Below are positions 1 through 64,000 of a DNA stretch of 64,000 nucleotides, in pieces. Location of the stretch: assembly GCF_009914755.1 (NCBI RefSeq), contig NC_060930.1; one strand, given 5' to 3'. Both the position numbers and the translations under genes were made by a program. The notes beneath the pieces are model-generated. The model did not search any database and had not been told where the DNA came from. It worked only from the letters and a program-made list of their open reading frames with translations. The number at the start of each line of letters is the position of its first letter. Positions within the stretch are counted from its first letter, which is position 1. Origin of the DNA: the human T2T-CHM13v2.0 reference genome, Homo sapiens.

Positions 1-1019
1 CTGCAGGCAGGGACAGGGGCTGAAGCTCTGGCAGTTTCTCATTGTCTGGTTGCTATCTTGCTCTTCCTGGTATGTTGGGCTGGGTAGGGTGGAGAGACGG
101 GCAAGTTGCTGGCCTTTAGATGGCAAAGGGGTTGGCAAGTTGGATGGACCATTAGGGTAAAACTTGGGGAAGAGGCAGGGTTTCCACCAGGATGAATCAG
201 CTGTCTAGGTCCCCTCTGTGACAGCAGTTTAAATTCTGGCCTGGTCTCAGGCTGCCTGCACTCTTGGCTCCAACACTCAGACTGTCCAGAATCTCACTCA
301 ACAAATCCAGTTATTCTCTAGACCTCAAGATGCTGCTGCCTATAGCTTCTTTTGCCATAGGCTCCCCTCATCCTTAGGGCTCAGAGGAGGTGTTCTAGAT
401 GAGGATGGGCAGCCTCAGGTATTTGCCTGAGAGCCCCAGCCCTAGTCAGGCTGCTCTGGAGTTTGGGTACCCTTCTCCGCATCAGTTGTGGCCTCCTGCT
501 TTCAATATTGGTGCTCCCCTTTAGCTTTACCCCTCCCTTGGGGGCTTAGAAGTTTTCTCTTCCAGCTGGAGTCTCTTGCTGGGGTGGAGGGGCTGGTTCT
601 GCAAAGGGTGGGAAAGACAGGACCTTGGGAGCTTCAGAATCAGGGGGCTGAGGCTTGTTGGAAGAGGGTGAGTGTGAAGTGGGTGCCAAATATTAGGGTA
701 AGTGAGGAGAGAGGCAAGATGTCTGGATGGGGACTGGGGTGGGTGGAGGATTCAGTGATAATACCAAGCATGTGTATGGGGGAAGGGGTGTTCTCACCTG
801 TTCAAAGTGCTGAGTGATAGGCAGGTGCTGCTGCAGGTGATCTGAGTGGCTGGTGAGGGCTAGACCCTCAAGGAGCACCTCCTCTGGAGGCCAGAATCCC
901 CATCCAAGGAAGAGAATGCCTGAGCTGGGAGCCCCTCCCACACCCCCCAGATATTAGCCTTTGGCTGGTCTTACCTTATAGATTAGCAGGCTCTGCATCC
1001 CCCTCAAGCTACACTTGGC
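1..1019 (-). pseudogene. DENND1C: DENND1C-like pseudogene fragment with retained introns (five 3' exons; continues off the left edge)
   Basis: Minus-strand exons: 1019-975 (AKCSLRGMQSLLIYK), 904-798 (DGDSGLQRRCSLR/ALTSHSDHLQQHLPITQHFEQ), 598-531 (NQPLHPSKRLQLEEKTSKPPREG), 394-188 ([47 protein letters not shown]) and 79-1 (PNIP..QPDNEKLPELQPLSLP). These are colinear with the recalled DENND1C C-terminus. GT..AG borders except one AG>TG at 906-905; frameshifts and stops present. Symbol is the parent gene. Confidence 0.88.
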
Positions 1020-1502
1020 CTATAGAAGCACTACGGGAGAATTACACCTGAGGCTGATTGGACCCTGGGCATTTCAGAGCTCAATCCTCTTATCTCATAA
1101 GACAGCTTCATCTTGCTATCTGTCCAGCTCTGTGTCTTAAATATGTTCACAACCCCCCATGCACCATCTAAGAAATCAATACAAACTTTCACTCCTTTGG
1201 CTAATACAAAGGGAGTATTCCAGGAGGAAATAATCACCAAATAAAATGAAAAGTGGCAAAACAACGTTGTACAAGTGTTCATGGCTCAAAGCCATAAAGT
1301 ATAAAATTACGTGAACAATTTTGAGCTGCAAAAGTTGGCTCCAGGAAACTTGTCGGCTTGGGAGAAAAAAAAAAAAAAACACATAAGGGCAAAAGCTGGG
1401 ATTATATGGTCCAAGGACAAAGGATGCTTGCCAGTGAATCTTGGTTGTCAATTTTAAAGAAGCGGGCTATGATTTTGACAAAAAGGAGCATGATGAATGG
1501 AA

Positions 1503-1539
1503 AATAAAAGTGGGAAGACTTGTTAATAGAAAAAAAAAA
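1503..1539 (+). terminator. Putative polyA signal and A-tail ending the DENND1C-antisense segment
   Basis: AATAAA at 1503-1508 and an A-run at 1530-1539, followed directly by the Tigger3b-derived GATTAT. Confidence 0.5.
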
Positions 1540-1546
1540 GATTATG

Positions 1547-1871
1547 GGCCAGGTGTGGTGGCTCACACCTGTAATCCCAGCACTTTGGGAGGCCAAGGAG
1601 GCTGGATCACTTGAGGTCAGAAGTTTTTGAGACCAACCTGGCCAACATGGTGAAACCCCATCTCTACTAAAAATGCAAAAATCAGCTGGATGTGGTGGCA
1701 CGCCTGTAATTACACCTGTAATTACACCTATAATCCCAGCTACTCGGGAAGCTGAGGCACAAGAATCACTTTAACCTGGGAGGCAGAGGTTGCAATGAGA
1801 CAAGATCATGCCACTGCACTCCAGCCTGGGCAACAATGTAAAACTGTGTCTCAAGAAAAAAAGAAAAAAAA
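1547..1871 (+). mobile_element. AluS
   Basis: Dimeric Alu; TSD AGAAAAAAAAGATTAT-like at about 1528-1545 and 1862-1877. Confidence 0.95.
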
Positions 1872-3302
1872 GATTATAATGAAGCTGAAAAAATTTTATT
1901 GCCTAGTGATATCATAGCTGTCATAATGTTGCAAGGCAACACATTACTCGCATGTTTGTAGGGATACTGGTGTGAACAAACCTACTGCACTGCCAGTCAT
2001 ATAAAAGTATAGTATGTACAATTATGTACAGTAAATAAAACTTGATGATAATAAATGTTATTTATTTATATATTTACTATACTATATTTTTAATTATTTT
2101 AGAGTATACTCCTATTTACTAAAAAAAAAAAAAAAAAAAAGTTAACTATAAAACAGATTCAGGCAGGTCCTTCAGGAGGTATTCCAGAAGGCATTGTTAT
2201 CACAGGAGATGACAGACAGCTCTATGTGTGTTATTGCCCCTGAAGATCTTGAAACGGGAAAAAATGTGGAGGAGGAAGACAATGATATTGATGACTCTGA
2301 CCCTGTGTAGGCTTAGGGTAATGTGTGTACTTATGTCTTAGTTTTTAACAAAAATGCCTTAAAAGTAAAAAATACATGTAAAAATAGAAAAAATGCTTTT
2401 AGAATAAGGATATAAAGAAAGAAAATATTTTTGTTTGGCTGTACAATGTGTTTGTGTTTTAAGCTAAGCATTATTACAAAAGAGTAAAATAATTGAAAAA
2501 ATTATAAAGTTGATAAAGTAAAAAAATTATAGTAAGCTAAGGTTAATTTATTATTAAAGGAAGAATACTATTTTTTAAATAAATTTAGTATAGCCTAAAT
2601 GTGCAATGTGTATAAAATCTACAGTAGTGTATAGCAGTATCGTAGACTTTCACATTCACTCACCACTCACTCACTGACTTACTCAGAAAAACTTGCAGTT
2701 TTGCAAGCTCCATTCATAGTACCACTTTTTAAAATATATATATTTTTTCTTTTGATATAGGGTTTTGCTCCTGTTACCCAGGCTAAAGTCACTGCAGCCT
2801 TGAACCTTCTGGGCTCAAGCGATCCTCAGACTTCAGCCTCCCAAGTAGATGAGATCACAAGTACATGCCATGACACATGGCTAGTTTTCAAAAAATTTTT
2901 GTAGAGACAGGGTCTCCCTATCCTGCCTAGGCTGGTCTCAAACTCCTAGGCTCCAGTGGTCCTTCTGCCTCGGACTCCCAAAGTGATGGGATTACAAACA
3001 TGAGTTATCGCACGTGGCCTCATTTTTTTTTAATCTTTTACGCCATATTTTTACTGTACCTCTTCTATGTTTGGATGCACAGATACTTATCATTGTCTTA
3101 CCATTGCCTACAGTATTCAGTACAGTAATGTGCTATACAGGTTTGTAGCCTCGGAGCAATAGGCTATACCTTATAGCTTAGGTGTGTAGTAAGCTATAGC
3201 ATCTAGGTTTGTGTAAATACACTCTATGATTTTCATACAATGAAATCACTTAATGACACATTTCTCAGAATATATCTGCATCATTTAGAAACACACAACA
3301 GT
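1870..3302 (+). mobile_element. Tigger3b/MER7 (Golem) DNA transposon, 5' end missing, interrupted by AluJ
   Basis: AAGATTATAATGAAGCTGAAAAAATT...GCCTAGTGA and CAGGCAGGTCCTTCAGGAGGTATTCCAGAAG motifs; terminal end at about 3302. Confidence 0.8.
2743..3019 (-). mobile_element. AluJ within Tigger3b
   Basis: Diverged antisense Alu with J-type motifs. Confidence 0.9.
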
Positions 3303-3307
3303 ACTAA

Positions 3308-3879
<572 letters not shown>

Positions 3880-4624
3880 TATACTAAATTAGTTTTTAGG
3901 ATTTTCTTGTTCTTAACCTAGACTTAATTCTCTGTTAATATATTTCCACATGATTTTGATATAGACTTCAAATTTATTGCAAAAATAGCCCTCATTTTGT
4001 TTATCTTTTAATATTCAGTATCGTGAAGATGGCCTGGCATATAAAGGGTAATAAATAGATGTTAGTTGAATCAAGTCCATGAAACAAGTAAATAATGACA
4101 GAAACATTTGTATTGATATCACTAAAGAGAGCCTCAACTTCCAGCTTGGCAAATGAGAAAACTTGCTTGGCAGGGGCAGGAGTCCTGGGCTTCCAGTCTA
4201 CTGGGCAGATGCACTGTTAACAGAAGGGCAAGAATATTTCCTTATAAGCTGTAAACTTCTTCAGGATTCTAGGAAAGTGGGAAGGACAGAGATAGGAATA
4301 TAGCAGAGGTCCTACCAAAAGATGGATAAAGTGCACCTCCAGGACATTTAATGAGCAGGCCATCTCGCTAGATAACAGTAGACGTCCTCCTGGCTTAATG
4401 TAAGATTAAATACAGTCAAGGGCTCCGCACGAACATATTCATGCTCTATCTTCTAAATGTGGTTTCTGTCAATGTTGCAATGTAAATGCATGCATATCTC
4501 TACTAACCTTTAAGGTAATGATACTGTGTTTTGGGGCATTTCATATGAAGAGTCCATCAAACTGGCATCATTGTTCTCCAATCATCCAAAAAATAAATAT
4601 TATGTACAATAAAACATAAATTTC

Positions 4625-4923
<299 letters not shown>

Positions 4924-5095
4924 TCAACATTAATAAATATTTGATAAGCCCATTATTATAATATAATTTGACTTTTATACCAACCTGTCATAAGCAAATT
5001 CAATAAATTTTTCTATACCTATGTCCTTCTTATGCACAGGGATAAACTCAGAGTTCTCCAATTATTAAGACTTAGTTACAAAGCTAGTTTCAGCA

Positions 5096-5327
5096 CAGGA
5101 TTTCAAACAAGCCTGGGTAACATAGAGAGACCTAATCTCTGCCAAAAATTAAAAAAAAAAAAATTAGCTGGGCATGGTGGCACATGCCTGTGATCCCAGC
5201 TACTTGGGAGGCTGAGGTGGGAGGATTACTTGAATCCAGGAAGTTGAGGCTGCAGTAAGCCATGAGCATGCCACTGCACACCAGCCTGGGCAACAGAACA
5301 AAAATCTGTCTCAAAAAAAAAAAAAAA
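5096..5327 (+). mobile_element. AluJ, 5'-truncated
   Basis: Partial left arm, right arm and A-tail. Confidence 0.9.
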
Positions 5328-6608
5328 GTTACAAAATTAAGGTACAAGTTAATTCAAAAAGTTAATAATTAATAAATACAAAAATAACAAGGTTATAACC
5401 ATCACAAGATGTCCATTAATCAAACTAAGAGTGACAAGGACAGAAAATTTTGAGGTTATGTAAAAGCAAACTACTTTGGAAGAATGCAACTTACAAAAAG
5501 CAAAATTTAAACCGATGTATTCATGAGTTGCCCAGCTGTAAGTGGGAAGGATCAGTAGGAATACATGCCATGATCCATAATATCAGCCATGGGCGTGTAG
5601 GTGAAAATTGTACCAAGTCTTTCACCTTTGGCCTAATATCTGGTTTAGCTCTAGAGAAGTCTGTGTTAAAATGTATGCGACTGGAGCATGCAGTTATGAT
5701 GACAGGGCAAAAGGCTGATTTAAGATTTTCTATTGGTCAGGATTACTTACGTAAACAGATGGCATACCCAAAGGTTTAATCAAAGAAAGTTTAATGAAGG
5801 TAGTACTTACCAACATGTGAAAAGGGATTAAGGCAACTGACAACAAAGAGTAAAGCTCCCAGTGACGAGCAACTGTAAGCAGCCATTACTACTGCTAAGC
5901 ATGAAGACATGAGCAGCAACTAGAACTCTAGCTGCTAGCTGTAAAGGAGCTCTTGTTTTCTTGAAGACGTAGGAGGTGAAAAAATACTATGAGAGTGACA
6001 AGGTGAAGGTGGATGTGGAAGTTTGATGACAGTGGATTTTTTTTAGTCAATCTAAAGTGAGAAATTTGGCTCACGAAAGAAATATATATAGTTGTCAGGC
6101 AACTGAAAACCATTGAGCCTGTTGAACATAAATTCATAGTAAATCCTGCACTCTTGTGTCTTTTCTCCAGTGGTGTTCAGATAGCCAGAAGCAAGCTTGG
6201 AGAAAATATGTGGGTTCATCCCATGTTGCTTTCACCAAGAAGATATGATGGAAAGATAGAAAAATAATGTTTAATATTTTTACAAGAGAGTAATTTAAGA
6301 ACTTGACCATGACATCCAAGATAGATAAGGAAGAGCCCTAACTGATAGAGAAAAGAGTAAGAATCAAGGGCCTGAAGATTCTTATTTCTTCTAAAAACTT
6401 TTACCATAAAAGTACTTAAACACATAAGCTGAAATAATAAGGGACTTTGGTCAGGAAGTGGACTATTTGAATTAGTGACTTTGGAGTAGATCCTGCCTGG
6501 TGATTTTCAGGCTCAAAATGTAATTTTGGAACAGATATATAATTGGAGCAGGTAGGTCATTGGAAATGAGAAGTTAATAATTGAGCAATCTGGAAATTAG
6601 ATGGGTGA

Positions 6609-7077
6609 TGTGATGATAAATCTCATGTGTCAACTTGACTAAGCCATAGTACCCAGATGTTTGGGCAAACACCAACCTTAATGTAGCTATAAAGGTTTTC
6701 TTTTTTTTTTTTAAGATGAGATTAACATTTAAATAAGTAGACTTTTGATAAAGCAGATTACCCTCCATAATATGGTTGGGGCTCATCCAGTCAACTGAAG
6801 TTCTTAGAAAAAAACTGAGGTCCCCTCAAAAATAAGAAATTTTATTTCCAAACTGCCTTCAGAATCAAGCTGCAACATCAACTATTTCCTGGCTCCCCAG
6901 CCTGCCAACCTACCCTGTAGATTTTATACTTGTCAAGCCCCACAATCACATGAGCCAATTCCTTAAAATAAATTTATATAGAGATAGATAGATGATAGAG
7001 AGAGAGAGAGAGACAGAGAGAGAGAGAGAGAACAACATTCTATTGGTTCTGCCTCTCTGGAGAACTAATCTAATATA
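6609..7077 (+). mobile_element. MLT2 (ERVL) solo LTR with internal (GA)n
   Basis: Starts TGTGATG...TGTGTCAACTTGACT; ends TATTGGTTCTG.CTCTCTGGAGAACT..CTAATA. Confidence 0.85.
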
Positions 7078-7280
7078 GGTGATAAATATGGATGTTAAAG
7101 TCTAGGAATTCTTTGAAAAATGATCCTAGGTTATTATTTTAAGTAAAAGTTTGCATTTATGGGCTGGCAGCCATGAAGTACTTGGGAGGGTTGGGCTAAG
7201 GTCAGGAGGATGTAATACTAAGTAAGGTTTGTGGTGCAGACTACTTTTGAGGAGGAAAGGTCAAGATACACACTCCACAT

Positions 7281-7850
7281 CTAAATCTGTGGGATGACAT
7301 AAAAACAGAATTTAGGGGGAAATTTGTAGTATTAAATGCCTAAATTTAGAAAAAATAAAGGACTCAAAACAATGTCTTTAGCTTGGACCTTGAGAAATAA
7401 AAGATCAAATGAAATCCAATGCAAGCAGAAAAAGAAAATAAAGATCAAAACATAAATTAAGTAGAAAACAGAAAACAGTGGGAAAAATCAGTGACACCAA
7501 AAAATAGTTTCGGGGGAAGATCAATACAATTGATAAAACTCTAGCCAGAAAAGGAAAAAAAGAGAAGACAAATTAGCAATATCTAGAATGACAGAGGTGA
7601 GATCACTACACATTCTACAATAACCTTTACTATTCTACAAATACTAAAAGGTTAATAGGACAATATTACTGGGGTAAACAGACTTTAAAGTATTCCCGTG
7701 ATTCCCACATCCTGGTGTTCGTGACTTTGTATAATCCTTCATCCTTAGGTGTGAGCATGACCTGTAACTTGCTTCTAAACAATGGAATGTGGTAAAGGCA
7801 ATGAGATACACGTGTTTACATGTATCAGGTTACATGAGAGACTTGCTAGC

Positions 7851-7893
<43 letters not shown>

Positions 7894-8345
7894 CATTGCT
7901 GGCTTTTAAGAAGCAAGCCGCCATGAGTCCTACAACCACAAGGAAATGAATTCTGCCAACAACTCAATAGAGCCTGGAGGAATATATTTCCCTGATGAGA
8001 ATCCAGTCCTAGATGACACTTTAATTGCAGCCTATGAGACCTTAAGCGAAGGACCTAGCTAAGCCATGCCCAGACTCCTAGAAGATGCTCAGAAACTGAG
8101 ATAATAAATGTGTTTTAAGCCACTAAGTTTGGGGCAATTTATTACATAACAATAGATAAATTATGTACAACTTAAAATACAATCATGGGCAACTTTGATA
8201 AAAATGCGTTAACTTAAATTTCCTCAAAAAATACAAATTACCAAAGCTTACTCAAAAAGAAATAGATAATATTAATAGATGGAATCTACCAAAAAAAATC
8301 CAGAACTAATATGTAAGCTTAGCAAGATTTCTATTTACTATAGAA
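7281..8345 (+). mobile_element. Old L1M ORF2 fragments interrupted by MaLR LTRs
   Basis: Degenerate A-rich ORF2-like sequence (GATCAATACAATTGATAAAACTCTAGCCAG). Confidence 0.7.
7668..8165 (+). mobile_element. MLT1 (MaLR) LTR
   Basis: AAGGAAATGAATTCTGCCAACAAC and TTTTAAGCCACTAAGTTTGGGGCAATTTATTAC motifs. Confidence 0.8.
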
Positions 8346-8347
8346 AT

Positions 8348-8682
8348 CTTAGTCTGTTCAGGTTTCTGTAATAAAATACTATCAAGTAGGTGGTTATACA
8401 CAACAGTTTATTACTCACAGTTCTGGAGGCTGGTATATTCAAGATCAGGACACCAGCAGATTCAGTGTCTGCTGAGGGACCACTTTCTTATAGATGGACA
8501 TCTTCTCCCTGGAACTTCATAGAGCAAAAGAGTCAAACAAGCTCTCTGGCATCCCTTTTATAAGTACACTAATACCATTCATGAGGGGATCACCAAAGGC
8601 CCCATCTTCTAATGTCATAACCTTAGGAGTTAGAATTTCAACTAACTTTTATGGGGGAGACATAAACATCCAGTCCATTGCA
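8348..8682 (-). mobile_element. MLT1A/MST-type MaLR LTR
   Basis: TCTTAGTCTGTTCAGG...CACAGTTCTGGAGGCTGG...AACATCCAGTCCATTGCA. Confidence 0.8.
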
Positions 8683-8712
8683 ATGATTAATATACTAAAA
8701 AAAAGTATTTCT

Positions 8713-9546
8713 TTTTTTTATTTTATTATTATTATACTTTAAGTTTTAGGGTACATGTGCACAATGTGCAGGTTAGTTACATATGTATACATGTGCCATG
8801 CTGGTGCACTGCACCCACTAACTCATCACCTATCATTAGGTATATCTCCCGATGCTATCCCTCCCCCCGCCCCCCACCCCACAACAGTCCCCAGAGTGTG
8901 ATATTCCCCTTCCTGTGTCCATGTGATCTCATTGTTCAATTCCCACCTATGAGTGAGAATATGTGGTGTTTGGTTTTTTGTTCTTGCGATAGTTTACTGA
9001 GAATGATGATTTCCAATTTCATCCATGTCCCTACAAAGGACATGAACTCATCATTTTTTGTGGCTGCATAGTATTCCATGGTGTATATGTGCCACATTTT
9101 CTTAATCCAGTCTATCATTGTTGGACATTTGGGTTGGTTCCAAGTCTTTGCTATCGTGAATAGTGCCACAATAAACATACGTGTGCATGTGTCTTTATAG
9201 CAGCATGATTTATAGTCCTTTGGGTATATACCCAGTAATGGGATGGCTGGGTCAACTGGTATTTCTAGTTCTAGATCCCTGAGGAATTGCCACACTGACT
9301 TCCACAATGGTTGAACTAGTTTACAGTCGCACCAACAGTGTAAAAGTGTTCCTATTTCTCCACATCCTCTTCAGCACCTGATGTTTCCTGACATTTTAAT
9401 GATTGCCATTCTAACTGGTGTGAGATGGTATCTCATTGCAGTTTTGATTTGCATTTCTCTGATGGCCAGTGATGGTGAGCATTTTTTCATGTGTTTTTTG
9501 GCTGCATAAATGTCTTCTTTTGAGAAGTGTCTGTTCATGTCCTTCG

Positions 9547-9548
<2 letters not shown>
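8713..9548 (-). mobile_element. L1PA (young primate, about PA2-4): 3' segment of an inverted insertion
   Basis: Antisense L1 3'UTR and ORF2 end with tail at 8713; TSD AAAAAAAAGTATTTCT at 8697-8712. Confidence 0.95.
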
Positions 9549-13124
<3,576 letters not shown>

Positions 13125-13281
13125 AAAAATATTTTTTGTAATGTCATAAATACATGAAACACTTAGGGATATATCTCAACAAAGATGTTAAGTGTTTCTT
13201 TAGATTAATGTAATCTTTCTTTAGATATATTAATAACCACAAAATGTAATCTAGTCAGTCTATTCAGGCTTTTTAAGATAG

Positions 13282-13358
13282 TTTTACATATATCTAAACT
13301 TCTTGATCAAGTATTTTAAGAAATTTTTACATATATCTAAACTTCTTGATCAAGTATT
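13282..13358. repeat. Perfect 34-bp direct repeat, period 43
   Basis: TTTTACATATATCTAAACTTCTTGATCAAGTATT at 13282-13315 and 13325-13358. Confidence 0.9.
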
Positions 13359-13439
13359 CACTTTACACAATTGTTACAAACAACCAATTTATATTTTGCT
13401 AAGTTTTAACTATTTCTAACCATTATGGTAGTCCTTAAA

Positions 13440-13580
13440 TACCAGATTTGGGGTCAGATGACCTTATTTTAAATTTCAGCTCTGACAGTTAATAGCTGTA
13501 TAATTTAAGACAAAAATTCTGATATTTCAGATCTCAGTTTCTGCATTTATAAAATTGGGATAATAATACTTAATAGCTCA
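13440..13580 (+). mobile_element. MIR fragment
   Basis: Core CTCAGTTTCTGCATTTATAAAATTGGGATAATAATAC. Confidence 0.65.
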
Positions 13581-13662
13581 GATGGCCTTGTGTTTTTATA
13601 CAAACAGACTTTTTTGCTACATGATTTGGGTCATGTTAAATATTTCTAGTCTTTAGTTATTA

Positions 13663-13977
<315 letters not shown>

Positions 13978-15471
13978 AGGTATTACCTCATCTATAAAAT
14001 AGTACCTGTCTCTTAATATGGCTATGAAGATATGACATAAAATATTTAAAATGATTTAGAATAGTACCTGGCACTCAATACATGTTATCCTTTATAATGT
14101 TCACAAAAACGGGTACAGGTTTGACACATACAAAGTTTCATAATGTTTGTGGCTATAAGTCTTGTTTCCTATTATCTATAATTGGTCCATTCTAAACTCA
14201 GTAAAGTGTACATATTAGTCAAAATGTTTTGACTTTTTGTAGACATTCATTTAATCAAAAGTGGGACTCTATAATATTATAAAATTGAGTAAAGTCTTTA
14301 TGGAATGTTTATATTAATTTTTAGTACGACTCTGAAATGAGATACCTGAGATCATTAGTTTTTTAAACTTTATTTAGCAGCAGAAACTTTTTTCAAATAA
14401 AATCTTATTCAGATCAATATATAAATATATATCAATGGTATAAAGCCAATAAAAGTTTTTCAGTTGAACTATAAACCCACAAGGCTAACACAATTTGGGC
14501 ATTTATTATGTGCTAGGTGCAATTCTAAAATTACACTAAAGCCAGTATTGGCTCTGGGGCTTCTTTCTTGGAACCATAAAGTGCAATGAACGCAGTTTAA
14601 AACCTGCTCCTTGGAAATTGTTAAGCTATTCAAGGACAAGAACCTATGACATGTGTTTTAACCAAGTATTTAGTATGGTATTGGGCACTTAATAGGTGTT
14701 GAAACAATTTTGGTGGACTTGAGTAGCACAGAAAAAGCTCATGAAATCTTAATGACCCCACATGCTGGTAAATGGTTGCTGCCTCATGCTCCAAACATAC
14801 CACTTCCTCAGGTCAAAACCAGTTTTTTTCCAATTCCTAAGCAACGAGGTTTGGCATAAAGCTAGGCCAGAAATGTCAGTACAGGCTATTTCTTGGGGAT
14901 ATTTAGAGACACCTACTGAGTTAGTAGGAAATGTAAATTGTGCCTAAATTTATCAGGATTATTTCTCAGACACACAACTACAGTTCATCTCATCTCCAAA
15001 GTAGCCTCAGGACTCCAGAAATACTCCAAGGGCCTCTTCCTAAAATTGACTAGAAATTTTGCCAGCTCTCTAAAGAATAATATTGACTGTCCCAAAGATC
15101 TCTTGGTCAAAGTCTATATTCGTGATTTGGAATTTTCCCAAGCACCAGGAATTACGCTGTGAGCTAACATTTACGCAGACATTCTCCCAGTTACTTTCAG
15201 TTTTCGGTTTTGTTAGTTATCAAGTAAAGGGGATAGCAGGTAAGGAGAAAGTAGGCAAGGGCATCAGAGATAAGTTACACTAGGACATAGCCTTGGCTTG
15301 TGTGTCATCTTCTTTCTACATGCCATATCTCCTCCATTACTGAATTTTAAGATCTGTCCTTGAAGACAGAGACTTGATCTATAGTTCTATTGCGCTGCTC
15401 ACACTATTAATGGTAATAATAATAAAATTAATTTTTATTGAGGCCTTATGAAGTGCTTAATATTGTGCTAA

Positions 15472-15774
15472 GGCCAGGCATGGTGGCTACACCTGTAATC
15501 CGAGTACTTTGGGAGGCCGAGAAGGGAGGATCCTTTGAGCCCAGGAGTTTGAGCTAACCAAGACAACATGGTCAGACTCTGAGTCTACAAAAAATAAAAA
15601 ATATTAGCTGGATGTGGTGGTGTGCACCTGTAGTCCCAGCTACTCAGGATGTTGAAGCACAAGAATCCCTTGGGCCCAGGCTGAGGTTGGTTGGGGCTGC
15701 ACTGAGTCATGATGGTCCCCCTGCACTCCAGCCTGGGTGACAGAGTGAGACCCTGTCTCAAAAAAGAAAAAAAA
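15472..15774 (+). mobile_element. AluJ
   Basis: Full J-type Alu; TSD-like ATTGTGCTAA. Confidence 0.9.
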
Positions 15775-15997
15775 TTGTGCTAAAATACTTAAGCACTATC
15801 AAATGTGCAAGTATTCAATGAACATTTCGCAATTAAAAACTCTAAAATAAAATATCTTATGTAGAAATATTTCTGGGTAAGCAAACAAAACAAGTAGAAA
15901 TAAAATGAGTTTTTATTTCTTCTTATACTAAAGGTAAAGAGAAAAACTTAAAATAGTGAATTTTCAGGATTGTTTTTAGAGACTTGAAATGAGGGCA

Positions 15998-16277
15998 GGT
16001 CGGGCAAAGTGGCTTACGCCTGTAATCCCAGCACTTTGGGAAGCTGAGGTGGGCAGATCACTTGAGGTCAGGAGTTCGAGACCAGCCTGGCCAACACGGC
16101 AAAACCCTGTGTCTTCTAAAAATACAAAAATGAGCCGGACATGGTGGCAGAAGCCTGTAATCCCAGCTACTCAGGCAGCTGAGGCAGGAGAATCACTTGA
16201 ACCCAGGAGGCGGAGGTTGCAGTGAACTGAGATCGCCCCACTGCACTCTGGCCTGGGCAACAGAGCAAGACTCCATC
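15998..16277 (+). mobile_element. AluS with hugely expanded tail
   Basis: TSD GAAATGAGGGCA at 15986-15997 and 16911-16922. Confidence 0.95.
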
Positions 16278-16395
16278 AAGAAAGGAAAGAAAGAAAGAGA
16301 GATGAAAGAAGGAAAGAAAGAAAGAAAGAAGAAAGAAAGAAAGAAAGAAAGAAAGCAAGAAAGAAAGAAAGAAAGAAAAAGAGAGAGAAGAAAGA

Positions 16396-16440
<45 letters not shown>

Positions 16441-16444
16441 AGGA

Positions 16445-16499
<55 letters not shown>

Positions 16500-16649
16500 G
16501 AAGGAAGGAAAGAAAGAGGCAAAGAAAGAGGGAAAGAAAGGGAAAGGGAAAGAAGGGAAAGAAAGGGAAGGAAGGGAAGGAAGGGAAGGAAAGGAAGGAA
16601 AGGAAGAAAGAAAGAAAGAGAAAGAAAGAAAGAAAGAGGGAAGGAAGGA

Positions 16650-16716
<67 letters not shown>

Positions 16717-16914
16717 GAAGGGAAGGAAGGAAAGAAAGGAAAGAAGGAAGGAAGGAAAGGAAGGAAAGGAAAGGAAGGAAGAAAGGAAGGAAGGGAGAGA
16801 GAGAGTAAGAGAAAGAGAAAGAAAGAGGGAGAGAAAGAGAGAGAGAGAAAGGAAGGAAGAAAGGAAGGAAGGAAGAAAGGAAGAGAGAAGGAAAGAAAGA
16901 GAAAAGAAAAGAAA
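16277..16914 (+). repeat. Compound (GAAA)n/(GGAA)n polypurine tract
   Basis: About 640 nt with only about 4 pyrimidines. Confidence 0.97.
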
Positions 16915-18404
16915 TGAGGGCAAGTTAGAAAGAAGAAATTGATCATAAAATCATGTGCTAAAATAAGTCAATAAGGTGAGAACAATACATGGGGTATCAT
17001 AATCCCTATAAACCATTATACAAATCCTGAAAAAGTAAAAACAGTTTCTGAATTAAACTACCAGTGTTGAACACTCATATTAATAAAATGTAAAGCAACA
17101 CCATACATTACAGAGGTTATGGATTATCATGGAGATCTGTATAATTAATAATAATCTATTATTATTTGACATGTAATTTTAGAGACACCATTGAAGCTTT
17201 ACAAAATGAACTCTAAATGCAATTTCATTTCAACCAAGGAAACTGATAATCAAGAATAGTTATATTCTTTTCCTAAATTTATAAAACTTTTCTTCTAAGA
17301 AATGGATACACAATATTATGAAATTAATTTAAAAAGAAAGATTGGCTGACATTTATTACATAAATGGTTGTTTCTCCTAATATCTAATTTTTACTCCTCT
17401 CTTACTTAACAGATTTGTGACTGATGACATTGCTTTATGAATAGCATAAGCCCTGTTTTAACTAAGTGGATCATTGGGCTAGAAATAGAGATTCCTGTGC
17501 TGTATTTCTAGCTCTGAGTAGTTCTGTGACCTTAGGCAAACTTCTCAGCAGGAATCTCAAATTATCCTAATTAAAACTAAAATGTCATTTTCCACCCACT
17601 ATATGTATTGCACAAAGGTTGTGACATGATTATCCCTCTTTTTACAAATAATTGAGTTACTTCATATAAAGGTAAAATGCCATAAAATTATTTCTACATT
17701 AATGTCATATTTAATAATCTGAAATGATTTTGCCTTAATAGGATAAGATAGTAAGTGCAAACAGAATAGAGTTCCGATTATCCTTTAAAGTTAGTAATTA
17801 TTGTTAGAATATATACTAGCTTTCATGTGTATATATATAATTCATTTATATTCAACTAAATCACCATGGCTATCTTGAATATTAGAGGCAAGAGGATTCA
17901 TTATTATATTCACCAATATATTCAGTATTGGTGGCTGTTATTAAAGGCTTGTAATTAATAGGGGGCCAGTCGAGAAGAGTGGCCACTGGAATCACAAACA
18001 CTGTACTTCCTCTCCCATGTTCTGCTTCATAACTATGATCAAGTCACAACATCTTAGCCTCAAGACATGAAGATAATAATACTGTCTTAATTTTGTTTTG
18101 TTTTGTTTTGTTTCAGGAGAGCTAAATGGGCTGCTGGGTATAAACTATGTGGCACAGGGCCTGATGCACCTGAGGTGCCAAAAAAAAAATATTAGTCTTT
18201 ATTCTTTCAAGAAATCCTATGAGATCCTTGATATTTTTGTTGTCACATACATCTGTAAAATATCCCCCCATTTCCTTGAGAACCTGTCGTTCAATAAGTA
18301 TAAAGTTTCAGTTTTGTTAGATGAAAAAGTGCTATACATCATAATGTATATAATATTGTAGTCTTCAAAATTCTTAAGAGAGTAGATATGTATTCTTTAG
18401 AAAA

Positions 18405-18575
18405 AAACCCAAAGGGACACAATGAAACTTTAGGAGGTGTTGATTATGTCTATTACCTTGATTATGGTAATGCTATTACCAGTGTTTGCATATGCACAAA
18501 CTAATAAAATTGTACATATTAAATATGTGCAGCTTTTTATATATCAATTATACCTTAATAAAGCTTTAAAAAAAT
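18405..18575 (+). mobile_element. L1M 3' end fragment
   Basis: ATTGTACATATTAAATATGTGCAG...TCAATTATACCTTAATAAAGCT. Confidence 0.7.
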
Positions 18576-18584
18576 AGAAAATGT

Positions 18585-18875
<291 letters not shown>

Positions 18876-18941
18876 GAAAACTTTAAAAATTTAAAAATGG
18901 AGACTTTTTAAAATAAAGAATAAAATAAAATATCCCCCTCA

Positions 18942-19633
18942 ATTAGTTCATTTTCATACTGCTATAAAGAACTGCCCACAGGGCACAGTGGGACGCGCCT
19001 GTAATTCCAACACTTTGGGAGGCTGAGGCAGGTGGATCACCTAGGAGGTCAGGAGTTCGAGATCAGCCTGAGCAACATGGAGAAACCCTGAAACCCTGTC
19101 TGTAATAAAAATACAACCAGGCATGCTAGTATGCACCTGTAATCCCAGCTACTCAGGAGGCTGAGGTAGGAGAATCTCTTGAACCCTTGAGGCGGAGTTT
19201 GCGGTGAGCTGAGATTGAGACACTGTACTTCAGCCTGGGAAACAGAGGGAGACTCCATTTCAAAAAATAAAAAATAAAAATAACTGCCCAAGACTGGGTA
19301 ATTTATAAAGGAAAAAAGTTTAATTGACTCACAGTTCAGCATGGCTGGAGAGGCCTTAGGAAACTTACAATTATAGTGGAAGGCAAAGGGGAAGCAAGGC
19401 ACCTTCTTCACAAGGCAGCAGAAAGGAGAAGTGCCGAGGGAAGGGGAAAGAGCCCCTGACAAAACCATCAAATCTTATAAGAACTCACTATCATGAGAAT
19501 GGCATGGGCGAAAGCGCCCTCATGATCCAATTATTTCTACCTGGTCTCTCCCTTGACTCGTGGGAATTATGGGGATTATGAGGACTATAATTCAAGGTGA
19601 GGTTTGAGTGGGGACAGAAAGCCTAACCATATC
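18942..19633 (-). mobile_element. THE1/MSTA MaLR LTR interrupted by an Alu
   Basis: TTAGTTCATTTTCATACTGCTATAAAG...GACTGGGTAATTTATAAAG...CTAACCATATCA. Confidence 0.88.
18979..19282 (+). mobile_element. AluS within the MaLR LTR
   Basis: TSD AACTGCCCA on both sides. Confidence 0.92.
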
Positions 19634-20503
19634 AACCCTCATTTCTTGAGATAGCTAGAGCGACTTCCACTGCCTAAAAGTCAAAAGAGCTTCTCCAATC
19701 ATTATGCTTTGCTACTTCATGAAGTTCTAAATTGTTGATGCATTTTACTTTGCACATTTTCATTCGGTACTCCCATAGATGTTGAGTAGGTAGCGTTATG
19801 TGAACTCTCTTTAGATTCACCCGGGCATTTATTATTCTTACATCTAATACCATCAAATACATGGAGAATGCATGCATTGGGAGGAGGCCATTCATTGATC
19901 TAATAGATTAAATAAAATAAAACATCCAAAATGAAGCAAAAGGTCCTTATTCCCTGTTTTCCTGACCATTGAGAAGAGAAGACAGCTCATAAACCTAGAT
20001 TATTTCATCTTTATCTCAGATTTCATCTTTCCCTTCCATTTCCAAGGGAGATGCTTTTTTTTTTGCTTTTTTTTTTTCAGAATATTCAGCTAATGGTTGG
20101 CTCCATGGCTCATCTCTGAAAAAAAAATTACTTAGAGGCAGCACGATTCATTGCTACTGTCTCAAATGCTCCTAAGACAAAGAATCTTCTGCCAACACGG
20201 GCATACATGTTTGAATTAAGCATTCCCTATAGAAGTGAGCAGTTAATGGTCCAAGGAAACATCAGATGGCATTGAGGGCCAAACTGAGAAATAATGAATA
20301 TATAGATATATCTTTGATATCCTGTATCACATCCTCCCTCAAGTAACTCAGTCTTTCTTTGCACTCCTTACTCCCTACAGGCTGCCACTAATAAATGAAA
20401 TTTAAAATTCTTAGAGTAGCTGAATATGGGTTAAAATAAACTGAATCTGCTCATAAATAGAGTGGTTTATGTATTTTGTACACACAATTTATAAAATACA
20501 TAG

Positions 20504-20899
<396 letters not shown>

Positions 20900-20994
20900 T
20901 TAACGAAAGTCGAACTTACAGAAAAGAAATAAAATACACAGTCCTTATCAAAAACAGATGTGAAACAACATGGAAATCCCTCTTCTTTAACCTG

Positions 20995-21543
20995 TTTTGT
21001 GATGCTGCACCTGGCACCCTACAAACCACAGTTCTGCTTTGCCACCTGACCCTTGAAGGCACTGAAGAGAGACTACAGGCTGGAGGAAGAAAAGACATAC
21101 TTCTTCTTGTCTGTTTCCCATTCCTATGAGAATCATCCTATTAATACTTCTTCCCCCCAGCTGCAGCAATTCCTTTCCATGGCTGCAGCTGAATCTTGTG
21201 TGCAATTTTTCTAACATTCACAAAACCAGGCTCATCACACCCATACCCCCACCCCACAACACACCAGCACCAGTGCCCTCAACTCTGAAGTTTGAGTTTC
21301 AGCTTTTCAGGGCCCTTCCTCTAAGTTTCTAAGTTTTACTAACTCTCCTATCTTCTCTTTATTCTCTCAGTCCTAAGGGTGATAGCTGCTTCCTATAGTT
21401 GCTATCTCCTTGATGACTAGAATTCACTTTTTACCCTTTCAGTTACCTGATTAATAACTTTACATTTTGTTATTAATTCTTCTGCTTCTGTCTGTTTAAA
21501 TAGCAGATGTAATTTCTGTCTCCTATCTGGACCCTAACTATAC
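20995..21543 (+). mobile_element. Old ERVL-type LTR (LTR33/LTR41-like)
   Basis: 3' end TTTCTGTCTCCTATCTGGACCCTAACTATA resembles ERVL LTR termini. Confidence 0.45.
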
Positions 21544-22204
21544 TATGGCTTAACACATATAAACTGGTATCATATAAACCGAGTACACCAAGATTGCTTT
21601 AAAATAAAACTATGTAAAAGTGTGGCAGGGAAAAGAGTAAAGTAAATGTGTAGCTGTTAGAGGTTGTCAGATGGAGGGAGGAGGAAAATGCTGGAAGAAA
21701 GGAAAGGAGGACTCATAGTACTTAGTGTAAAGACCCATCCATGTATAGATACAGTGACAGTGTGACTATAACTTGATGCTACACAGGTAAACCATAGAAC
21801 TGAAGATTAATGATATATGCCAATAAGATTGAGAGAAGAATAAAGAGGACAATGCAACCAAATTAAATTATTTTGTAACACAGCAGAATAATGTTTAGAG
21901 GTTATAAATTTTAAAATAATGAATAAGTACATTACCATATTTAACTATATGGAGATAAACCCCCAAACAACTGGAAACACATGATTACAGTGTTCTTCTT
22001 TAAGAAATAATACTGGAGGTATGCAGAAGTGAGATAAGGCTAATTGCCTTTCCCATAAATGTTTCCATTTAATTTTTAGTATTTTATTAATTTGATTGTT
22101 TAAATTTTAAAAATGCAAAGAAAAAGATGTTGACTTCTGGAATTATGTAGTAGACACTTTTTCACATTCCTCACAGTAATGTCAACTAAAAACCCTGAAT
22201 ATTA

Positions 22205-22570
<366 letters not shown>

Positions 22571-23020
22571 CTAGGAACCTCAGGACTCAAGGGGAAATAC
22601 AGTGATGACATCCCTGGATTTTCTTTTTGTCTCATGTATTCCAGATTTAGAGCTGAAGAAGTCAGTAACTGGGAAACACCAAAGTGTATAGACTAAAAAG
22701 CCCCCACAAAAGCCAGCTACTTCTAGCCAAAAAACCAGGAAAGGGGCAGCCTAGCAGGGCAGAAACCTTATAGACAATAGCTACTCTAAACAAACCCACA
22801 GAAAAAGCTGTGCCCCACCCCCACCGTGCCAGCAAAGAAAACTAGACTTCCCTCTTCACAGCATGAGGGGAACTTTGACTCCCAGCCTAGCAGTAATGAA
22901 GCAACCTTCCTTTCCCCACTGGGGTGGTGCCAGAGGATGCCCAGCAGAGTGTCAGGGCTTTCACTATCACCCATAGGTAATGAGGCCACCCTTGCCATGG
23001 TGTCAGTAGAAGTGAGGAGC

Positions 23021-23230
23021 ACTGACTTCTTCAGCAATAAATCTGGGATACATGAGACAAAAAGAAAATCCAGGGATCTTATCACTGTATTTTCCTTGAG
23101 TCCTGAGGTTCCTAGCCAGTCAACCTTCTTATTTCTACCTTCCAGAGTTTTATGTTTGTTTTATATATAATGGTCAGGGTTTTTAGTTGTCATTAGTGTG
23201 AGGAATATGAAAAAGTGTCTACTATCATAA
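23021..23230 (-). repeat. Inverted duplicate of the L1M 5' end (22143-22666 minus the Alu)
   Basis: Reverse complement aligns over 210 bp. Confidence 0.9.
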
Positions 23231-23545
23231 AGCACTAATAAGGCGTCTGGTTGCAGCCAAAATCCAATGTGTTGATTTTTTTAGGCACAACCATAAACGA
23301 TTACGAAGGCTTTACCTAGCAGGCCTCAAGGAGGAAAGATGGTCTCCCCACACCAGATTTGGTGCACAACCAATACACTGCAAACTCTGAAGGGAATTAG
23401 AGCCAAGGGTTCAATCCTCCCTGACCAGCCATGCTTTTATGTATATCTGCATTCTTAGCTGGGGCTCCTCCATTTTGAGGCCTCCTTACCAGGGAAGCTT
23501 GAAGACACTTTGCTGCACTCTGCCTTAAGTACTTGATACTTTTTC

Positions 23546-23818
23546 GGCCTGGCAGGGTGGCTCACGCCTGTAATCCTAGCACTTTGGGAGGCCAAAGCGG
23601 GCGGATTGCCTGAGCCCAGGAGTTCGAGACCAGCCTGGTCAACATGGTGAAACCCGTCTCTACTAAAAATACAAAAATTAGCCGGCCGTGTTGGTGGACG
23701 CCTATAATCCCAGCTACTCGGGAGGCTGAGGCAGGGGAACTACTTGAAACAGGGGGGCAGAGGTTGCAGTGATGATACCACCTCACTCTAGCCTGGGCGT
23801 AAGAGCGAAACTCCCTCC

Positions 23819-23863
<45 letters not shown>
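23546..23863 (+). mobile_element. AluS with uninterrupted A44
   Basis: A-run 23820-23863. Confidence 0.93.
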
Positions 23864-24422
<559 letters not shown>

Positions 24423-25078
24423 CTACTCTAACACCTGTAAGTTCAGCACTCTCCAGCTCAGCTGGGCCTCTGATAGGTACTAATACTCCTTCCAGTTTGG
24501 GAGGTATCATTAGAGGCCTAGTTAGGAGCCAGAATTCACAGACTACCTGGCAGTAAAAAGGTGGTAGCGCCTTCCTTTGCTGCAGGGTTATCAGCAAAAG
24601 CCAATTAAAACATAAGTTTAAATAAAATCCAGAGTCTCAAAACACAATATTCAACATGTCCAGGTTTCCATTGAAAATCATTCATCATACCAAGAACCAG
24701 GAAGATCTCAAAAGGAATGTAAAAAAAAGATGTCATACATAATGTAACTACCTAACACAGATTGTAAAGCAGTTGTCATAAAAATGTTTCAATGAGCAAT
24801 TGTGAACATGCTTGAAAAAAATTTTTTTAATCTCAGCAAAGAAATCAAAAGTCTTGGTAAAGAAATAGAAGATAAAGAAAATGAAGAAAAATCAAATTAA
24901 AATTTTAGAATTAAAAAATACAGTATTTGAAACAAAAAGCTCAGTGGATGAACTCAACAGCAGAATGTGGCTTGGTGAGTCAGGTAAAAAAAATGATTAA
25001 AAAGAAAACAACAGAATAAAGGGAACAAAGGAAAGAATAAGTAAACTGGAAGATAAAACAATAGAAATTATTCAGTCT

Positions 25079-25374
25079 GGCCAGGCACAGTGGCTCGTGC
25101 CTGTAATCCCAGCATTTTGGGAGGCTGAAGTGGGTGGATCACTTGAAGTCAGGAGTTCAAGACCAGCCTGGCCAACATGGCAAAAACCCACCTCTACTAA
25201 GAATACAAAAATTAGCCAGGCGTGATGGCACACACCTGTAATCCCAGCTACTCGGGAGGCTGAGGCACAAGAATCACTTGAACCTGGGAGATAGAGGTTT
25301 CAGTGAGCCAAGATCATCATGCCACTGCACTCCAGCCTGGGCGACAAAGCAAGATTCTGTCTGAAAAAAAAAAA
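25079..25374 (+). mobile_element. AluS
   Basis: Full Alu. Confidence 0.93.
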
Positions 25375-25386
25375 TTATTCAGTCGG

Positions 25387-25698
<312 letters not shown>

Positions 25699-25891
25699 TC
25701 AATATGAACAATAGAGAGAAAATAGGGAAGAAAATGAACAAGTCCTTAGGGAACTGTGAGACTATAAAAAAAGTTCTAACATTCTTGTCCTCACAGTTCT
25801 GGAGGGAAAGAAAAAAGAGGGCATGAATGAAAAAGTAGTTGAAGAAATAAATATAGCTGAAAACTTCCCAACTTTGACAAAAAAGATATGA

Positions 25892-26374
<483 letters not shown>

Positions 26375-27005
26375 TAGGCTGTATATATGCAGTATATATG
26401 AGAATGGGTTATATGAAAACTCTGTGCTTTCTGCTCAATTTTGCTATGAACCTATAAATTATCTAAAAAATAAATTCTGTTAAAAAAAGAGATACCCATT
26501 TACCTATAGGAGTAAACAATTTGCATGATGACATTAGTAGACTGAGATAAGTTATGTATATATAACATATTACCTTTCCCTCAAATGTCTATACAAAGAG
26601 ATACACACGAAAATACTATATATACAGAAAAGTAAAACTTAGAAATAAAAATAAGAAATAAATACTATAGATAATCAAAATACAATTCTAAAAATTGTTC
26701 AAGTAACCCCCAGGAAGACAGGGAAAAGAAAAATAGAGACACAAAAAACAGAAAGTACAAACAGAAAATCAAAAAACAAAATGGCAGACTTCACTCCTAA
26801 TGTATCAATAGTTCTATTAAATGTAATTGGTTTAAATACCCCAATTAAAAGACAGAGATTGGCATAGTGGATTAAGAAAACATAAGCCAACTATATCCTA
26901 TTTATAAGAATAAATAGTTTGAAAGTAAAATGATAGAAAAAATAGCATGCTAGCATTAATCAAAAGAAGAGTGGCTAAACTAATATCACTTAAAGTAGGC
27001 TTCAA

Positions 27006-27608
27006 TCAGGTACAGTGGCTCACTTCTGTAATCCCAACACTTTGGGAGGTCAAGATGGGAGGATTACTTGATTTTAGGAGTTGAAGACCAGCTTGAGCAA
27101 CACAATGAGATCCTGTCTCTACAAAAAATAAAAAATGAGCCAGGAGCAGTGGTGCCAATCCGTAGACCCAGCTACTCAGTAGGCTGAGGTGAGGGGATTG
27201 CTCCAGCCAGGAGGCCGAACAGCAGTGACCTGCGATTGTGTCACTGCACTCCAGCCTGGGTGACAGAGTGAGACCATGTCTCAAAAAAATAATAATAATC
27301 TGGGCAAAGTGGCTCATGCCTGTAAACTCCCAGCACTGCAGGAGGCAGGCAGATTTCATGAGTCCAGGAGTTCAAGATGTGCCTATGCACATGGCAAAAC
27401 TCTGTCTCTACCAAAAAAAAAAAAAAAATAGCTAAGCATGTAGTCCTAGCTACACAGGAGGCTGAGGTGGGAGGATCACCTGAACCCCAGAGGCAGAGGT
27501 TGCAGTCAACCAAGATTGCACCACTGTACTCCATTCTGGGTGACAAAGCGAGACCCTGTATAAAGAGTAAAAAATAAAATAAAAATAAATTATGTAATAA
27601 TAAAAAAG
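27006..27608 (+). mobile_element. Two tandem AluJ (27006-27298, 27300-27608)
   Basis: Diverged J-type Alus. Confidence 0.88.
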
Positions 27609-27694
27609 TAATCCACCAAGAAGAAATAATCCCAAATGTGCATATATCAAACAACAAAGTGGCAAAATACTTGAAGAAAAAAACTGATAGAACT

Positions 27695-28019
<325 letters not shown>

Positions 28020-28446
28020 CTAGCAATACTGACAAAGAAAATAAGAAAGAAGGCACATATTACCAATATCAGAAATAGGGGATATCACTACAGACATCAA
28101 AACTATAATAGGGAGCACTACAAACAACTGTATACATATAAATTTGAAATCTAGATAAAATGAATAAATTCCTCAAAAATAAAATAAAATAAATAAACTA
28201 CCAAAACTCATCCAATATGAAAAGGATCACTTGAGTCTCCCTATAACCATTAAGGAAATTGAATTCATAATTTTAAGACTCTCATAAAAGAAATCTCCAG
28301 GCCTAGATATTTTCACTGGAGAATTCTACCAAATATTTCAAGAAGAATTTACACTGATTCTACACAATATCTTCCAGAAAATCAAAGAGTAAGGAACCCT
28401 TCCCAGTTTATTTTATAATGCTAGTATTGTCCTGAAACCAAAACCA

Positions 28447-28447
<1 letters not shown>

Positions 28448-28481
<34 letters not shown>
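28448..28481. repeat. (CA)n microsatellite
   Basis: Directly visible. Confidence 0.95.
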
Positions 28482-28482
<1 letters not shown>

Positions 28483-28579
28483 AAACAGTGAAATCTATAA
28501 ACCAGTACTTGCAGAATACATATCCAAGAAAGGACTAATAACTAGAATATAAAAAGAGCTCTCAAAATTCACCAGTAAA

Positions 28580-28874
28580 AGCCAGGCACAGTGGCTCACA
28601 CTTGTAATTCCAGAACTTTGGAATGAGGATTTCTTGAGGCCATGAGTTGAAGACCACCCTAGGCAATATAGTGAAACCCATCTCTACAAAAAGTTTAAAA
28701 ATTAGTCAGGCATGGTGCTGCGTGCCTGTAGTCCTAGTTGTTTAGGAGGCTGAGGTGGGAGGATCTCTTGAGTGCAGGAGTTCAAGGCTGCAGTGAGCTG
28801 TGATGTGCCACTGCACTCCAGCCTGGGCAAAAGAGTTAGACCCTATCTCCATAAAAAAAGAAAAAGAAAAAAAA
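28580..28874 (+). mobile_element. AluJ
   Basis: TSD AAAATTCACCAGTA. Confidence 0.9.
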
Positions 28875-29627
28875 TTCACCAGTAGAAAAATAAACAATTC
28901 AATTCCAGAATGGATAAAAGACATAAGACATTCTACTGATGGCTATAAGCACATGGAAAGATGTTCAACATGATTACCAATCAGGGAATTACGGATTAAA
29001 GCACAATGAGATATCACTACATACCTATCAGAATGGCTACAATGAAAAATGGTGACACTAAATGCCAGCAAGAATATGGAGAAACTGTATCACTCACAGA
29101 AGGCTATTGAGAATGTTAAATGGTAGTCTCTGCAGAAGCAGTTTGACAGTTTCTTAAAAAGCTAAACATGCAACTACTGTACAACCCAGCAACTGTATCC
29201 CTAGGCACTTATCCCAAAGACATAAAGACCAATGTTCATGCAAAAACCTGTACATGAATGCTTATAGCAGCTTTAATTCATTATAGCTAAAATCTGGAAA
29301 CAATCCAGCTACCTTTCACTGGGTGAATGGATTAAACAAATTTTGGTAAGTTCATGCCATGGAATACTACTCTGAAATAAAAAAAAGACTGGACATTCAT
29401 ACATGCCACAACTTAAATGAATCTCCAGATAATACTACTTAGTGGGGAAAAAAGCTAATCCCAAAAGGTTACATACTGATTCCATTCATATAACATTCTT
29501 GAAATGAAAAAACTATAGAAATGGAGAATAAATCAGTTGTCGAAGTTAGGGAGCGGGGGAAGGGAGAAGGGAAGTAGGTATACATAAAAGGCAACACAAG
29601 AGATCCTGGTGGTGACAGAAATATACT

Positions 29628-29770
29628 GGATCTTGGTGGGTGGCTGATGGCTGTAAACCCAGCACTTTGGGAGGCTGGGGCAGGAGGATTGCTTCAGTCC
29701 AAAAATTCAAGACAAGCCTGGGCAACATAGTGAGACCCCACCTGTATAAAAATAAAAACAATAAAAAGAA
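29628..29770 (+). mobile_element. FLAM/Alu monomer
   Basis: Left-arm-type monomer; TSD AGAAATATACTG. Confidence 0.8.
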
Positions 29771-30440
29771 ATATACTGTATCTTGACTATATTAATTCCA
29801 ATATCTCAGTTGTATTATATAAATAGTTATATTATATATGTGTATATACTCAGTTATATTATAGTTTTGCAAGGCACTACCATTGGAGGAAACTCGGTAA
29901 AGGGTACACAAGATCTGTCTCTGTATTATTCCTTACAACTGCAGGTAAATCTAAAATTACTCAATATTAAAAATGGAATTTAAAAACTTTTTTTTTAATG
30001 CAAGGGAAAGGACCACAATTCTCAGAAACTTGACATGATAAGAAAATACTTGAAAAGGTGGCAGTGCCTTCAGGTCATTGACTGTGATAGCACACATTTT
30101 TCCAAATTATGAAGAGTGGTGGTTGTTTCACACTGTATTTCATAAAAGATATTAACTTCCTAGCATCCAAGTTTTATGATCCTTAGAGATTTGCTTTTCC
30201 CTTTGGAATTCTGCAATTCTAATATAAATTAAATTTAAGCTGATCCAACTGGGAGTTGCTAAACTCCATAAACGCAATTATAGTCTAAAGAGATGCTATA
30301 AAATTGATATTAGAACTATGCAACCCTCAACTACTTCCCGCCCTCTACCAACTTCATATACACACACAAACGAAGTGTTTGCCATTTTTCCTTGTGCCTG
30401 AGTGTAACCCAGGTAACTGTAGGCTGCATAAAGTTATTTA

Positions 30441-30442
<2 letters not shown>

Positions 30443-30471
<29 letters not shown>

Positions 30472-30753
30472 GAGACAGAGTCTCGCTCTGTTGCCCAGGC
30501 TAGAGTGCAATGGCACAATCCCAGCTCACTGCAACCTCCACCTCCCAGGTTCAAGTAATTCTCATGTCTCAGCCTCCTGAGTAACTGGGACTACAGGTGT
30601 GGTGCCAATATGCCTGGCTAATTTTTGTATTTCAGTAGAGACAGGATTTTGCCATGTTGGCCAGGCTGGTCTTGAACTCTTAGCCTCAAGTAATCAACCT
30701 GCCTTGGCCTCCTAAAGCACTGGGATTACAGGTGTGAGCCACCACACTTGGCC
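30443..30753 (-). mobile_element. Alu with (TTTA)n tail
   Basis: Antisense Alu. Confidence 0.92.
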
Positions 30754-30947
30754 CAGGTATTGGTTTTAAATTTTCCTTTATTAAGTGTATGTCAAGAACA
30801 AACTATTTTCTTGACATTCTGAATGACTGTGGCATAAAACAGCTCATAAAATCAATGTGTCCTGTCTTTTCATCCTTGATATCTTGGACACAACTAATGT
30901 CCTTTTATATTCATATGGCAATTCAGGACAATCAAATAAATAATTAA

Positions 30948-31295
<348 letters not shown>

Positions 31296-32201
31296 TAGTT
31301 ACTTTTTCCACCCGAGATAATAAACATCATGGTCATTGCTATACCTCAAACTCGTATTTTTCCTTACTCAGGTGCTGGAAAACTAAAAATATAAGCCGAG
31401 GCAGATTATAGGAGAAAAAATAGGCTATTCCTGATCTGCCCTCACAATATAAAGTGTCTCAGTACAGATTCTCAATTTTTTAATGTGCTAATTTGAAATG
31501 TTTGGAAAACAAATACACAGCATAAAAATAGTTCACAGTAGTTTGCCAGTCAAATCAGTTCTCTTCAGTTTATACTCTCTAAGCCTTTTCCCAGCAATTC
31601 AGAGGTTTTATGGTGACTAAATTATTATAAATCTGTTTTCTCCTTGTGGGTAGTTTAGTTAAAATAAGATTATGAACAGGGACGCTGTCTTCTTGTGACC
31701 AGAGAACTATTATCATAATCAAATTACCAAAATGTTAAATATACTCTGGCTCCCTCAAAACTCTGCTCACATCTAAGAATCAATCTAAGATAATCAGTTT
31801 ACATAAAATTGTAGCCAACACTAGAAACCCATTTTCTTCAAGTTATTGATTTAAAAAAAAATCTATTAATAGGCACCTAATTATCTATATATCCCAGTAT
31901 TCAAAAAAATAACACAATAAATCTAGCATAATTATTTTAATTCAATATATAATTAAATTACGCTGTTTTTATCACAAAAGTAAATTGTCATTAAAAATAA
32001 AACAGCTATATTTGTGATTTTCCTCATGCTGAGAGCAACATTCCAGTTGCTGTAGGTGTTTATTTTCTTCTAACCAAACACTACTATTAATAACACCTCA
32101 TAAAAATAAAACGTTTGCACAATAAAGCAGGTTCCCCAACCTACCTTCTTCCCTACTAAAATGCTGCTTGTGTTCCAGTTTGCATCCTCCTCCTTATTTA
32201 A

Positions 32202-32743
<542 letters not shown>

Positions 32744-32840
32744 TAGAGAAGTCAGGATCCCTGATGTTTCAGCTCTCATAAGATGAAATTTTCTCTAAGA
32801 AACTATGATGGAGAAAATTGTTCATTAAGAAAATTATAGC

Positions 32841-32966
32841 AGCTGGGCATGGTGGTGCACACCTATAGTCCCAGCTACTCAGGAGGCTGAGGTATTCCTG
32901 AGCTACCCAGGAGTTTGAGGCCAGCCTGGGCAGCATAGCAAGACCCCATCTCTTAAAAAGAAAAAA
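32841..32966 (+). mobile_element. FLAM-type Alu monomer
   Basis: Monomer; TSD-like AAGAAAA.TTA.AGCA. Confidence 0.8.
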
Positions 32967-33392
32967 TTACAGCAAATTCTTGACCTCAAAACCAAGTCTT
33001 TGCTAGACATTACATGAGGCTTCAGCAGTTAAGCAGTCAGAGAAAAGCATGGTCCCATTAGCACAAAGTCTGCAGTCTAACTGAAGACAATTAACAAGCA
33101 GGTATTACAAGTGGGAAAAGTGTGACAAAATTAGTAACAATAAGGTATTTGGATGTAAGTCTCACTTTTTTAAATATTGGGACTATATGAACCCAGATGC
33201 CATATTTTTACTTCCTTCATTGATAAAATCCTTTCCTCTCACTATTTTGGCTATTTTTTAATAAGAGATTTTATTGTATCTCCTCAGAACAAATATAAAC
33301 AAAATCTATGAAAGAACTATGCTATATTATATATGAATTGGACCAGCCGAAAGTATACAGACTCAAACATTTCTTAAAAATCAAGAAATCTG

Positions 33393-33691
33393 GGCCAGGT
33401 GTGGTGGCTCACGCCTGTAATCCCAGCACTTTGGGAGGCTGAGGCAGGCAAATCACTTGAGGTCAGGAGTTCGAGACGAGCCTGGCCAGCACGGTGAAAC
33501 CCCATCTCTACTAAAATCACAAAAATTAGCCGAGTGTGGTCGCGGGCGCCTGTAATTCCAGCTACTCAGGCAGCTGAGGCAGGAGAATCGCTTGAACCCA
33601 GTAGGTAGAGTTAGTGGTTGCAGTGAGCTGAGATTGTGCCACTGAACTCCATGGACAGAGCAAGACTCCATCTCAAAAAAAAAAAAAAAAA
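33393..33691 (+). mobile_element. AluS
   Basis: Full Alu. Confidence 0.93.
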
Positions 33692-34323
33692 GTCTGAAGA
33701 CAGGGATTACAGGAGCTGACTCAACTGCTCAACAAGGCCACTAGAGACCCAAGCTCCTCCTATCATTCTGCTCCAACACACTTGGCATGTTGTCCTTTGC
33801 CTTCATGCCTATTGCCTCATGATTGCAATATAGTTGCTGTTCAGGTCATCACATCCTCATTCATGGACGGAAGGAAAGGAGGAATAAAGGGAACTGTTCA
33901 TCCATACCTGACAGCTTTCAACAGGAAAGCCAAAATTTCCCGGAAATGCCTATAACAGACTTCTCCCTACATCTTATTGATCAGAATGATGTCAGATGGT
34001 GAGCTTCTTTGCCTTATGGCTTCTGGTCAGGTCAAACAAGAGATGTGAAAAAAGATTGGAGGGTGTGTGTTGAGTGAAATCAGGGAATTTCTTCCTTGTT
34101 CCTTCCCATTGTCCCATTTCAGCAGAATTCTGGGACTGGTTATGTCCTCCATCACTACAGCTTCTTCTAGACACCCTTCTCCAAAGCTCCAGCCTCTCTG
34201 GGCTCTGGTAACATTCCATCTCTTGCTTTGTCAGGCCTTGGGGTGAGAACAGCTGGTCTCTGGGTGCTTCATTGATATCTTTAACCCTGCCACATCTCCA
34301 TAAGTGGATTCATCATTAAAATC

Positions 34324-34626
34324 TTTTATTTTATTTTATTTATTTTAGACAGAGTCTTGCTCTGTCTCTCAAGCTGAAGTGAAGTGGTACAATCTTGGCT
34401 CACTGCAACCTCCGTCTCGTAGGTTCAAGCAATTCTTCTGCCTCAGACTCCTGAGTGGCTGGGATTACAGGCATGCACCACCACACCTGGTCAATTGTTG
34501 TATTTTTAGTAGAGATGGGATTTCACCATGTGGCTAGGCTGGTCTCAAACTCCTGGCCTCAAGTGATTCGCTTGCCACGGCCTCTGAAAGTGTTGGGATT
34601 ACAGGCATGAACCACTGCATCCAGCC
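34324..34626 (-). mobile_element. AluS
   Basis: Antisense Alu. Confidence 0.92.
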
Positions 34627-35004
34627 TAAAATCGTTTAAATTTATCATCGGAGTGAAATCGTGTTCCCTGCCAAGAGTCCAACAAATACATATAGAATTT
34701 TAAATGCAAAGGAGTTAGAAAATCAGACAACAGGGGAGCCATGTCAATGTGAACAAACTATGATCCACTGCCCGAGGTCAGACACATTGCCATCCTGAAC
34801 AAATGTATGATTAAGTTAAAGATATGGGTATTTGGTGGGTGCCTTGTCTACCACATATGATTTATAATTAAGAGCTGTTTAAAAAGCAACCTGAATGATC
34901 ATGTATTATTCATTTTGTTATTGCCTTCAACTAACTCAGTGCCTGGCAAAATATGTCTACTAGTGAGTAAATAATACCTTACTCTTCTAAAACTTTGTAG
35001 TCTA

Positions 35005-35220
35005 CAAAGTGCTTTGATATACATTATCCCATTTGATCTTCACAAATAACCCTGTGAGCCCTATGAGTAAGGCAACACCAGCATTTTCATCCCCATTTTA
35101 CAGATTCATAATCAGAAGTTGAGAGACAATAACTACCTTGCCTTGAGTCACCAAATTATTAAGTAGTAGAACTAGAAAGTAAAGCCAGGTTTTCTGACTC
35201 CACATTCAGGCCGTTCAAAG
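35005..35220 (-). mobile_element. MIR
   Basis: ATCCCCATTTTACAGAT core. Confidence 0.7.
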
Positions 35221-35414
35221 CCAAGCCTTGGCCAATGTACCTGACTGGGTTCAGTACACAAAGCCAAAACCTGAGTGTTGGTTGGGGCCAGGCAGAAGAG
35301 AAAGAGCATTGTATTTCACAGTACCTCTGATCCCCAGATGTTGACATCTATCAGCAGAGAGAATGGAGGACTTCTACGTGTTTCCCATTGAAGAAACAAA
35401 TTCTGCTTCCAACT

Positions 35415-35620
35415 GCAGCAGTTAAGAGCATGAGTTTTGAAGTCATATAAATATGAAGTGGAATTCTAGCCTTACCACTTACTAGTTGTATGACCTTGGC
35501 AAATTACTTAATCCCCATGAGCTTTATTTTTCCATTCTGTAAAATATAGATATTAAGTATCTTTCTTATGAAATTGCCAAAATTTTTAAATTAGATCATT
35601 TATGTTAAGTGATTAGTTTT
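35415..35620 (+). mobile_element. MIR
   Basis: CCACTTACTAGTTGTATGACCTTGGCAAATTACTTAA. Confidence 0.75.
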
Positions 35621-35722
35621 AACTAAATGTAACATCTTACATTCCTGATTATTATGACTGTAAATTATCTTGGATTCTGCAACAAACTTTCAGAAGTTTT
35701 GAATTTCATTAAGAAACAGCAT

Positions 35723-36199
<477 letters not shown>

Positions 36200-36348
36200 T
36201 TATCAAACAACTCCCAGATAGAAATAAACCTCAAAAGTTACCTGCAATTTCCAATTTCCATGCCTTCTGTTCATTCACAAGATCCTGGTAACTGACATTT
36301 ATATAGATAGGGCTGCTATGTGTCAGGTGTCAGAAATAAATTTTTCTA

Positions 36349-36752
<404 letters not shown>

Positions 36753-37214
36753 TTACCTCCCCAGAGGTACATGTTTACACTTCTAGGAAAAGATGAGACC
36801 CAAAGCCATAATGACATTCCAGGAGTTGTAAACCTAAAGACATTTGTCTTATCTTCCCTTGGAGACAGGTACTTACATTTGAAAAGATAAAAATCTATGC
36901 TCTTTACCCTTCTATTCCAAAGAGAACTTCTTTATTGTAAGGAGCAAAAGTATCTCTCCCTTTCTCAAATAATGAAGGGACATCTCTTTCCTTTATAAGC
37001 TCCAAGATTCGTACTTCTAGGGCTTCTCTCCTATGGTAAAATCCAAACACCCCCATGTATAAGCCTGTCCATCTGGCTCTTTTATCATCGCAGAAGGGGG
37101 AAAGTTGGGGGGGTGGTAAATAACAAATAAAATTATTGCTCTAAATAATAATAATCAGCCTCTGTCCCAGAAACTTCCTGTCTACTTTCAGGATAATACA
37201 AATAGAGTAATCAA

Positions 37215-37440
37215 ATACTTAGCAACAGACAATATCTTAAGGGCTTTAGATGAATTAACTCATTTATTTCTTATAGCTATACTATGTTAATTACTTCTAT
37301 TTTTCTTCTTTTAAGACAGGGACACTGAAGCACAGAGATACCAAGTTGCCTAAAGTCTCCCAACTAATAAATAGCAGAGGCAGGATTTGAACCCAGGAAG
37401 TCTCACTCCAAAATCTGTGCTCTAAATATGATTGCATGCT
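37215..37440 (-). mobile_element. MIR
   Basis: GCAGAGGCAGGATTTGAACCCAGG. Confidence 0.7.
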
Positions 37441-38035
37441 GCCTGTAACCAGTAATCTTTCTCATTGAATATCTGTGATTCACAGTGAACTAGTATTCAA
37501 TGTGTCTCATAACTAGAAGTATCTTATTCAATCACATCCAACTACTACTTTTGCCAATTGAAATAATTTTATAAGGAACTTCTGCCTGGTTGTAGATATA
37601 CACACAGACATTTAAGGCTTAATATAAAACACTCTCTCTTCAAAGTAATTCTACCAGTTCTGCTTAGAATAAGTGCATATAGGCCATGAGTATTCATGTG
37701 TTGATGGCCATAGACGAACGGATAGACTAATTTGAGAATCCCCTTTTCTGCTACTTTAAGACAAAATTGTCTCTAATATTTAAACAGTTTTAAGTATTTT
37801 GAGTAAAAAAGTTGTATACTTTCCCATCCAGCTCTCCCTGTGGAGGAACCTCTGTGTATCCAGTCATGGGACTAGCAGGTACCAAATGGAACAACTGAGC
37901 AGAGTTCAATAAAACATTTTTTTACAAAGGAGTAGGCAGTGTTAAGAGAAACAAAGGCTGGTGCATCTCCCTGGGACCAAGAACAACTAGGAACCATTAC
38001 CACACTTTAGTCTGAAAGGTCAGAGAGAGTTACTA

Positions 38036-38575
<540 letters not shown>

Positions 38576-39419
38576 GAAGTTATGACCTTTAGCAGAGAGA
38601 CAAAACTAATGAGTGGCAACCCAACAAAAAGGAAGCTGGAGCAGTAAATACCCAAAACCCATTCCCCTCTCATGATCAGATCTCCACAGGTGCCTCCCAT
38701 TGGCCAAGCCCAACCTGAAACCAGAGGGGAAGACAGCCTTTGGGAAAGTTTATAGAAGTCAGCCTCTCAGGAAAACAGCGCACAGTGAAGAAAGAGGAAA
38801 GGTACATCATGAGAAACAGAAAATATCAAGCACCCTCTGGGTTAAAAGAGTTCCATAGGAGCTTTTCCCTGTTCTCTCTTCTTTGCCAAAGAAACTTTTC
38901 TCCTTAAAAAAGCAGTTTTCACATTCATTAGCTACATGTATTCAGGAGCAATATGTACGCAATTAAGGGTTTCTCTGCTATCAGCAGCAATAACAAAATT
39001 ATCATGTGCCTCGAGCCATTTTATCAAGGACAGAAAGCCCTGACCCACCACGGAGATGCCATCTGAGTCAGAGGACATTGGCTGTGCAGGTGCAGATACA
39101 AGAAGATAAGTGTGGCATCAAAGGAACACAGCCTGAGGCCAGCCAAGATTAGACAACAAAATGAGATTTATAGAGAAACTTAACTCTTTTCAGATCAACC
39201 TTGTTCAGCCAAAGAGAAGATTCCATTAAGGCTTAAGGACAGAGAAAATTGAAGTTTACTGAGCACCAATTCTGTCAAGTTTTGCATGTGTTAATCCATT
39301 TTAATACAAACTATAAAACTTCTATATAAAAGCTAGTTGTTATTTTTGTATCCTTAGCACATGTGATAAAAGATGTTTGATGAATACTAATGGTGCTAAG
39401 TAAAGTTATAGAAAGAACT

Positions 39420-40197
39420 GAATGGTCGCATCTCTCAGCTTCCACCTTTGCCCCTCACCCACCCACCCACAAGGTCTGCTATCCATAAAACAGATGAAAT
39501 AATTCTTTTAAAATATGTCAGATCGTGTGACTTCTCTGCTTAAAAATATCTAATAATTCCTTATTTTATTTTCAATAAAATCCAAATCCTACCAGGTCAA
39601 CAAAGCCTTATCAGAATTTTCCAAACCATGAATCATGGCTCATTTATGGGTCATGAAATTAATTTAGTGGGTCGCACTCAGTATCTTCTTAAAAATAAAA
39701 TCGAATTGAATATTTAATATTGAATTGAATAAAAAATATTAGAATGCATAGCAAATAAAAATGGTAAATGTTTCACGAAAGTTTTCTTTCAGTTTTAAGA
39801 ATATGTATGTGATTATAGTATAAAGTATTTGAGTCATCATCCAAATTAAAAAAAAAAAAAAAAAAAGAAAAACCACTATTCCCACTTCCTAACTTCATCA
39901 CTAATCTCTGTCCTCTGGCTCACTCTGCTCCAGCCATACTGCTCTTTTTTGTGTTTTTTTAAATCCTTGACTGGAACATTTTCCTCCAAAACCCACAAAG
40001 TTCACACCTTACTTTCTTTAAGTTCAAATGTCATATTCCCTGGAAGAACATTGCTGACCACCTCATGTAAAGTAGCCCTACCACCATCTTCATTCTCTTT
40101 TTTCCTTATATCACTTTATTTTTCTTCAGAACTTTTATTAGCAAATGAAATACTATGTACTTCTGTCTCTCTACTAAACTGTAAACTTTATGAGAGC
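39420..40197 (-). mobile_element. L2 fragments interrupted by a probable hAT-type MER (about 39610-39880)
   Basis: CTGGCTCACTCTGCTCCAGCCATACTG and CTAAACTGTAAACTTTATGAGAGCAG. Confidence 0.55.
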
Positions 40198-40339
40198 AGC
40201 CCGGCTAATTTTTGTATTTTTATAGAGACGGGTTTTCACCATGTTGGCCAGCCTGGTTTCAATCTCCTGACCTCAGGTGATCCACCCACCTCACCTCTTA
40301 AAGTGCTGGGATTATAGGCATGAGCCACTGCGCCTGGCC
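40198..40339 (-). mobile_element. Alu left arm only
   Basis: Abrupt junction with L2 at 40198; right arm and tail absent. Confidence 0.9.
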
Positions 40340-40635
40340 AAAATGTTTCTTTTCTAAAACAATCATATAGCATTGGTTATTAACAAGACATTACCTCAAA
40401 ATCAACTGTTTTCAAAATAAATGAATGGGTTCACTTCATTTGCAAGTACTGTGGCTGTGGTGACCAGGAACCCTCCACCCCCAGCTTTGCTACATGTTTA
40501 CCCTCCTACATTGCCTTCATAGAACCCTGCCTGTCCTTGAAAACGAGAAGGCAATTGCCACCATTCCCCAGACAGCAAGGCTCAGAATTAACACAAAGGC
40601 AGAGAGTGAATTGTCCCAGATTAAGAACACACTCA

Positions 40636-40974
<339 letters not shown>

Positions 40975-40979
<5 letters not shown>

Positions 40980-41183
40980 GAAAGAAAAGGGAAGGGAGGG
41001 GAAGGGAAGGGGAGGGGAGGGGAAGGGAAGGGAGGGAAGGGAGAAGGAAAAGAAAGGGAGAAGGAAAAGAAAGAAAGGAGAAAGAAAGAGAGAGAAGGGA
41101 GGGAGGGAGGGAAGGAGGGAAGGAGGGAGGGAGGGAGACAGAAAGAGAGGAAAGGGAAAGGGAAAGGGAATGAAAGGAAAGGA
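40975..41183 (+). repeat. GA-rich polypurine tract (Alu tail)
   Basis: GGGAA/GGGA/GAAA mix. Confidence 0.92.
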
Positions 41184-41344
41184 ACTGCACCAAAATACCA
41201 TTTTTTTTTTCGCCAAATTGTCGGAGATCTAAACATTTGCTACCTCATTATTCATGACTGAACCTGATACCTGTCTCCCTGCAGACTGGCGCTTCTTGCT
41301 CTCTATTGCTTTGCACTCCCCACAGTACTATTTCTTTCTTTCTG

Positions 41345-41425
41345 GTTTTATTGTTTTTTGTTTTGTTTTTGTTTTTTTGAGACAGAGTCTCACTCTCTCG
41401 CCCAGGATGGGCCACTGTGCCGGCC
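41345..41425 (-). mobile_element. Internally deleted Alu
   Basis: Tail and 3' end joined directly to the 5'-most GCCACTGTGCCGGCC. Confidence 0.8.
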
Positions 41426-41526
41426 TTAATAAATGTTTCTTGAATTGACTCTAGTGAAGAAAAGGAACTCAAAGCCCTGTTAATTGTAGAAGCCATAGCA
41501 GGATTCTATAATGATTGCTGGAGTCA

Positions 41527-41872
<346 letters not shown>

Positions 41873-41993
41873 TATATATATATAGTACAATAACCTACTT
41901 ATCTCTCCCAAATTTAGTCTCTCTCCGTACTCTAATCTCTGTCCACACTGCCATGAAAATTACTTTTTGAAATCTCACAGTTCATTAGGTCTA

Positions 41994-43469
<1,476 letters not shown>

Positions 43470-44074
43470 TTTTTTTAAATTTCATGCCTGTAAAATAAAG
43501 TCTGAAGTATGGGACAGGAGGTCATTTTACATTCTTGTTCCAAACAGTCTTTCCAGGCACATCTCCTGCCACTGCCTTCCAACCACTCTTGTCCTCCACC
43601 TCTTCTCAATTCTAATTCCCCCCATCTATTTTCTTTCCCAGACTAAATATGCATGTTCACTTCTCTAGTTCTTTGGAATTCCCTCTGGTAGAAAAGCTCT
43701 CCCTTTAAGTCCCACCCCACTGCATCATTTGTCAAAGCTCTACTCTTCTTTAAGGTCCAATTCAGATATCGAACCTTCTCTCTATATACACATACTCCAA
43801 TGTGGTCAGAATTTATTATCCATTCTTTTATGTTTCTATAGCCCTTCATTTATACATCTCTTCTAGCTTTGAAATCTCTGCCTTTTTGTTCATTGTGCTT
43901 ATTTTTCATTTATTCAACATTCATTCAAAAAATATTTATTGTCTACTATATTCCAGGTGCTGGTATCTGTTTTAAAAAGACAAACATAGGTTCCTCCACC
44001 ACTAAAACAGTCTTCTAAGTCCTCATGGAGTTCAGATTCTACTTGTAAGTTCTGAGTTTTTTGTATGTCAGTAT

Positions 44075-44453
44075 TGATAGGGACAGCAGACAGCCAAGGG
44101 ACCCTGGGGAAACCCTGGCTGCCTTCAAGCCTAAAACCAGACTGCTGGTCCCGGATGAAGGCTGCCCTTTCCTGACTGATTCTCCCTGCATAATGCCCAC
44201 CTACGCCCTGGGAGGACGGGGTGGAGCCTCGCGAAGTTCAGGCCGTTTGTAGGTGGAGGAGCCTGGCCTCCTCAGTTCCTGTGTGGTGACTTGGCATTCA
44301 ATCTGTGAGGCAGGAAACCTGCTATCAGGACTCTTTCTCACTTTGCTGAGAATTCCTCTTTCCTTTTTTTCTCTTCACCGAATAAACCCTATAATGTGTC
44401 TGTCTGCCTAAATTTTCCTGATCGTGTATTGAGAACCCGGTTTTTCTACAATA
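44075..44453 (+). mobile_element. MER48-like ERV1 solo LTR
   Basis: Starts TGATAGGGACAG, has AATAAA at about 44381, ends GAACCCGGTTTTTCTACAATA; 4-bp TSD GTAT. Confidence 0.8.
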
Positions 44454-44864
44454 GTATCACCTTCCCCAGTACCAAACAATTTCCTTCCTGTATAGAGCAG
44501 GCACTCTACAGCTATGACTGCCTGTTTCTCCTTTCCCTAGATATCCATTTGTCTAAAATTAACAAGGTGTAGGCACCAGAGGCGACAGAGGGCTCAGGTG
44601 TGGTGGGTTGGGTGGGGGCCCGCTGAACTGACCAGCGGCATTTCAGCTCATTTACCCCCACCCATCAAAACCCTGGAGCCAGGTCCGTTCAGCCGACCGT
44701 CACCATGACCAACGCAGATAGCGAGGGCGGAAACCTCCGCCACCAGCTGGACAGCAACAAACAGGACCTGAGCCTCAGCAACCTGGATGAAGACCCGGTC
44801 AAGGAGCTGGCTGCCCTTCCAAAGACTACCACACTGGATCTGTCTTGTAATAAATGACTATTGT

Positions 44865-45160
44865 GCCGGGCACGGTGGCTCACGCCTGTAATCCCAACAC
44901 TTTGAGAGGCCGAGGAGGACGGATCACCTGAGGTCAGAAGTTCAAGACCAGCCTGACCAACACGGAGAAACCCTGTCTCTACTAAAATACAAAAAAAATT
45001 TGCCAGGCGTGGTGGTGCATGCCTGTAATTCCAGCTACTCGGGAGGCTGAGGCAGGAGAATCGCTCTAACCTGGGAGGCCGAGGTTGCAGTGAGCCGAGA
45101 TTGCGCATTGCACTCCAGCCTGGGCAACAAGAGTGAAACTCCATCTCAAAAAAATAAATA
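44865..45160 (+). mobile_element. AluS (Sp/Sq-like) inside the LRRC59 pseudogene
   Basis: TSD core AATGACTATT at 44853-44862 and 45160-45169. Confidence 0.94.
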
Positions 45161-45822
45161 ATGACTATTCTCCCGTCGGATTTCTGTGGCCTCACACACC
45201 TGGCGAAGCTAGACCTTAGAAAGAACAAGCCGCAGCACCCACCAGCAGACTTGGGCCGTTTGGTCAACCTCCAGCACCTGGCTCTCCTCAACAACAGGCT
45301 GGTCACCTTGTCGTCAGCTTTGCTCAGCTGAAGAACCTGAAGTGGCTGGACCTGAAGAATAACCTCTGGATCCCGGCCTGGCCAAGGTGGCAGGTGATTG
45401 CTTGGGTGAGAAGCCATGGAAACAGCATGCAAACAAGGCATCACAACACATGAAGGCTGTACAGACAGACCACAAGTGGGAGAGGCAGCAGGGTTGGAAG
45501 TAGAACGAGAGGCAGAGAAGTATGAGGCAAAGCAGCGAGCTAAGGAAGCTCAGGAGAGGAAATGCGGAAGCGGGAGAAGGCAGAGGAGAAAGAGTGCCAG
45601 AGAAAGGAGTATGATGCCCTCAAAGCAGCCAAGCGGGAGCAGATCATACCTACCAAGGAAACAAATTAGGCCCCCAAATCTAAGTCCGAATCCTGCCCCT
45701 GCAAGCCACTCCCCCGGAAGCACACTCGTTTCTGGGCTGTGCTGAAACTGCTGCTGCTGCTGCTTTGTGCAGCGGGGGCGCTGGTTGCTTGTCAGGTGAC
45801 ACAGCTACAGCAGCTGCCCCTT

Positions 45823-47433
45823 TGTGTCCGGAATAATGGGTTCTTGGTCTTGCTGACTTCCAGAATGAAGCTGCGGACCCTCGCGGTGAGTGTTACAGTT
45901 CTTAAAGATGGTGTGTCCAGAGTTTGTGCTTTCAGATGTTCAGATGCGTCCGGAGTTTCTTCCTTCTGGTGGGTTTGTGGTCTCACTGACTTAAGAAGTG
46001 AGGCGCAGACCTTTGCTGTGAGTGTTACAGCTCTTAAAGACAGCGCATCTGGAGTTGTTTGTTCCTCATGTCCGGAGTTGTTGGTCCCTCCCAATGCGTT
46101 TGTTCGTCCCTCCCAATGCGTTTGTTCGTAGTCTCACTGGCTTCAGGAGTGAAGATGCAGACCTTCACGGTGAGTGTTATAGCTCATAAAGGCGGCGTAG
46201 ACCCAAAGAGTGAGCAGCAGTAAGATTTATTGCAAACAGAGAAAGAACAAAGCTTCCACAGCACAAAAGGGGACCTGACCGGGTTGCTGCTGCTAGCTCG
46301 GGCAGCCTGCTTTTATTCCCTTATCTGGCCCCACCCACATCCTGATGATTCGTCCATTTTACAGAGAGCTGATTGGTCCGTTTTGACAGGGTCCTGATTG
46401 GTGCATTTACAATCCCTGACCTAGACACAGAGTGCTGATTGGTATACTTACAATCCTCTAGCTAGACATAAAAGTTCTCCAAGTCCCCACTAGATTAGCT
46501 AGACACAGAGCACTGATTGGTGTGTTTACAAACCTTGAGCTAGACACAGAGTGCTGACTGGTACGTTTACAAACCTTGAGCTAGACACAGAGTGCTGATT
46601 GCTGCATTTACAAACCTTGAGCTAGACACAGAGTGCTGATTGCTGCATTTACAATCCTTTAGCTAGCCATAAAAGTTCTCCAAGTCCCCACCAGATTAGC
46701 TAGATACAGAGTGCTGATTGGTGCATCCACAAACCCCGAGCTAGACACAGAGTGCTGATTGGTGCATATACAATCCTCCAGCTAGACATAAAAGTTCTCC
46801 AAATCCCCACCCAACTCAGGAGCCCAGCTGGCTTCGCCTAGTGGATCCCACGCCAGGACCACGGGTGGAGCTGCCCACCAGTCACCCACCCACACTCCTC
46901 AACCCTTGGCGATGGGACCAGGCACTGTGGAGCAGGCGGCGGTGCCCGTCAGGGAGGCTCGGACCATGTGGGAGCCCACCGCGTGGGGGCTCAGGCATGG
47001 CAGGCTGCAGGTCCTGAGCCCTGCCCCATGGGGAGGTGGCTGAGGCCTGGTAAGAATTCAAGCCGGGTGCGGACAAGCCAGCAGTGCTGGGGGACCCGGT
47101 GCCCCCTCCACAGCTACTGGCCCGGATGCTAAGCCCCTCATTGCCCAGCGCCAGTGGCGCTGGCAGGCTGCTCTGAGTGCGGGGCCTGCCGAGCCCGCGC
47201 CCACCTGGAACTGGTGCTGGCCCGCGAGCACGCAGCCCTGGTTGCCACCCGCGCCTCTCCTTCCACACCTCCCTGCACGCAAAGGGAGCCAGCTCCAGCT
47301 TCTGCCAGCCCAGAGAGGGGTTCCCACAGTGCAGCGGTGGGCTGAAGGGCTCCTCAAGTGCGGCCAGAGCAGATGCCAAGGCCGAGGAGGCACCAAGAGC
47401 AAGTGAGGGCTGCTAGCACATTGTCACCTCTCA
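45823..47433 (-). mobile_element. LTR12 (ERV9) solo LTR, full length, 1611 bp
   Basis: Minus strand starts TGAGAGGTGACAATGTGCTAGCAGCCC and ends TTCCGGACACA; 4-bp TSD CCTT at 45819-45822 and 47434-47437. Confidence 0.96.
46285..46800 (-). promoter_or_regulatory. LTR12 U3 enhancer repeats and core promoter, pointing leftwards
   Basis: About 7 GCTAGACACAGAGTGCTGATTGG units; 6 intact CCAAT boxes (46372, 46397, 46438, 46516, 46717, 46758); AGATAA at 46321-46326; AATAAAAG TATA-like at 46310-46317. Confidence 0.75.
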
Positions 47434-48064
47434 CCTTTGCACCAGCGTGAACACCATCTGTGACAATGTGGTCCAGGGTCTGCACCACCATGAGATCCTC
47501 CAGACCGACTCTCAGCAGTGAGCTTGTCCCCAGCACCTGCTGCCTCCCAGCCTTGGAGCTTGGATTCCTATGGAATTGGGCTCTGCTGGACACAAACTCT
47601 TTTTAGCATCAGACCTACCTGCCATCATCAAATGGCTGCTGATTGGTACTTGAGACCTCCTCTTTGTAGGACTTCTTCATTCCTTAGTCAGGGTTTCCTG
47701 GTGGAATGAGGAGAAATGGGAGGTGGTGGGGGACAGTTACCTGCATGCCTAAAGGAATAGGCTTGGGGGTGGGGAGAAAGAAAACATAGCCATTTCTAGT
47801 TGTTACACAAAGCTGTGTAAAGGCTCATTTCTACTAAATGGTCAGCTGTCACCAAAAAAAAAAAAAAGTGTCATGAGACCTTTATGAAACATGCCAATAG
47901 GGTATGGGAATTATCTAACTATTTTGAAGGAATCTAAGTAATTAAACAAAAAATGCCACTGTCCTAACTAATAGCAGTTAACCAACTCATAATAGGAGTC
48001 ACCCAGAGAATTTTTTATCATCTAGAAGTAATGGCTTGTTTCATTACTGGATGATGATGCCTCT

Positions 48065-48285
48065 CGAGTCTTTATTATGCACCAGGCACTGTCTGAGAGC
48101 TTTCAGTATTCACTCATTTAATCTTCTCAACAACTCTAAGTAGTATGTTATCTCTTTTTCAAAAAAAAAATAGATATGGAAACAGAAAGATGAGTTAAAT
48201 TCTTTGCCCAAGATAACAAAACTGGCAAGGGATGGAGCTGGCATTTGAACTCAGGGAGGCTAGCTTCAAATTCTGTGTTCTCCAC
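48065..48285 (-). mobile_element. MIR
   Basis: CACTCATTTAATCTTCTCAACAAC...GGAGCTGGCATTTGAACTCAGG. Confidence 0.75.
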
Positions 48286-48968
48286 TACACATTAATGATG
48301 TAGACAGTGAAAATCTTTCCCAATGTGTGATAGACTAAAATCATTGATAGATGATTACTAATGCAAGAAGACTGTTACACAAGTGGTTGTAATTTCTGTT
48401 GGGCTCTTTATATGTAAGGAATAGAGATGTATTCTGTTTATTCAAAGTAGTGTAACATGAGGAAGGATAGCAATATAAGTTAACACATACACGGAACTCA
48501 GGGAAAGCAGGAATCACTTAGAATCTGCCTCATAGAGCCAGAAACTAGAAGGCCATTCAGATTTTTAAACTTCCCTAGGGACCTGAGAAGCAGGACTTTA
48601 TGAATTTTTCTTACTCTAACATTCCACCGTTAACATATCTGCTCCTGTCTGACCCCTTCTTTTACTGTTATCAACTGGTTTTCTTTTCATTCTTCTCAGT
48701 TAAATCCCTGAGAAGAATCTGGTTGAATCAGCACAAAAATACTTAGATGGAGCCTTTTTTCCCAGGCCCACTCCTGAAGAACTAGCATGCCATGGCTGAC
48801 TGTGCTTGAGTCCAATTCCCTCTGTAGCCAACCAACGAAAGGCTGGAAGGAGGGAAAGGACAAGGTCACTTTGTCCAAAACAGTTGAGCTGATGCAAGGT
48901 CTGGGCATGGGTAGCTTCCATGGAAAAGTGCCATTTGCAGGGCAGACACTCTTGTATAAGAATCTCAT

Positions 48969-49646
<678 letters not shown>

Positions 49647-49739
49647 TTAGAGACTTTTGTTTATAATAAAATACTTAATATGTTTGGAAGCTTTATAAAC
49701 TCTCATCTGAATTACTACAATTGCCTGCCAACTGTGTTC

Positions 49740-50535
49740 TTCTTTCCACCCTAGGTTCCTTATCATCTATTCTCCATTCATAACACAGCCATAGTGATCC
49801 TTCTGAAGTATCTCAGACATCTCAACCCCCACCGCCCCATGACCTCTCCATCATCACACTCCAAGTAAAAGCATCTTGACAATGGCCTACAAAGTGTACA
49901 TGATCAGCCGGGTGTCGTGGCTCACGCCTGTAATCCCAGCACTTTGGAAGGCTGAGGCAGGCAGGTCACTCGAGGTCAGGAGTTCGAGACCAGCCCAGCC
50001 AATACGGTGAAACCCCATCTCTACTAAAAATACAAAAATTAGCCGGGCCATGGTGGCACATTCCTGTAGTCCCAACTACTCAGGAGGCTGAGGCAGGAGA
50101 ATCATTTGAACCTGGGAGGCAGATTTTGCAATGAGCAGAGATCGGCCACTGCACTCCAGCCTGGGCGACGAGACTGTGTCTCAAAAAAAAAAAAAAAAAA
50201 AAACGAACAGTGTACATGATGGCATGCCCTCTCACCTCACTGACTGGATTGCCTCCCCATCACTCTGCCCAGGAAATGGGCCTTCTCACAGTTTCTCAAA
50301 CATACCAAGCACATTCCCACCCCCAGAGCTTAATCTATCTCCCTCTACCCTGTCATAATATTTAAGAACTTCACACCCGATATCATTTATTAATTTATTA
50401 TGCTTATTTTCTGCCTCCTTCTGCTAGAATATAAGTTTCACGAGGTCAAGGATTTTGTTTACTAAGGTAACCTCTTCAGTAGAACAGCAACGAGCACATA
50501 GTATGCACCCAATACAATGTTTGTTGAGTGAATAA
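49740..50535 (-). mobile_element. L2 fragments flanking an Alu
   Basis: CTAGAATATAAGTTTCACGAGG...TGTTTGTTGAGTGAATAAAT. Confidence 0.65.
49907..50203 (+). mobile_element. AluS
   Basis: TSD AGTGTACATGAT. Confidence 0.94.
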
Positions 50536-50622
50536 ATTTGCCATCAATTATGTAAGGCATTATCATTCTATTTCCTAACCTATGAGTTTTGAAAGATTTC
50601 TAACATGACCTTGAGCTTTTCA

Positions 50623-51006
<384 letters not shown>

Positions 51007-52713
51007 TTAAGCTCAACAAGAATCACTTTAGCATTGGATAGCAGTTAACAGCAAAACAAGTTTGTTGGTTCGTTTTGGAAATCTTGCTAAACTAATGCAG
51101 ACTCTGCTGTCGGTGTGCTTAATGATAGCAGCCTTTCTGTTTTTATAAACAGTTGTGGAATGGAATATCTGCTAAATGTGAGGGCTGGCATGTCTCTACC
51201 TCAATAAAGTTCTGGCTTTTTTGACATCTATTGTGACCACTCAGGGGCCTTTTTAATTTATGTTTGGAGTCACAGCTGCATGTTTAGGTTGGGTTGCCAG
51301 AAGTCTGACTGCCAAATAAGCAGTGTTGCTATATTTAGAAATGAAATAGTAGTCTACAAAATAGAATATCTGGTGTTGCTACCTTACTTGGCTCTATGTT
51401 ACTGGGATTAACTTGGGATTTTTAAAAGTTAGTAATATGTATATGAAATAACTATTTTGAATATCTTAGTAAAGATGAAAAGTTATGTCTAGCAAGATTT
51501 ACTGTCCAGGTAAATACAATCTTTATAGTGTTCTTAAATCTATTTCCCTGTTAATCTATCCTAATGACTATAAGGAGTCAAAATAACTGTTAGCATCCTA
51601 TTCATTTTTCAGAATATTCTTGTCACAATCTTGGAATTTCTATTACTTTGGAAACTATAAATATAATAAATATTACAATAACTTTTATGTCAAAATCTTT
51701 CATTTATTTGTGCCTCTAACCTTTGGGCAGTCTTCATGAAACTCCCTATTTGAGTTAGTTTGTAGATGCTAATTTCAGGTATGGAATGCTATGAAACATG
51801 TTATTGATAATTAAATGATGGCACTTCTCCATAACTCAAAGTAGGAAATCCAATAAGTTGTCCAACAAAATTTAGATGCCATCCTACAAGAAACTCAAAG
51901 AGCCTAGTGAATTATATTTGTCAGCAATACTCATCTGATTCTCATAGTTCCATAAAAGAATGATTCTTTCATTAAAATATTATTTTGTATAGTTGTGCCT
52001 CATAAAATAATAATATTTCATCTCAGAATGAGGTGCTTTTAAATTAAGAACAAAACAATCTCTCCTTCAAGTTACAAAGTACTTGGCAAACCTTCTGGAT
52101 AAAAGACACCATGCTAATATAGAACATTACTATCTCACTATGTTATTTTACAATGTCCTAAGTAAATTTTTGTGATACGAGGAAAATATAAAACAAAAAA
52201 GGCTCACCATGTACAAAAAGGACAACTGGACATCTTATACTTTTATATCAGAGAATCAGCTATTCAGATTGGTTTGAAAAGCTAAAATTTAGCTTATGCC
52301 TAAATCTCCCATGAGTTCATCCTTATTTACTAAACGTCATATGAAAGGTTAAGTATTTTAAGCATGAGTCATAGGGACAACTTTCTAGGGCATTTCAAAC
52401 GAAATCTATGAAAAATTAACAAGCTATCACGGAGGGTGTCTCAGGGATCCTACTCTGCCCCTCCCTGTCTCTGGAAAGGGAGGTAGGGAGAGAAGACAGG
52501 CAGGCCCAACCCCTAAGTATTATACACCCTCGATCATTAAAAAAAAAAAGTTAACAAATTTGGTCCAGTTACATGGCATATTAAATCCACATTTTTTTAT
52601 TTTTTGTTATTGTTGTTTTTGTAGTTTTCTTCTTATTCTTTTTGTTTCTTTTTTCTTCTTTTTTTTCATTTTTGTTAAAATTCACATTTTTATCTTGACT
52701 TCTACCCCAAATA

Positions 52714-53101
52714 GAGTCTGCCTTCTGTGTCATGGATTTCACATTTGCAGATTCAACCAATCATGGACCAAAAATACTCAGAAAAAAAATAAATAACTCA
52801 GAGGTTAAAAGTGTGTTTAACAAGATAAAATAGAAGAGAAAAAATAACAACATAACAACAAAAAATACAAATTTTTAAGTACAGTATAACAACTATTTGT
52901 ATAGCATTTTACACTGTATTTGATATTATAAGTAATTTAGAGATGAGTTAAAGTATATTGGAAGGATGTAACTGGGTTACATGCAAATACTACGCCATTT
53001 TATATAAGGAACTTGAGTTCTGGGGATTTTGGTATCTGCCAGCGGCAGGATTGCGGATAGGTCCTGGAACCAATGCCCTGCAGACACAGAGAGACAACTG
53101 T
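52714..53101. mobile_element. MER2 (Tigger-family MITE)
   Basis: GCAGATTCAACCAA...GGTCCTGGAACCAATGCCCTGCAGACACAGAGAGACAACTG, flanked by TA. Confidence 0.85.
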
Positions 53102-53215
53102 ACCTATAAAATGACAGTTATGAAATTTTAAATAAATAAACCCACCAGGACAGCAGAGAAAGAGAGAGCCAACATAAAAGCAAAGGAGGAAAAGCATAAA
53201 AGAAAAGAAAAAGAC

Positions 53216-53653
<438 letters not shown>

Positions 53654-53981
53654 CTATTCAGAAAAGATTTTTCAGTCGTAGGTAGTTTCAGGATAAAATA
53701 GTGGTTGGATCCTAAGAAACAACAGAAACAAAACACTAACACTGAACAATACTAAATAGAATATACAACTAGTTGAACAAGTAATGTAAGCCACTATGTG
53801 GCTTAGCTGAAAATAATGAGCTGTCACATAATAACATAAACACAATTATTTATCAAATGAAAACATACCCTTTTTAGGGAATGTGTGAGACATGGAGAAG
53901 CATGTATCTGAATGTGTGTGTGAGAGAGAGAGTCTGAGAAAAAGAACAAAGCCCTCATCTTCCTTAGTAGAAAACCAATTA

Positions 53982-54511
<530 letters not shown>

Positions 54512-54617
54512 TAATTTTTTAAAAAACGTTAGTAAACATGTTATCTATGAACATAAAGGTAAATAAAAAAGCAAAAAACAAGAACAAAACAGCTAAAAAT
54601 TGAAAAAGATTATAATG

Positions 54618-54913
54618 GTTTTTTTTTTTTAGACTGAGTCTTGCTCTGTGGCCCAGACTGGAGTGTAGCAGGGCAGTCTTGACTCACTGCAACCTCCACC
54701 TCCTGGGTTCAAGTGATTCTCTTGTCTCAGCCACCTGAGTAGCTGGGACTGCAGGTGCACGCCATCACACCTGGCCAATTTTTTGTATTTTTGGTAGAGA
54801 TAAGGTTTCGCCATGTTGCCCAGGCTGGTCTCGAATTCCTGAGCTCAGACAATCCCCCTGGCCTTGGCCTCCCAAAGTGCTAGGATTACAGGTGTGAGCC
54901 ACCACACCCGGCT
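54618..54913 (-). mobile_element. Alu (S/J)
   Basis: TSD TAATGGTTTT. Confidence 0.92.
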
Positions 54914-55065
54914 GTAATGGTTTTCAAGAAAGCAAAAATCAAAAGGGACAGGGCACTCCTTTTTTATGTCTAGTAATACTATTTTAAATGTTTTCATTGA
55001 TTAAAATAAATTTAAGATTAAAAAACAGCTAAATGAAAAAAAGACAGCTAAATGAAAAAAATCAT

Positions 55066-55716
55066 ACACTGTTGGTGGGAGTGTAAATTAGTTCAACCAT
55101 TGTGGAAGACAGTGTGATGATTCCTCAAAGATCTAAAAATAGAAATACCATTGGACCCAGCAATTCCATTACTGGATATACACTCAAAGGAATATAAATC
55201 ATTCTATTATAAAGACACATACATGTGTATATTCATTGCAGCACTATTCACAATAGCAAAGAAGACATTAATTCAACATAAATGCCCATCAAAGATAGAC
55301 TGGGTAGAGAAAATGTGGTACATATACAACATGGAACACTATGCAGCTGTATAAAAGAATGAGATCATGTCCTTTGCAGGGGCATGGGTGGAGCTAGAGG
55401 CCATTATCCTTAGCAAACTAATGCAGGAACAGAAAACCAAATACCACATAGTTGTAGCTCTCACTTGTAAGTGGGAGTTAAATGATGAGAACACATGGAA
55501 ACACAGAGGGGAACAACACAAACTGGGGCCTATTAGAGGGTGGAGGGTAGGAGGAGGGAGAGGATCAGGAAAAATAACTAATGGGTACAAGGCTTAATAA
55601 CTGGGTGATGAAATAATCTGTACAACAAACCCCCATGACACAAGTTTACCTATGTAACAAACCTGCATATGTACCTCTGAATGTAAAATAAAAATTAATT
55701 AAAAAAAAAGAAAAAA
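55066..55716 (+). mobile_element. Older primate L1 (about L1PA13-16) 3' end
   Basis: GGATCAGGAAAAATAACTAATGGGTAC...TGTACAACAAACCCCCATGACAC. Confidence 0.88.
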
Positions 55717-55749
55717 GTAACATAAAAAATGCATACATATATCTTATGC

Positions 55750-57894
<2,145 letters not shown>

Positions 57895-58408
57895 GTCATT
57901 ATAATTAATCCTCAAAACAATTCAATAAACTAGGTACAGTTATTATCCCCAATTTACATGTAGGAAAACTGATACAGAGCATTCAATACTGCCCCTTGCT
58001 GCCTCTCCATTCAGCCTGTTTCCAGAGCTTTTAGTGTTCTCCTGATGCTACTTCTCAAATATGTTCAGATTTTAATATTTTTAGTGTCTTTTTTATTCAT
58101 TTACCATCTAATGTAAATTAAATACTCAAAATAATGTGTGTTTTTTCCTGTCACCGTTATGGGACCACAGTAAGGCTATTAGCATTTTGCATGAGGGAAG
58201 TTTAAATACAGATTGAAACACTTTTAATTTCCTTGGATAGGTACTGGAGAAAAAATAAATTCTTACCACATTTCTATGGACATCAATATTAAACCCCAGT
58301 TCTTTTTTGATTCCCAGTTGACTAATTTCAGCTTAAGTAAACTAGTAATTTAGTCGTTAACAGATAAGAGGCTTGAGGCCAGCTCTATACTAGAAGTTTT
58401 TACATTTT

Positions 58409-59098
<690 letters not shown>

Positions 59099-59413
59099 TT
59101 ACAAGGAAAAAACAAATAGCTCAGCGCATTCTGAGCTATGTGAGACATGCAAACTTTATCCAGTTCAGAAAGACAGGAATATGGGACTTCACTCTCCCTA
59201 TCCTCCCACACCAGCACCCATGCCCAAGGGCAATTTCTGAAAGGGATTTTGTTTCTGACCAAACTGCCTCACCCATTATCTTCAGGTACCTGGCATTTGT
59301 GATACAAAGAACAATGCATAGCCAATCAATAGCTTAAGCTATTTTAATATAAATTCTCGTAAAACAACTTAGAAATCCCCTCTTCTTTTTTCATTTAAAA
59401 ACTCATTTGTGAG

Positions 59414-60215
<802 letters not shown>

Positions 60216-60283
60216 CTAATTGGAGCATATCTTCAGGGCACCTTGAGTCTATACTCCCAGGTTGCAGACCTCAAACTTGGCAG

Positions 60284-60286
<3 letters not shown>

Positions 60287-60330
<44 letters not shown>
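60287..60330. repeat. (TA)n microsatellite
   Basis: About 22 perfect units, followed by an antisense Alu monomer at 60332-60455. Confidence 0.95.
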
Positions 60331-60331
<1 letters not shown>

Positions 60332-61159
60332 TTTTTTTTTTTTTTTGGTAGAGACGAGGGTCTGCCTATGTTGCCCAGACTGGTCTCAAACTCCTAGACT
60401 CAAGCGCCCCTCAGCCTCCCAAAGTACTGGGATTACAGCCATGAGCCACCACACAAACGATCTTCTTGTTTGCCTCAGTTTTTTTGTTCAGGTTGACAGT
60501 TATTAGTTCATGTCACAGAAGAGAGTAAACCTGTAAGTTGTGCTCCCTGGAATATACCACACTGCCCCTCATACTCAATAGAGCCTCCTCATTCTGCAGC
60601 AGCTCCTTAGAGCTTGGGCTATGGGTCTGTCACCAGACGTAGCCTCTGTTCCTAACAGACTGAAAATTCTGGCACTGGCCAAAGAACAAGAGGCTTAGGA
60701 GCCATTTTATAGCACCCCCTTCATCAAAGCAGAGAAGGGAAGAAAGCAGAGAAGGGAAGAAATTCTTTGCCACTAGATCAGGCTCCAAGCACATTGTTGC
60801 AGGCTTCTCTGAATGAGTTACTCAAGGAATTCTGTAGGCTTTACCCTGAGCAAAAGTTTCCAACAAAACAGTTCAGAGTTCCTGAACCTCTACCCATTTC
60901 ATTGTACTGCTTCTCCACCTTAATATGGAGAAAACAACCTTATTCAAAAGTCAAAATGCTTGACCTCATTAAGGAATGCTGCTCACCTGGAGCATTCCCC
61001 TCATTCTCACCCTCATCATTTAGAGACCATTGATATTTTAAATGCCTAACAAGTGGTTGCTTAGTCCACACTACACCAAATATTGGTTTGACTGATTTTC
61101 TTTCATACTGTTATTTTGTCATCTTGTAGATATATTTCTACTTTCTAAAAATATAGTTT

Positions 61160-61465
61160 GGACCGGGCGTGGTGGCTCACACCCGTAATCCACCACTTTG
61201 GGAGTCCGAGGCGGGTGGATCACTTGAGGTCAGGAGTTCGAGACCAGCCTGGCCAACATGGTGAAACCCCATCTCTAATAAAAATACAAAATTTAGCCAG
61301 TCGTGGTGGCACATGCCTGTAGTCCCAGCTACTCGGGAGGCTGAGGCACAAGAATCACTTTAACCCAGGAGGTGGAGGCTGCAGTGAGCCAAGATTGCAC
61401 CACTGCACTCCAGCCTGGGCAACAAAACCAGACCCTGTCTCAAAAAATAATAAATTAAATTAAAA
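61160..61465 (+). mobile_element. AluS
   Basis: TSD TAAAATATAGT-like. Confidence 0.93.
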
Positions 61466-61532
61466 TATAGTCTGGCAATCCAATAATCCAGGTATTTTTC
61501 TATCTGGAATTTAGGTTTTTAAATTCAAATCA

Positions 61533-61848
61533 GGCCGGGCATGGTGGCTTACGCCTGTAATTCCAGAACTTTGGGAGGCCGAGGCAGGCAGATTACTTGA
61601 AGTCAGGAGTCCAAGACCAGCGTGGCCAATGTGGTGAAAGCCCGTCTCTCCTAAAAATACAAAAAATTAGCCAGACATGGTAGTGGGTGCCTGTAATCCC
61701 AGTTACTCAGGAGGCTGAGGCAGGAGAATCACTTGAAGCCAAGAGGCACAGGTTGCAGTGAGCTGAGATTGCACCACTGCACTCGAGCCTGGGCTACAAA
61801 GTGAGACTCCATTTCAAATAAATAAATTAATTAATTAATTAAAATAAA
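61533..61848 (+). mobile_element. AluS
   Basis: TSD TAAATTCAAATCA. Confidence 0.93.
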
Positions 61849-61921
61849 TTCAAATCAGATTTAACTAATACTTTCACATATTTACCATCTACAAGGCACT
61901 AGGTTGGAAACCTTTATTTAA

Positions 61922-62303
<382 letters not shown>

Positions 62304-62765
62304 AGCCTTTCATTTTATAAAGTGACCATATATATTAGCGTTGGAAACAAATGCTGTGCCTATAATTTTCTAGATTTTTTTCACTTCAGTTTCTACAACT
62401 ATGACATTGTTACCGTGTTTATATATACCTTCCTTCAGAACAAAGGGTAAACAGTAATTCTGCACTTATGTTAAAAAAAGAACTGAGTTGAAAGCCTGAA
62501 GATCTCGGTCCTAGGACCCAGCTAAGGTTGGAGGACTGTGTGAAAGTTACCCAAACATTCTCGGTCTTGGTTTCATTGCCTATGACATTAAAAGATTAGA
62601 CTGGGTTCTCGCTAGGGACCTCTCTAATTCTAGGAGTCTGAAAAGCCTTCAGAGAGAGAATGTACTTTGGAAACAACTAACCAGGTGTATGTTTTTCGAA
62701 GTGTTAATGATTGCTAGGTTGTGACACTGAAATCAGTAAAACACGAATCAAATATTTACACATAC

Positions 62766-62832
62766 CTTCCATGCAGTGTATTTTCCATCATGGGAAGGTA
62801 TTGGGCAATGGAAAATTTCTCAAATACTTTTA
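62766..62832 (-). other. Candidate 67-bp exon, host gene unknown
   Basis: CCTAATTTGTCTCTTCCAG acceptor and AAG|GTATGT donor; one open frame. Confidence 0.25.
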
Positions 62833-63608
62833 CTGGAAGAGACAAATTAGGCTCAGTTTTTTGTTACCATTATGTAAAGTTTGTAATAATGCTATGTGAA
62901 ACCCTTTGTTTATTCATAGATGAAAATACCATGTCGAGAATTATTCAGCAAGTTGCTCTCAGACTAAGATGCTTATGACTTGCTTTAGAGTGTTTTCCTT
63001 TACATAAGATTTTACCTGAAAGACCAAGTCTATTGTTGTATTATTAACAATTATAATTCAAAATGTCAACAATGTTTCCATTAATTATAGGCATTGTTCC
63101 TTAAAGCTGGCCTAAAATGGAAGTCAGAAATCAGGGTTTGAAGGTAAAATGTCAAACCATTTTGGTTCTCTCAAAAGATTTTTTTTATGCCGTTTAACTG
63201 AATACTCCAATTCTGTCTATGAACTAGGAGAGACCATATTAATGGTTTTCCATGCATTAATACAAAAAGCTTTGGAAAATACGCCACAAGCTTACATGTC
63301 TACTGAAGTATATTATAAATTAATTATTGTACTTTTTTGAATTTTAAATTTTCTGTTTAAATTTTCAATCTATTCATTATAGGATCTCACTATGTTGACT
63401 AAGTTGGTCTTGAACTCCTGCCCTCAAGCAATCCTCCAACCTCCGCCTCCCAAAATGCTAGAATTAAAGGTGTGAGCCACCATACCCACCCCCGCCGCCC
63501 CCAACAAATCTATTCATTCTTTCAGGATGAAGTCTATATGTATATTGCCCATGTTTTGAAGTAGAACTTCCTTTCACTTATTCAGTAGTAATCTTTTTTA
63601 AGCTTTAC

Positions 63609-63849
63609 TGGAGGCCTAGGCAGGCAGATCACTGGAGGTCAGGAGTTCGAGAACAGCCTGACCAACATGATGAAACCCTGTCTCTACTAAAAATACAAAA
63701 ATTAGCCAGGCGTGGTTGTGGGTTCCTGTAATTCCAGCTACTCAGGAGGCTGAGGAAGGAGAATCGCTTGAACCCAGGAGGTGCATCATGCCATTACACT
63801 CCAGCCTGGGTGACAAGAGCAAAACTCCATCTCAAAAAATAAAAATAAA
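63609..63849 (+). mobile_element. AluS, 5'-truncated with internal deletion
   Basis: Alu motifs. Confidence 0.88.
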
Positions 63850-64000
63850 TTTTAAAAAGAACCTTTTCTGATCACCTAATAATGCTAAAGTTTCCTAGGA
63901 ATTTGATGACCAACTTCACGTGCTCCATGTCCACACCCTTCATTGTGCAACAAACTTTGCTCATATCTCCTTCTGGGCCTTTTCCACATCAAAATCCTAG

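What the first reader, a model, noticed from the sequence alone, without database searches (positions are those of the whole stretch)
1..1545. Intron-retaining DENND1C relic that looks like a retrocopy of an ANTISENSE (CRB3 read-through) RNA
Seen: five DENND1C-like exons with intact short introns on the - strand, invisible in the ORF track. On the + strand the segment ends in AATAAA (1503) and an A-run about 22 nt later (1530-1539). Immediately after it, ignoring the Alu in the tail, a Tigger3b starts internally at AAGATTATAAT. Known: CRB3 and DENND1C lie tail-to-tail on 19p13.3, as do CRB1/DENND1B and CRB2/DENND1A, and an antisense RNA would not splice out DENND1C introns. Inference: an extended CRB3 (or other antisense) transcript ran through the DENND1C 3' exons, was polyadenylated in a DENND1C intron and was retrotransposed into the Tigger3b. 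That would be fossil evidence of an ancestral germline sense/antisense overlap, and a route by which retrotransposition moves intact exon-intron structure.
Basis: partly seen in the sequence, partly recalled or inferred. Interest (0 to 1): 0.85.

Follow-up and report, generated by a model that had tools for sequence, protein, structure and literature searches.

The report
CRB3 read-through retrocopy carrying antisense DENND1C
This stretch of human chromosome 6 is a dead reverse-transcribed copy of an unusually long CRB3 messenger RNA that ran backwards through the end of the neighbouring DENND1C gene, which is why it holds DENND1C exons with their introns; it is a tidy molecular fossil with no sign of a present function.

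Summary
Window 1-1529 is colinear with chr19 DNA (82% and 73% identity). It carries relics of the last five DENND1C exons on the - strand with all four introns between them.

Reading about 4 kb left of the window shows the same copy continuing into CRB3 on the + strand. There, 3 of 3 CRB3 introns are missing. Homology to chr19 stops at window 1529, 21 nt after AATAAA (1503-1508), and a 10-A run follows that chr19 lacks.

The whole unit (window -3975..1539) is flanked by a 10-bp duplication, AAGATTATAA. It sits inside a multi-copy repeat whose other copies are uninterrupted at that point.

It is therefore an L1-type retrocopy of a spliced CRB3 mRNA. That mRNA was polyadenylated 2.9 kb beyond the usual CRB3 site, inside a DENND1C intron.

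A second CRB3 retrocopy on chr3 marks the usual site. A protein tree places the chr6 event outside crown anthropoids and best on their stem.

RefSeq's "DENND1C pseudogene" is a passenger of this CRB3 retrocopy. It is a good fossil of a known kind of event, of moderate interest.

The parts
1..79 (-). In-window end of the relic of the last DENND1C exon (aa 598-801 plus stop; the whole relic is -538..79).

Parts of the same unit lie LEFT of the window and cannot be entered as rows. Places are chr6 position minus 64542000:
- 5' end of the host repeat: about -4057..-3979.
- 5' target-site duplication AAGATTATAA: -3988..-3979.
- Spliced CRB3 exons 1-4: -3975..-3457 (+).
- Later LTR-like insertion with Alus: -3456..-1329.
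- CRB3 3'UTR and the interval between the stop codons: -1328..-539 (+).
   Evidence: for the exon. The hub's table gives RefSeq LOC100133007 as -734..60. Out-of-window parts.
1..1529 (+). In-window part of the retrocopy body. It is a copy of the 3' extension of the CRB3 source RNA, colinear with chr19 6457527-6459631. The chr19 Alu pair 6458511-6459069 has no counterpart here.
188..393 (-). Relic of the DENND1C exon for aa 529-597
   Evidence: 179 matches, 27 mismatches.
530..598 (-). Relic of the DENND1C exon for aa 506-528
   Evidence: 58 matches, 11 mismatches.
798..904 (-). Relic of the DENND1C exon for aa 470-505
   Evidence: 88 matches, 19 mismatches. Its acceptor AG is mutated to TG.
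975..1019 (-). Relic of the DENND1C exon for aa 455-469
   Evidence: 39 matches, 6 mismatches.
1020..1529 (+). Copy of about 505 nt of the next DENND1C intron, read antisense. It is the 3' end of the source RNA.
   Evidence: 373 matches, 108 mismatches.
1503..1508 (+). AATAAA poly(A) signal, also present at the matching place on chr19 (6459607-6459612)
1530..1539 (+). Remnant of the poly(A) tail (10 A); chr19 reads TTTAAC at this point
1546..1869 (+). Alu inserted later into the tail/duplication, with its own duplicated A-run+GATTAT (1538-1545 and 1870-1877)
1870..1879 (+). 3' target-site duplication AAGATTATAA, followed by the rest of the host repeat

Best explanation
Window -3975..1539 (chr6 64538025-64543539) is one L1-mediated processed retrocopy of a CRB3 mRNA with a very long 3' end.

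**Shown**
- The source RNA started at or near CRB3 exon 1.
- It had all three CRB3 introns removed and was the ERLI isoform.
- It did not stop at the usual CRB3 poly(A) site (chr19 about 6456701, 20 nt after a TATAAA variant signal).
- It ran on for 2930 more bases of today's chr19, or 2371 without a later Alu pair.
- That stretch is antisense through the last five DENND1C exons and their introns.
- It was cleaved and polyadenylated 21 nt after an AATAAA inside a DENND1C intron.

**Inferred**
- DENND1C splice sites are meaningless on the opposite strand, so the introns stayed in the RNA.
- L1 endonuclease and reverse transcriptase then copied the RNA into a nick at T/AAGA within a Tigger-like repeat on chr6. 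This made the 10-bp duplication.
- The event took place in germline or early-embryo cells of an ancestor that lived before the split of New World and Old World anthropoids.
- An LTR-like element and four Alus were inserted into the chr6 copy after that.
- Two further Alus were inserted into the parental chr19 intron.

The copy is decayed and has no evident function. RefSeq's 'DENND1C pseudogene' here is a passenger, not an independent duplication of DENND1C.
For: (1) Introns removed. Four chr19 blocks are contiguous on chr6: 6453788-839, 6454091-270, 6455023-105 and 6455964-6456166. On chr19 the intervening DNA starts with GT and ends with AG at the exon 1/2 and 3/4 junctions.

(2) One colinear piece. 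The next chr6 block, -1332..942, resumes at chr19 6456159 and the last block ends at 6459631. The only breaks are a TG...CA insertion with a CTGG duplication on chr6 and a 559-bp Alu pair on chr19.

(3) Gene names come from tools. CRB3 is named (100% to a 120-aa CRB3). DENND1C is named (100% to human DENND1C, 801 aa) and (DENN domain hits on the - strand at 6465323 and 6466338).

(4) 3' end. Both sequences read ...GTTAAT, then chr6 has 10 A while chr19 has TTTAACTGCTGG. AATAAA is present in both, 21 nt upstream. A TTTGTGTTT stretch follows on chr19. No alignment is found beyond that point once the Alu is removed.

(5) Duplication and empty sites. AAGATTATAA lies on both sides. Other copies of the repeat are uninterrupted there, with the flanks overlapping by 10 bp.

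(6) Poly(A) signals. There is no AATAAA or ATTAAA on the chr19 + strand between the CRB3 stop (6456157) and 6459596. The site used is therefore the first canonical signal after the stop.

(7) Independent fossil. A chr3 CRB3 retrocopy ends at chr19 6456701 and carries the isoform-2 splice. This shows where CRB3 mRNA normally ends.

(8) Age. Identity is 81% without gaps and K2P is 0.224. The tree puts the copy as sister to crown anthropoids with support 85/89. A position inside catarrhines is rejected (p-AU 0.0003).
Against: - The A-run is only 10 nt long.
- About 3-5 bases (AAGAG) between the 5' duplication and the clear start of homology are of uncertain origin. I had no annotation to confirm that chr19 6453786 is a CRB3 transcription start.
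- The exon 2/3 junction keeps 9 nt of intron (CCTCCACAG). The implied upstream acceptor reads AC, not AG, on today's chr19, so an ancestral AG has to be assumed.
- The last 560 nt are more diverged (73%, K2P 0.27) than the rest (0.15-0.21).
- The dating is loose. Support for the anthropoid-stem position is 85/89, not starred. An origin before all primates is not rejected (p-AU 0.28).
- The chr6 copy has an AATAAA at -815 where chr19 reads AACAAA. The ancestral RNA may therefore have skipped a canonical signal, or this one arose later.
- Nothing here shows that the distal site is used today.
Confidence: 0.93

Rival explanations
1. DNA-level (segmental) duplication of the chr19 CRB3-DENND1C tail-to-tail region to chr6, giving an unprocessed DENND1C pseudogene, which is how the RefSeq label reads.
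For: DENND1C introns are all retained and the copy is colinear with genomic DNA over about 3.4 kb of chr19.
Against: 3 of 3 CRB3 introns are missing at or next to their splice sites. Homology ends at a non-templated A-run 21 nt after AATAAA. At the 5' side it starts at CRB3 exon 1, with no promoter homology. A 10-bp duplication flanks the unit, and empty-site structure is seen in other repeat copies.
Confidence: 0.01
2. Two separate events that landed side by side: an ordinary CRB3 processed pseudogene, plus an independently derived DENND1C fragment. The fragment could be a retrocopy of unspliced sense DENND1C pre-mRNA.
For: The two parts are today 2.1 kb apart on chr6, and RefSeq annotates only the DENND1C part.
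Against: - The 2.1 kb gap is a single TG...CA insertion with its own CTGG duplication, and chr19 coordinates are continuous across it (6456166 / 6456159).
- The copy includes the whole 832-bp interval between the two stop codons.
- A sense DENND1C retrocopy would carry its tail on the other strand at the DENND1C 3' end. Instead that point lies in the middle of an uninterrupted alignment to chr19, with no junction.
- There is only one pair of duplications, and it lies at the outer ends.
Confidence: 0.01
3. Not a true distal poly(A) site: reverse transcription was primed internally on an A-rich stretch of a longer nascent or read-through (DoG-type) CRB3 transcript, so the 3' end says nothing about polyadenylation.
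For: The region just upstream is A-rich on chr19, with three overlapping AATAAA within 6459596-6459612. The remaining A-run is short at 10 nt.
Against: Homology continues for 21 non-A-rich bases past the A-rich stretch and then meets pure A where chr19 reads TTTAAC. The spacing of signal, cleavage point and downstream T/GT-rich stretch is what a real site looks like.
Confidence: 0.04
4. Chimeric retrocopy made by template switching of the L1 reverse transcriptase from a DENND1C-antisense non-coding RNA to a CRB3 mRNA.
For: An antisense transcript over DENND1C is reported in human liver long reads: a 700-nt transcript, Ensembl ENSG00000275234, in Table 2 of PMC11603882 (passages seen).
Against: A template switch would give a junction that is not colinear with the genome. 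Here the CRB3 3'UTR runs on into the DENND1C region exactly as on chr19.
Confidence: 0.01

Closest known systems
Ordinary L1-mediated processed pseudogenes (retrocopies), including the second CRB3 retrocopy found here on chr3 (G000:C3:1388230-1388881, - strand)
   Same: Parental introns are removed, the site is dispersed on another chromosome, there is no promoter homology, and both are decayed. The chr6 copy also ends at a poly(A) tract with flanking duplications; on the chr3 copy neither was clearly seen.
   Different: The chr3 copy stops at the usual CRB3 site (chr19 6456701) and carries the isoform-2 splice. The chr6 copy uses a site 2.9 kb further on, so it drags along five exons and four and a half introns of the convergent neighbour in antisense.
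PIPSL, a hominoid retrogene made by retrotransposition of a read-through, intergenically spliced PIP5K1A-PSMD4 transcript.
   Same: Retrotransposition of an RNA that ran from one gene into its neighbour, so that one retrocopy holds parts of two genes.
   Different: PIPSL joins two genes on the same strand by splicing and is expressed. Here the neighbour is on the opposite strand, is unspliced and non-coding in the RNA, and the copy is dead.
Semi-processed (intron-retaining) retrocopies such as rodent preproinsulin I (Soares et al. 1985). Only the reference-list entry was seen, in PMC5470649; the content is recalled.
   Same: A retrocopy that still contains intron sequence.
   Different: There the retained intron belongs to the copied gene itself, through incomplete splicing. 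Here the copied gene (CRB3) is fully spliced, and the introns belong to another gene read backwards.
Processed pseudogenes used as 'genomic fossils' of old transcript isoforms (Shemesh et al. 2006, PNAS). Only the reference-list entry was seen; the paper is not held and its content is recalled.
   Same: The same logic applies: a retrocopy records a splice form or 3' end of the parent mRNA at the time of insertion.
   Different: This case records a sense/antisense overlap between two convergent genes. I could not check whether that paper lists such cases.
Read-through / downstream-of-gene (DoG) transcription into neighbouring genes. Abstracts of PMC9732411, PMC12246424 and PMC12564374 were seen in the listing.
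   Same: RNA polymerase passes the normal end of a gene and enters the next gene.
   Different: DoG RNAs are described as stress-linked, largely nuclear extensions. This RNA was spliced, cleaved at a canonical signal, polyadenylated and available to L1 proteins, so it looks more like an alternative-polyadenylation isoform.

Membership tests
L1-mediated processed pseudogene / retrocopy | Introns of the transcribed parent gene are absent | tested here: met
   3 of 3 CRB3 introns are absent. Two junctions are exact at GT-AG sites; one uses a point 9 nt upstream of the canonical acceptor.
L1-mediated processed pseudogene / retrocopy | Non-templated poly(A) tract at the 3' end, 10-30 nt after a poly(A) signal | tested here: met
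   10 A at 1530-1539, absent from chr19. AATAAA lies 21 nt upstream in both copies.
L1-mediated processed pseudogene / retrocopy | Target-site duplication of about 7-20 bp flanking the whole insert | tested here: met
   AAGATTATAA at -3988..-3979 and 1870-1879. A 10-bp flank overlap is seen in other copies of the host repeat.
L1-mediated processed pseudogene / retrocopy | Nick site resembling the L1 endonuclease consensus TT/AAAA (consensus recalled) | tested here: inconclusive
   The target reads CAT/AAGATT, that is T/AAGA, a near match only.
L1-mediated processed pseudogene / retrocopy | Homology limited to the transcript, with no promoter or downstream flank | tested here: met
   There are no non-repeat chr19 matches left of -3974 or right of 1527 in the 16 kb of chr6 compared with 30 kb of chr19.
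Unprocessed pseudogene by segmental duplication | All introns of all genes in the segment are retained, and homology runs past transcript ends | tested here: not met
   CRB3 introns are absent and homology ends at the poly(A) site and at exon 1.
Retrocopy of sense DENND1C RNA (semi-processed) | A retrocopy boundary (poly(A) tail) at the DENND1C 3' end on the - strand | tested here: not met
   The DENND1C 3' end lies inside the unit, in the middle of an uninterrupted alignment to chr19 that runs on into CRB3. I did not separately scan that point for a T-run.
Template-switch chimeric retrocopy | A junction between two RNAs that is not colinear in the genome | tested here: not met
   The CRB3 and DENND1C parts are colinear with chr19.
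   No repeat library was available. It was shown only to be a multi-copy dispersed repeat: 2200 first-look candidates, 40 of 40 scored hits at 77-100%. The name agrees with my memory of the consensus, which is not a test.

The most novel reading that the evidence does not exclude
The distal CRB3 poly(A) site inside the DENND1C intron is not just a past accident. It is still intact on human chr19: three overlapping AATAAA, a T/GT-rich stretch downstream, and it is the first canonical signal after the CRB3 stop.

A long CRB3 isoform overlapping five DENND1C exons in antisense may therefore still be made, at least in germline or early-embryo cells. It may have persisted for more than 40 million years as a sense/antisense link between an epithelial polarity gene and its convergent DENN-domain neighbour.

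The same tail-to-tail arrangement at CRB1/DENND1B and CRB2/DENND1A would then hint at an old, shared constraint. The 700-nt liver transcript antisense to DENND1C (ENSG00000275234, PMC11603882 Table 2) could be a piece of this isoform.
Probability: 0.3. Interest if true: 0.6.

Novelty: new member of a known kind. Interest (0 to 1): 0.45.

Why it matters
- **Annotation.** It corrects a reading of the annotation. LOC100133007 ('DENND1C pseudogene') is not a separate DENND1C duplicate. It is the passenger part of a CRB3 retrocopy about 5.5 kb long today (3.4 kb originally). The CRB3 part is not in the RefSeq table given with the finding.

- **Classification.** A pseudogene fragment that keeps its introns need not come from DNA duplication. 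An RNA from the opposite strand can carry exon-intron structure to a new place. This matters for pipelines that sort pseudogenes into 'processed' and 'unprocessed' by intron content.

- **A dated record.** It records that a spliced, polyadenylated CRB3 RNA overlapped 2.1 kb of DENND1C in antisense in heritable cells of an early anthropoid-lineage ancestor.

- **Two isoforms.** Together with the chr3 copy, it records two CRB3 isoforms (ERLI with the distal site, CLPI with the proximal site).

No present function is indicated.

Tried and rejected
- **Rfam.** A scan of window 1-4000 at gathering thresholds gave 0 matches.
- **Pfam on CRB3 exon 4.** Only sub-threshold membrane-segment matches were returned and no CRB3 family. 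The gene was named by a homology search instead.
- **Literature, this locus.** 'CRB3' + 'DENND1C' gave 8 papers, none about the locus judging by titles and abstracts. 'CRB3P1' gave 0 papers. 'DENND1C' + 'pseudogene' gave 10 papers, none on this pseudogene. 'CRB3' + 'alternative polyadenylation' gave 14 papers. The one I opened (PMC12456218, passages) reports an intron-retention CRB3 isoform in breast-cancer cells, not a long 3' end.
- **Literature, the general case.** Searches on read-through, antisense and retrocopies gave no listed paper describing a retrocopy that carries a convergent neighbour's exons and introns. I saw only listings and abstracts, so this is not proof of absence. Shemesh et al. 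2006 could not be read.
- **Dating.** The AU test could not exclude an origin before primates (p 0.28).
- **Alu subfamilies.** I did not try to classify the Alus, because no consensus library was available.
- **CRB3 transcript ends.** I tried to place them from remembered hg38 coordinates. The numbers did not reconcile with T2T, so I dropped them.
Full report
**What is in the window.** Window 1-1545 has exactly two non-self relatives in the genome, both on chr19 on the same strand. Window 9-942 matches 6457544-6458477 (82%, E 1e-264). Window 966-1527 matches 6459073-6459631 (73%, E 9e-90). The window is chr6 64542001-64606000 of the assembly held. Below, places at or under 0 are chr6 position minus 64542000.

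**Naming the chr19 genes with tools.**
- A 204-residue ORF on the chr19 - strand is 100% identical to human DENND1C, 801 aa (P0003).
- Pfam finds uDENN, DENN and dDENN domains in P0003.
- The DENN model hits the chr19 - strand at 6465323-6465424 (28 bits) and 6466338-6466484 (20.5 bits, below the cut-off).
- On the + strand, the translation of chr19 6455953-6456156 is 100% identical to a 120-aa CRB3 (P0078).
- The CRB3 stop is at 6456157-6456159. The DENND1C stop is at 6456991-6456993 on the other strand. The two genes are therefore tail-to-tail, with 832 bp between the stop codons.

**DENND1C exons and introns in the copy.** Exact peptide matching places the last six DENND1C coding exons on chr19, each with AG before it and GT after it. 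A global alignment of chr6 -1332..1529 with chr19 6456159-6459631 maps five of them into the copy:

| DENND1C residues | chr6 place |
|---|---|
| aa 455-469 | 975-1019 |
| aa 470-505 | 798-904 |
| aa 506-528 | 530-598 |
| aa 529-597 | 188-393 |
| aa 598-801 plus stop | -538..79 |

- All four introns between these exons are present.
- The fourth intron is 70 nt on chr6 and 641 nt on chr19, because chr19 holds a 559-bp Alu pair there.
- 505 nt of the next intron follow (window 1020-1527).
- 8 of 9 splice dinucleotides survive on the - strand.
- Read through with X at breaks, the relic is 236 of 333 residues identical to human DENND1C, with 4 stops and 9 gap-hit codons.
- Overall there are 2275 matches, 533 mismatches and 719 gap columns. 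That is 81% identity without gaps and K2P 0.224.

**What lies to the left.** I compared 16 kb of chr6 (window -10000..6000) with 30 kb of chr19 and set aside Alu-like multi-hit stretches. That left a single colinear + strand chain:

| chr6 place | chr19 place |
|---|---|
| -3974..-3923 | 6453788-839 |
| -3928..-3751 | 6454091-270 |
| -3750..-3674 | 6455023-105 |
| -3663..-3457 | 6455964-6456166 |
| -1332..942 | 6456159-6458477 |
| 966..1527 | 6459073-6459631 |

- The first four blocks touch each other on chr6 but are 251, 752 and 858 bp apart on chr19.
- The gaps on chr19 are the three CRB3 introns. The spliced chr19 exons translate to the CRB3 signal peptide and ectodomain.
- The spliced exons align to chr6 with 425 matches and 104 mismatches.
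- The exon 1/2 and 3/4 junctions are at canonical GT-AG sites.
- The exon 2/3 junction keeps the last 9 intron bases (CCTCCACAG, 9 of 9 identical). An alignment that includes them scores 567 against 538 without them.
- The source RNA thus used a point 9 nt upstream of today's acceptor. chr19 now reads AC there, so an ancestral AG is assumed, not shown.
- The copy runs straight through the ERLI stop codon, so it is the isoform-1 form.

**The interruption.** Between -3457 and -1328, chr6 has 2128 bp that chr19 lacks. The insert starts with TG and ends with CA, is flanked by CTGG on both sides, and contains Alus. It is a later LTR-like insertion. I only describe it. chr19 coordinates are continuous across it, so the CRB3 and DENND1C parts are one piece.

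**The 3' end.**
- After removing the Alu at 1546-1869, chr6 and chr19 align up to ...GTTAAT.
- chr6 then has 10 A followed by GATTATAATG... of the host repeat. chr19 has TTTAACTGCTGG, and there is no further similarity.
- AATAAA lies 21 nt before the break in both. chr19 has three overlapping copies at 6459596-6459612 and a TTTGTGTTT stretch about 35 nt downstream.
- On today's chr19 + strand there is no AATAAA or ATTAAA anywhere between the CRB3 stop and this cluster.

**Insertion site.**
- AAGATTATAA occurs at -3988..-3979 and at 1870-1879.
- The right flank is a dispersed repeat: 2200 first-look candidates, and 40 of 40 scored hits at 77-100% identity.
- Eleven other copies were fetched. 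All 11 align to the right flank from its first or third base.
- Six of them also align to the left flank at the adjacent place. In five of those six, the left flank ends 10 bp past the point where the right flank starts. For example, in L011 the left flank ends at 1510 and the right flank starts at 1501.
- This is the structure of an empty site plus a 10-bp target duplication.
- The nick site reads T/AAGA.
- The repeat's name (Tigger3b) matches my memory of the consensus but was not tested.
- The Alu in the tail has its own duplication of the A-run plus GATTAT.

**A second fossil.**
- A search with the CRB3 exon-4 peptide found another copy at chr3 1388492-1388629.
- It is a retrocopy with exons 1(part)-2-3-4 spliced. 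It has one further intron removed (chr19 6456097-6456434, GT...AG).
- It is 77-90% identical to chr19.
- It matches human CRB3 isoform 2 (P0097) at residues 21-123 in one frame.
- Its homology ends at chr19 6456701, 20 nt after a TATAAA. No clear A-tail survives there.
- This marks the usual CRB3 3' end. The chr6 copy ran 2930 bp further, or 2371 bp without the Alu pair.
- A weak variant signal at the proximal site would explain leakage to the first canonical signal. That last step is inference.

**Age.**
- I aligned the read-through translation of the chr6 relic with 28 of the 74 DENND1C proteins. I chose them to span primates and other mammals.
- In a maximum-likelihood tree (29 rows, 351 columns), the chr6 copy is sister to crown anthropoids with support 85/89. 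The crown group itself has 100/99.
- Forcing the copy inside catarrhines is rejected (log-likelihood 33.4 lower, p-AU 0.0003).
- Forcing it outside all primates is not rejected (5.5 lower, p-AU 0.28).
- The event is therefore older than the New World/Old World split and is best placed on the anthropoid stem.
- K2P of 0.224 between the copies fits tens of millions of years. I give no finer figure, because the rate would be assumed.

**Mechanism.**
- Shown: splicing of CRB3, colinear extension through DENND1C in antisense, a non-templated A-run after a conserved AATAAA, a target duplication, and an interrupted host repeat.
- Inferred: L1 proteins did the copying, from the duplication and nick-site pattern. 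The cell was germline or early embryonic, because the copy is inherited. The DENND1C introns stayed because their splice signals are not signals on the opposite strand.

**Rivals.**
- Segmental duplication fails on the missing CRB3 introns, the tail and the duplication.
- Two independent events fail on colinearity across the LTR-like insert.
- Template switching fails for the same reason.
- Internal priming is unlikely, because 21 non-A-rich bases separate the A-rich stretch from the tail and chr19 has no A-run at the break.

- The CRB3 peptide also hits chr9 135574617-793 (+) and chr1 196739505-681 (+).
- DENN hits lie at higher coordinates on the - strand of both chromosomes: chr9 135828174-135849981 and chr1 196876799-196901841.
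- This is consistent with CRB2/DENND1A and CRB1/DENND1B being convergent too. I did not name those genes with a tool or measure the distances between their 3' ends.

**Literature.**
- I found no description of this locus.
- No listed paper describes a retrocopy that carries a convergent neighbour's exons and introns. I saw listings and abstracts only.
- PMC11603882, Table 2 (passages) lists a 700-nt human-liver long-read transcript antisense to DENND1C (ENSG00000275234). Its position within the gene is not given in the text I saw. I did not open that paper's supplements, which may hold coordinates.
- PMC12456218 (passages) reports an intron-retention CRB3 isoform, not a long 3' end.

**Verdict.** The thing is an ordinary kind of event, an L1-type retrocopy of an alternative 3'-end isoform, with an unusual and instructive passenger. 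It has no evident function. Its value is as a dated record of CRB3/DENND1C antisense overlap and as a correction to how this 'DENND1C pseudogene' is read.

Noticed in passing
G000:C3:1388230-1388881 (- strand); locus L023: A second, younger-looking CRB3 retrocopy, 77-90% identical to chr19. It is spliced as isoform 2 (CLPI), with the extra intron chr19 6456097-6456434 removed. It ends at chr19 6456701, 20 nt after TATAAA. It is 5'-truncated within exon 1, no clear A-tail survives, and it is embedded in TA-rich sequence.
   Followed up: partly
window -3751..-3742 (chr6) and chr19 6455023-6455031: The chr6 copy keeps the last 9 bases of CRB3 intron 2 (CCTCCACAG), an in-frame 3-codon extension. 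This implies an acceptor 9 nt upstream of the canonical one. Today's chr19 reads AC, not AG, at that point.
   Followed up: partly
chr19 6456160-6459595, + strand (loci L007, L021): There is no AATAAA or ATTAAA on the CRB3 strand for 3.4 kb after the CRB3 stop codon. The first canonical signals are the cluster used by the chr6 copy. The chr6 copy has extra AATAAA at -815 and 1240, where chr19 reads AACAAA and AAGAAA.
   Followed up: partly
window -3456..-1329: An LTR-like insertion (TG...CA ends, CTGG duplication) sits inside the retrocopy. It is itself hit by Alus at about -3214..-2604 (a pair) and -2099..-1795. Described only; family not named.
   Followed up: partly
chr19 6458511-6459069 (locus L007): A pair of Alus lies in the DENND1C intron between the exons for aa 455-469 and aa 470-505. 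It is absent from the chr6 copy, so it was inserted after the retrocopy was made.
   Followed up: partly
chr19 6457805-6457807 (DENND1C codon 569): The T2T chr19 translation differs from the database human DENND1C protein (P0003) at one residue. The exact-match blocks break at aa 569. This is probably an ordinary allelic difference.
   Followed up: no
G000:C9:135574617-135574793 (+) and G000:C1:196739505-196739681 (+): CRB3-tail-like exons, presumably CRB2 and CRB1, lie upstream of - strand DENN-domain hits on the same chromosomes.
   Followed up: partly
window 1-46322 (- strand gene LGSN, from the hub's table): The whole retrocopy lies inside an intron of LGSN, on the opposite strand. No RefSeq functional element in the table overlaps it; the nearest is a silencer at 22743.
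   Followed up: no

What the first reader, a model, noticed from the sequence alone, without database searches (positions are those of the whole stretch)
44075..47433. LRRC59 retrocopy between convergent retroviral promoters: candidate inducible antisense/dsRNA cassette
Seen: a sense MER48-like LTR ends about 120 bp upstream of the pseudogene 5'UTR. A complete LTR12 sits inside the CDS in antisense orientation, with its core promoter (about 46285-46330) facing back across about 950 nt of LRRC59-homologous sequence including the start codon. Known: LTR12 elements are NF-Y-dependent promoters active in germ cells and de-repressed by HDAC/DNMT inhibitors; pseudogene antisense RNAs can yield endo-siRNAs against parent genes; LRRC59 is an ER membrane protein linked to TLR trafficking and interferon signalling. 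Inference: LTR12 activation would give an anti-LRRC59 RNA, and MER48 activity would add cis dsRNA. Caveats: the promoter-proximal CCAAT is mutated (ATTCG at 46348-46352) and the copy is clearly diverged from the parent.
Basis: partly seen in the sequence, partly recalled or inferred. Interest (0 to 1): 0.7.

Follow-up and report, generated by a model that had tools for sequence, protein, structure and literature searches.

The report
LTR12 first exon crossing dead LRRC59 copy
An old, dead copy of the LRRC59 gene was later split by an Alu and by a backward-facing retroviral LTR12, which gene models use as a far-upstream start for the neighbouring LGSN gene, so this is an ordinary retroviral alternative promoter and not a switch that silences LRRC59.

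Summary
A sense solo LTR (44075-44452) ends 120 bp before an LRRC59 processed pseudogene. The pseudogene is 89.6% identical to its chr17 parent and has 5 frameshifts and 1 stop. It is split by an Alu (44863-45169) and by a complete antisense 1611-bp LTR12 (45823-47433, 4-bp target duplication).

The LTR12 keeps 6 CCAAT boxes, the E-repeat array and the AATAAAA box. Its start-site motif and its promoter-proximal CCAAT are degenerate.

The supplied RefSeq table places the most upstream LGSN 5' end (46322) inside this LTR12. I confirmed GT donors at 45653 and 45242, both at positions where the pseudogene differs from its parent. Mature minus-strand RNAs therefore carry 169 nt, or in a second model 414 nt, of antisense pseudogene, and then splice towards LGSN, 161 kb away. 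They never reach the start codon.

The 169-nt part shares 0 of 149 perfect 21-mers with LRRC59 mRNA; the 414-nt exon shares 32 of 394. No plus-strand transcript is annotated, and three poly(A) hexamers lie in its path. Pseudogene endo-siRNA systems depend on a rodent-only Dicer isoform.

Verdict: an LTR12-derived distal alternative first exon of LGSN. The dsRNA / LRRC59-silencing reading is unsupported. Low interest.

The parts
44075..44452 (+). Old solo LTR ('MER48-like'; the name is untested), sense to the pseudogene. It is flanked by a 5-bp duplication AGTAT (44070-74 and 44453-57) and has AATAAA at 44381.
   Evidence: full-length matches, 72-86% identity, 828 candidates of which 40 were scored. 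PBS-like and PPT borders in two proviral pairs fix the orientation..
44573..44862 (+). LRRC59 processed pseudogene, 5' piece: 5'UTR, ATG at 44705, exon 1 and part of exon 2. This piece is not covered by the RefSeq pseudogene row.
   Evidence: HSPs to chr17 exon 1 (81.6%) and exon 2 (87.1%); 50-aa ORF from 44705; 1-nt deletion after 44854.
44863..45169 (+). Alu insertion (dimeric, 7SL-derived) with its A-rich tail and the second copy of its target duplication (aatgactatt at 44853-62 and 45160-69).
   Evidence: two sub-threshold Metazoa_SRP matches on the + strand (E 3e-13 and 1e-10); 73-84% matches to Alus in the parent's introns..
45170..45822 (+). LRRC59 pseudogene, middle piece (rest of exon 2 through the first part of exon 7). 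It has four 1-nt deletions, in-frame deletions, and TAG at 45667-69.
45823..47433 (-). Complete solo LTR12 (ERV9 LTR), 1611 bp, antisense to the pseudogene, with a 4-bp target duplication CCTT. It has a 5' GC-rich extension (about 47433-46800), an array of 10 E repeats of 41 bp (46788-46386) with 6 CCAAT boxes, then R and U5 down to 45823.
   Evidence: TRF. (motifs); 4559 and 2760 candidates, 74-89% and 79-82% identity; 73% identity to a copy that a paper names LTR12C; the family features as published.
46286..46352 (-). LTR12 core promoter. It contains a degenerate proximal box (CGAAT, 46352-46348), GGGTGG (46336-31), AATAAAA (46317-11), and an initiator-like 12-mer GCTAGCAGCAGC (46297-86) that matches 9 of 12 positions of the published motif and lacks the GCCA....TGGC repeat.
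46226..46231 (-). The LTR12's own AATAAA poly(A) signal. The annotated exon reads through it.
   Evidence: and the hub annotation.
45654..46322 (-). Annotated LGSN alternative first exon: 500 nt of LTR12 plus 169 nt antisense to the pseudogene. There is no acceptor upstream. The donor is TTG|GTAGGT, with its GT at 45653-52.
   Evidence: Hub RefSeq table. (splice check); the donor GT lies at a position that differs from the parent; identity 145 of 169; 0 of 149 perfect 21-mers.
45243..45656 (-). Second annotated LGSN first exon or 5'-incomplete model, wholly antisense to the pseudogene. The donor is CTG|GTGGGT, with its GT at 45242-41.
   Evidence: Hub RefSeq table; identity 367 of 414; 32 of 394 perfect 21-mers; longest exact run 43 nt.
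47434..47867 (+). LRRC59 pseudogene, 3' piece (end of the CDS and the 3'UTR, 95.5% identical in the UTR) and an A14 tail (47854-67). On the minus strand it lies behind the LTR12 promoter, so the LTR12 does not transcribe it.
8419..8514 (-). Downstream annotated LGSN exon with an AG acceptor and a GTGAGT donor. It is the only annotated exon in the window with an acceptor, so it is the probable next exon after the alternative first exons (inferred; the exon chains of the models were not seen).
   Evidence: Hub RefSeq table..
36242..36403 (-). Another annotated LGSN first exon. There is no AG upstream, it starts in Alu-like sequence, and its donor is GTAACT.
   Evidence: Hub RefSeq table..

Best explanation
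This locus is a stack of nested insertions with one live part.

History. An LRRC59 mRNA was retro-copied about 120 bp downstream of an older solo LTR. The copy decayed into a dead pseudogene. An Alu, and separately an ERV9 element that survives as a solo LTR12 in antisense orientation, later inserted into it.

The live part. The LTR12 still has most of its promoter parts. In current gene models it supplies the most upstream 5' end of LGSN. Transcription starts in the LTR12 on the minus strand and reads through the LTR's own poly(A) signal and U5. It then enters the pseudogene in antisense and is spliced at GT donors that exist only because of pseudogene-lineage substitutions. Splicing joins it to exons further down, towards the LGSN coding exons about 161 kb away.

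Role. The element works as an LTR12-derived distal alternative promoter and first exon. By analogy with other LTR12 copies, it is probably active in germ line, early embryo, tumours or epigenetic-drug-treated cells. The pseudogene is passive exon material. No regulation of LRRC59 is expected.

Shown: the anatomy, the order of insertion, the promoter motifs, the splice signals and the low perfect complementarity. Taken from the supplied annotation: the transcripts. Inferred: where the promoter is active, and the lack of effect on LRRC59.
For: - Anatomy and order of events. The retrocopy aligns to all 7 parent exons without introns. It is 89.6% identical over 1352 nt, K2P 0.11, with five 1-nt deletions and one stop in the CDS, against an intact 307-codon ORF in the parent. 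The Alu and the LTR12 each excise cleanly with their target duplications.
- LTR12 identity. The array has 10 E repeats of 41 bp. The minus strand carries 6 CCAAT, 6 TCTGT[A/G]TCTAGCT and 3 GTGGGGA motifs. AATAAAA lies at 69% of the LTR length, as the review describes for the family.
- Transcripts. The hub RefSeq table gives LGSN exons 45654-46322 and 45243-45656 on the minus strand, and the gene span ends at 46322. Neither exon has an upstream acceptor, and both end at GT donors. Both donor GTs lie at positions where the parent differs. Exon 8419-8514 has proper AG and GT signals.
- LGSN coding exon. A Gln-synt_C exon lies at C6:64425911-64426885 on the minus strand, E 1.6e-78.
- Precedent. 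LTR12 copies are well-known alternative promoters and are activated by DNMT and HDAC inhibitors (review sections 5-6). LGSN itself is listed as driven by another LTR12C/HERV9 provirus in late blastocyst (supplement row). It is listed as up 86-fold after CRISPRa aimed at LTR12C in HEK293T cells (supplementary Table S2).
Against: - The transcripts rest on a gene table that may include predicted models. I saw no expression data.
- The annotated 5' end (46322) is 5 nt upstream of AATAAAA, whereas the published start lies about 30 nt downstream of it.
- This copy lacks the GCCA....TGGC start-site repeat, which 10 of 29 relatives have. Its proximal box is not CCAAT, whereas 27 of 29 relatives have CCAAT there.
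- The copy is only 73% identical to the named LTR12C near LGSN. Its median identity to 29 relatives is 81%.
- Its estimated hg19 position (about chr6:64151818-64153428) has no row in the LTR12C table of the CRISPRa paper. The transactivated LTR12C row found near LGSN is another copy, at chr6:64035502-64036922.
- No open paper holds both LGSN and LTR12 in its text.
Confidence: 0.7

Rival explanations
1. Convergent LTR promoters make the pseudogene an inducible antisense/dsRNA cassette. The LTR12-driven antisense RNA, with or without sense RNA from the upstream LTR, lowers LRRC59 expression through endo-siRNAs or antisense pairing.
For: - Antisense exons over the pseudogene are annotated (hub table).
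- Exon 45243-45656 is 88.6% identical to the parent (367 of 414). It contains a 43-nt exact run and 32 of 394 perfect 21-mers.
- Predicted intermolecular duplexes with LRRC59 mRNA are far stronger than for shuffled RNA: -313.6 against a mean of -126.8, and -755.4 against -286.1 kcal/mol, with 10 shuffles each.
- The minus strand has no poly(A) hexamer between 45822 and 43941, so unspliced RNA could cross the whole 5' part.
Against: - Mature models splice out at 45653 or 45242, about 540 to 950 nt before the start codon.
- The LTR12-linked exon part has 0 of 149 perfect 21-mers.
- The best-conserved piece (47438-47852, 106 of 395 perfect 21-mers) lies behind the promoter and is not transcribed by it.
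- No plus-strand transcript is annotated, and three plus-strand AATAAA hexamers precede the overlap.
- The upstream LTR family is old (72-86% identity between copies).
- Gene-regulating pseudogene endo-siRNAs depend on Dicer-O, which is absent outside Muridae and Cricetidae, and mutations erode such pairing over time (review passages).
- LGSN RNA stays below 0.3 RPKM even after CRISPRa. LRRC59 is an abundant housekeeping mRNA (recalled, not tested).
- The four papers that hold LRRC59, pseudogene and antisense together were seen as a search listing only, and none is about such regulation by its title or abstract start.
Confidence: 0.04
2. The locus is inert debris. The LTR12 is silent in every normal context, and the LGSN models that start in it reflect rare, noisy or mis-assembled transcripts without biological consequence.
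For: - The start-site motif and the proximal CCAAT are degenerate, and the copy is more diverged than its relatives: median 81.3% identity to them, against 84.2% among them.
- CpG is depleted, with observed/expected 0.41.
- The annotated 5' end is off the canonical start.
- The locus is absent from the supplement tables I could search.
Against: - Two independent annotated exons start in or just below the LTR12 and use good donors.
- Six CCAAT boxes, AATAAAA and a GGGTGG box are retained.
- AATAAAA is kept in 25 of 29 relatives, so the promoter layout is the family's usual one.
Confidence: 0.2
3. The LTR12 acts mainly as a distal NF-Y-bound enhancer for LGSN or another neighbour, and its transcripts are by-products.
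For: LTR12 copies with CCAAT/GATA repeat arrays are documented enhancers (review section 6). This copy keeps 6 CCAAT and 6 GATA-like motifs.
Against: There is no RefSeq functional-element row over 44075-47433 in the hub table. No chromatin data were available here. The annotated spliced first exon argues for promoter use.
Confidence: 0.06

Closest known systems
LTR12 (ERV9) solo LTRs used as alternative promoters of cellular genes, for example DHRS2, GBP2 and CADM2, as listed in the review PMC11853044 (sections 5-6 read)
   Same: It is a solo LTR12 upstream of a gene in the gene's orientation, with a U3 CCAAT/GATA repeat array and an AATAAAA box. Transcription starts in the LTR and is spliced from a donor in flanking DNA to the gene's exons. 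The canonical promoter is kept.
   Different: - It is very distal, about 161 kb from the Gln-synt_C exon.
- The start-site motif and the proximal CCAAT are degenerate.
- The splice donors lie in an antisense processed pseudogene.
- There is no published expression evidence for this copy.
The proximal LTR12C/HERV9NC provirus upstream of LGSN (hg19 chr6:64035502-64043043; T2T C6:64471507-64479160, outside the window)
   Same: It has the same target gene, the same strand and the same LTR family. It is listed as the start of an LGSN transcript in late blastocyst (PMC8767690 supplement row). Its 3' LTR has a row in the LTR12C table (S1) of the CRISPRa study, in which LGSN is listed as up 86-fold (PMC11317136, Tables S1 and S2).
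   Different: It is a different insertion, about 109 kb closer to LGSN. It is only 73% identical to the window's LTR12, and it is a provirus rather than a solo LTR.
Mouse oocyte gene-regulating endo-siRNAs from antisense-transcribed processed pseudogenes (passages of review PMC13399003 read)
   Same: A processed pseudogene is transcribed in antisense as part of a longer LTR-initiated RNA that could pair in trans with the parent mRNA.
   Different: - That system needs the truncated Dicer-O isoform, which is found only in Muridae and Cricetidae.
- Here complementarity is eroded (0 of 149 and 32 of 394 perfect 21-mers).
- The RNA is a 5' exon of a protein-coding gene's transcript.
- No small RNAs are known from this locus.
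Cryptic LTR12C start sites induced by DNMT and HDAC inhibitors (as summarised in the review)
   Same: The LTR family is the same, and the expected outcome is the same: an LTR-initiated transcript spliced into a downstream gene.
   Different: The subfamily of this copy is unknown. This copy was not found in the tables I could search.

Membership tests
LTR12 (ERV9 long terminal repeat) | The U3 region holds tandem repeats of about 41 bp (E elements) carrying CCAAT, TCTGTATCTAGCT-type GATA motifs and GTGGGGA motifs | tested here: met
   TRF finds period 41 with 10.0 copies at 46386-46788. The minus strand has 6 CCAAT, 6 TCTGT[A/G]TCTAGCT and 3 GTGGGGA motifs. The features are as given in the review.
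LTR12 (ERV9 long terminal repeat) | An AATAAAA TATA-like box at about 70% of the LTR length, preceded by an Sp1-type box | tested here: met
   AATAAAA is at LTR position 1117 of 1611 (69%), and GGGTGG lies 19 nt upstream of it. AATAAAA is kept in 25 of 29 related copies.
LTR12 (ERV9 long terminal repeat) | The start-site motif GCCAGCAGTGGC with the inverted repeat GCCANNNNTGGC | tested here: not met
   There is no GCCA....TGGC in the LTR. The homologous 12-mer matches 9 of 12 positions. The repeat is present in 10 of 29 related copies, so many family members also lack it.
LTR12 (ERV9 long terminal repeat) | Sequence homology to copies named LTR12 by others; assignment to a subfamily | tested here: inconclusive
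   It is 73% identical over positions 1-1467 to the copy that PMC11317136 Table S1 names LTR12C. It is 74-89% and 79-82% identical to other genomic copies. Family membership is clear. The subfamily (C, D, E and so on) cannot be assigned without a repeat library.
LTR-derived alternative promoter of a host gene | The transcript 5' end lies inside the LTR, in the LTR's sense orientation | not testable with these tools
   The hub RefSeq table puts the LGSN span end and exon 5' end at 46322, inside the LTR12 and 5 nt upstream of AATAAAA. No CAGE or RNA-seq data were available here.
LTR-derived alternative promoter of a host gene | A splice donor downstream of the start joins the LTR exon to host-gene exons | tested here: met
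   The donors are TTG|GTAGGT (45653) and CTG|GTGGGT (42) at 45242, and the downstream exon 8419-8514 has AG and GTGAGT signals. There is no GT[AG]AG[TG] donor inside the LTR's own R-U5.
Processed pseudogene (retrocopy) | An intron-less copy of a spliced mRNA with an A tail and disabling mutations | tested here: met
   All 7 parent exons are contiguous. The A14 tail is at 47854-67. There are five 1-nt deletions and a TAG at codon 223. Flanking target duplication: only 7-mers with one mismatch were found, which is inconclusive.
Pseudogene-derived endo-siRNA / natural antisense regulator of the parent gene | Extended perfect complementarity to the parent mRNA within the transcribed antisense part | tested here: not met
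   Perfect 21-mers number 0 of 149 in 45654-45822 and 32 of 394 in 45243-45656. Across everything the LTR12 could transcribe (44573-44862 plus 45170-45822) there are 48 of 903.
Pseudogene-derived endo-siRNA / natural antisense regulator of the parent gene | Dicer activity able to process long dsRNA, and small RNAs that map to the locus | not testable with these tools
   Review passages state that Dicer-O occurs only in Muridae and Cricetidae, and that putative endo-siRNA levels in non-rodent oocytes are minimal. No small-RNA data were available here.
Convergent-transcription dsRNA locus | An active sense promoter whose transcripts reach the antisense-transcribed stretch | not testable with these tools
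   No plus-strand transcript appears in the hub table. Plus-strand AATAAA hexamers at 44381, 44849 and 45153 lie between the upstream LTR and the overlap.

The most novel reading that the evidence does not exclude
When this LTR12 is de-repressed (germ line, early embryo, tumours, HDAC/DNMT inhibitors), unspliced or exon-45243-45656-containing LGSN 5' RNAs pair in trans with the abundant LRRC59 mRNA. The pairing would span up to 414 nt at 88.6% identity and include a 43-bp perfect stretch. The resulting long imperfect duplex would be edited or sensed (ADAR, PKR, MDA5). It would then add to the 'viral mimicry' response or dampen LRRC59, an ER factor in nucleic-acid-sensing TLR trafficking.
Probability: 0.04. 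Interest if true: 0.5.

Novelty: new member of a known kind. Interest (0 to 1): 0.18.

Why it matters
If the LTR12 is a real start site, it adds one more case to the long list of ERV9 LTRs that give a host gene a second, epigenetically gated promoter. Here the gene is LGSN, a lens gene. A 2023 paper (abstract start seen) links LGSN to chemoresistance of gastric cancer stem cells, and LGSN is recalled as a lung-tumour antigen. LGSN would then have two independent LTR12-type upstream starts, which could help explain its ectopic expression.

The locus also shows how a decaying antisense pseudogene can donate splice donors to an LTR-initiated exon. For LRRC59 biology it most likely does not matter.

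The report also corrects the annotation: the LRRC59 pseudogene extends 290 bp further 5', beyond the Alu.

Tried and rejected
I used searches and stretches instead.
- Rfam at gathering thresholds over 43000-49000: no match.
- Target duplication of the retrocopy: only 7-mers with one mismatch, so its exact ends are approximate.
- Subfamily name of the LTR12, and the name 'MER48': not testable without a repeat library.
- Supplements searched for LGSN or LRRC59 with no hit:
  - PMC7641743.
  - PMC5085097.
  - PMC10593957. Its files 7, 8, 11, 12 and 13 were not searched and could still bear on this.
- Supplements searched for the locus by estimated hg19 or hg38 coordinates with no hit: PMC8767690 and PMC11317136. 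The coordinates were projected with a fixed offset, calibrated on one LTR12C about 116 kb away, so a shift of more than 1-2 kb would make me miss a row.
- Text searches:
  - LGSN with LTR12: 0 papers.
  - LGSN with LTR: 3 papers. I read passages of one, which concerns LGSN fusion transcripts in liver cancer and has no link to LTRs. One of the other two is the preprint version of that paper.
  - LRRC59 with pseudogene and antisense: 4 papers, seen as a listing only, none on this topic by title or abstract start.
- Rejected idea: that the 250-aa minus-strand ORF 44689-45441 is a gene. It runs antisense through a dead CDS and an Alu and is cut by the annotated donor at 45242. I ran no homology search on it.


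Full report
**What is there**

The window is human chr6, as the hub states. Reading 43800-48200 and searching the same genome shows a nested set of insertions on the plus strand:
- 44075-44452: an old solo LTR.
- 44573-44862: the 5' piece of an LRRC59 processed pseudogene.
- 44863-45169: an Alu with its tail and target duplicate.
- 45170-45822: the middle piece of the pseudogene.
- 45823-47433: a complete LTR12 in the opposite orientation.
- 47434-47852: the 3' piece of the pseudogene.
- 47854-47867: an A14 tail.

**The pseudogene**

It matches, exon by exon and without introns, a seven-exon gene on chr17 (C17:51249627-51264432, minus strand). I set the exon borders from the GT/AG signals and joined the exons in a script. 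The parent then gives a 307-codon open frame.

A global alignment, with the Alu, the LTR12 and one copy of each target duplication removed, gives these figures:
- 89.6% identity over 1352 positions, K2P 0.11.
- 82.5% identity in the 5'UTR, 88.5% in the CDS and 95.5% in the 3'UTR.
- Five 1-nt deletions in the CDS, after 44854, 45312, 45362, 45491 and 45556.
- Four in-frame deletions.
- A TAG at parental codon 223 (45667-69).

No indel appears at either insertion junction. The Alu duplication (aatgactatt at 44853-62 and 45160-69) and the LTR12 duplication (CCTT at 45819-22 and 47434-37) are therefore clean. Both insertions are younger than the retrocopy.

With a recalled neutral rate of about 2.2e-9 per site per year, K2P 0.11 puts the retrocopy at very roughly 40-50 million years. 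The review read here dates the ERV9 invasion to about 30 million years ago, which fits the nesting order. The RefSeq pseudogene row begins at 45157, so it omits the 290-bp 5' piece.

**The upstream LTR**

- 44075-44452 matches other copies from end to end (positions 1-377 of 378). Identity is 72-86%, with 828 first-look candidates of which 40 were scored.
- It carries a 5-bp flanking duplication, AGTAT.
- Its only AATAAA is on the plus strand, at 44381.
- In two places in the genome the same LTR occurs as a pair, 4.3 and 5.5 kb apart. In this orientation a PBS-like TGGCGCCCAG follows the first LTR and a purine tract precedes the second.

The name MER48 could not be tested.

**The Alu**

Its two halves each give a sub-threshold match to Metazoa_SRP on the plus strand (E 3e-13 and 1e-10).

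**The LTR12**

On the minus strand, the 1611-bp element has the layout that the review gives for the family:
- A GC-rich 5' extension of about 630 bp. It matches positions 1-644 of the query in other copies at 79-82% identity.
- Ten 41-bp E repeats.
- 6 CCAAT, 6 TCTGT[A/G]TCTAGCT and 3 GTGGGGA motifs.
- A GGGTGG box, then AATAAAA at 46317-11, which is 69% of the LTR length.
- An AATAAA poly(A) signal at 46231-26, then U5.

Two promoter parts are degenerate:
Of 29 related copies, 27 have CCAAT there.
- The start-site 12-mer matches 9 of 12 positions of the published motif and lacks the GCCA....TGGC repeat, which 10 of the 29 copies have.

The copy is diverged. Its median identity to those 29 copies is 81.3%, against 84.2% among them. 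It is 73% identical to the LTR12C copy next to LGSN that a paper names. CpG observed/expected is 0.41.

**What the LTR12 does**

The hub's RefSeq table gives LGSN (minus strand) a span that ends at 46322. It also gives 'other transcript' exons at 45654-46322, 45243-45656, 36242-36403 and 8419-8514. I checked the signals:

| Exon | Upstream AG acceptor | Donor |
|---|---|---|
| 45654-46322 | none | TTG\|GTAGGT |
| 45243-45656 | none | CTG\|GTGGGT |
| 36242-36403 | none | GTAACT |
| 8419-8514 | yes | GTGAGT |

So the most upstream LGSN model starts inside the LTR12, 5 nt upstream of AATAAAA. It reads through the LTR's own poly(A) signal and U5, which contain no GT[AG]AG[TG] donor. It enters the pseudogene in antisense and splices out after 169 nt. 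A second model covers 45243-45656.

Both donor GTs sit at positions where the pseudogene differs from its parent. The parent's antisense strand lacks these GT donors, so they very likely arose as the pseudogene decayed.

The LGSN catalytic-domain exon (Pfam Gln-synt_C, E 1.6e-78) lies at C6:64425911-64426885 on the minus strand, 161 kb downstream.

The simplest reading is a distal LTR12-derived alternative promoter and first exon. This is a well-described class (review section 6).

**LGSN and LTR12 elsewhere**

No open paper holds both LGSN and LTR12 in its text. Two supplements link LGSN to a different copy:
- A row in PMC8767690 lists an LGSN transcript in late blastocyst starting in 'LTR12C|HERV9NC-int|HERV9NC-int|LTR12C' at hg19 chr6:63988545-64043043.
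- Table S2 of PMC11317136 lists LGSN as up 86-fold (RPKM 0.003 to 0.275) after CRISPRa aimed at LTR12C in HEK293T cells, with a proximal H3K4me3/H3K27ac-marked LTR12C.
- Table S1 of the same paper has a row for chr6:64035502-64036922.

I located that provirus at T2T C6:64471507-64479160. It is about 109 kb nearer to LGSN and outside the window. The window's LTR12, projected to hg19 at about 64151818-64153428, has no row in those tables.

**The antisense/dsRNA hypothesis**

For it:
- Annotated antisense exons exist.
- Exon 45243-45656 is 88.6% identical to the parent and has a 43-nt exact run.
- Predicted duplexes with LRRC59 mRNA are far stronger than for shuffled sequence. The values are -313.6 against -126.8 and -755.4 against -286.1 kcal/mol.
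- No minus-strand poly(A) hexamer lies between 45822 and 43941, so unspliced RNA could run across the start codon.

Against it:
- Mature models stop at 45654 or 45243 and do not reach the ATG at 44705.
- Perfect 21-mers against the spliced parent number 0 of 149 in the LTR12-linked 169 nt and 32 of 394 in the second exon. Over everything the LTR12 could transcribe there are 48 of 903.
- The best-preserved piece (106 of 395 perfect 21-mers) lies behind the promoter.
- No plus-strand transcript is annotated. A plus-strand RNA from the upstream LTR would meet AATAAA at 44381, 44849 and 45153. Further on it would meet three GTGAGT donors in the reversed LTR12.
- The review passages I read state three things. 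Gene-regulating pseudogene siRNAs in mouse oocytes depend on the LTR-driven Dicer-O isoform. No such isoform is seen outside Muridae and Cricetidae, and non-rodent oocytes have minimal putative endo-siRNAs. Mutations erode such pairing.

- NF-Y/CCAAT dependence of LTR12, and its activation by DNMT and HDAC inhibitors.
- The role of LRRC59 in TLR trafficking through UNC93B1 (passages of PMC5591332).

**Verdict**

There is annotated LTR12-initiated antisense RNA, but it is the 5' exon of LGSN transcripts. The evidence does not support a dsRNA cassette or an effect on LRRC59. I file this as a new member of a known kind, of low interest.

The main uncertainty is that the transcripts rest on a gene table I could not trace to primary data.

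Noticed in passing
window 44573-44862 and 45157: The RefSeq row for the LRRC59 pseudogene (LOC642554) starts at 45157, just after the Alu. It omits the 290-bp 5' piece (5'UTR, ATG at 44705, exon 1 and part of exon 2) that lies upstream of the Alu.
   Followed up: yes
outside the window: G000:C6:64471507-64479160 (loci L055 and L056): A HERV9 provirus with LTR12C LTRs lies a few kb upstream of the recalled position of the canonical LGSN start, on the same strand. Two paper supplements connect it with LGSN expression, in late blastocyst and under LTR12C CRISPRa. LGSN would therefore have two LTR12-type upstream starts.
   Followed up: partly
window 36242-36403 (minus strand): This annotated LGSN exon has no AG acceptor upstream and begins in Alu-like sequence read in antisense. 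It looks like a further alternative or 5'-incomplete first exon.
   Followed up: partly
window 44689-45441 (minus strand): A 250-aa ATG-started ORF runs antisense through the dead LRRC59 CDS and the Alu. It is cut by the annotated donor at 45242. It is most likely a chance ORF. No homology search was run.
   Followed up: no
G000:C16:84111711-84112214 and G000:C12:110312870-110313259 (loci L002, L007, L008, L011, L012): Two further, more diverged LRRC59-like copies (69-80% identity to the window's pseudogene) sit on chr16 and chr12. They were not examined further.
   Followed up: no
window 46078-46129: A 22-bp unit is tandemly duplicated (2.4 copies, 96% matches) inside the U5 part of the LTR12. 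This is a copy-specific feature.
   Followed up: no
window 45886, 46018, 46170 (plus strand): The reversed LTR12 presents three GTGAGT donor-like sites to any plus-strand transcript. In antisense orientation, this LTR could exonise or truncate sense RNAs.
   Followed up: no
paper PMC9380957 (passages read): LGSN is named among six genes that recur in cancer-specific fusion transcripts with different partners in liver cancer long-read data. I did not check whether far-upstream starts such as this LTR12 contribute to that.
   Followed up: no

What the first reader, a model, noticed from the sequence alone, without database searches (positions are those of the whole stretch)
44075..47433. LRRC59 retrocopy between convergent retroviral promoters: candidate inducible antisense/dsRNA cassette
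Seen: a sense MER48-like LTR ends about 120 bp upstream of the pseudogene 5'UTR. A complete LTR12 sits inside the CDS in antisense orientation, with its core promoter (about 46285-46330) facing back across about 950 nt of LRRC59-homologous sequence including the start codon. Known: LTR12 elements are NF-Y-dependent promoters active in germ cells and de-repressed by HDAC/DNMT inhibitors; pseudogene antisense RNAs can yield endo-siRNAs against parent genes; LRRC59 is an ER membrane protein linked to TLR trafficking and interferon signalling. Inference: LTR12 activation would give an anti-LRRC59 RNA, and MER48 activity would add cis dsRNA. Caveats: the promoter-proximal CCAAT is mutated (ATTCG at 46348-46352) and the copy is clearly diverged from the parent.
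Basis: partly seen in the sequence, partly recalled or inferred. Interest (0 to 1): 0.7.

Follow-up and report, generated by a model that had tools for sequence, protein, structure and literature searches.

The report
Solo LTR12 promoter inside LRRC59 pseudogene
An old, dead copy of the LRRC59 gene was later split by a retroviral LTR12 remnant that public gene models use as a far-upstream start site for the lens gene LGSN, an ordinary kind of co-option rather than a double-stranded-RNA device.

Summary
An intronless LRRC59 retrocopy (44573-47852, +) is broken by an Alu (44863-45159). It is also broken by a complete solo LTR of the ERV9/LTR12 family (45823-47433, minus sense, 1611 bp, 4-bp target duplication). 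The LTR has the long form with the ~600-nt 5' extension (LTR12C/D/E). It sits nearer a named LTR12D than six named LTR12C copies. Print limits that form to hominoids (about 20 My or less), and this copy looks old within the range. The upstream LTR (44075-44453, +) is a real solo LTR with a 4-bp duplication, but it shows no similarity to a named MER48 copy. One starts in the LTR12 core promoter (46322), crosses 169 nt of retrocopy antisense, and splices out at 45654 to LGSN exons, 122 kb above the normal LGSN start. A second first exon covers 45656-45243. Neither reaches the retrocopy ATG. The first holds 0 of 151 perfect 21-mers against LRRC59 mRNA and the second 32 of 394. No plus-strand transcript is annotated. 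Best reading: an LTR12-derived alternative LGSN promoter. The dsRNA cassette is unsupported.

The parts
44075..44453 (+). Upstream solo LTR of an unnamed, old ERV family (379 bp). It has a TG start and a decayed CA end. A 4-bp target duplication GTAT lies at 44071-44074 and 44454-44457. A polyadenylation signal lies at 44381. It is not the MER48 family by comparison with a named copy.
   Evidence: 828 first-look candidates, 40 scored, 39 non-self rows at 72-86% identity; two same-strand pairs lie 4.7 and 5.9 kb apart; edges in register with 8 other copies; a clean 4-bp duplication in this copy and in 4 of those 8; the signal is on the + strand only here, and at the aligned place in 7 of 8 other copies; no match to the EVADR MER48 copy.
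44573..44862 (+). LRRC59 processed pseudogene, piece A. It covers the parent 5'UTR, the ATG at 44705, exon 1 and most of exon 2. The frame from the ATG closes after 50 codons. RefSeq's LOC642554 does not include this piece.
   Evidence: aligns to spliced parent 80-363, 83% identity; translation.
44863..45159 (+). Alu with an A-rich tail inserted in the retrocopy. It is flanked by a 10-nt exact direct repeat (44853-44862 and 45160-45169). The S-type call is from recall only.
   Evidence: 80-84% identity to Alus in the LRRC59 introns; edges.
45160..45822 (+). LRRC59 processed pseudogene, piece B. It covers the end of exon 2 through the first part of exon 7, with no introns. It ends with the left copy of the LTR12 target duplication, CCTT at 45819-45822.
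   Evidence: spliced parent 351-1036, 86% identity.
45823..47433 (-). Complete solo LTR of ERV9, LTR12 family, long form (C/D/E), tentatively LTR12D-like; 1611 bp. In LTR sense it holds: a 5' extension at 47433-46814; 41-nt U3 repeats x10 at 46788-46386; a core promoter at 46336-46286; a polyadenylation signal at 46231-46226; three ~75-nt U5 repeats at 46198-45840.
   Evidence: end-to-end match to named LTR12C copies; repeats; motifs; U5 repeats; termini and 4-bp duplication as in named copies; distances and clustering; no copy closer than 85% overall or 82% in the extension among those scored.
47434..47852 (+). LRRC59 processed pseudogene, piece C. It covers the last ~100 nt of the CDS plus 346 nt of the 3'UTR. 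It starts with the right copy of the duplication, CCTT at 47434-47437. It is much less diverged than pieces A and B.
   Evidence: spliced parent 1031-1476; 21 mismatches of 419.
47853..47868 (+). Poly(A) tail of the retrocopy.
   Evidence: it follows the last aligned parent base.
45654..46322 (-). First exon of the predicted LGSN mRNA XM_054355589.1. It has 500 nt of LTR12 (from LTR position 1112) and then 169 nt antisense to the retrocopy. The donor at 45654 joins to 8514.
   Evidence: annotation; GT donor, AG acceptor; the 5' end lies 19-53 nt from the homologous annotated starts of 5 of 6 named LTR12C-driven genes.
45243..45656 (-). First exon of the predicted LGSN mRNA XM_054355588.1, wholly antisense to retrocopy piece B. 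The donor at 45243 joins to 8514. Whether it has its own start or is a 5'-incomplete read-on from the LTR12 is unknown.
8419..8514 (-). Second exon shared by the three long predicted LGSN models.

Best explanation
**History of the locus, from nesting**
- An LRRC59 mRNA was retro-copied into this site.
- An Alu later landed in the retrocopy.
- An ERV9 provirus then integrated in its coding part, in the opposite sense. It later collapsed to a solo LTR12.

**What the LTR is**
- It is a complete long-form LTR12, of the C/D/E type with the 5' extension.
- It is probably LTR12D-like and of hominoid age.

**What the LTR does**
- It points the same way as LGSN and lies 122 kb above LGSN's normal start.
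- Its core promoter supplies a start site.
- The RNA runs through R-U5 into the antisense strand of the dead LRRC59 copy.
- Two GT donors there (45654, 45243) join it to LGSN exons. At both sites the retrocopy differs from the parent sequence.
- The models' coding part begins at a later exon than in the canonical mRNA.
- The LTR12 is therefore a distal alternative LGSN promoter. The pseudogene serves as raw material for a 5' non-coding exon.
- By analogy with the family, I infer use mainly in germ cells or early embryo. I also infer use after loss of epigenetic silencing, as in tumours or with HDAC/DNMT inhibitors.

**Shown and inferred**
- Shown: the anatomy, family, orientation, annotated exon structure and splice signals.
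- Inferred: actual promoter use, tissue pattern and NF-Y dependence.
- The antisense overlap with LRRC59-like sequence is most likely a by-product.
For: **Retrocopy**
- The seven parent exon blocks lie contiguous without introns, followed by a poly(A) tail.
- The parent exon model gives the expected 307-aa ORF.

**LTR12 identity**
- End-to-end alignment (1-1609) to the named LTR12C copies at IRGM and GBP2. Near-full alignment to GBP5, ZNF80, LINC01419 and PGPEP1L.
- 41-nt repeats x10.0.
- 6 CCAAT, 3 GTGGGGA and 6 GATA-type motifs.
- AATAAAA at 69% of the length, with a GC box 19 nt upstream.
- Three ~75-nt U5 repeats.
- TG..CA ends and a 4-bp duplication, as in 3 of 6 named copies cleanly and 1 of 6 at 3/4.
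- These are the features listed in PMC11853044 (sections 3 and 5 read).

**Solo state**
- Both flanks continue the same parent sequence.

**Promoter use**
- XM_054355589.1 starts at LTR position 1112.
- The annotated 5' ends of 5 of 6 named LTR12C-driven genes map to positions 1131-1165 of this LTR, on the same strand.
- The GT donors and AG acceptor are present.
- At both donors the retrocopy differs from the parent.

**Family behaviour, from print**
- LTR12 alternative promoters, NF-Y and HDAC-inhibitor response: PMC11853044, sections 3, 5 and 7.
- The 5' extension marks LTR12C/D/E, is almost exclusive to hominoids, and its presence coincides with these subfamilies acting as drivers of chimeric transcripts. 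LTR12C is the most frequent source of such transcripts in testis, and its oocyte profile confirms earlier work: PMC8767690, passages.
Against: - Both LGSN models are Gnomon predictions. I could see no reads, CAGE data or ESTs.
- RefSeq lists no promoter, CAGE cluster or enhancer at 44000-48000.
- The model's 5' end lies 5 nt upstream of the AATAAAA box, not about 30 nt downstream of it as print describes.
- The published start-site inverted repeat is absent here. The pattern has 0 matches and the nearest relative has 3 mismatches.
- The CCAAT-type box nearest the core promoter is degenerate.
- The LTR's own polyadenylation signal (46231) must be read through.
- No paper in the searched library links LGSN with LTR12 or LTR.
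- LGSN is not among the loci of Table 1 of PMC11853044.
- The second model's 5' end (45656) lies outside the LTR.
Confidence: 0.7

Rival explanations
1. The two converging LTRs make sense and antisense RNA over the retrocopy. The duplex, or the antisense RNA pairing with LRRC59 mRNA, gives small RNAs or otherwise lowers LRRC59.
For: - The LTRs do converge.
- The annotated LGSN first exons are antisense to 169 and 414 nt of the retrocopy.
- The second exon shares 32 of 394 perfect 21-mers with spliced LRRC59, including a 41-nt perfect run.
- Pseudogene-derived endo-siRNAs are known from mouse oocytes (recalled, not checked here).
Against: - There are 0 of 151 perfect 21-mers in the retrocopy part of the exon that starts in the LTR.
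- The models splice out long before the ATG.
- Of the 154 perfect 21-mers, 106 lie in piece C, upstream of the LTR12 start.
- No plus-strand transcript or start is annotated.
- The upstream LTR is old (72-86% identity to its kin) and is not the MER48 family that print shows to have promoter activity.
- A plus-strand RNA would have to cross about 790 nt, including an Alu, to reach 45243.
- No Rfam family matches here.
- The retrocopy is 9.9% diverged, with 51 gap columns.
Confidence: 0.05
2. Inert remnant. The LTR12 is silenced everywhere that matters. The two LGSN models reflect a handful of stray reads or model-building artefacts and have no biological role.
For: - The models are predictions only.
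- There is no RefSeq functional element here.
- The start-site motif and the proximal box are degenerate.
- No paper mentions the link.
- The copy is strongly diverged from every scored relative: at most 85% overall and 82% in the extension.
Against: - The model's 5' end falls in the 54-nt zone of the 1611-nt LTR where 5 of 6 named LTR12C-driven genes start. That would be an odd coincidence for noise.
- Two separate canonical donors join the same downstream exon.
- The promoter-R-U5 part keeps 20 CpGs, third most of the 21 copies compared.
Confidence: 0.2
3. The LTR12 acts mainly as an enhancer or chromatin element for LGSN or a neighbour, and its transcripts are a side effect.
For: - LTR12 copies with multiple NF-Y/GATA-type repeats act as enhancers at the globin and AXIN1 loci (PMC11853044, Table 1 and passages from section 8).
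- This copy keeps 6 CCAAT and 6 GATA-type motifs.
Against: - No enhancer is annotated at the LTR.
- The nearest canonical promoter is 122 kb away.
- The annotated evidence is of a start site, not of enhancer marks.
Confidence: 0.1

Closest known systems
LTR12-derived alternative promoters of host genes (for example GBP2, DHRS2, TP63, ZFP90, SCIN; PMC11853044, Table 1 and section 7)
   Same: - It is a solo ERV9 LTR in the sense of the host gene.
- The start lies in the core promoter at about 70% of the LTR.
- The first exon is non-coding and spliced to downstream host exons.
- The native promoter is kept.
   Different: - It lies very far upstream (122 kb).
- The splice donors lie in the antisense strand of an unrelated processed pseudogene.
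- It rests on predicted models only.
- The start-site motif is degenerate.
- LGSN is not listed in print, as far as and Table 1 show.
LTR12D at DHRS2 (named copy, hg38 chr14:23635627-23636652 in PMC11853044 Table 1)
   Same: - It is the second-nearest of the 20 copies compared with this LTR in the promoter-R-U5 part (13.1% substitutions).
- Its own nearest relatives are the same copies that resemble this LTR.
   Different: - The DHRS2 copy is truncated. Only 186 nt of the 5' extension align.
- The assignment therefore rests on one named copy and on distances that differ by only a few percent.
Pseudogene antisense and endo-siRNA loci (mouse oocyte pseudogene siRNAs; PTENP1 antisense RNA), recalled and not checked here
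   Same: An RNA antisense to a processed pseudogene of an expressed parent gene is annotated.
   Different: - No sense partner, hairpin or small RNA is known here.
- The overlap is short, spliced out early and 10-14% diverged.
- The RNA is an LGSN 5' exon.
MER48 LTR promoter of the lncRNA EVADR (PMC4375928)
   Same: It is an old ERV-type solo LTR of about 380-390 bp lying upstream of a transcribed-looking unit. The window's LTR also has the 4-bp duplication that I recall as the class I habit.
   Different: - There is no detectable sequence similarity.
- The family size and divergence differ.
- No transcript is annotated from the window's LTR.

Membership tests
LTR12 (LTR of ERV9, class I) | Sequence similarity along the whole length to copies named LTR12 in print | tested here: met
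   query 1-1609 aligns to the IRGM LTR12C (1-1606) and GBP2 LTR12C (1-1609). GBP5 aligns over 18-1609. ZNF80, LINC01419 and PGPEP1L align in two pieces. LTR12D (DHRS2) and LTR12 (ADH1C) align in part.
LTR12 (LTR of ERV9, class I) | U3 tandem repeats of about 41 nt, 5-17 copies, carrying CCAAT, GATA-type and GTGGGGA motifs (PMC11853044, section 5 and Fig. 1 legend) | tested here: met
   period 41, 10.0 copies, 46386-46788; 6 CCAAT (shuffle mean 0.36, maximum 3 in 2000), 6 GATA-type and 3 GTGGGGA.
LTR12 (LTR of ERV9, class I) | AATAAAA box with an Sp1-type site just upstream, at about 70% of the LTR | tested here: met
   AATAAAA at LTR position 1117 of 1611 (69%); a GC box 19 nt upstream.
LTR12 (LTR of ERV9, class I) | Start-site motif with the inverted repeat GCCANNNNTGGC (described for active LTR12C loci) | tested here: not met
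   0 matches to the pattern. The nearest relative of the 12-nt motif, at the expected place, has 3 mismatches. Print gives this as a feature of active LTR12C copies, not of the whole family.
LTR12 (LTR of ERV9, class I) | U5 repeats of about 72 nt | tested here: met
   three copies of a 75-nt unit (60-76% identity to the reference copy) at 45840-46198.
LTR12 (LTR of ERV9, class I) | TG..CA termini and a short target duplication of the family's length | tested here: met
   this copy has the same termini as the named copies and a 4-bp duplication. There are 4-bp duplications in 3 of 6 named copies, 3/4 in 1 of 6 and none readable in 2 of 6; both flanks align to the same parent bases.
LTR12C/D/E (long form) | About 600-nt 5' extension (PMC8767690 passages; PMC11853044 section 5) | tested here: met
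   positions 1-620 align to all 6 named LTR12C copies and not to the ADH1C LTR12 ('no hit').
LTR12D as against LTR12C | Closer to named LTR12D than to named LTR12C copies | tested here: inconclusive
- In the extension, the 6 named LTR12C copies form their own cluster at k=3. This copy falls with 13 of the 14 copies found.
- In promoter-R-U5 the named LTR12D is second nearest (13.1%), but LTR12C copies follow at 14.4%.
- There was one named LTR12D only, no named LTR12E and no repeat library.
Co-opted LTR promoter of a host gene | Host transcript whose 5' end lies in the LTR core promoter, in LTR sense, spliced to host exons | tested here: met
   The evidence is predicted RefSeq models only.
Co-opted LTR promoter of a host gene | Measured start sites, expression pattern and factor binding | not testable with these tools
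Supplements of papers are closed and I did not ask for them.
MER48 (LTR of HERVH48, ERV1) | Sequence similarity to a copy named MER48 in print | tested here: not met
   the paper's primers place the EVADR MER48 LTR in L026, and blastn (word 7, E<=1e-3) gives no hit; nhmmer gives none at E<=10, and lax blastn gives only 12-33-nt chance hits with E>=0.3; the MER48 copy's own family is found at other places.
Pseudogene-derived dsRNA / endo-siRNA locus | Both strands transcribed over the same stretch, or a hairpin | tested here: not met
   only minus-strand models exist, with no plus-strand transcript or start annotated. Annotation is not expression data, so this is weak.
Pseudogene-derived dsRNA / endo-siRNA locus | Small RNAs mapping to the overlap; perfect matches to the parent mRNA | tested here: inconclusive
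   0 of 151 and 32 of 394 perfect 21-mers in the two antisense exon parts. Small-RNA data were not available.
Processed pseudogene (L1-mediated retrocopy) | Intronless copy of the spliced mRNA, poly(A) tail, disabled frame, flanking duplication | tested here: met
   all six junctions contiguous; tail; frame closes after 50 codons. The flanking duplication is only a degenerate 7-of-9 match read by eye, so it is inconclusive.

The most novel reading that the evidence does not exclude
- This hominoid-age LTR12 may be the switch behind the otherwise puzzling expression of lengsin outside the lens. Passages of PMC10447538 describe LGSN as lens-restricted in normal tissue yet a lung- and gastric-cancer antigen.
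- On loss of silencing, the LTR12 would drive LGSN from 122 kb upstream. It would use splice donors at sites where the antisense strand of the decaying LRRC59 pseudogene differs from the parent.
- The resulting mRNA's predicted coding part begins at a later exon.
- As a side product, the same RNA would carry up to 414 nt antisense to LRRC59.
Probability: 0.2. Interest if true: 0.5.

Novelty: new member of a known kind. Interest (0 to 1): 0.25.

Why it matters
- If the LTR12 start is really used, LGSN joins the list of genes with an ERV9-derived alternative promoter.
- This would give a concrete, checkable cause for tumour- or germline-restricted LGSN transcripts. LGSN is under study as a tumour antigen and target.
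- It also shows a decaying pseudogene supplying splice donors on its antisense strand.
- If the start is not used, the locus is an ordinary stack of nested repeats.
- Either way, the dsRNA cassette that earned the high first-stage score has little support.

Tried and rejected
**Leads followed and dropped**

1. The 6-bp target duplication. I first read CCTTTG from the blast overlap. I rejected it after comparing the edges of named copies. The LTR ends two bases further out and the duplication is 4 bp.

2. The MER48 name for the upstream LTR. I rejected it. I could not replace it with another name because no repeat library is at hand. Naming through inner genes is barred, so I stopped there.

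3. Absolute dating from pairwise distances.
- The six named LTR12C copies differ from each other by 8.3-10.3% at non-CpG sites.
- At a rate of about 1.2e-9 per site per year (recalled), that would give ages about twice the hominoid age that print gives to their form.
- Pairwise distance therefore includes diversity that predates insertion. I used it only as a relative measure.

4. CpG counts as a clock. This copy is mid-range in the extension (29) and high in promoter-R-U5 (20). That is not informative for age.

5. A closer sibling copy. None was found among the 40 scored of 4883 candidates or the 40 scored of 2723. Unscored candidates may hold closer ones.

6. Editing-type hypermutation as the cause of the uneven divergence. 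G>A (34) exceeds C>T (19) in pieces A and B, but the excess explains only about 1.6% of sites.

7. Rfam. There was no family at gathering score in 43800-48100.

8. Literature.
- LGSN + LTR12: 0 papers.
- LGSN + LTR: 3 papers. I read passages of one (PMC9380957), which did not link the two. The preprint of the same work and the third paper (PMC11975587) I saw only in the listing.
- LOC642554 / LRRC59P1 / 'LRRC59 pseudogene': 0 papers.
- A broad six-term search was badly designed and gave nothing on LGSN.
- The 2009 paper on lengsin splice variant 4 (PMC11158687) is not held.
- Lists of LTR12-driven transcripts in supplements (for example those of PMC8767690 and of the inhibitor studies) may name LGSN. 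Supplements are closed and I did not ask for them.

Full report
**What is there**

Reading 43800-48100 and aligning it to the LRRC59 gene on chr17 (L001 and L003) shows an intronless copy of LRRC59 mRNA on the + strand, from 44573 to 47852.
- All six exon junctions of the parent are contiguous in the copy.
- The exon model derived from it gives the expected 307-codon parent frame.
- A 16-nt A tail follows (47853-47868).
- The copy is in three pieces.
  - Piece A (44573-44862) holds the 5'UTR and the ATG at 44705. Its frame closes after 50 codons.
  - An Alu (44863-45159) follows, flanked by a 10-nt exact direct repeat.
  - Piece B (45160-45822) comes next.
  - Piece C (47434-47852) lies on the far side of a 1611-bp insert.
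- RefSeq's pseudogene LOC642554 starts only at 45157 and so omits piece A.
- Overall the copy differs from the parent at 134 of 1349 aligned bases (K2P 0.108), with 51 gap columns.

**The retroviral remnant: is it real, and of what family**

The insert at 45823-47433 is a complete solo LTR in minus sense.
- It aligns end to end with copies that print names LTR12C (PMC11853044, Table 1). The copies at IRGM and GBP2 align over 1-1606/1609. Those at GBP5, ZNF80, LINC01419 and PGPEP1L align nearly in full.
- It shows the family's published architecture (PMC11853044, sections 3 and 5, read in full).
  - A GC-rich 5' extension of about 620 nt.
  - Ten copies of a 41-nt U3 repeat, carrying 6 CCAAT, 6 GATA-type and 3 GTGGGGA motifs. 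CCAAT by shuffle has a mean of 0.36 and a maximum of 3.
  - A GC box and an AATAAAA box at 69% of the length.
  - A polyadenylation signal 86 nt further on.
  - Three ~75-nt U5 repeats.
- Its termini match those of the named copies. Like 3 of 6 of them cleanly, it has a 4-bp target duplication, CCTT at 45819-45822 and 47434-47437.
- Both flanks continue the same parent sequence. It is therefore a solo LTR inserted into an existing retrocopy, inside the former coding part.
- One published feature is not met. The inverted-repeat start-site motif of active LTR12C copies has no match, and its nearest relative at the expected place has 3 mismatches.

**Subfamily**

Print says the 5' extension marks LTR12C, D and E (PMC8767690, passages; PMC11853044, section 5).
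- Positions 1-620 align to all six named LTR12C copies and not to the named short LTR12 at ADH1C.
- On substitution-only distances in the extension, the six named LTR12C copies cluster together. Their median distance among themselves is 13.7%.
- This copy falls with 13 of the 14 copies that the genome search returned. Its median distance is 17.9% to them and 19.6% to the named LTR12C copies.
- In the promoter-R-U5 part, the single named LTR12D (DHRS2) is its second-nearest of 20 copies at 13.1%. That copy's own nearest relatives are the same group.
- I therefore call it LTR12D-like. The call is tentative. The margins are a few percent, and I had one named LTR12D, no named LTR12E and no repeat library.

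**Age**

- Nesting shows that the retrocopy predates both the Alu and the LTR12.
- From print, ERV9 entered about 30 My ago and stopped spreading about 6 My ago (PMC11853044, section 4). The 5' extension is almost exclusive to hominoids, expanding about 20 My ago (PMC8767690, passages).
- This copy has no close sibling. The best non-self identity is 85% over a partial match and 83% over the full length among 40 scored of 4883 candidates. In the extension it is 82% among 40 scored of 2723.
- At non-CpG sites it lies 12.3-13.1% from its group. The named LTR12C copies differ among themselves by 8.3-10.3%. That is 1.2-1.6 times as far.
- Pairwise distances overstate age, because the named LTR12C copies would come out about twice too old. 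I therefore use only the ratio.
- My estimate is the older part of the hominoid window, roughly 12-25 My, with low precision.
- The retrocopy's K2P of 0.108 suggests some 40-80 My, using recalled neutral rates of 1-2.2e-9 per site per year. The caveat under "An unexplained point" applies.

**The upstream LTR**

The stretch 44075-44453 (+) is a real solo LTR.
- The genome search gave 828 first-look candidates. The 39 non-self rows scored show 72-86% identity. Two same-strand pairs lie 4.7 and 5.9 kb apart, as LTR pairs do.
- Its edges are in register with eight other copies. A 4-bp duplication (GTAT) is present here and cleanly in 4 of the 8.
- A polyadenylation signal lies about 70 nt before the 3' end on the + strand, here and in 7 of the 8.
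- It is not MER48-like.
  - The MER48 LTR that drives the lncRNA EVADR was located in L026 with the paper's own primers (PMC4375928, passages).
  - It gives no blastn or nhmmer match to this LTR.
  - Its family is smaller and less diverged: 177 candidates at 84-89% identity.
- The 4-bp duplication is the class I habit, from recall. I cannot name the family without a repeat library or inner genes, and I stopped there.

RefSeq's annotation has seven LGSN mRNAs.
- Three start at the canonical site, window -76112.
- Three long Gnomon models share the exon 8419-8514 and differ in the first exon.
  - XM_054355589.1 uses 46322>45654.
  - XM_054355588.1 uses 45656>45243.
  - XM_054355590.1 uses 36403>36242.
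- The first of these begins at LTR position 1112, 5 nt upstream of the AATAAAA box.
- When the annotated 5' ends of the six named LTR12C-driven genes are placed on this LTR, 5 of 6 fall at positions 1131-1165 on the same strand. The LGSN model therefore starts in the family's start zone, 122,434 bp above the canonical LGSN start.
- The exon runs through 500 nt of LTR and then 169 nt antisense to piece B. It ends at a GT donor, and the acceptor before 8514 has its AG.
- At both donors (45654, 45243) the retrocopy differs from the parent sequence. On the minus strand the parent's bases there would not read GT.
- The models' coding part begins in a later exon than in NM_016571.3.
- These are predictions. 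I saw no reads. RefSeq lists no promoter, CAGE cluster or enhancer at 44000-48000.

**The dsRNA idea against these facts**

It never reaches the ATG.
- Against the spliced parent, the whole retrocopy holds 154 perfect 21-mers out of 1320 possible: 5 in piece A, 43 in piece B and 106 in piece C.
- The retrocopy part of the LTR-initiated exon holds 0 of 151. The second exon holds 32 of 394. Controls in the LTR and both flanks hold 0 of 4754.
- Piece C, which holds most of the matches, lies upstream of the LTR12 start.
- No plus-strand transcript is annotated.
- No Rfam family matches.
I rate the cassette at about 5%.

**An unexplained point**

- Pieces A and B differ from the parent at 113 of 930 sites (12.2%). 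Piece C differs at 21 of 419 (5.0%). Fisher p = 3e-5.
- The chr16 LRRC59 pseudogene (L002) served as outgroup.
  - Changes private to this copy are 10.8% in A, 7.9% in B and 2.8% in C.
  - Changes private to the chr16 copy are the same in B (13.6%) and C (13.3%).
- The effect therefore belongs to this locus.
- Candidate causes:
  - overwriting of piece C by the parent after the LTR split the homology;
  - constraint on piece C;
  - excess change in the transcribed pieces A and B.
- I could not decide between them, and this widens the age range of the retrocopy.

**Literature**

- No paper in the searched library holds both LGSN and LTR12.
- Three papers hold both LGSN and LTR. I read passages of one (PMC9380957), which did not link the two. 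The other two I saw only in the listing.
- No paper names LOC642554.
- Passages of PMC10447538 describe LGSN as lens-restricted in normal tissue but expressed in lung and gastric cancers. This is what makes the LTR12 start worth checking.
- General support for testis as the main site of repeat-derived starts comes from passages of PMC12963367.
- For PMC5085097 I saw only the listing and the start of the abstract.
- Supplements that may list LTR12-driven genes were not seen.

**Verdict**

- The remnant is real, complete, solo and of the ERV9/LTR12 long form, of hominoid age.
- The locus is best read as one more LTR12-derived alternative promoter, here for LGSN, with a pseudogene-derived first exon.
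- The antisense/dsRNA device is not supported.
- The MER48 label is wrong.

Noticed in passing
window 44573-45822 versus 47434-47852: The retrocopy's divergence from its parent is uneven: 12.2% in pieces A and B against 5.0% in piece C (Fisher p = 3e-5). The chr16 LRRC59 pseudogene shows no such difference between the same parts.
   Followed up: partly
window 44573-44862: RefSeq's LOC642554 (45157-47852) omits the 5' 290 nt of the retrocopy that lie before the Alu, including the former start codon.
   Followed up: yes
window 36242-36403 (minus): The first exon of the third long LGSN model, XM_054355590.1, begins inside an Alu that lies in antisense to the transcript. Of the three long LGSN models, the first exons of two begin inside a repeat (this Alu and the LTR12), and that of the third lies wholly in the retrocopy.
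   Followed up: partly
window 45654 and 45243 (minus): At both splice donors of the LTR12-linked first exons the retrocopy differs from the parent LRRC59 sequence. On the minus strand the parent's bases would not read GT there.
   Followed up: yes
window 46078-46129: There is a young-looking 22-nt tandem duplication (2.4 copies, 96% match) inside the U5 part of the LTR12. Each unit carries a CCAAT on the + strand, which is antisense to the LTR.
   Followed up: no
window 45823-46385 (promoter-R-U5 of the LTR12): This part keeps 20 CpGs, the third most of the 21 LTR12 copies compared. The 5' extension is only mid-range (29). This could hint at low germline methylation of the promoter part, or it could be chance.
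   Followed up: no
L002 (chr16:84111111-84112739): The second LRRC59 processed pseudogene (LOC100131126 region) is older. It has 13% private changes and 75-78% identity to the spliced parent. It aligns over parent positions 186-1479, which is more than the 629 bp that RefSeq annotates.
   Followed up: partly
L008 (chr14:17834743-17839743, DHRS2 region): Besides the named LTR12D, a second LTR12-like fragment lies about 1.06 kb downstream of it. The stretch between them was not examined.
   Followed up: no
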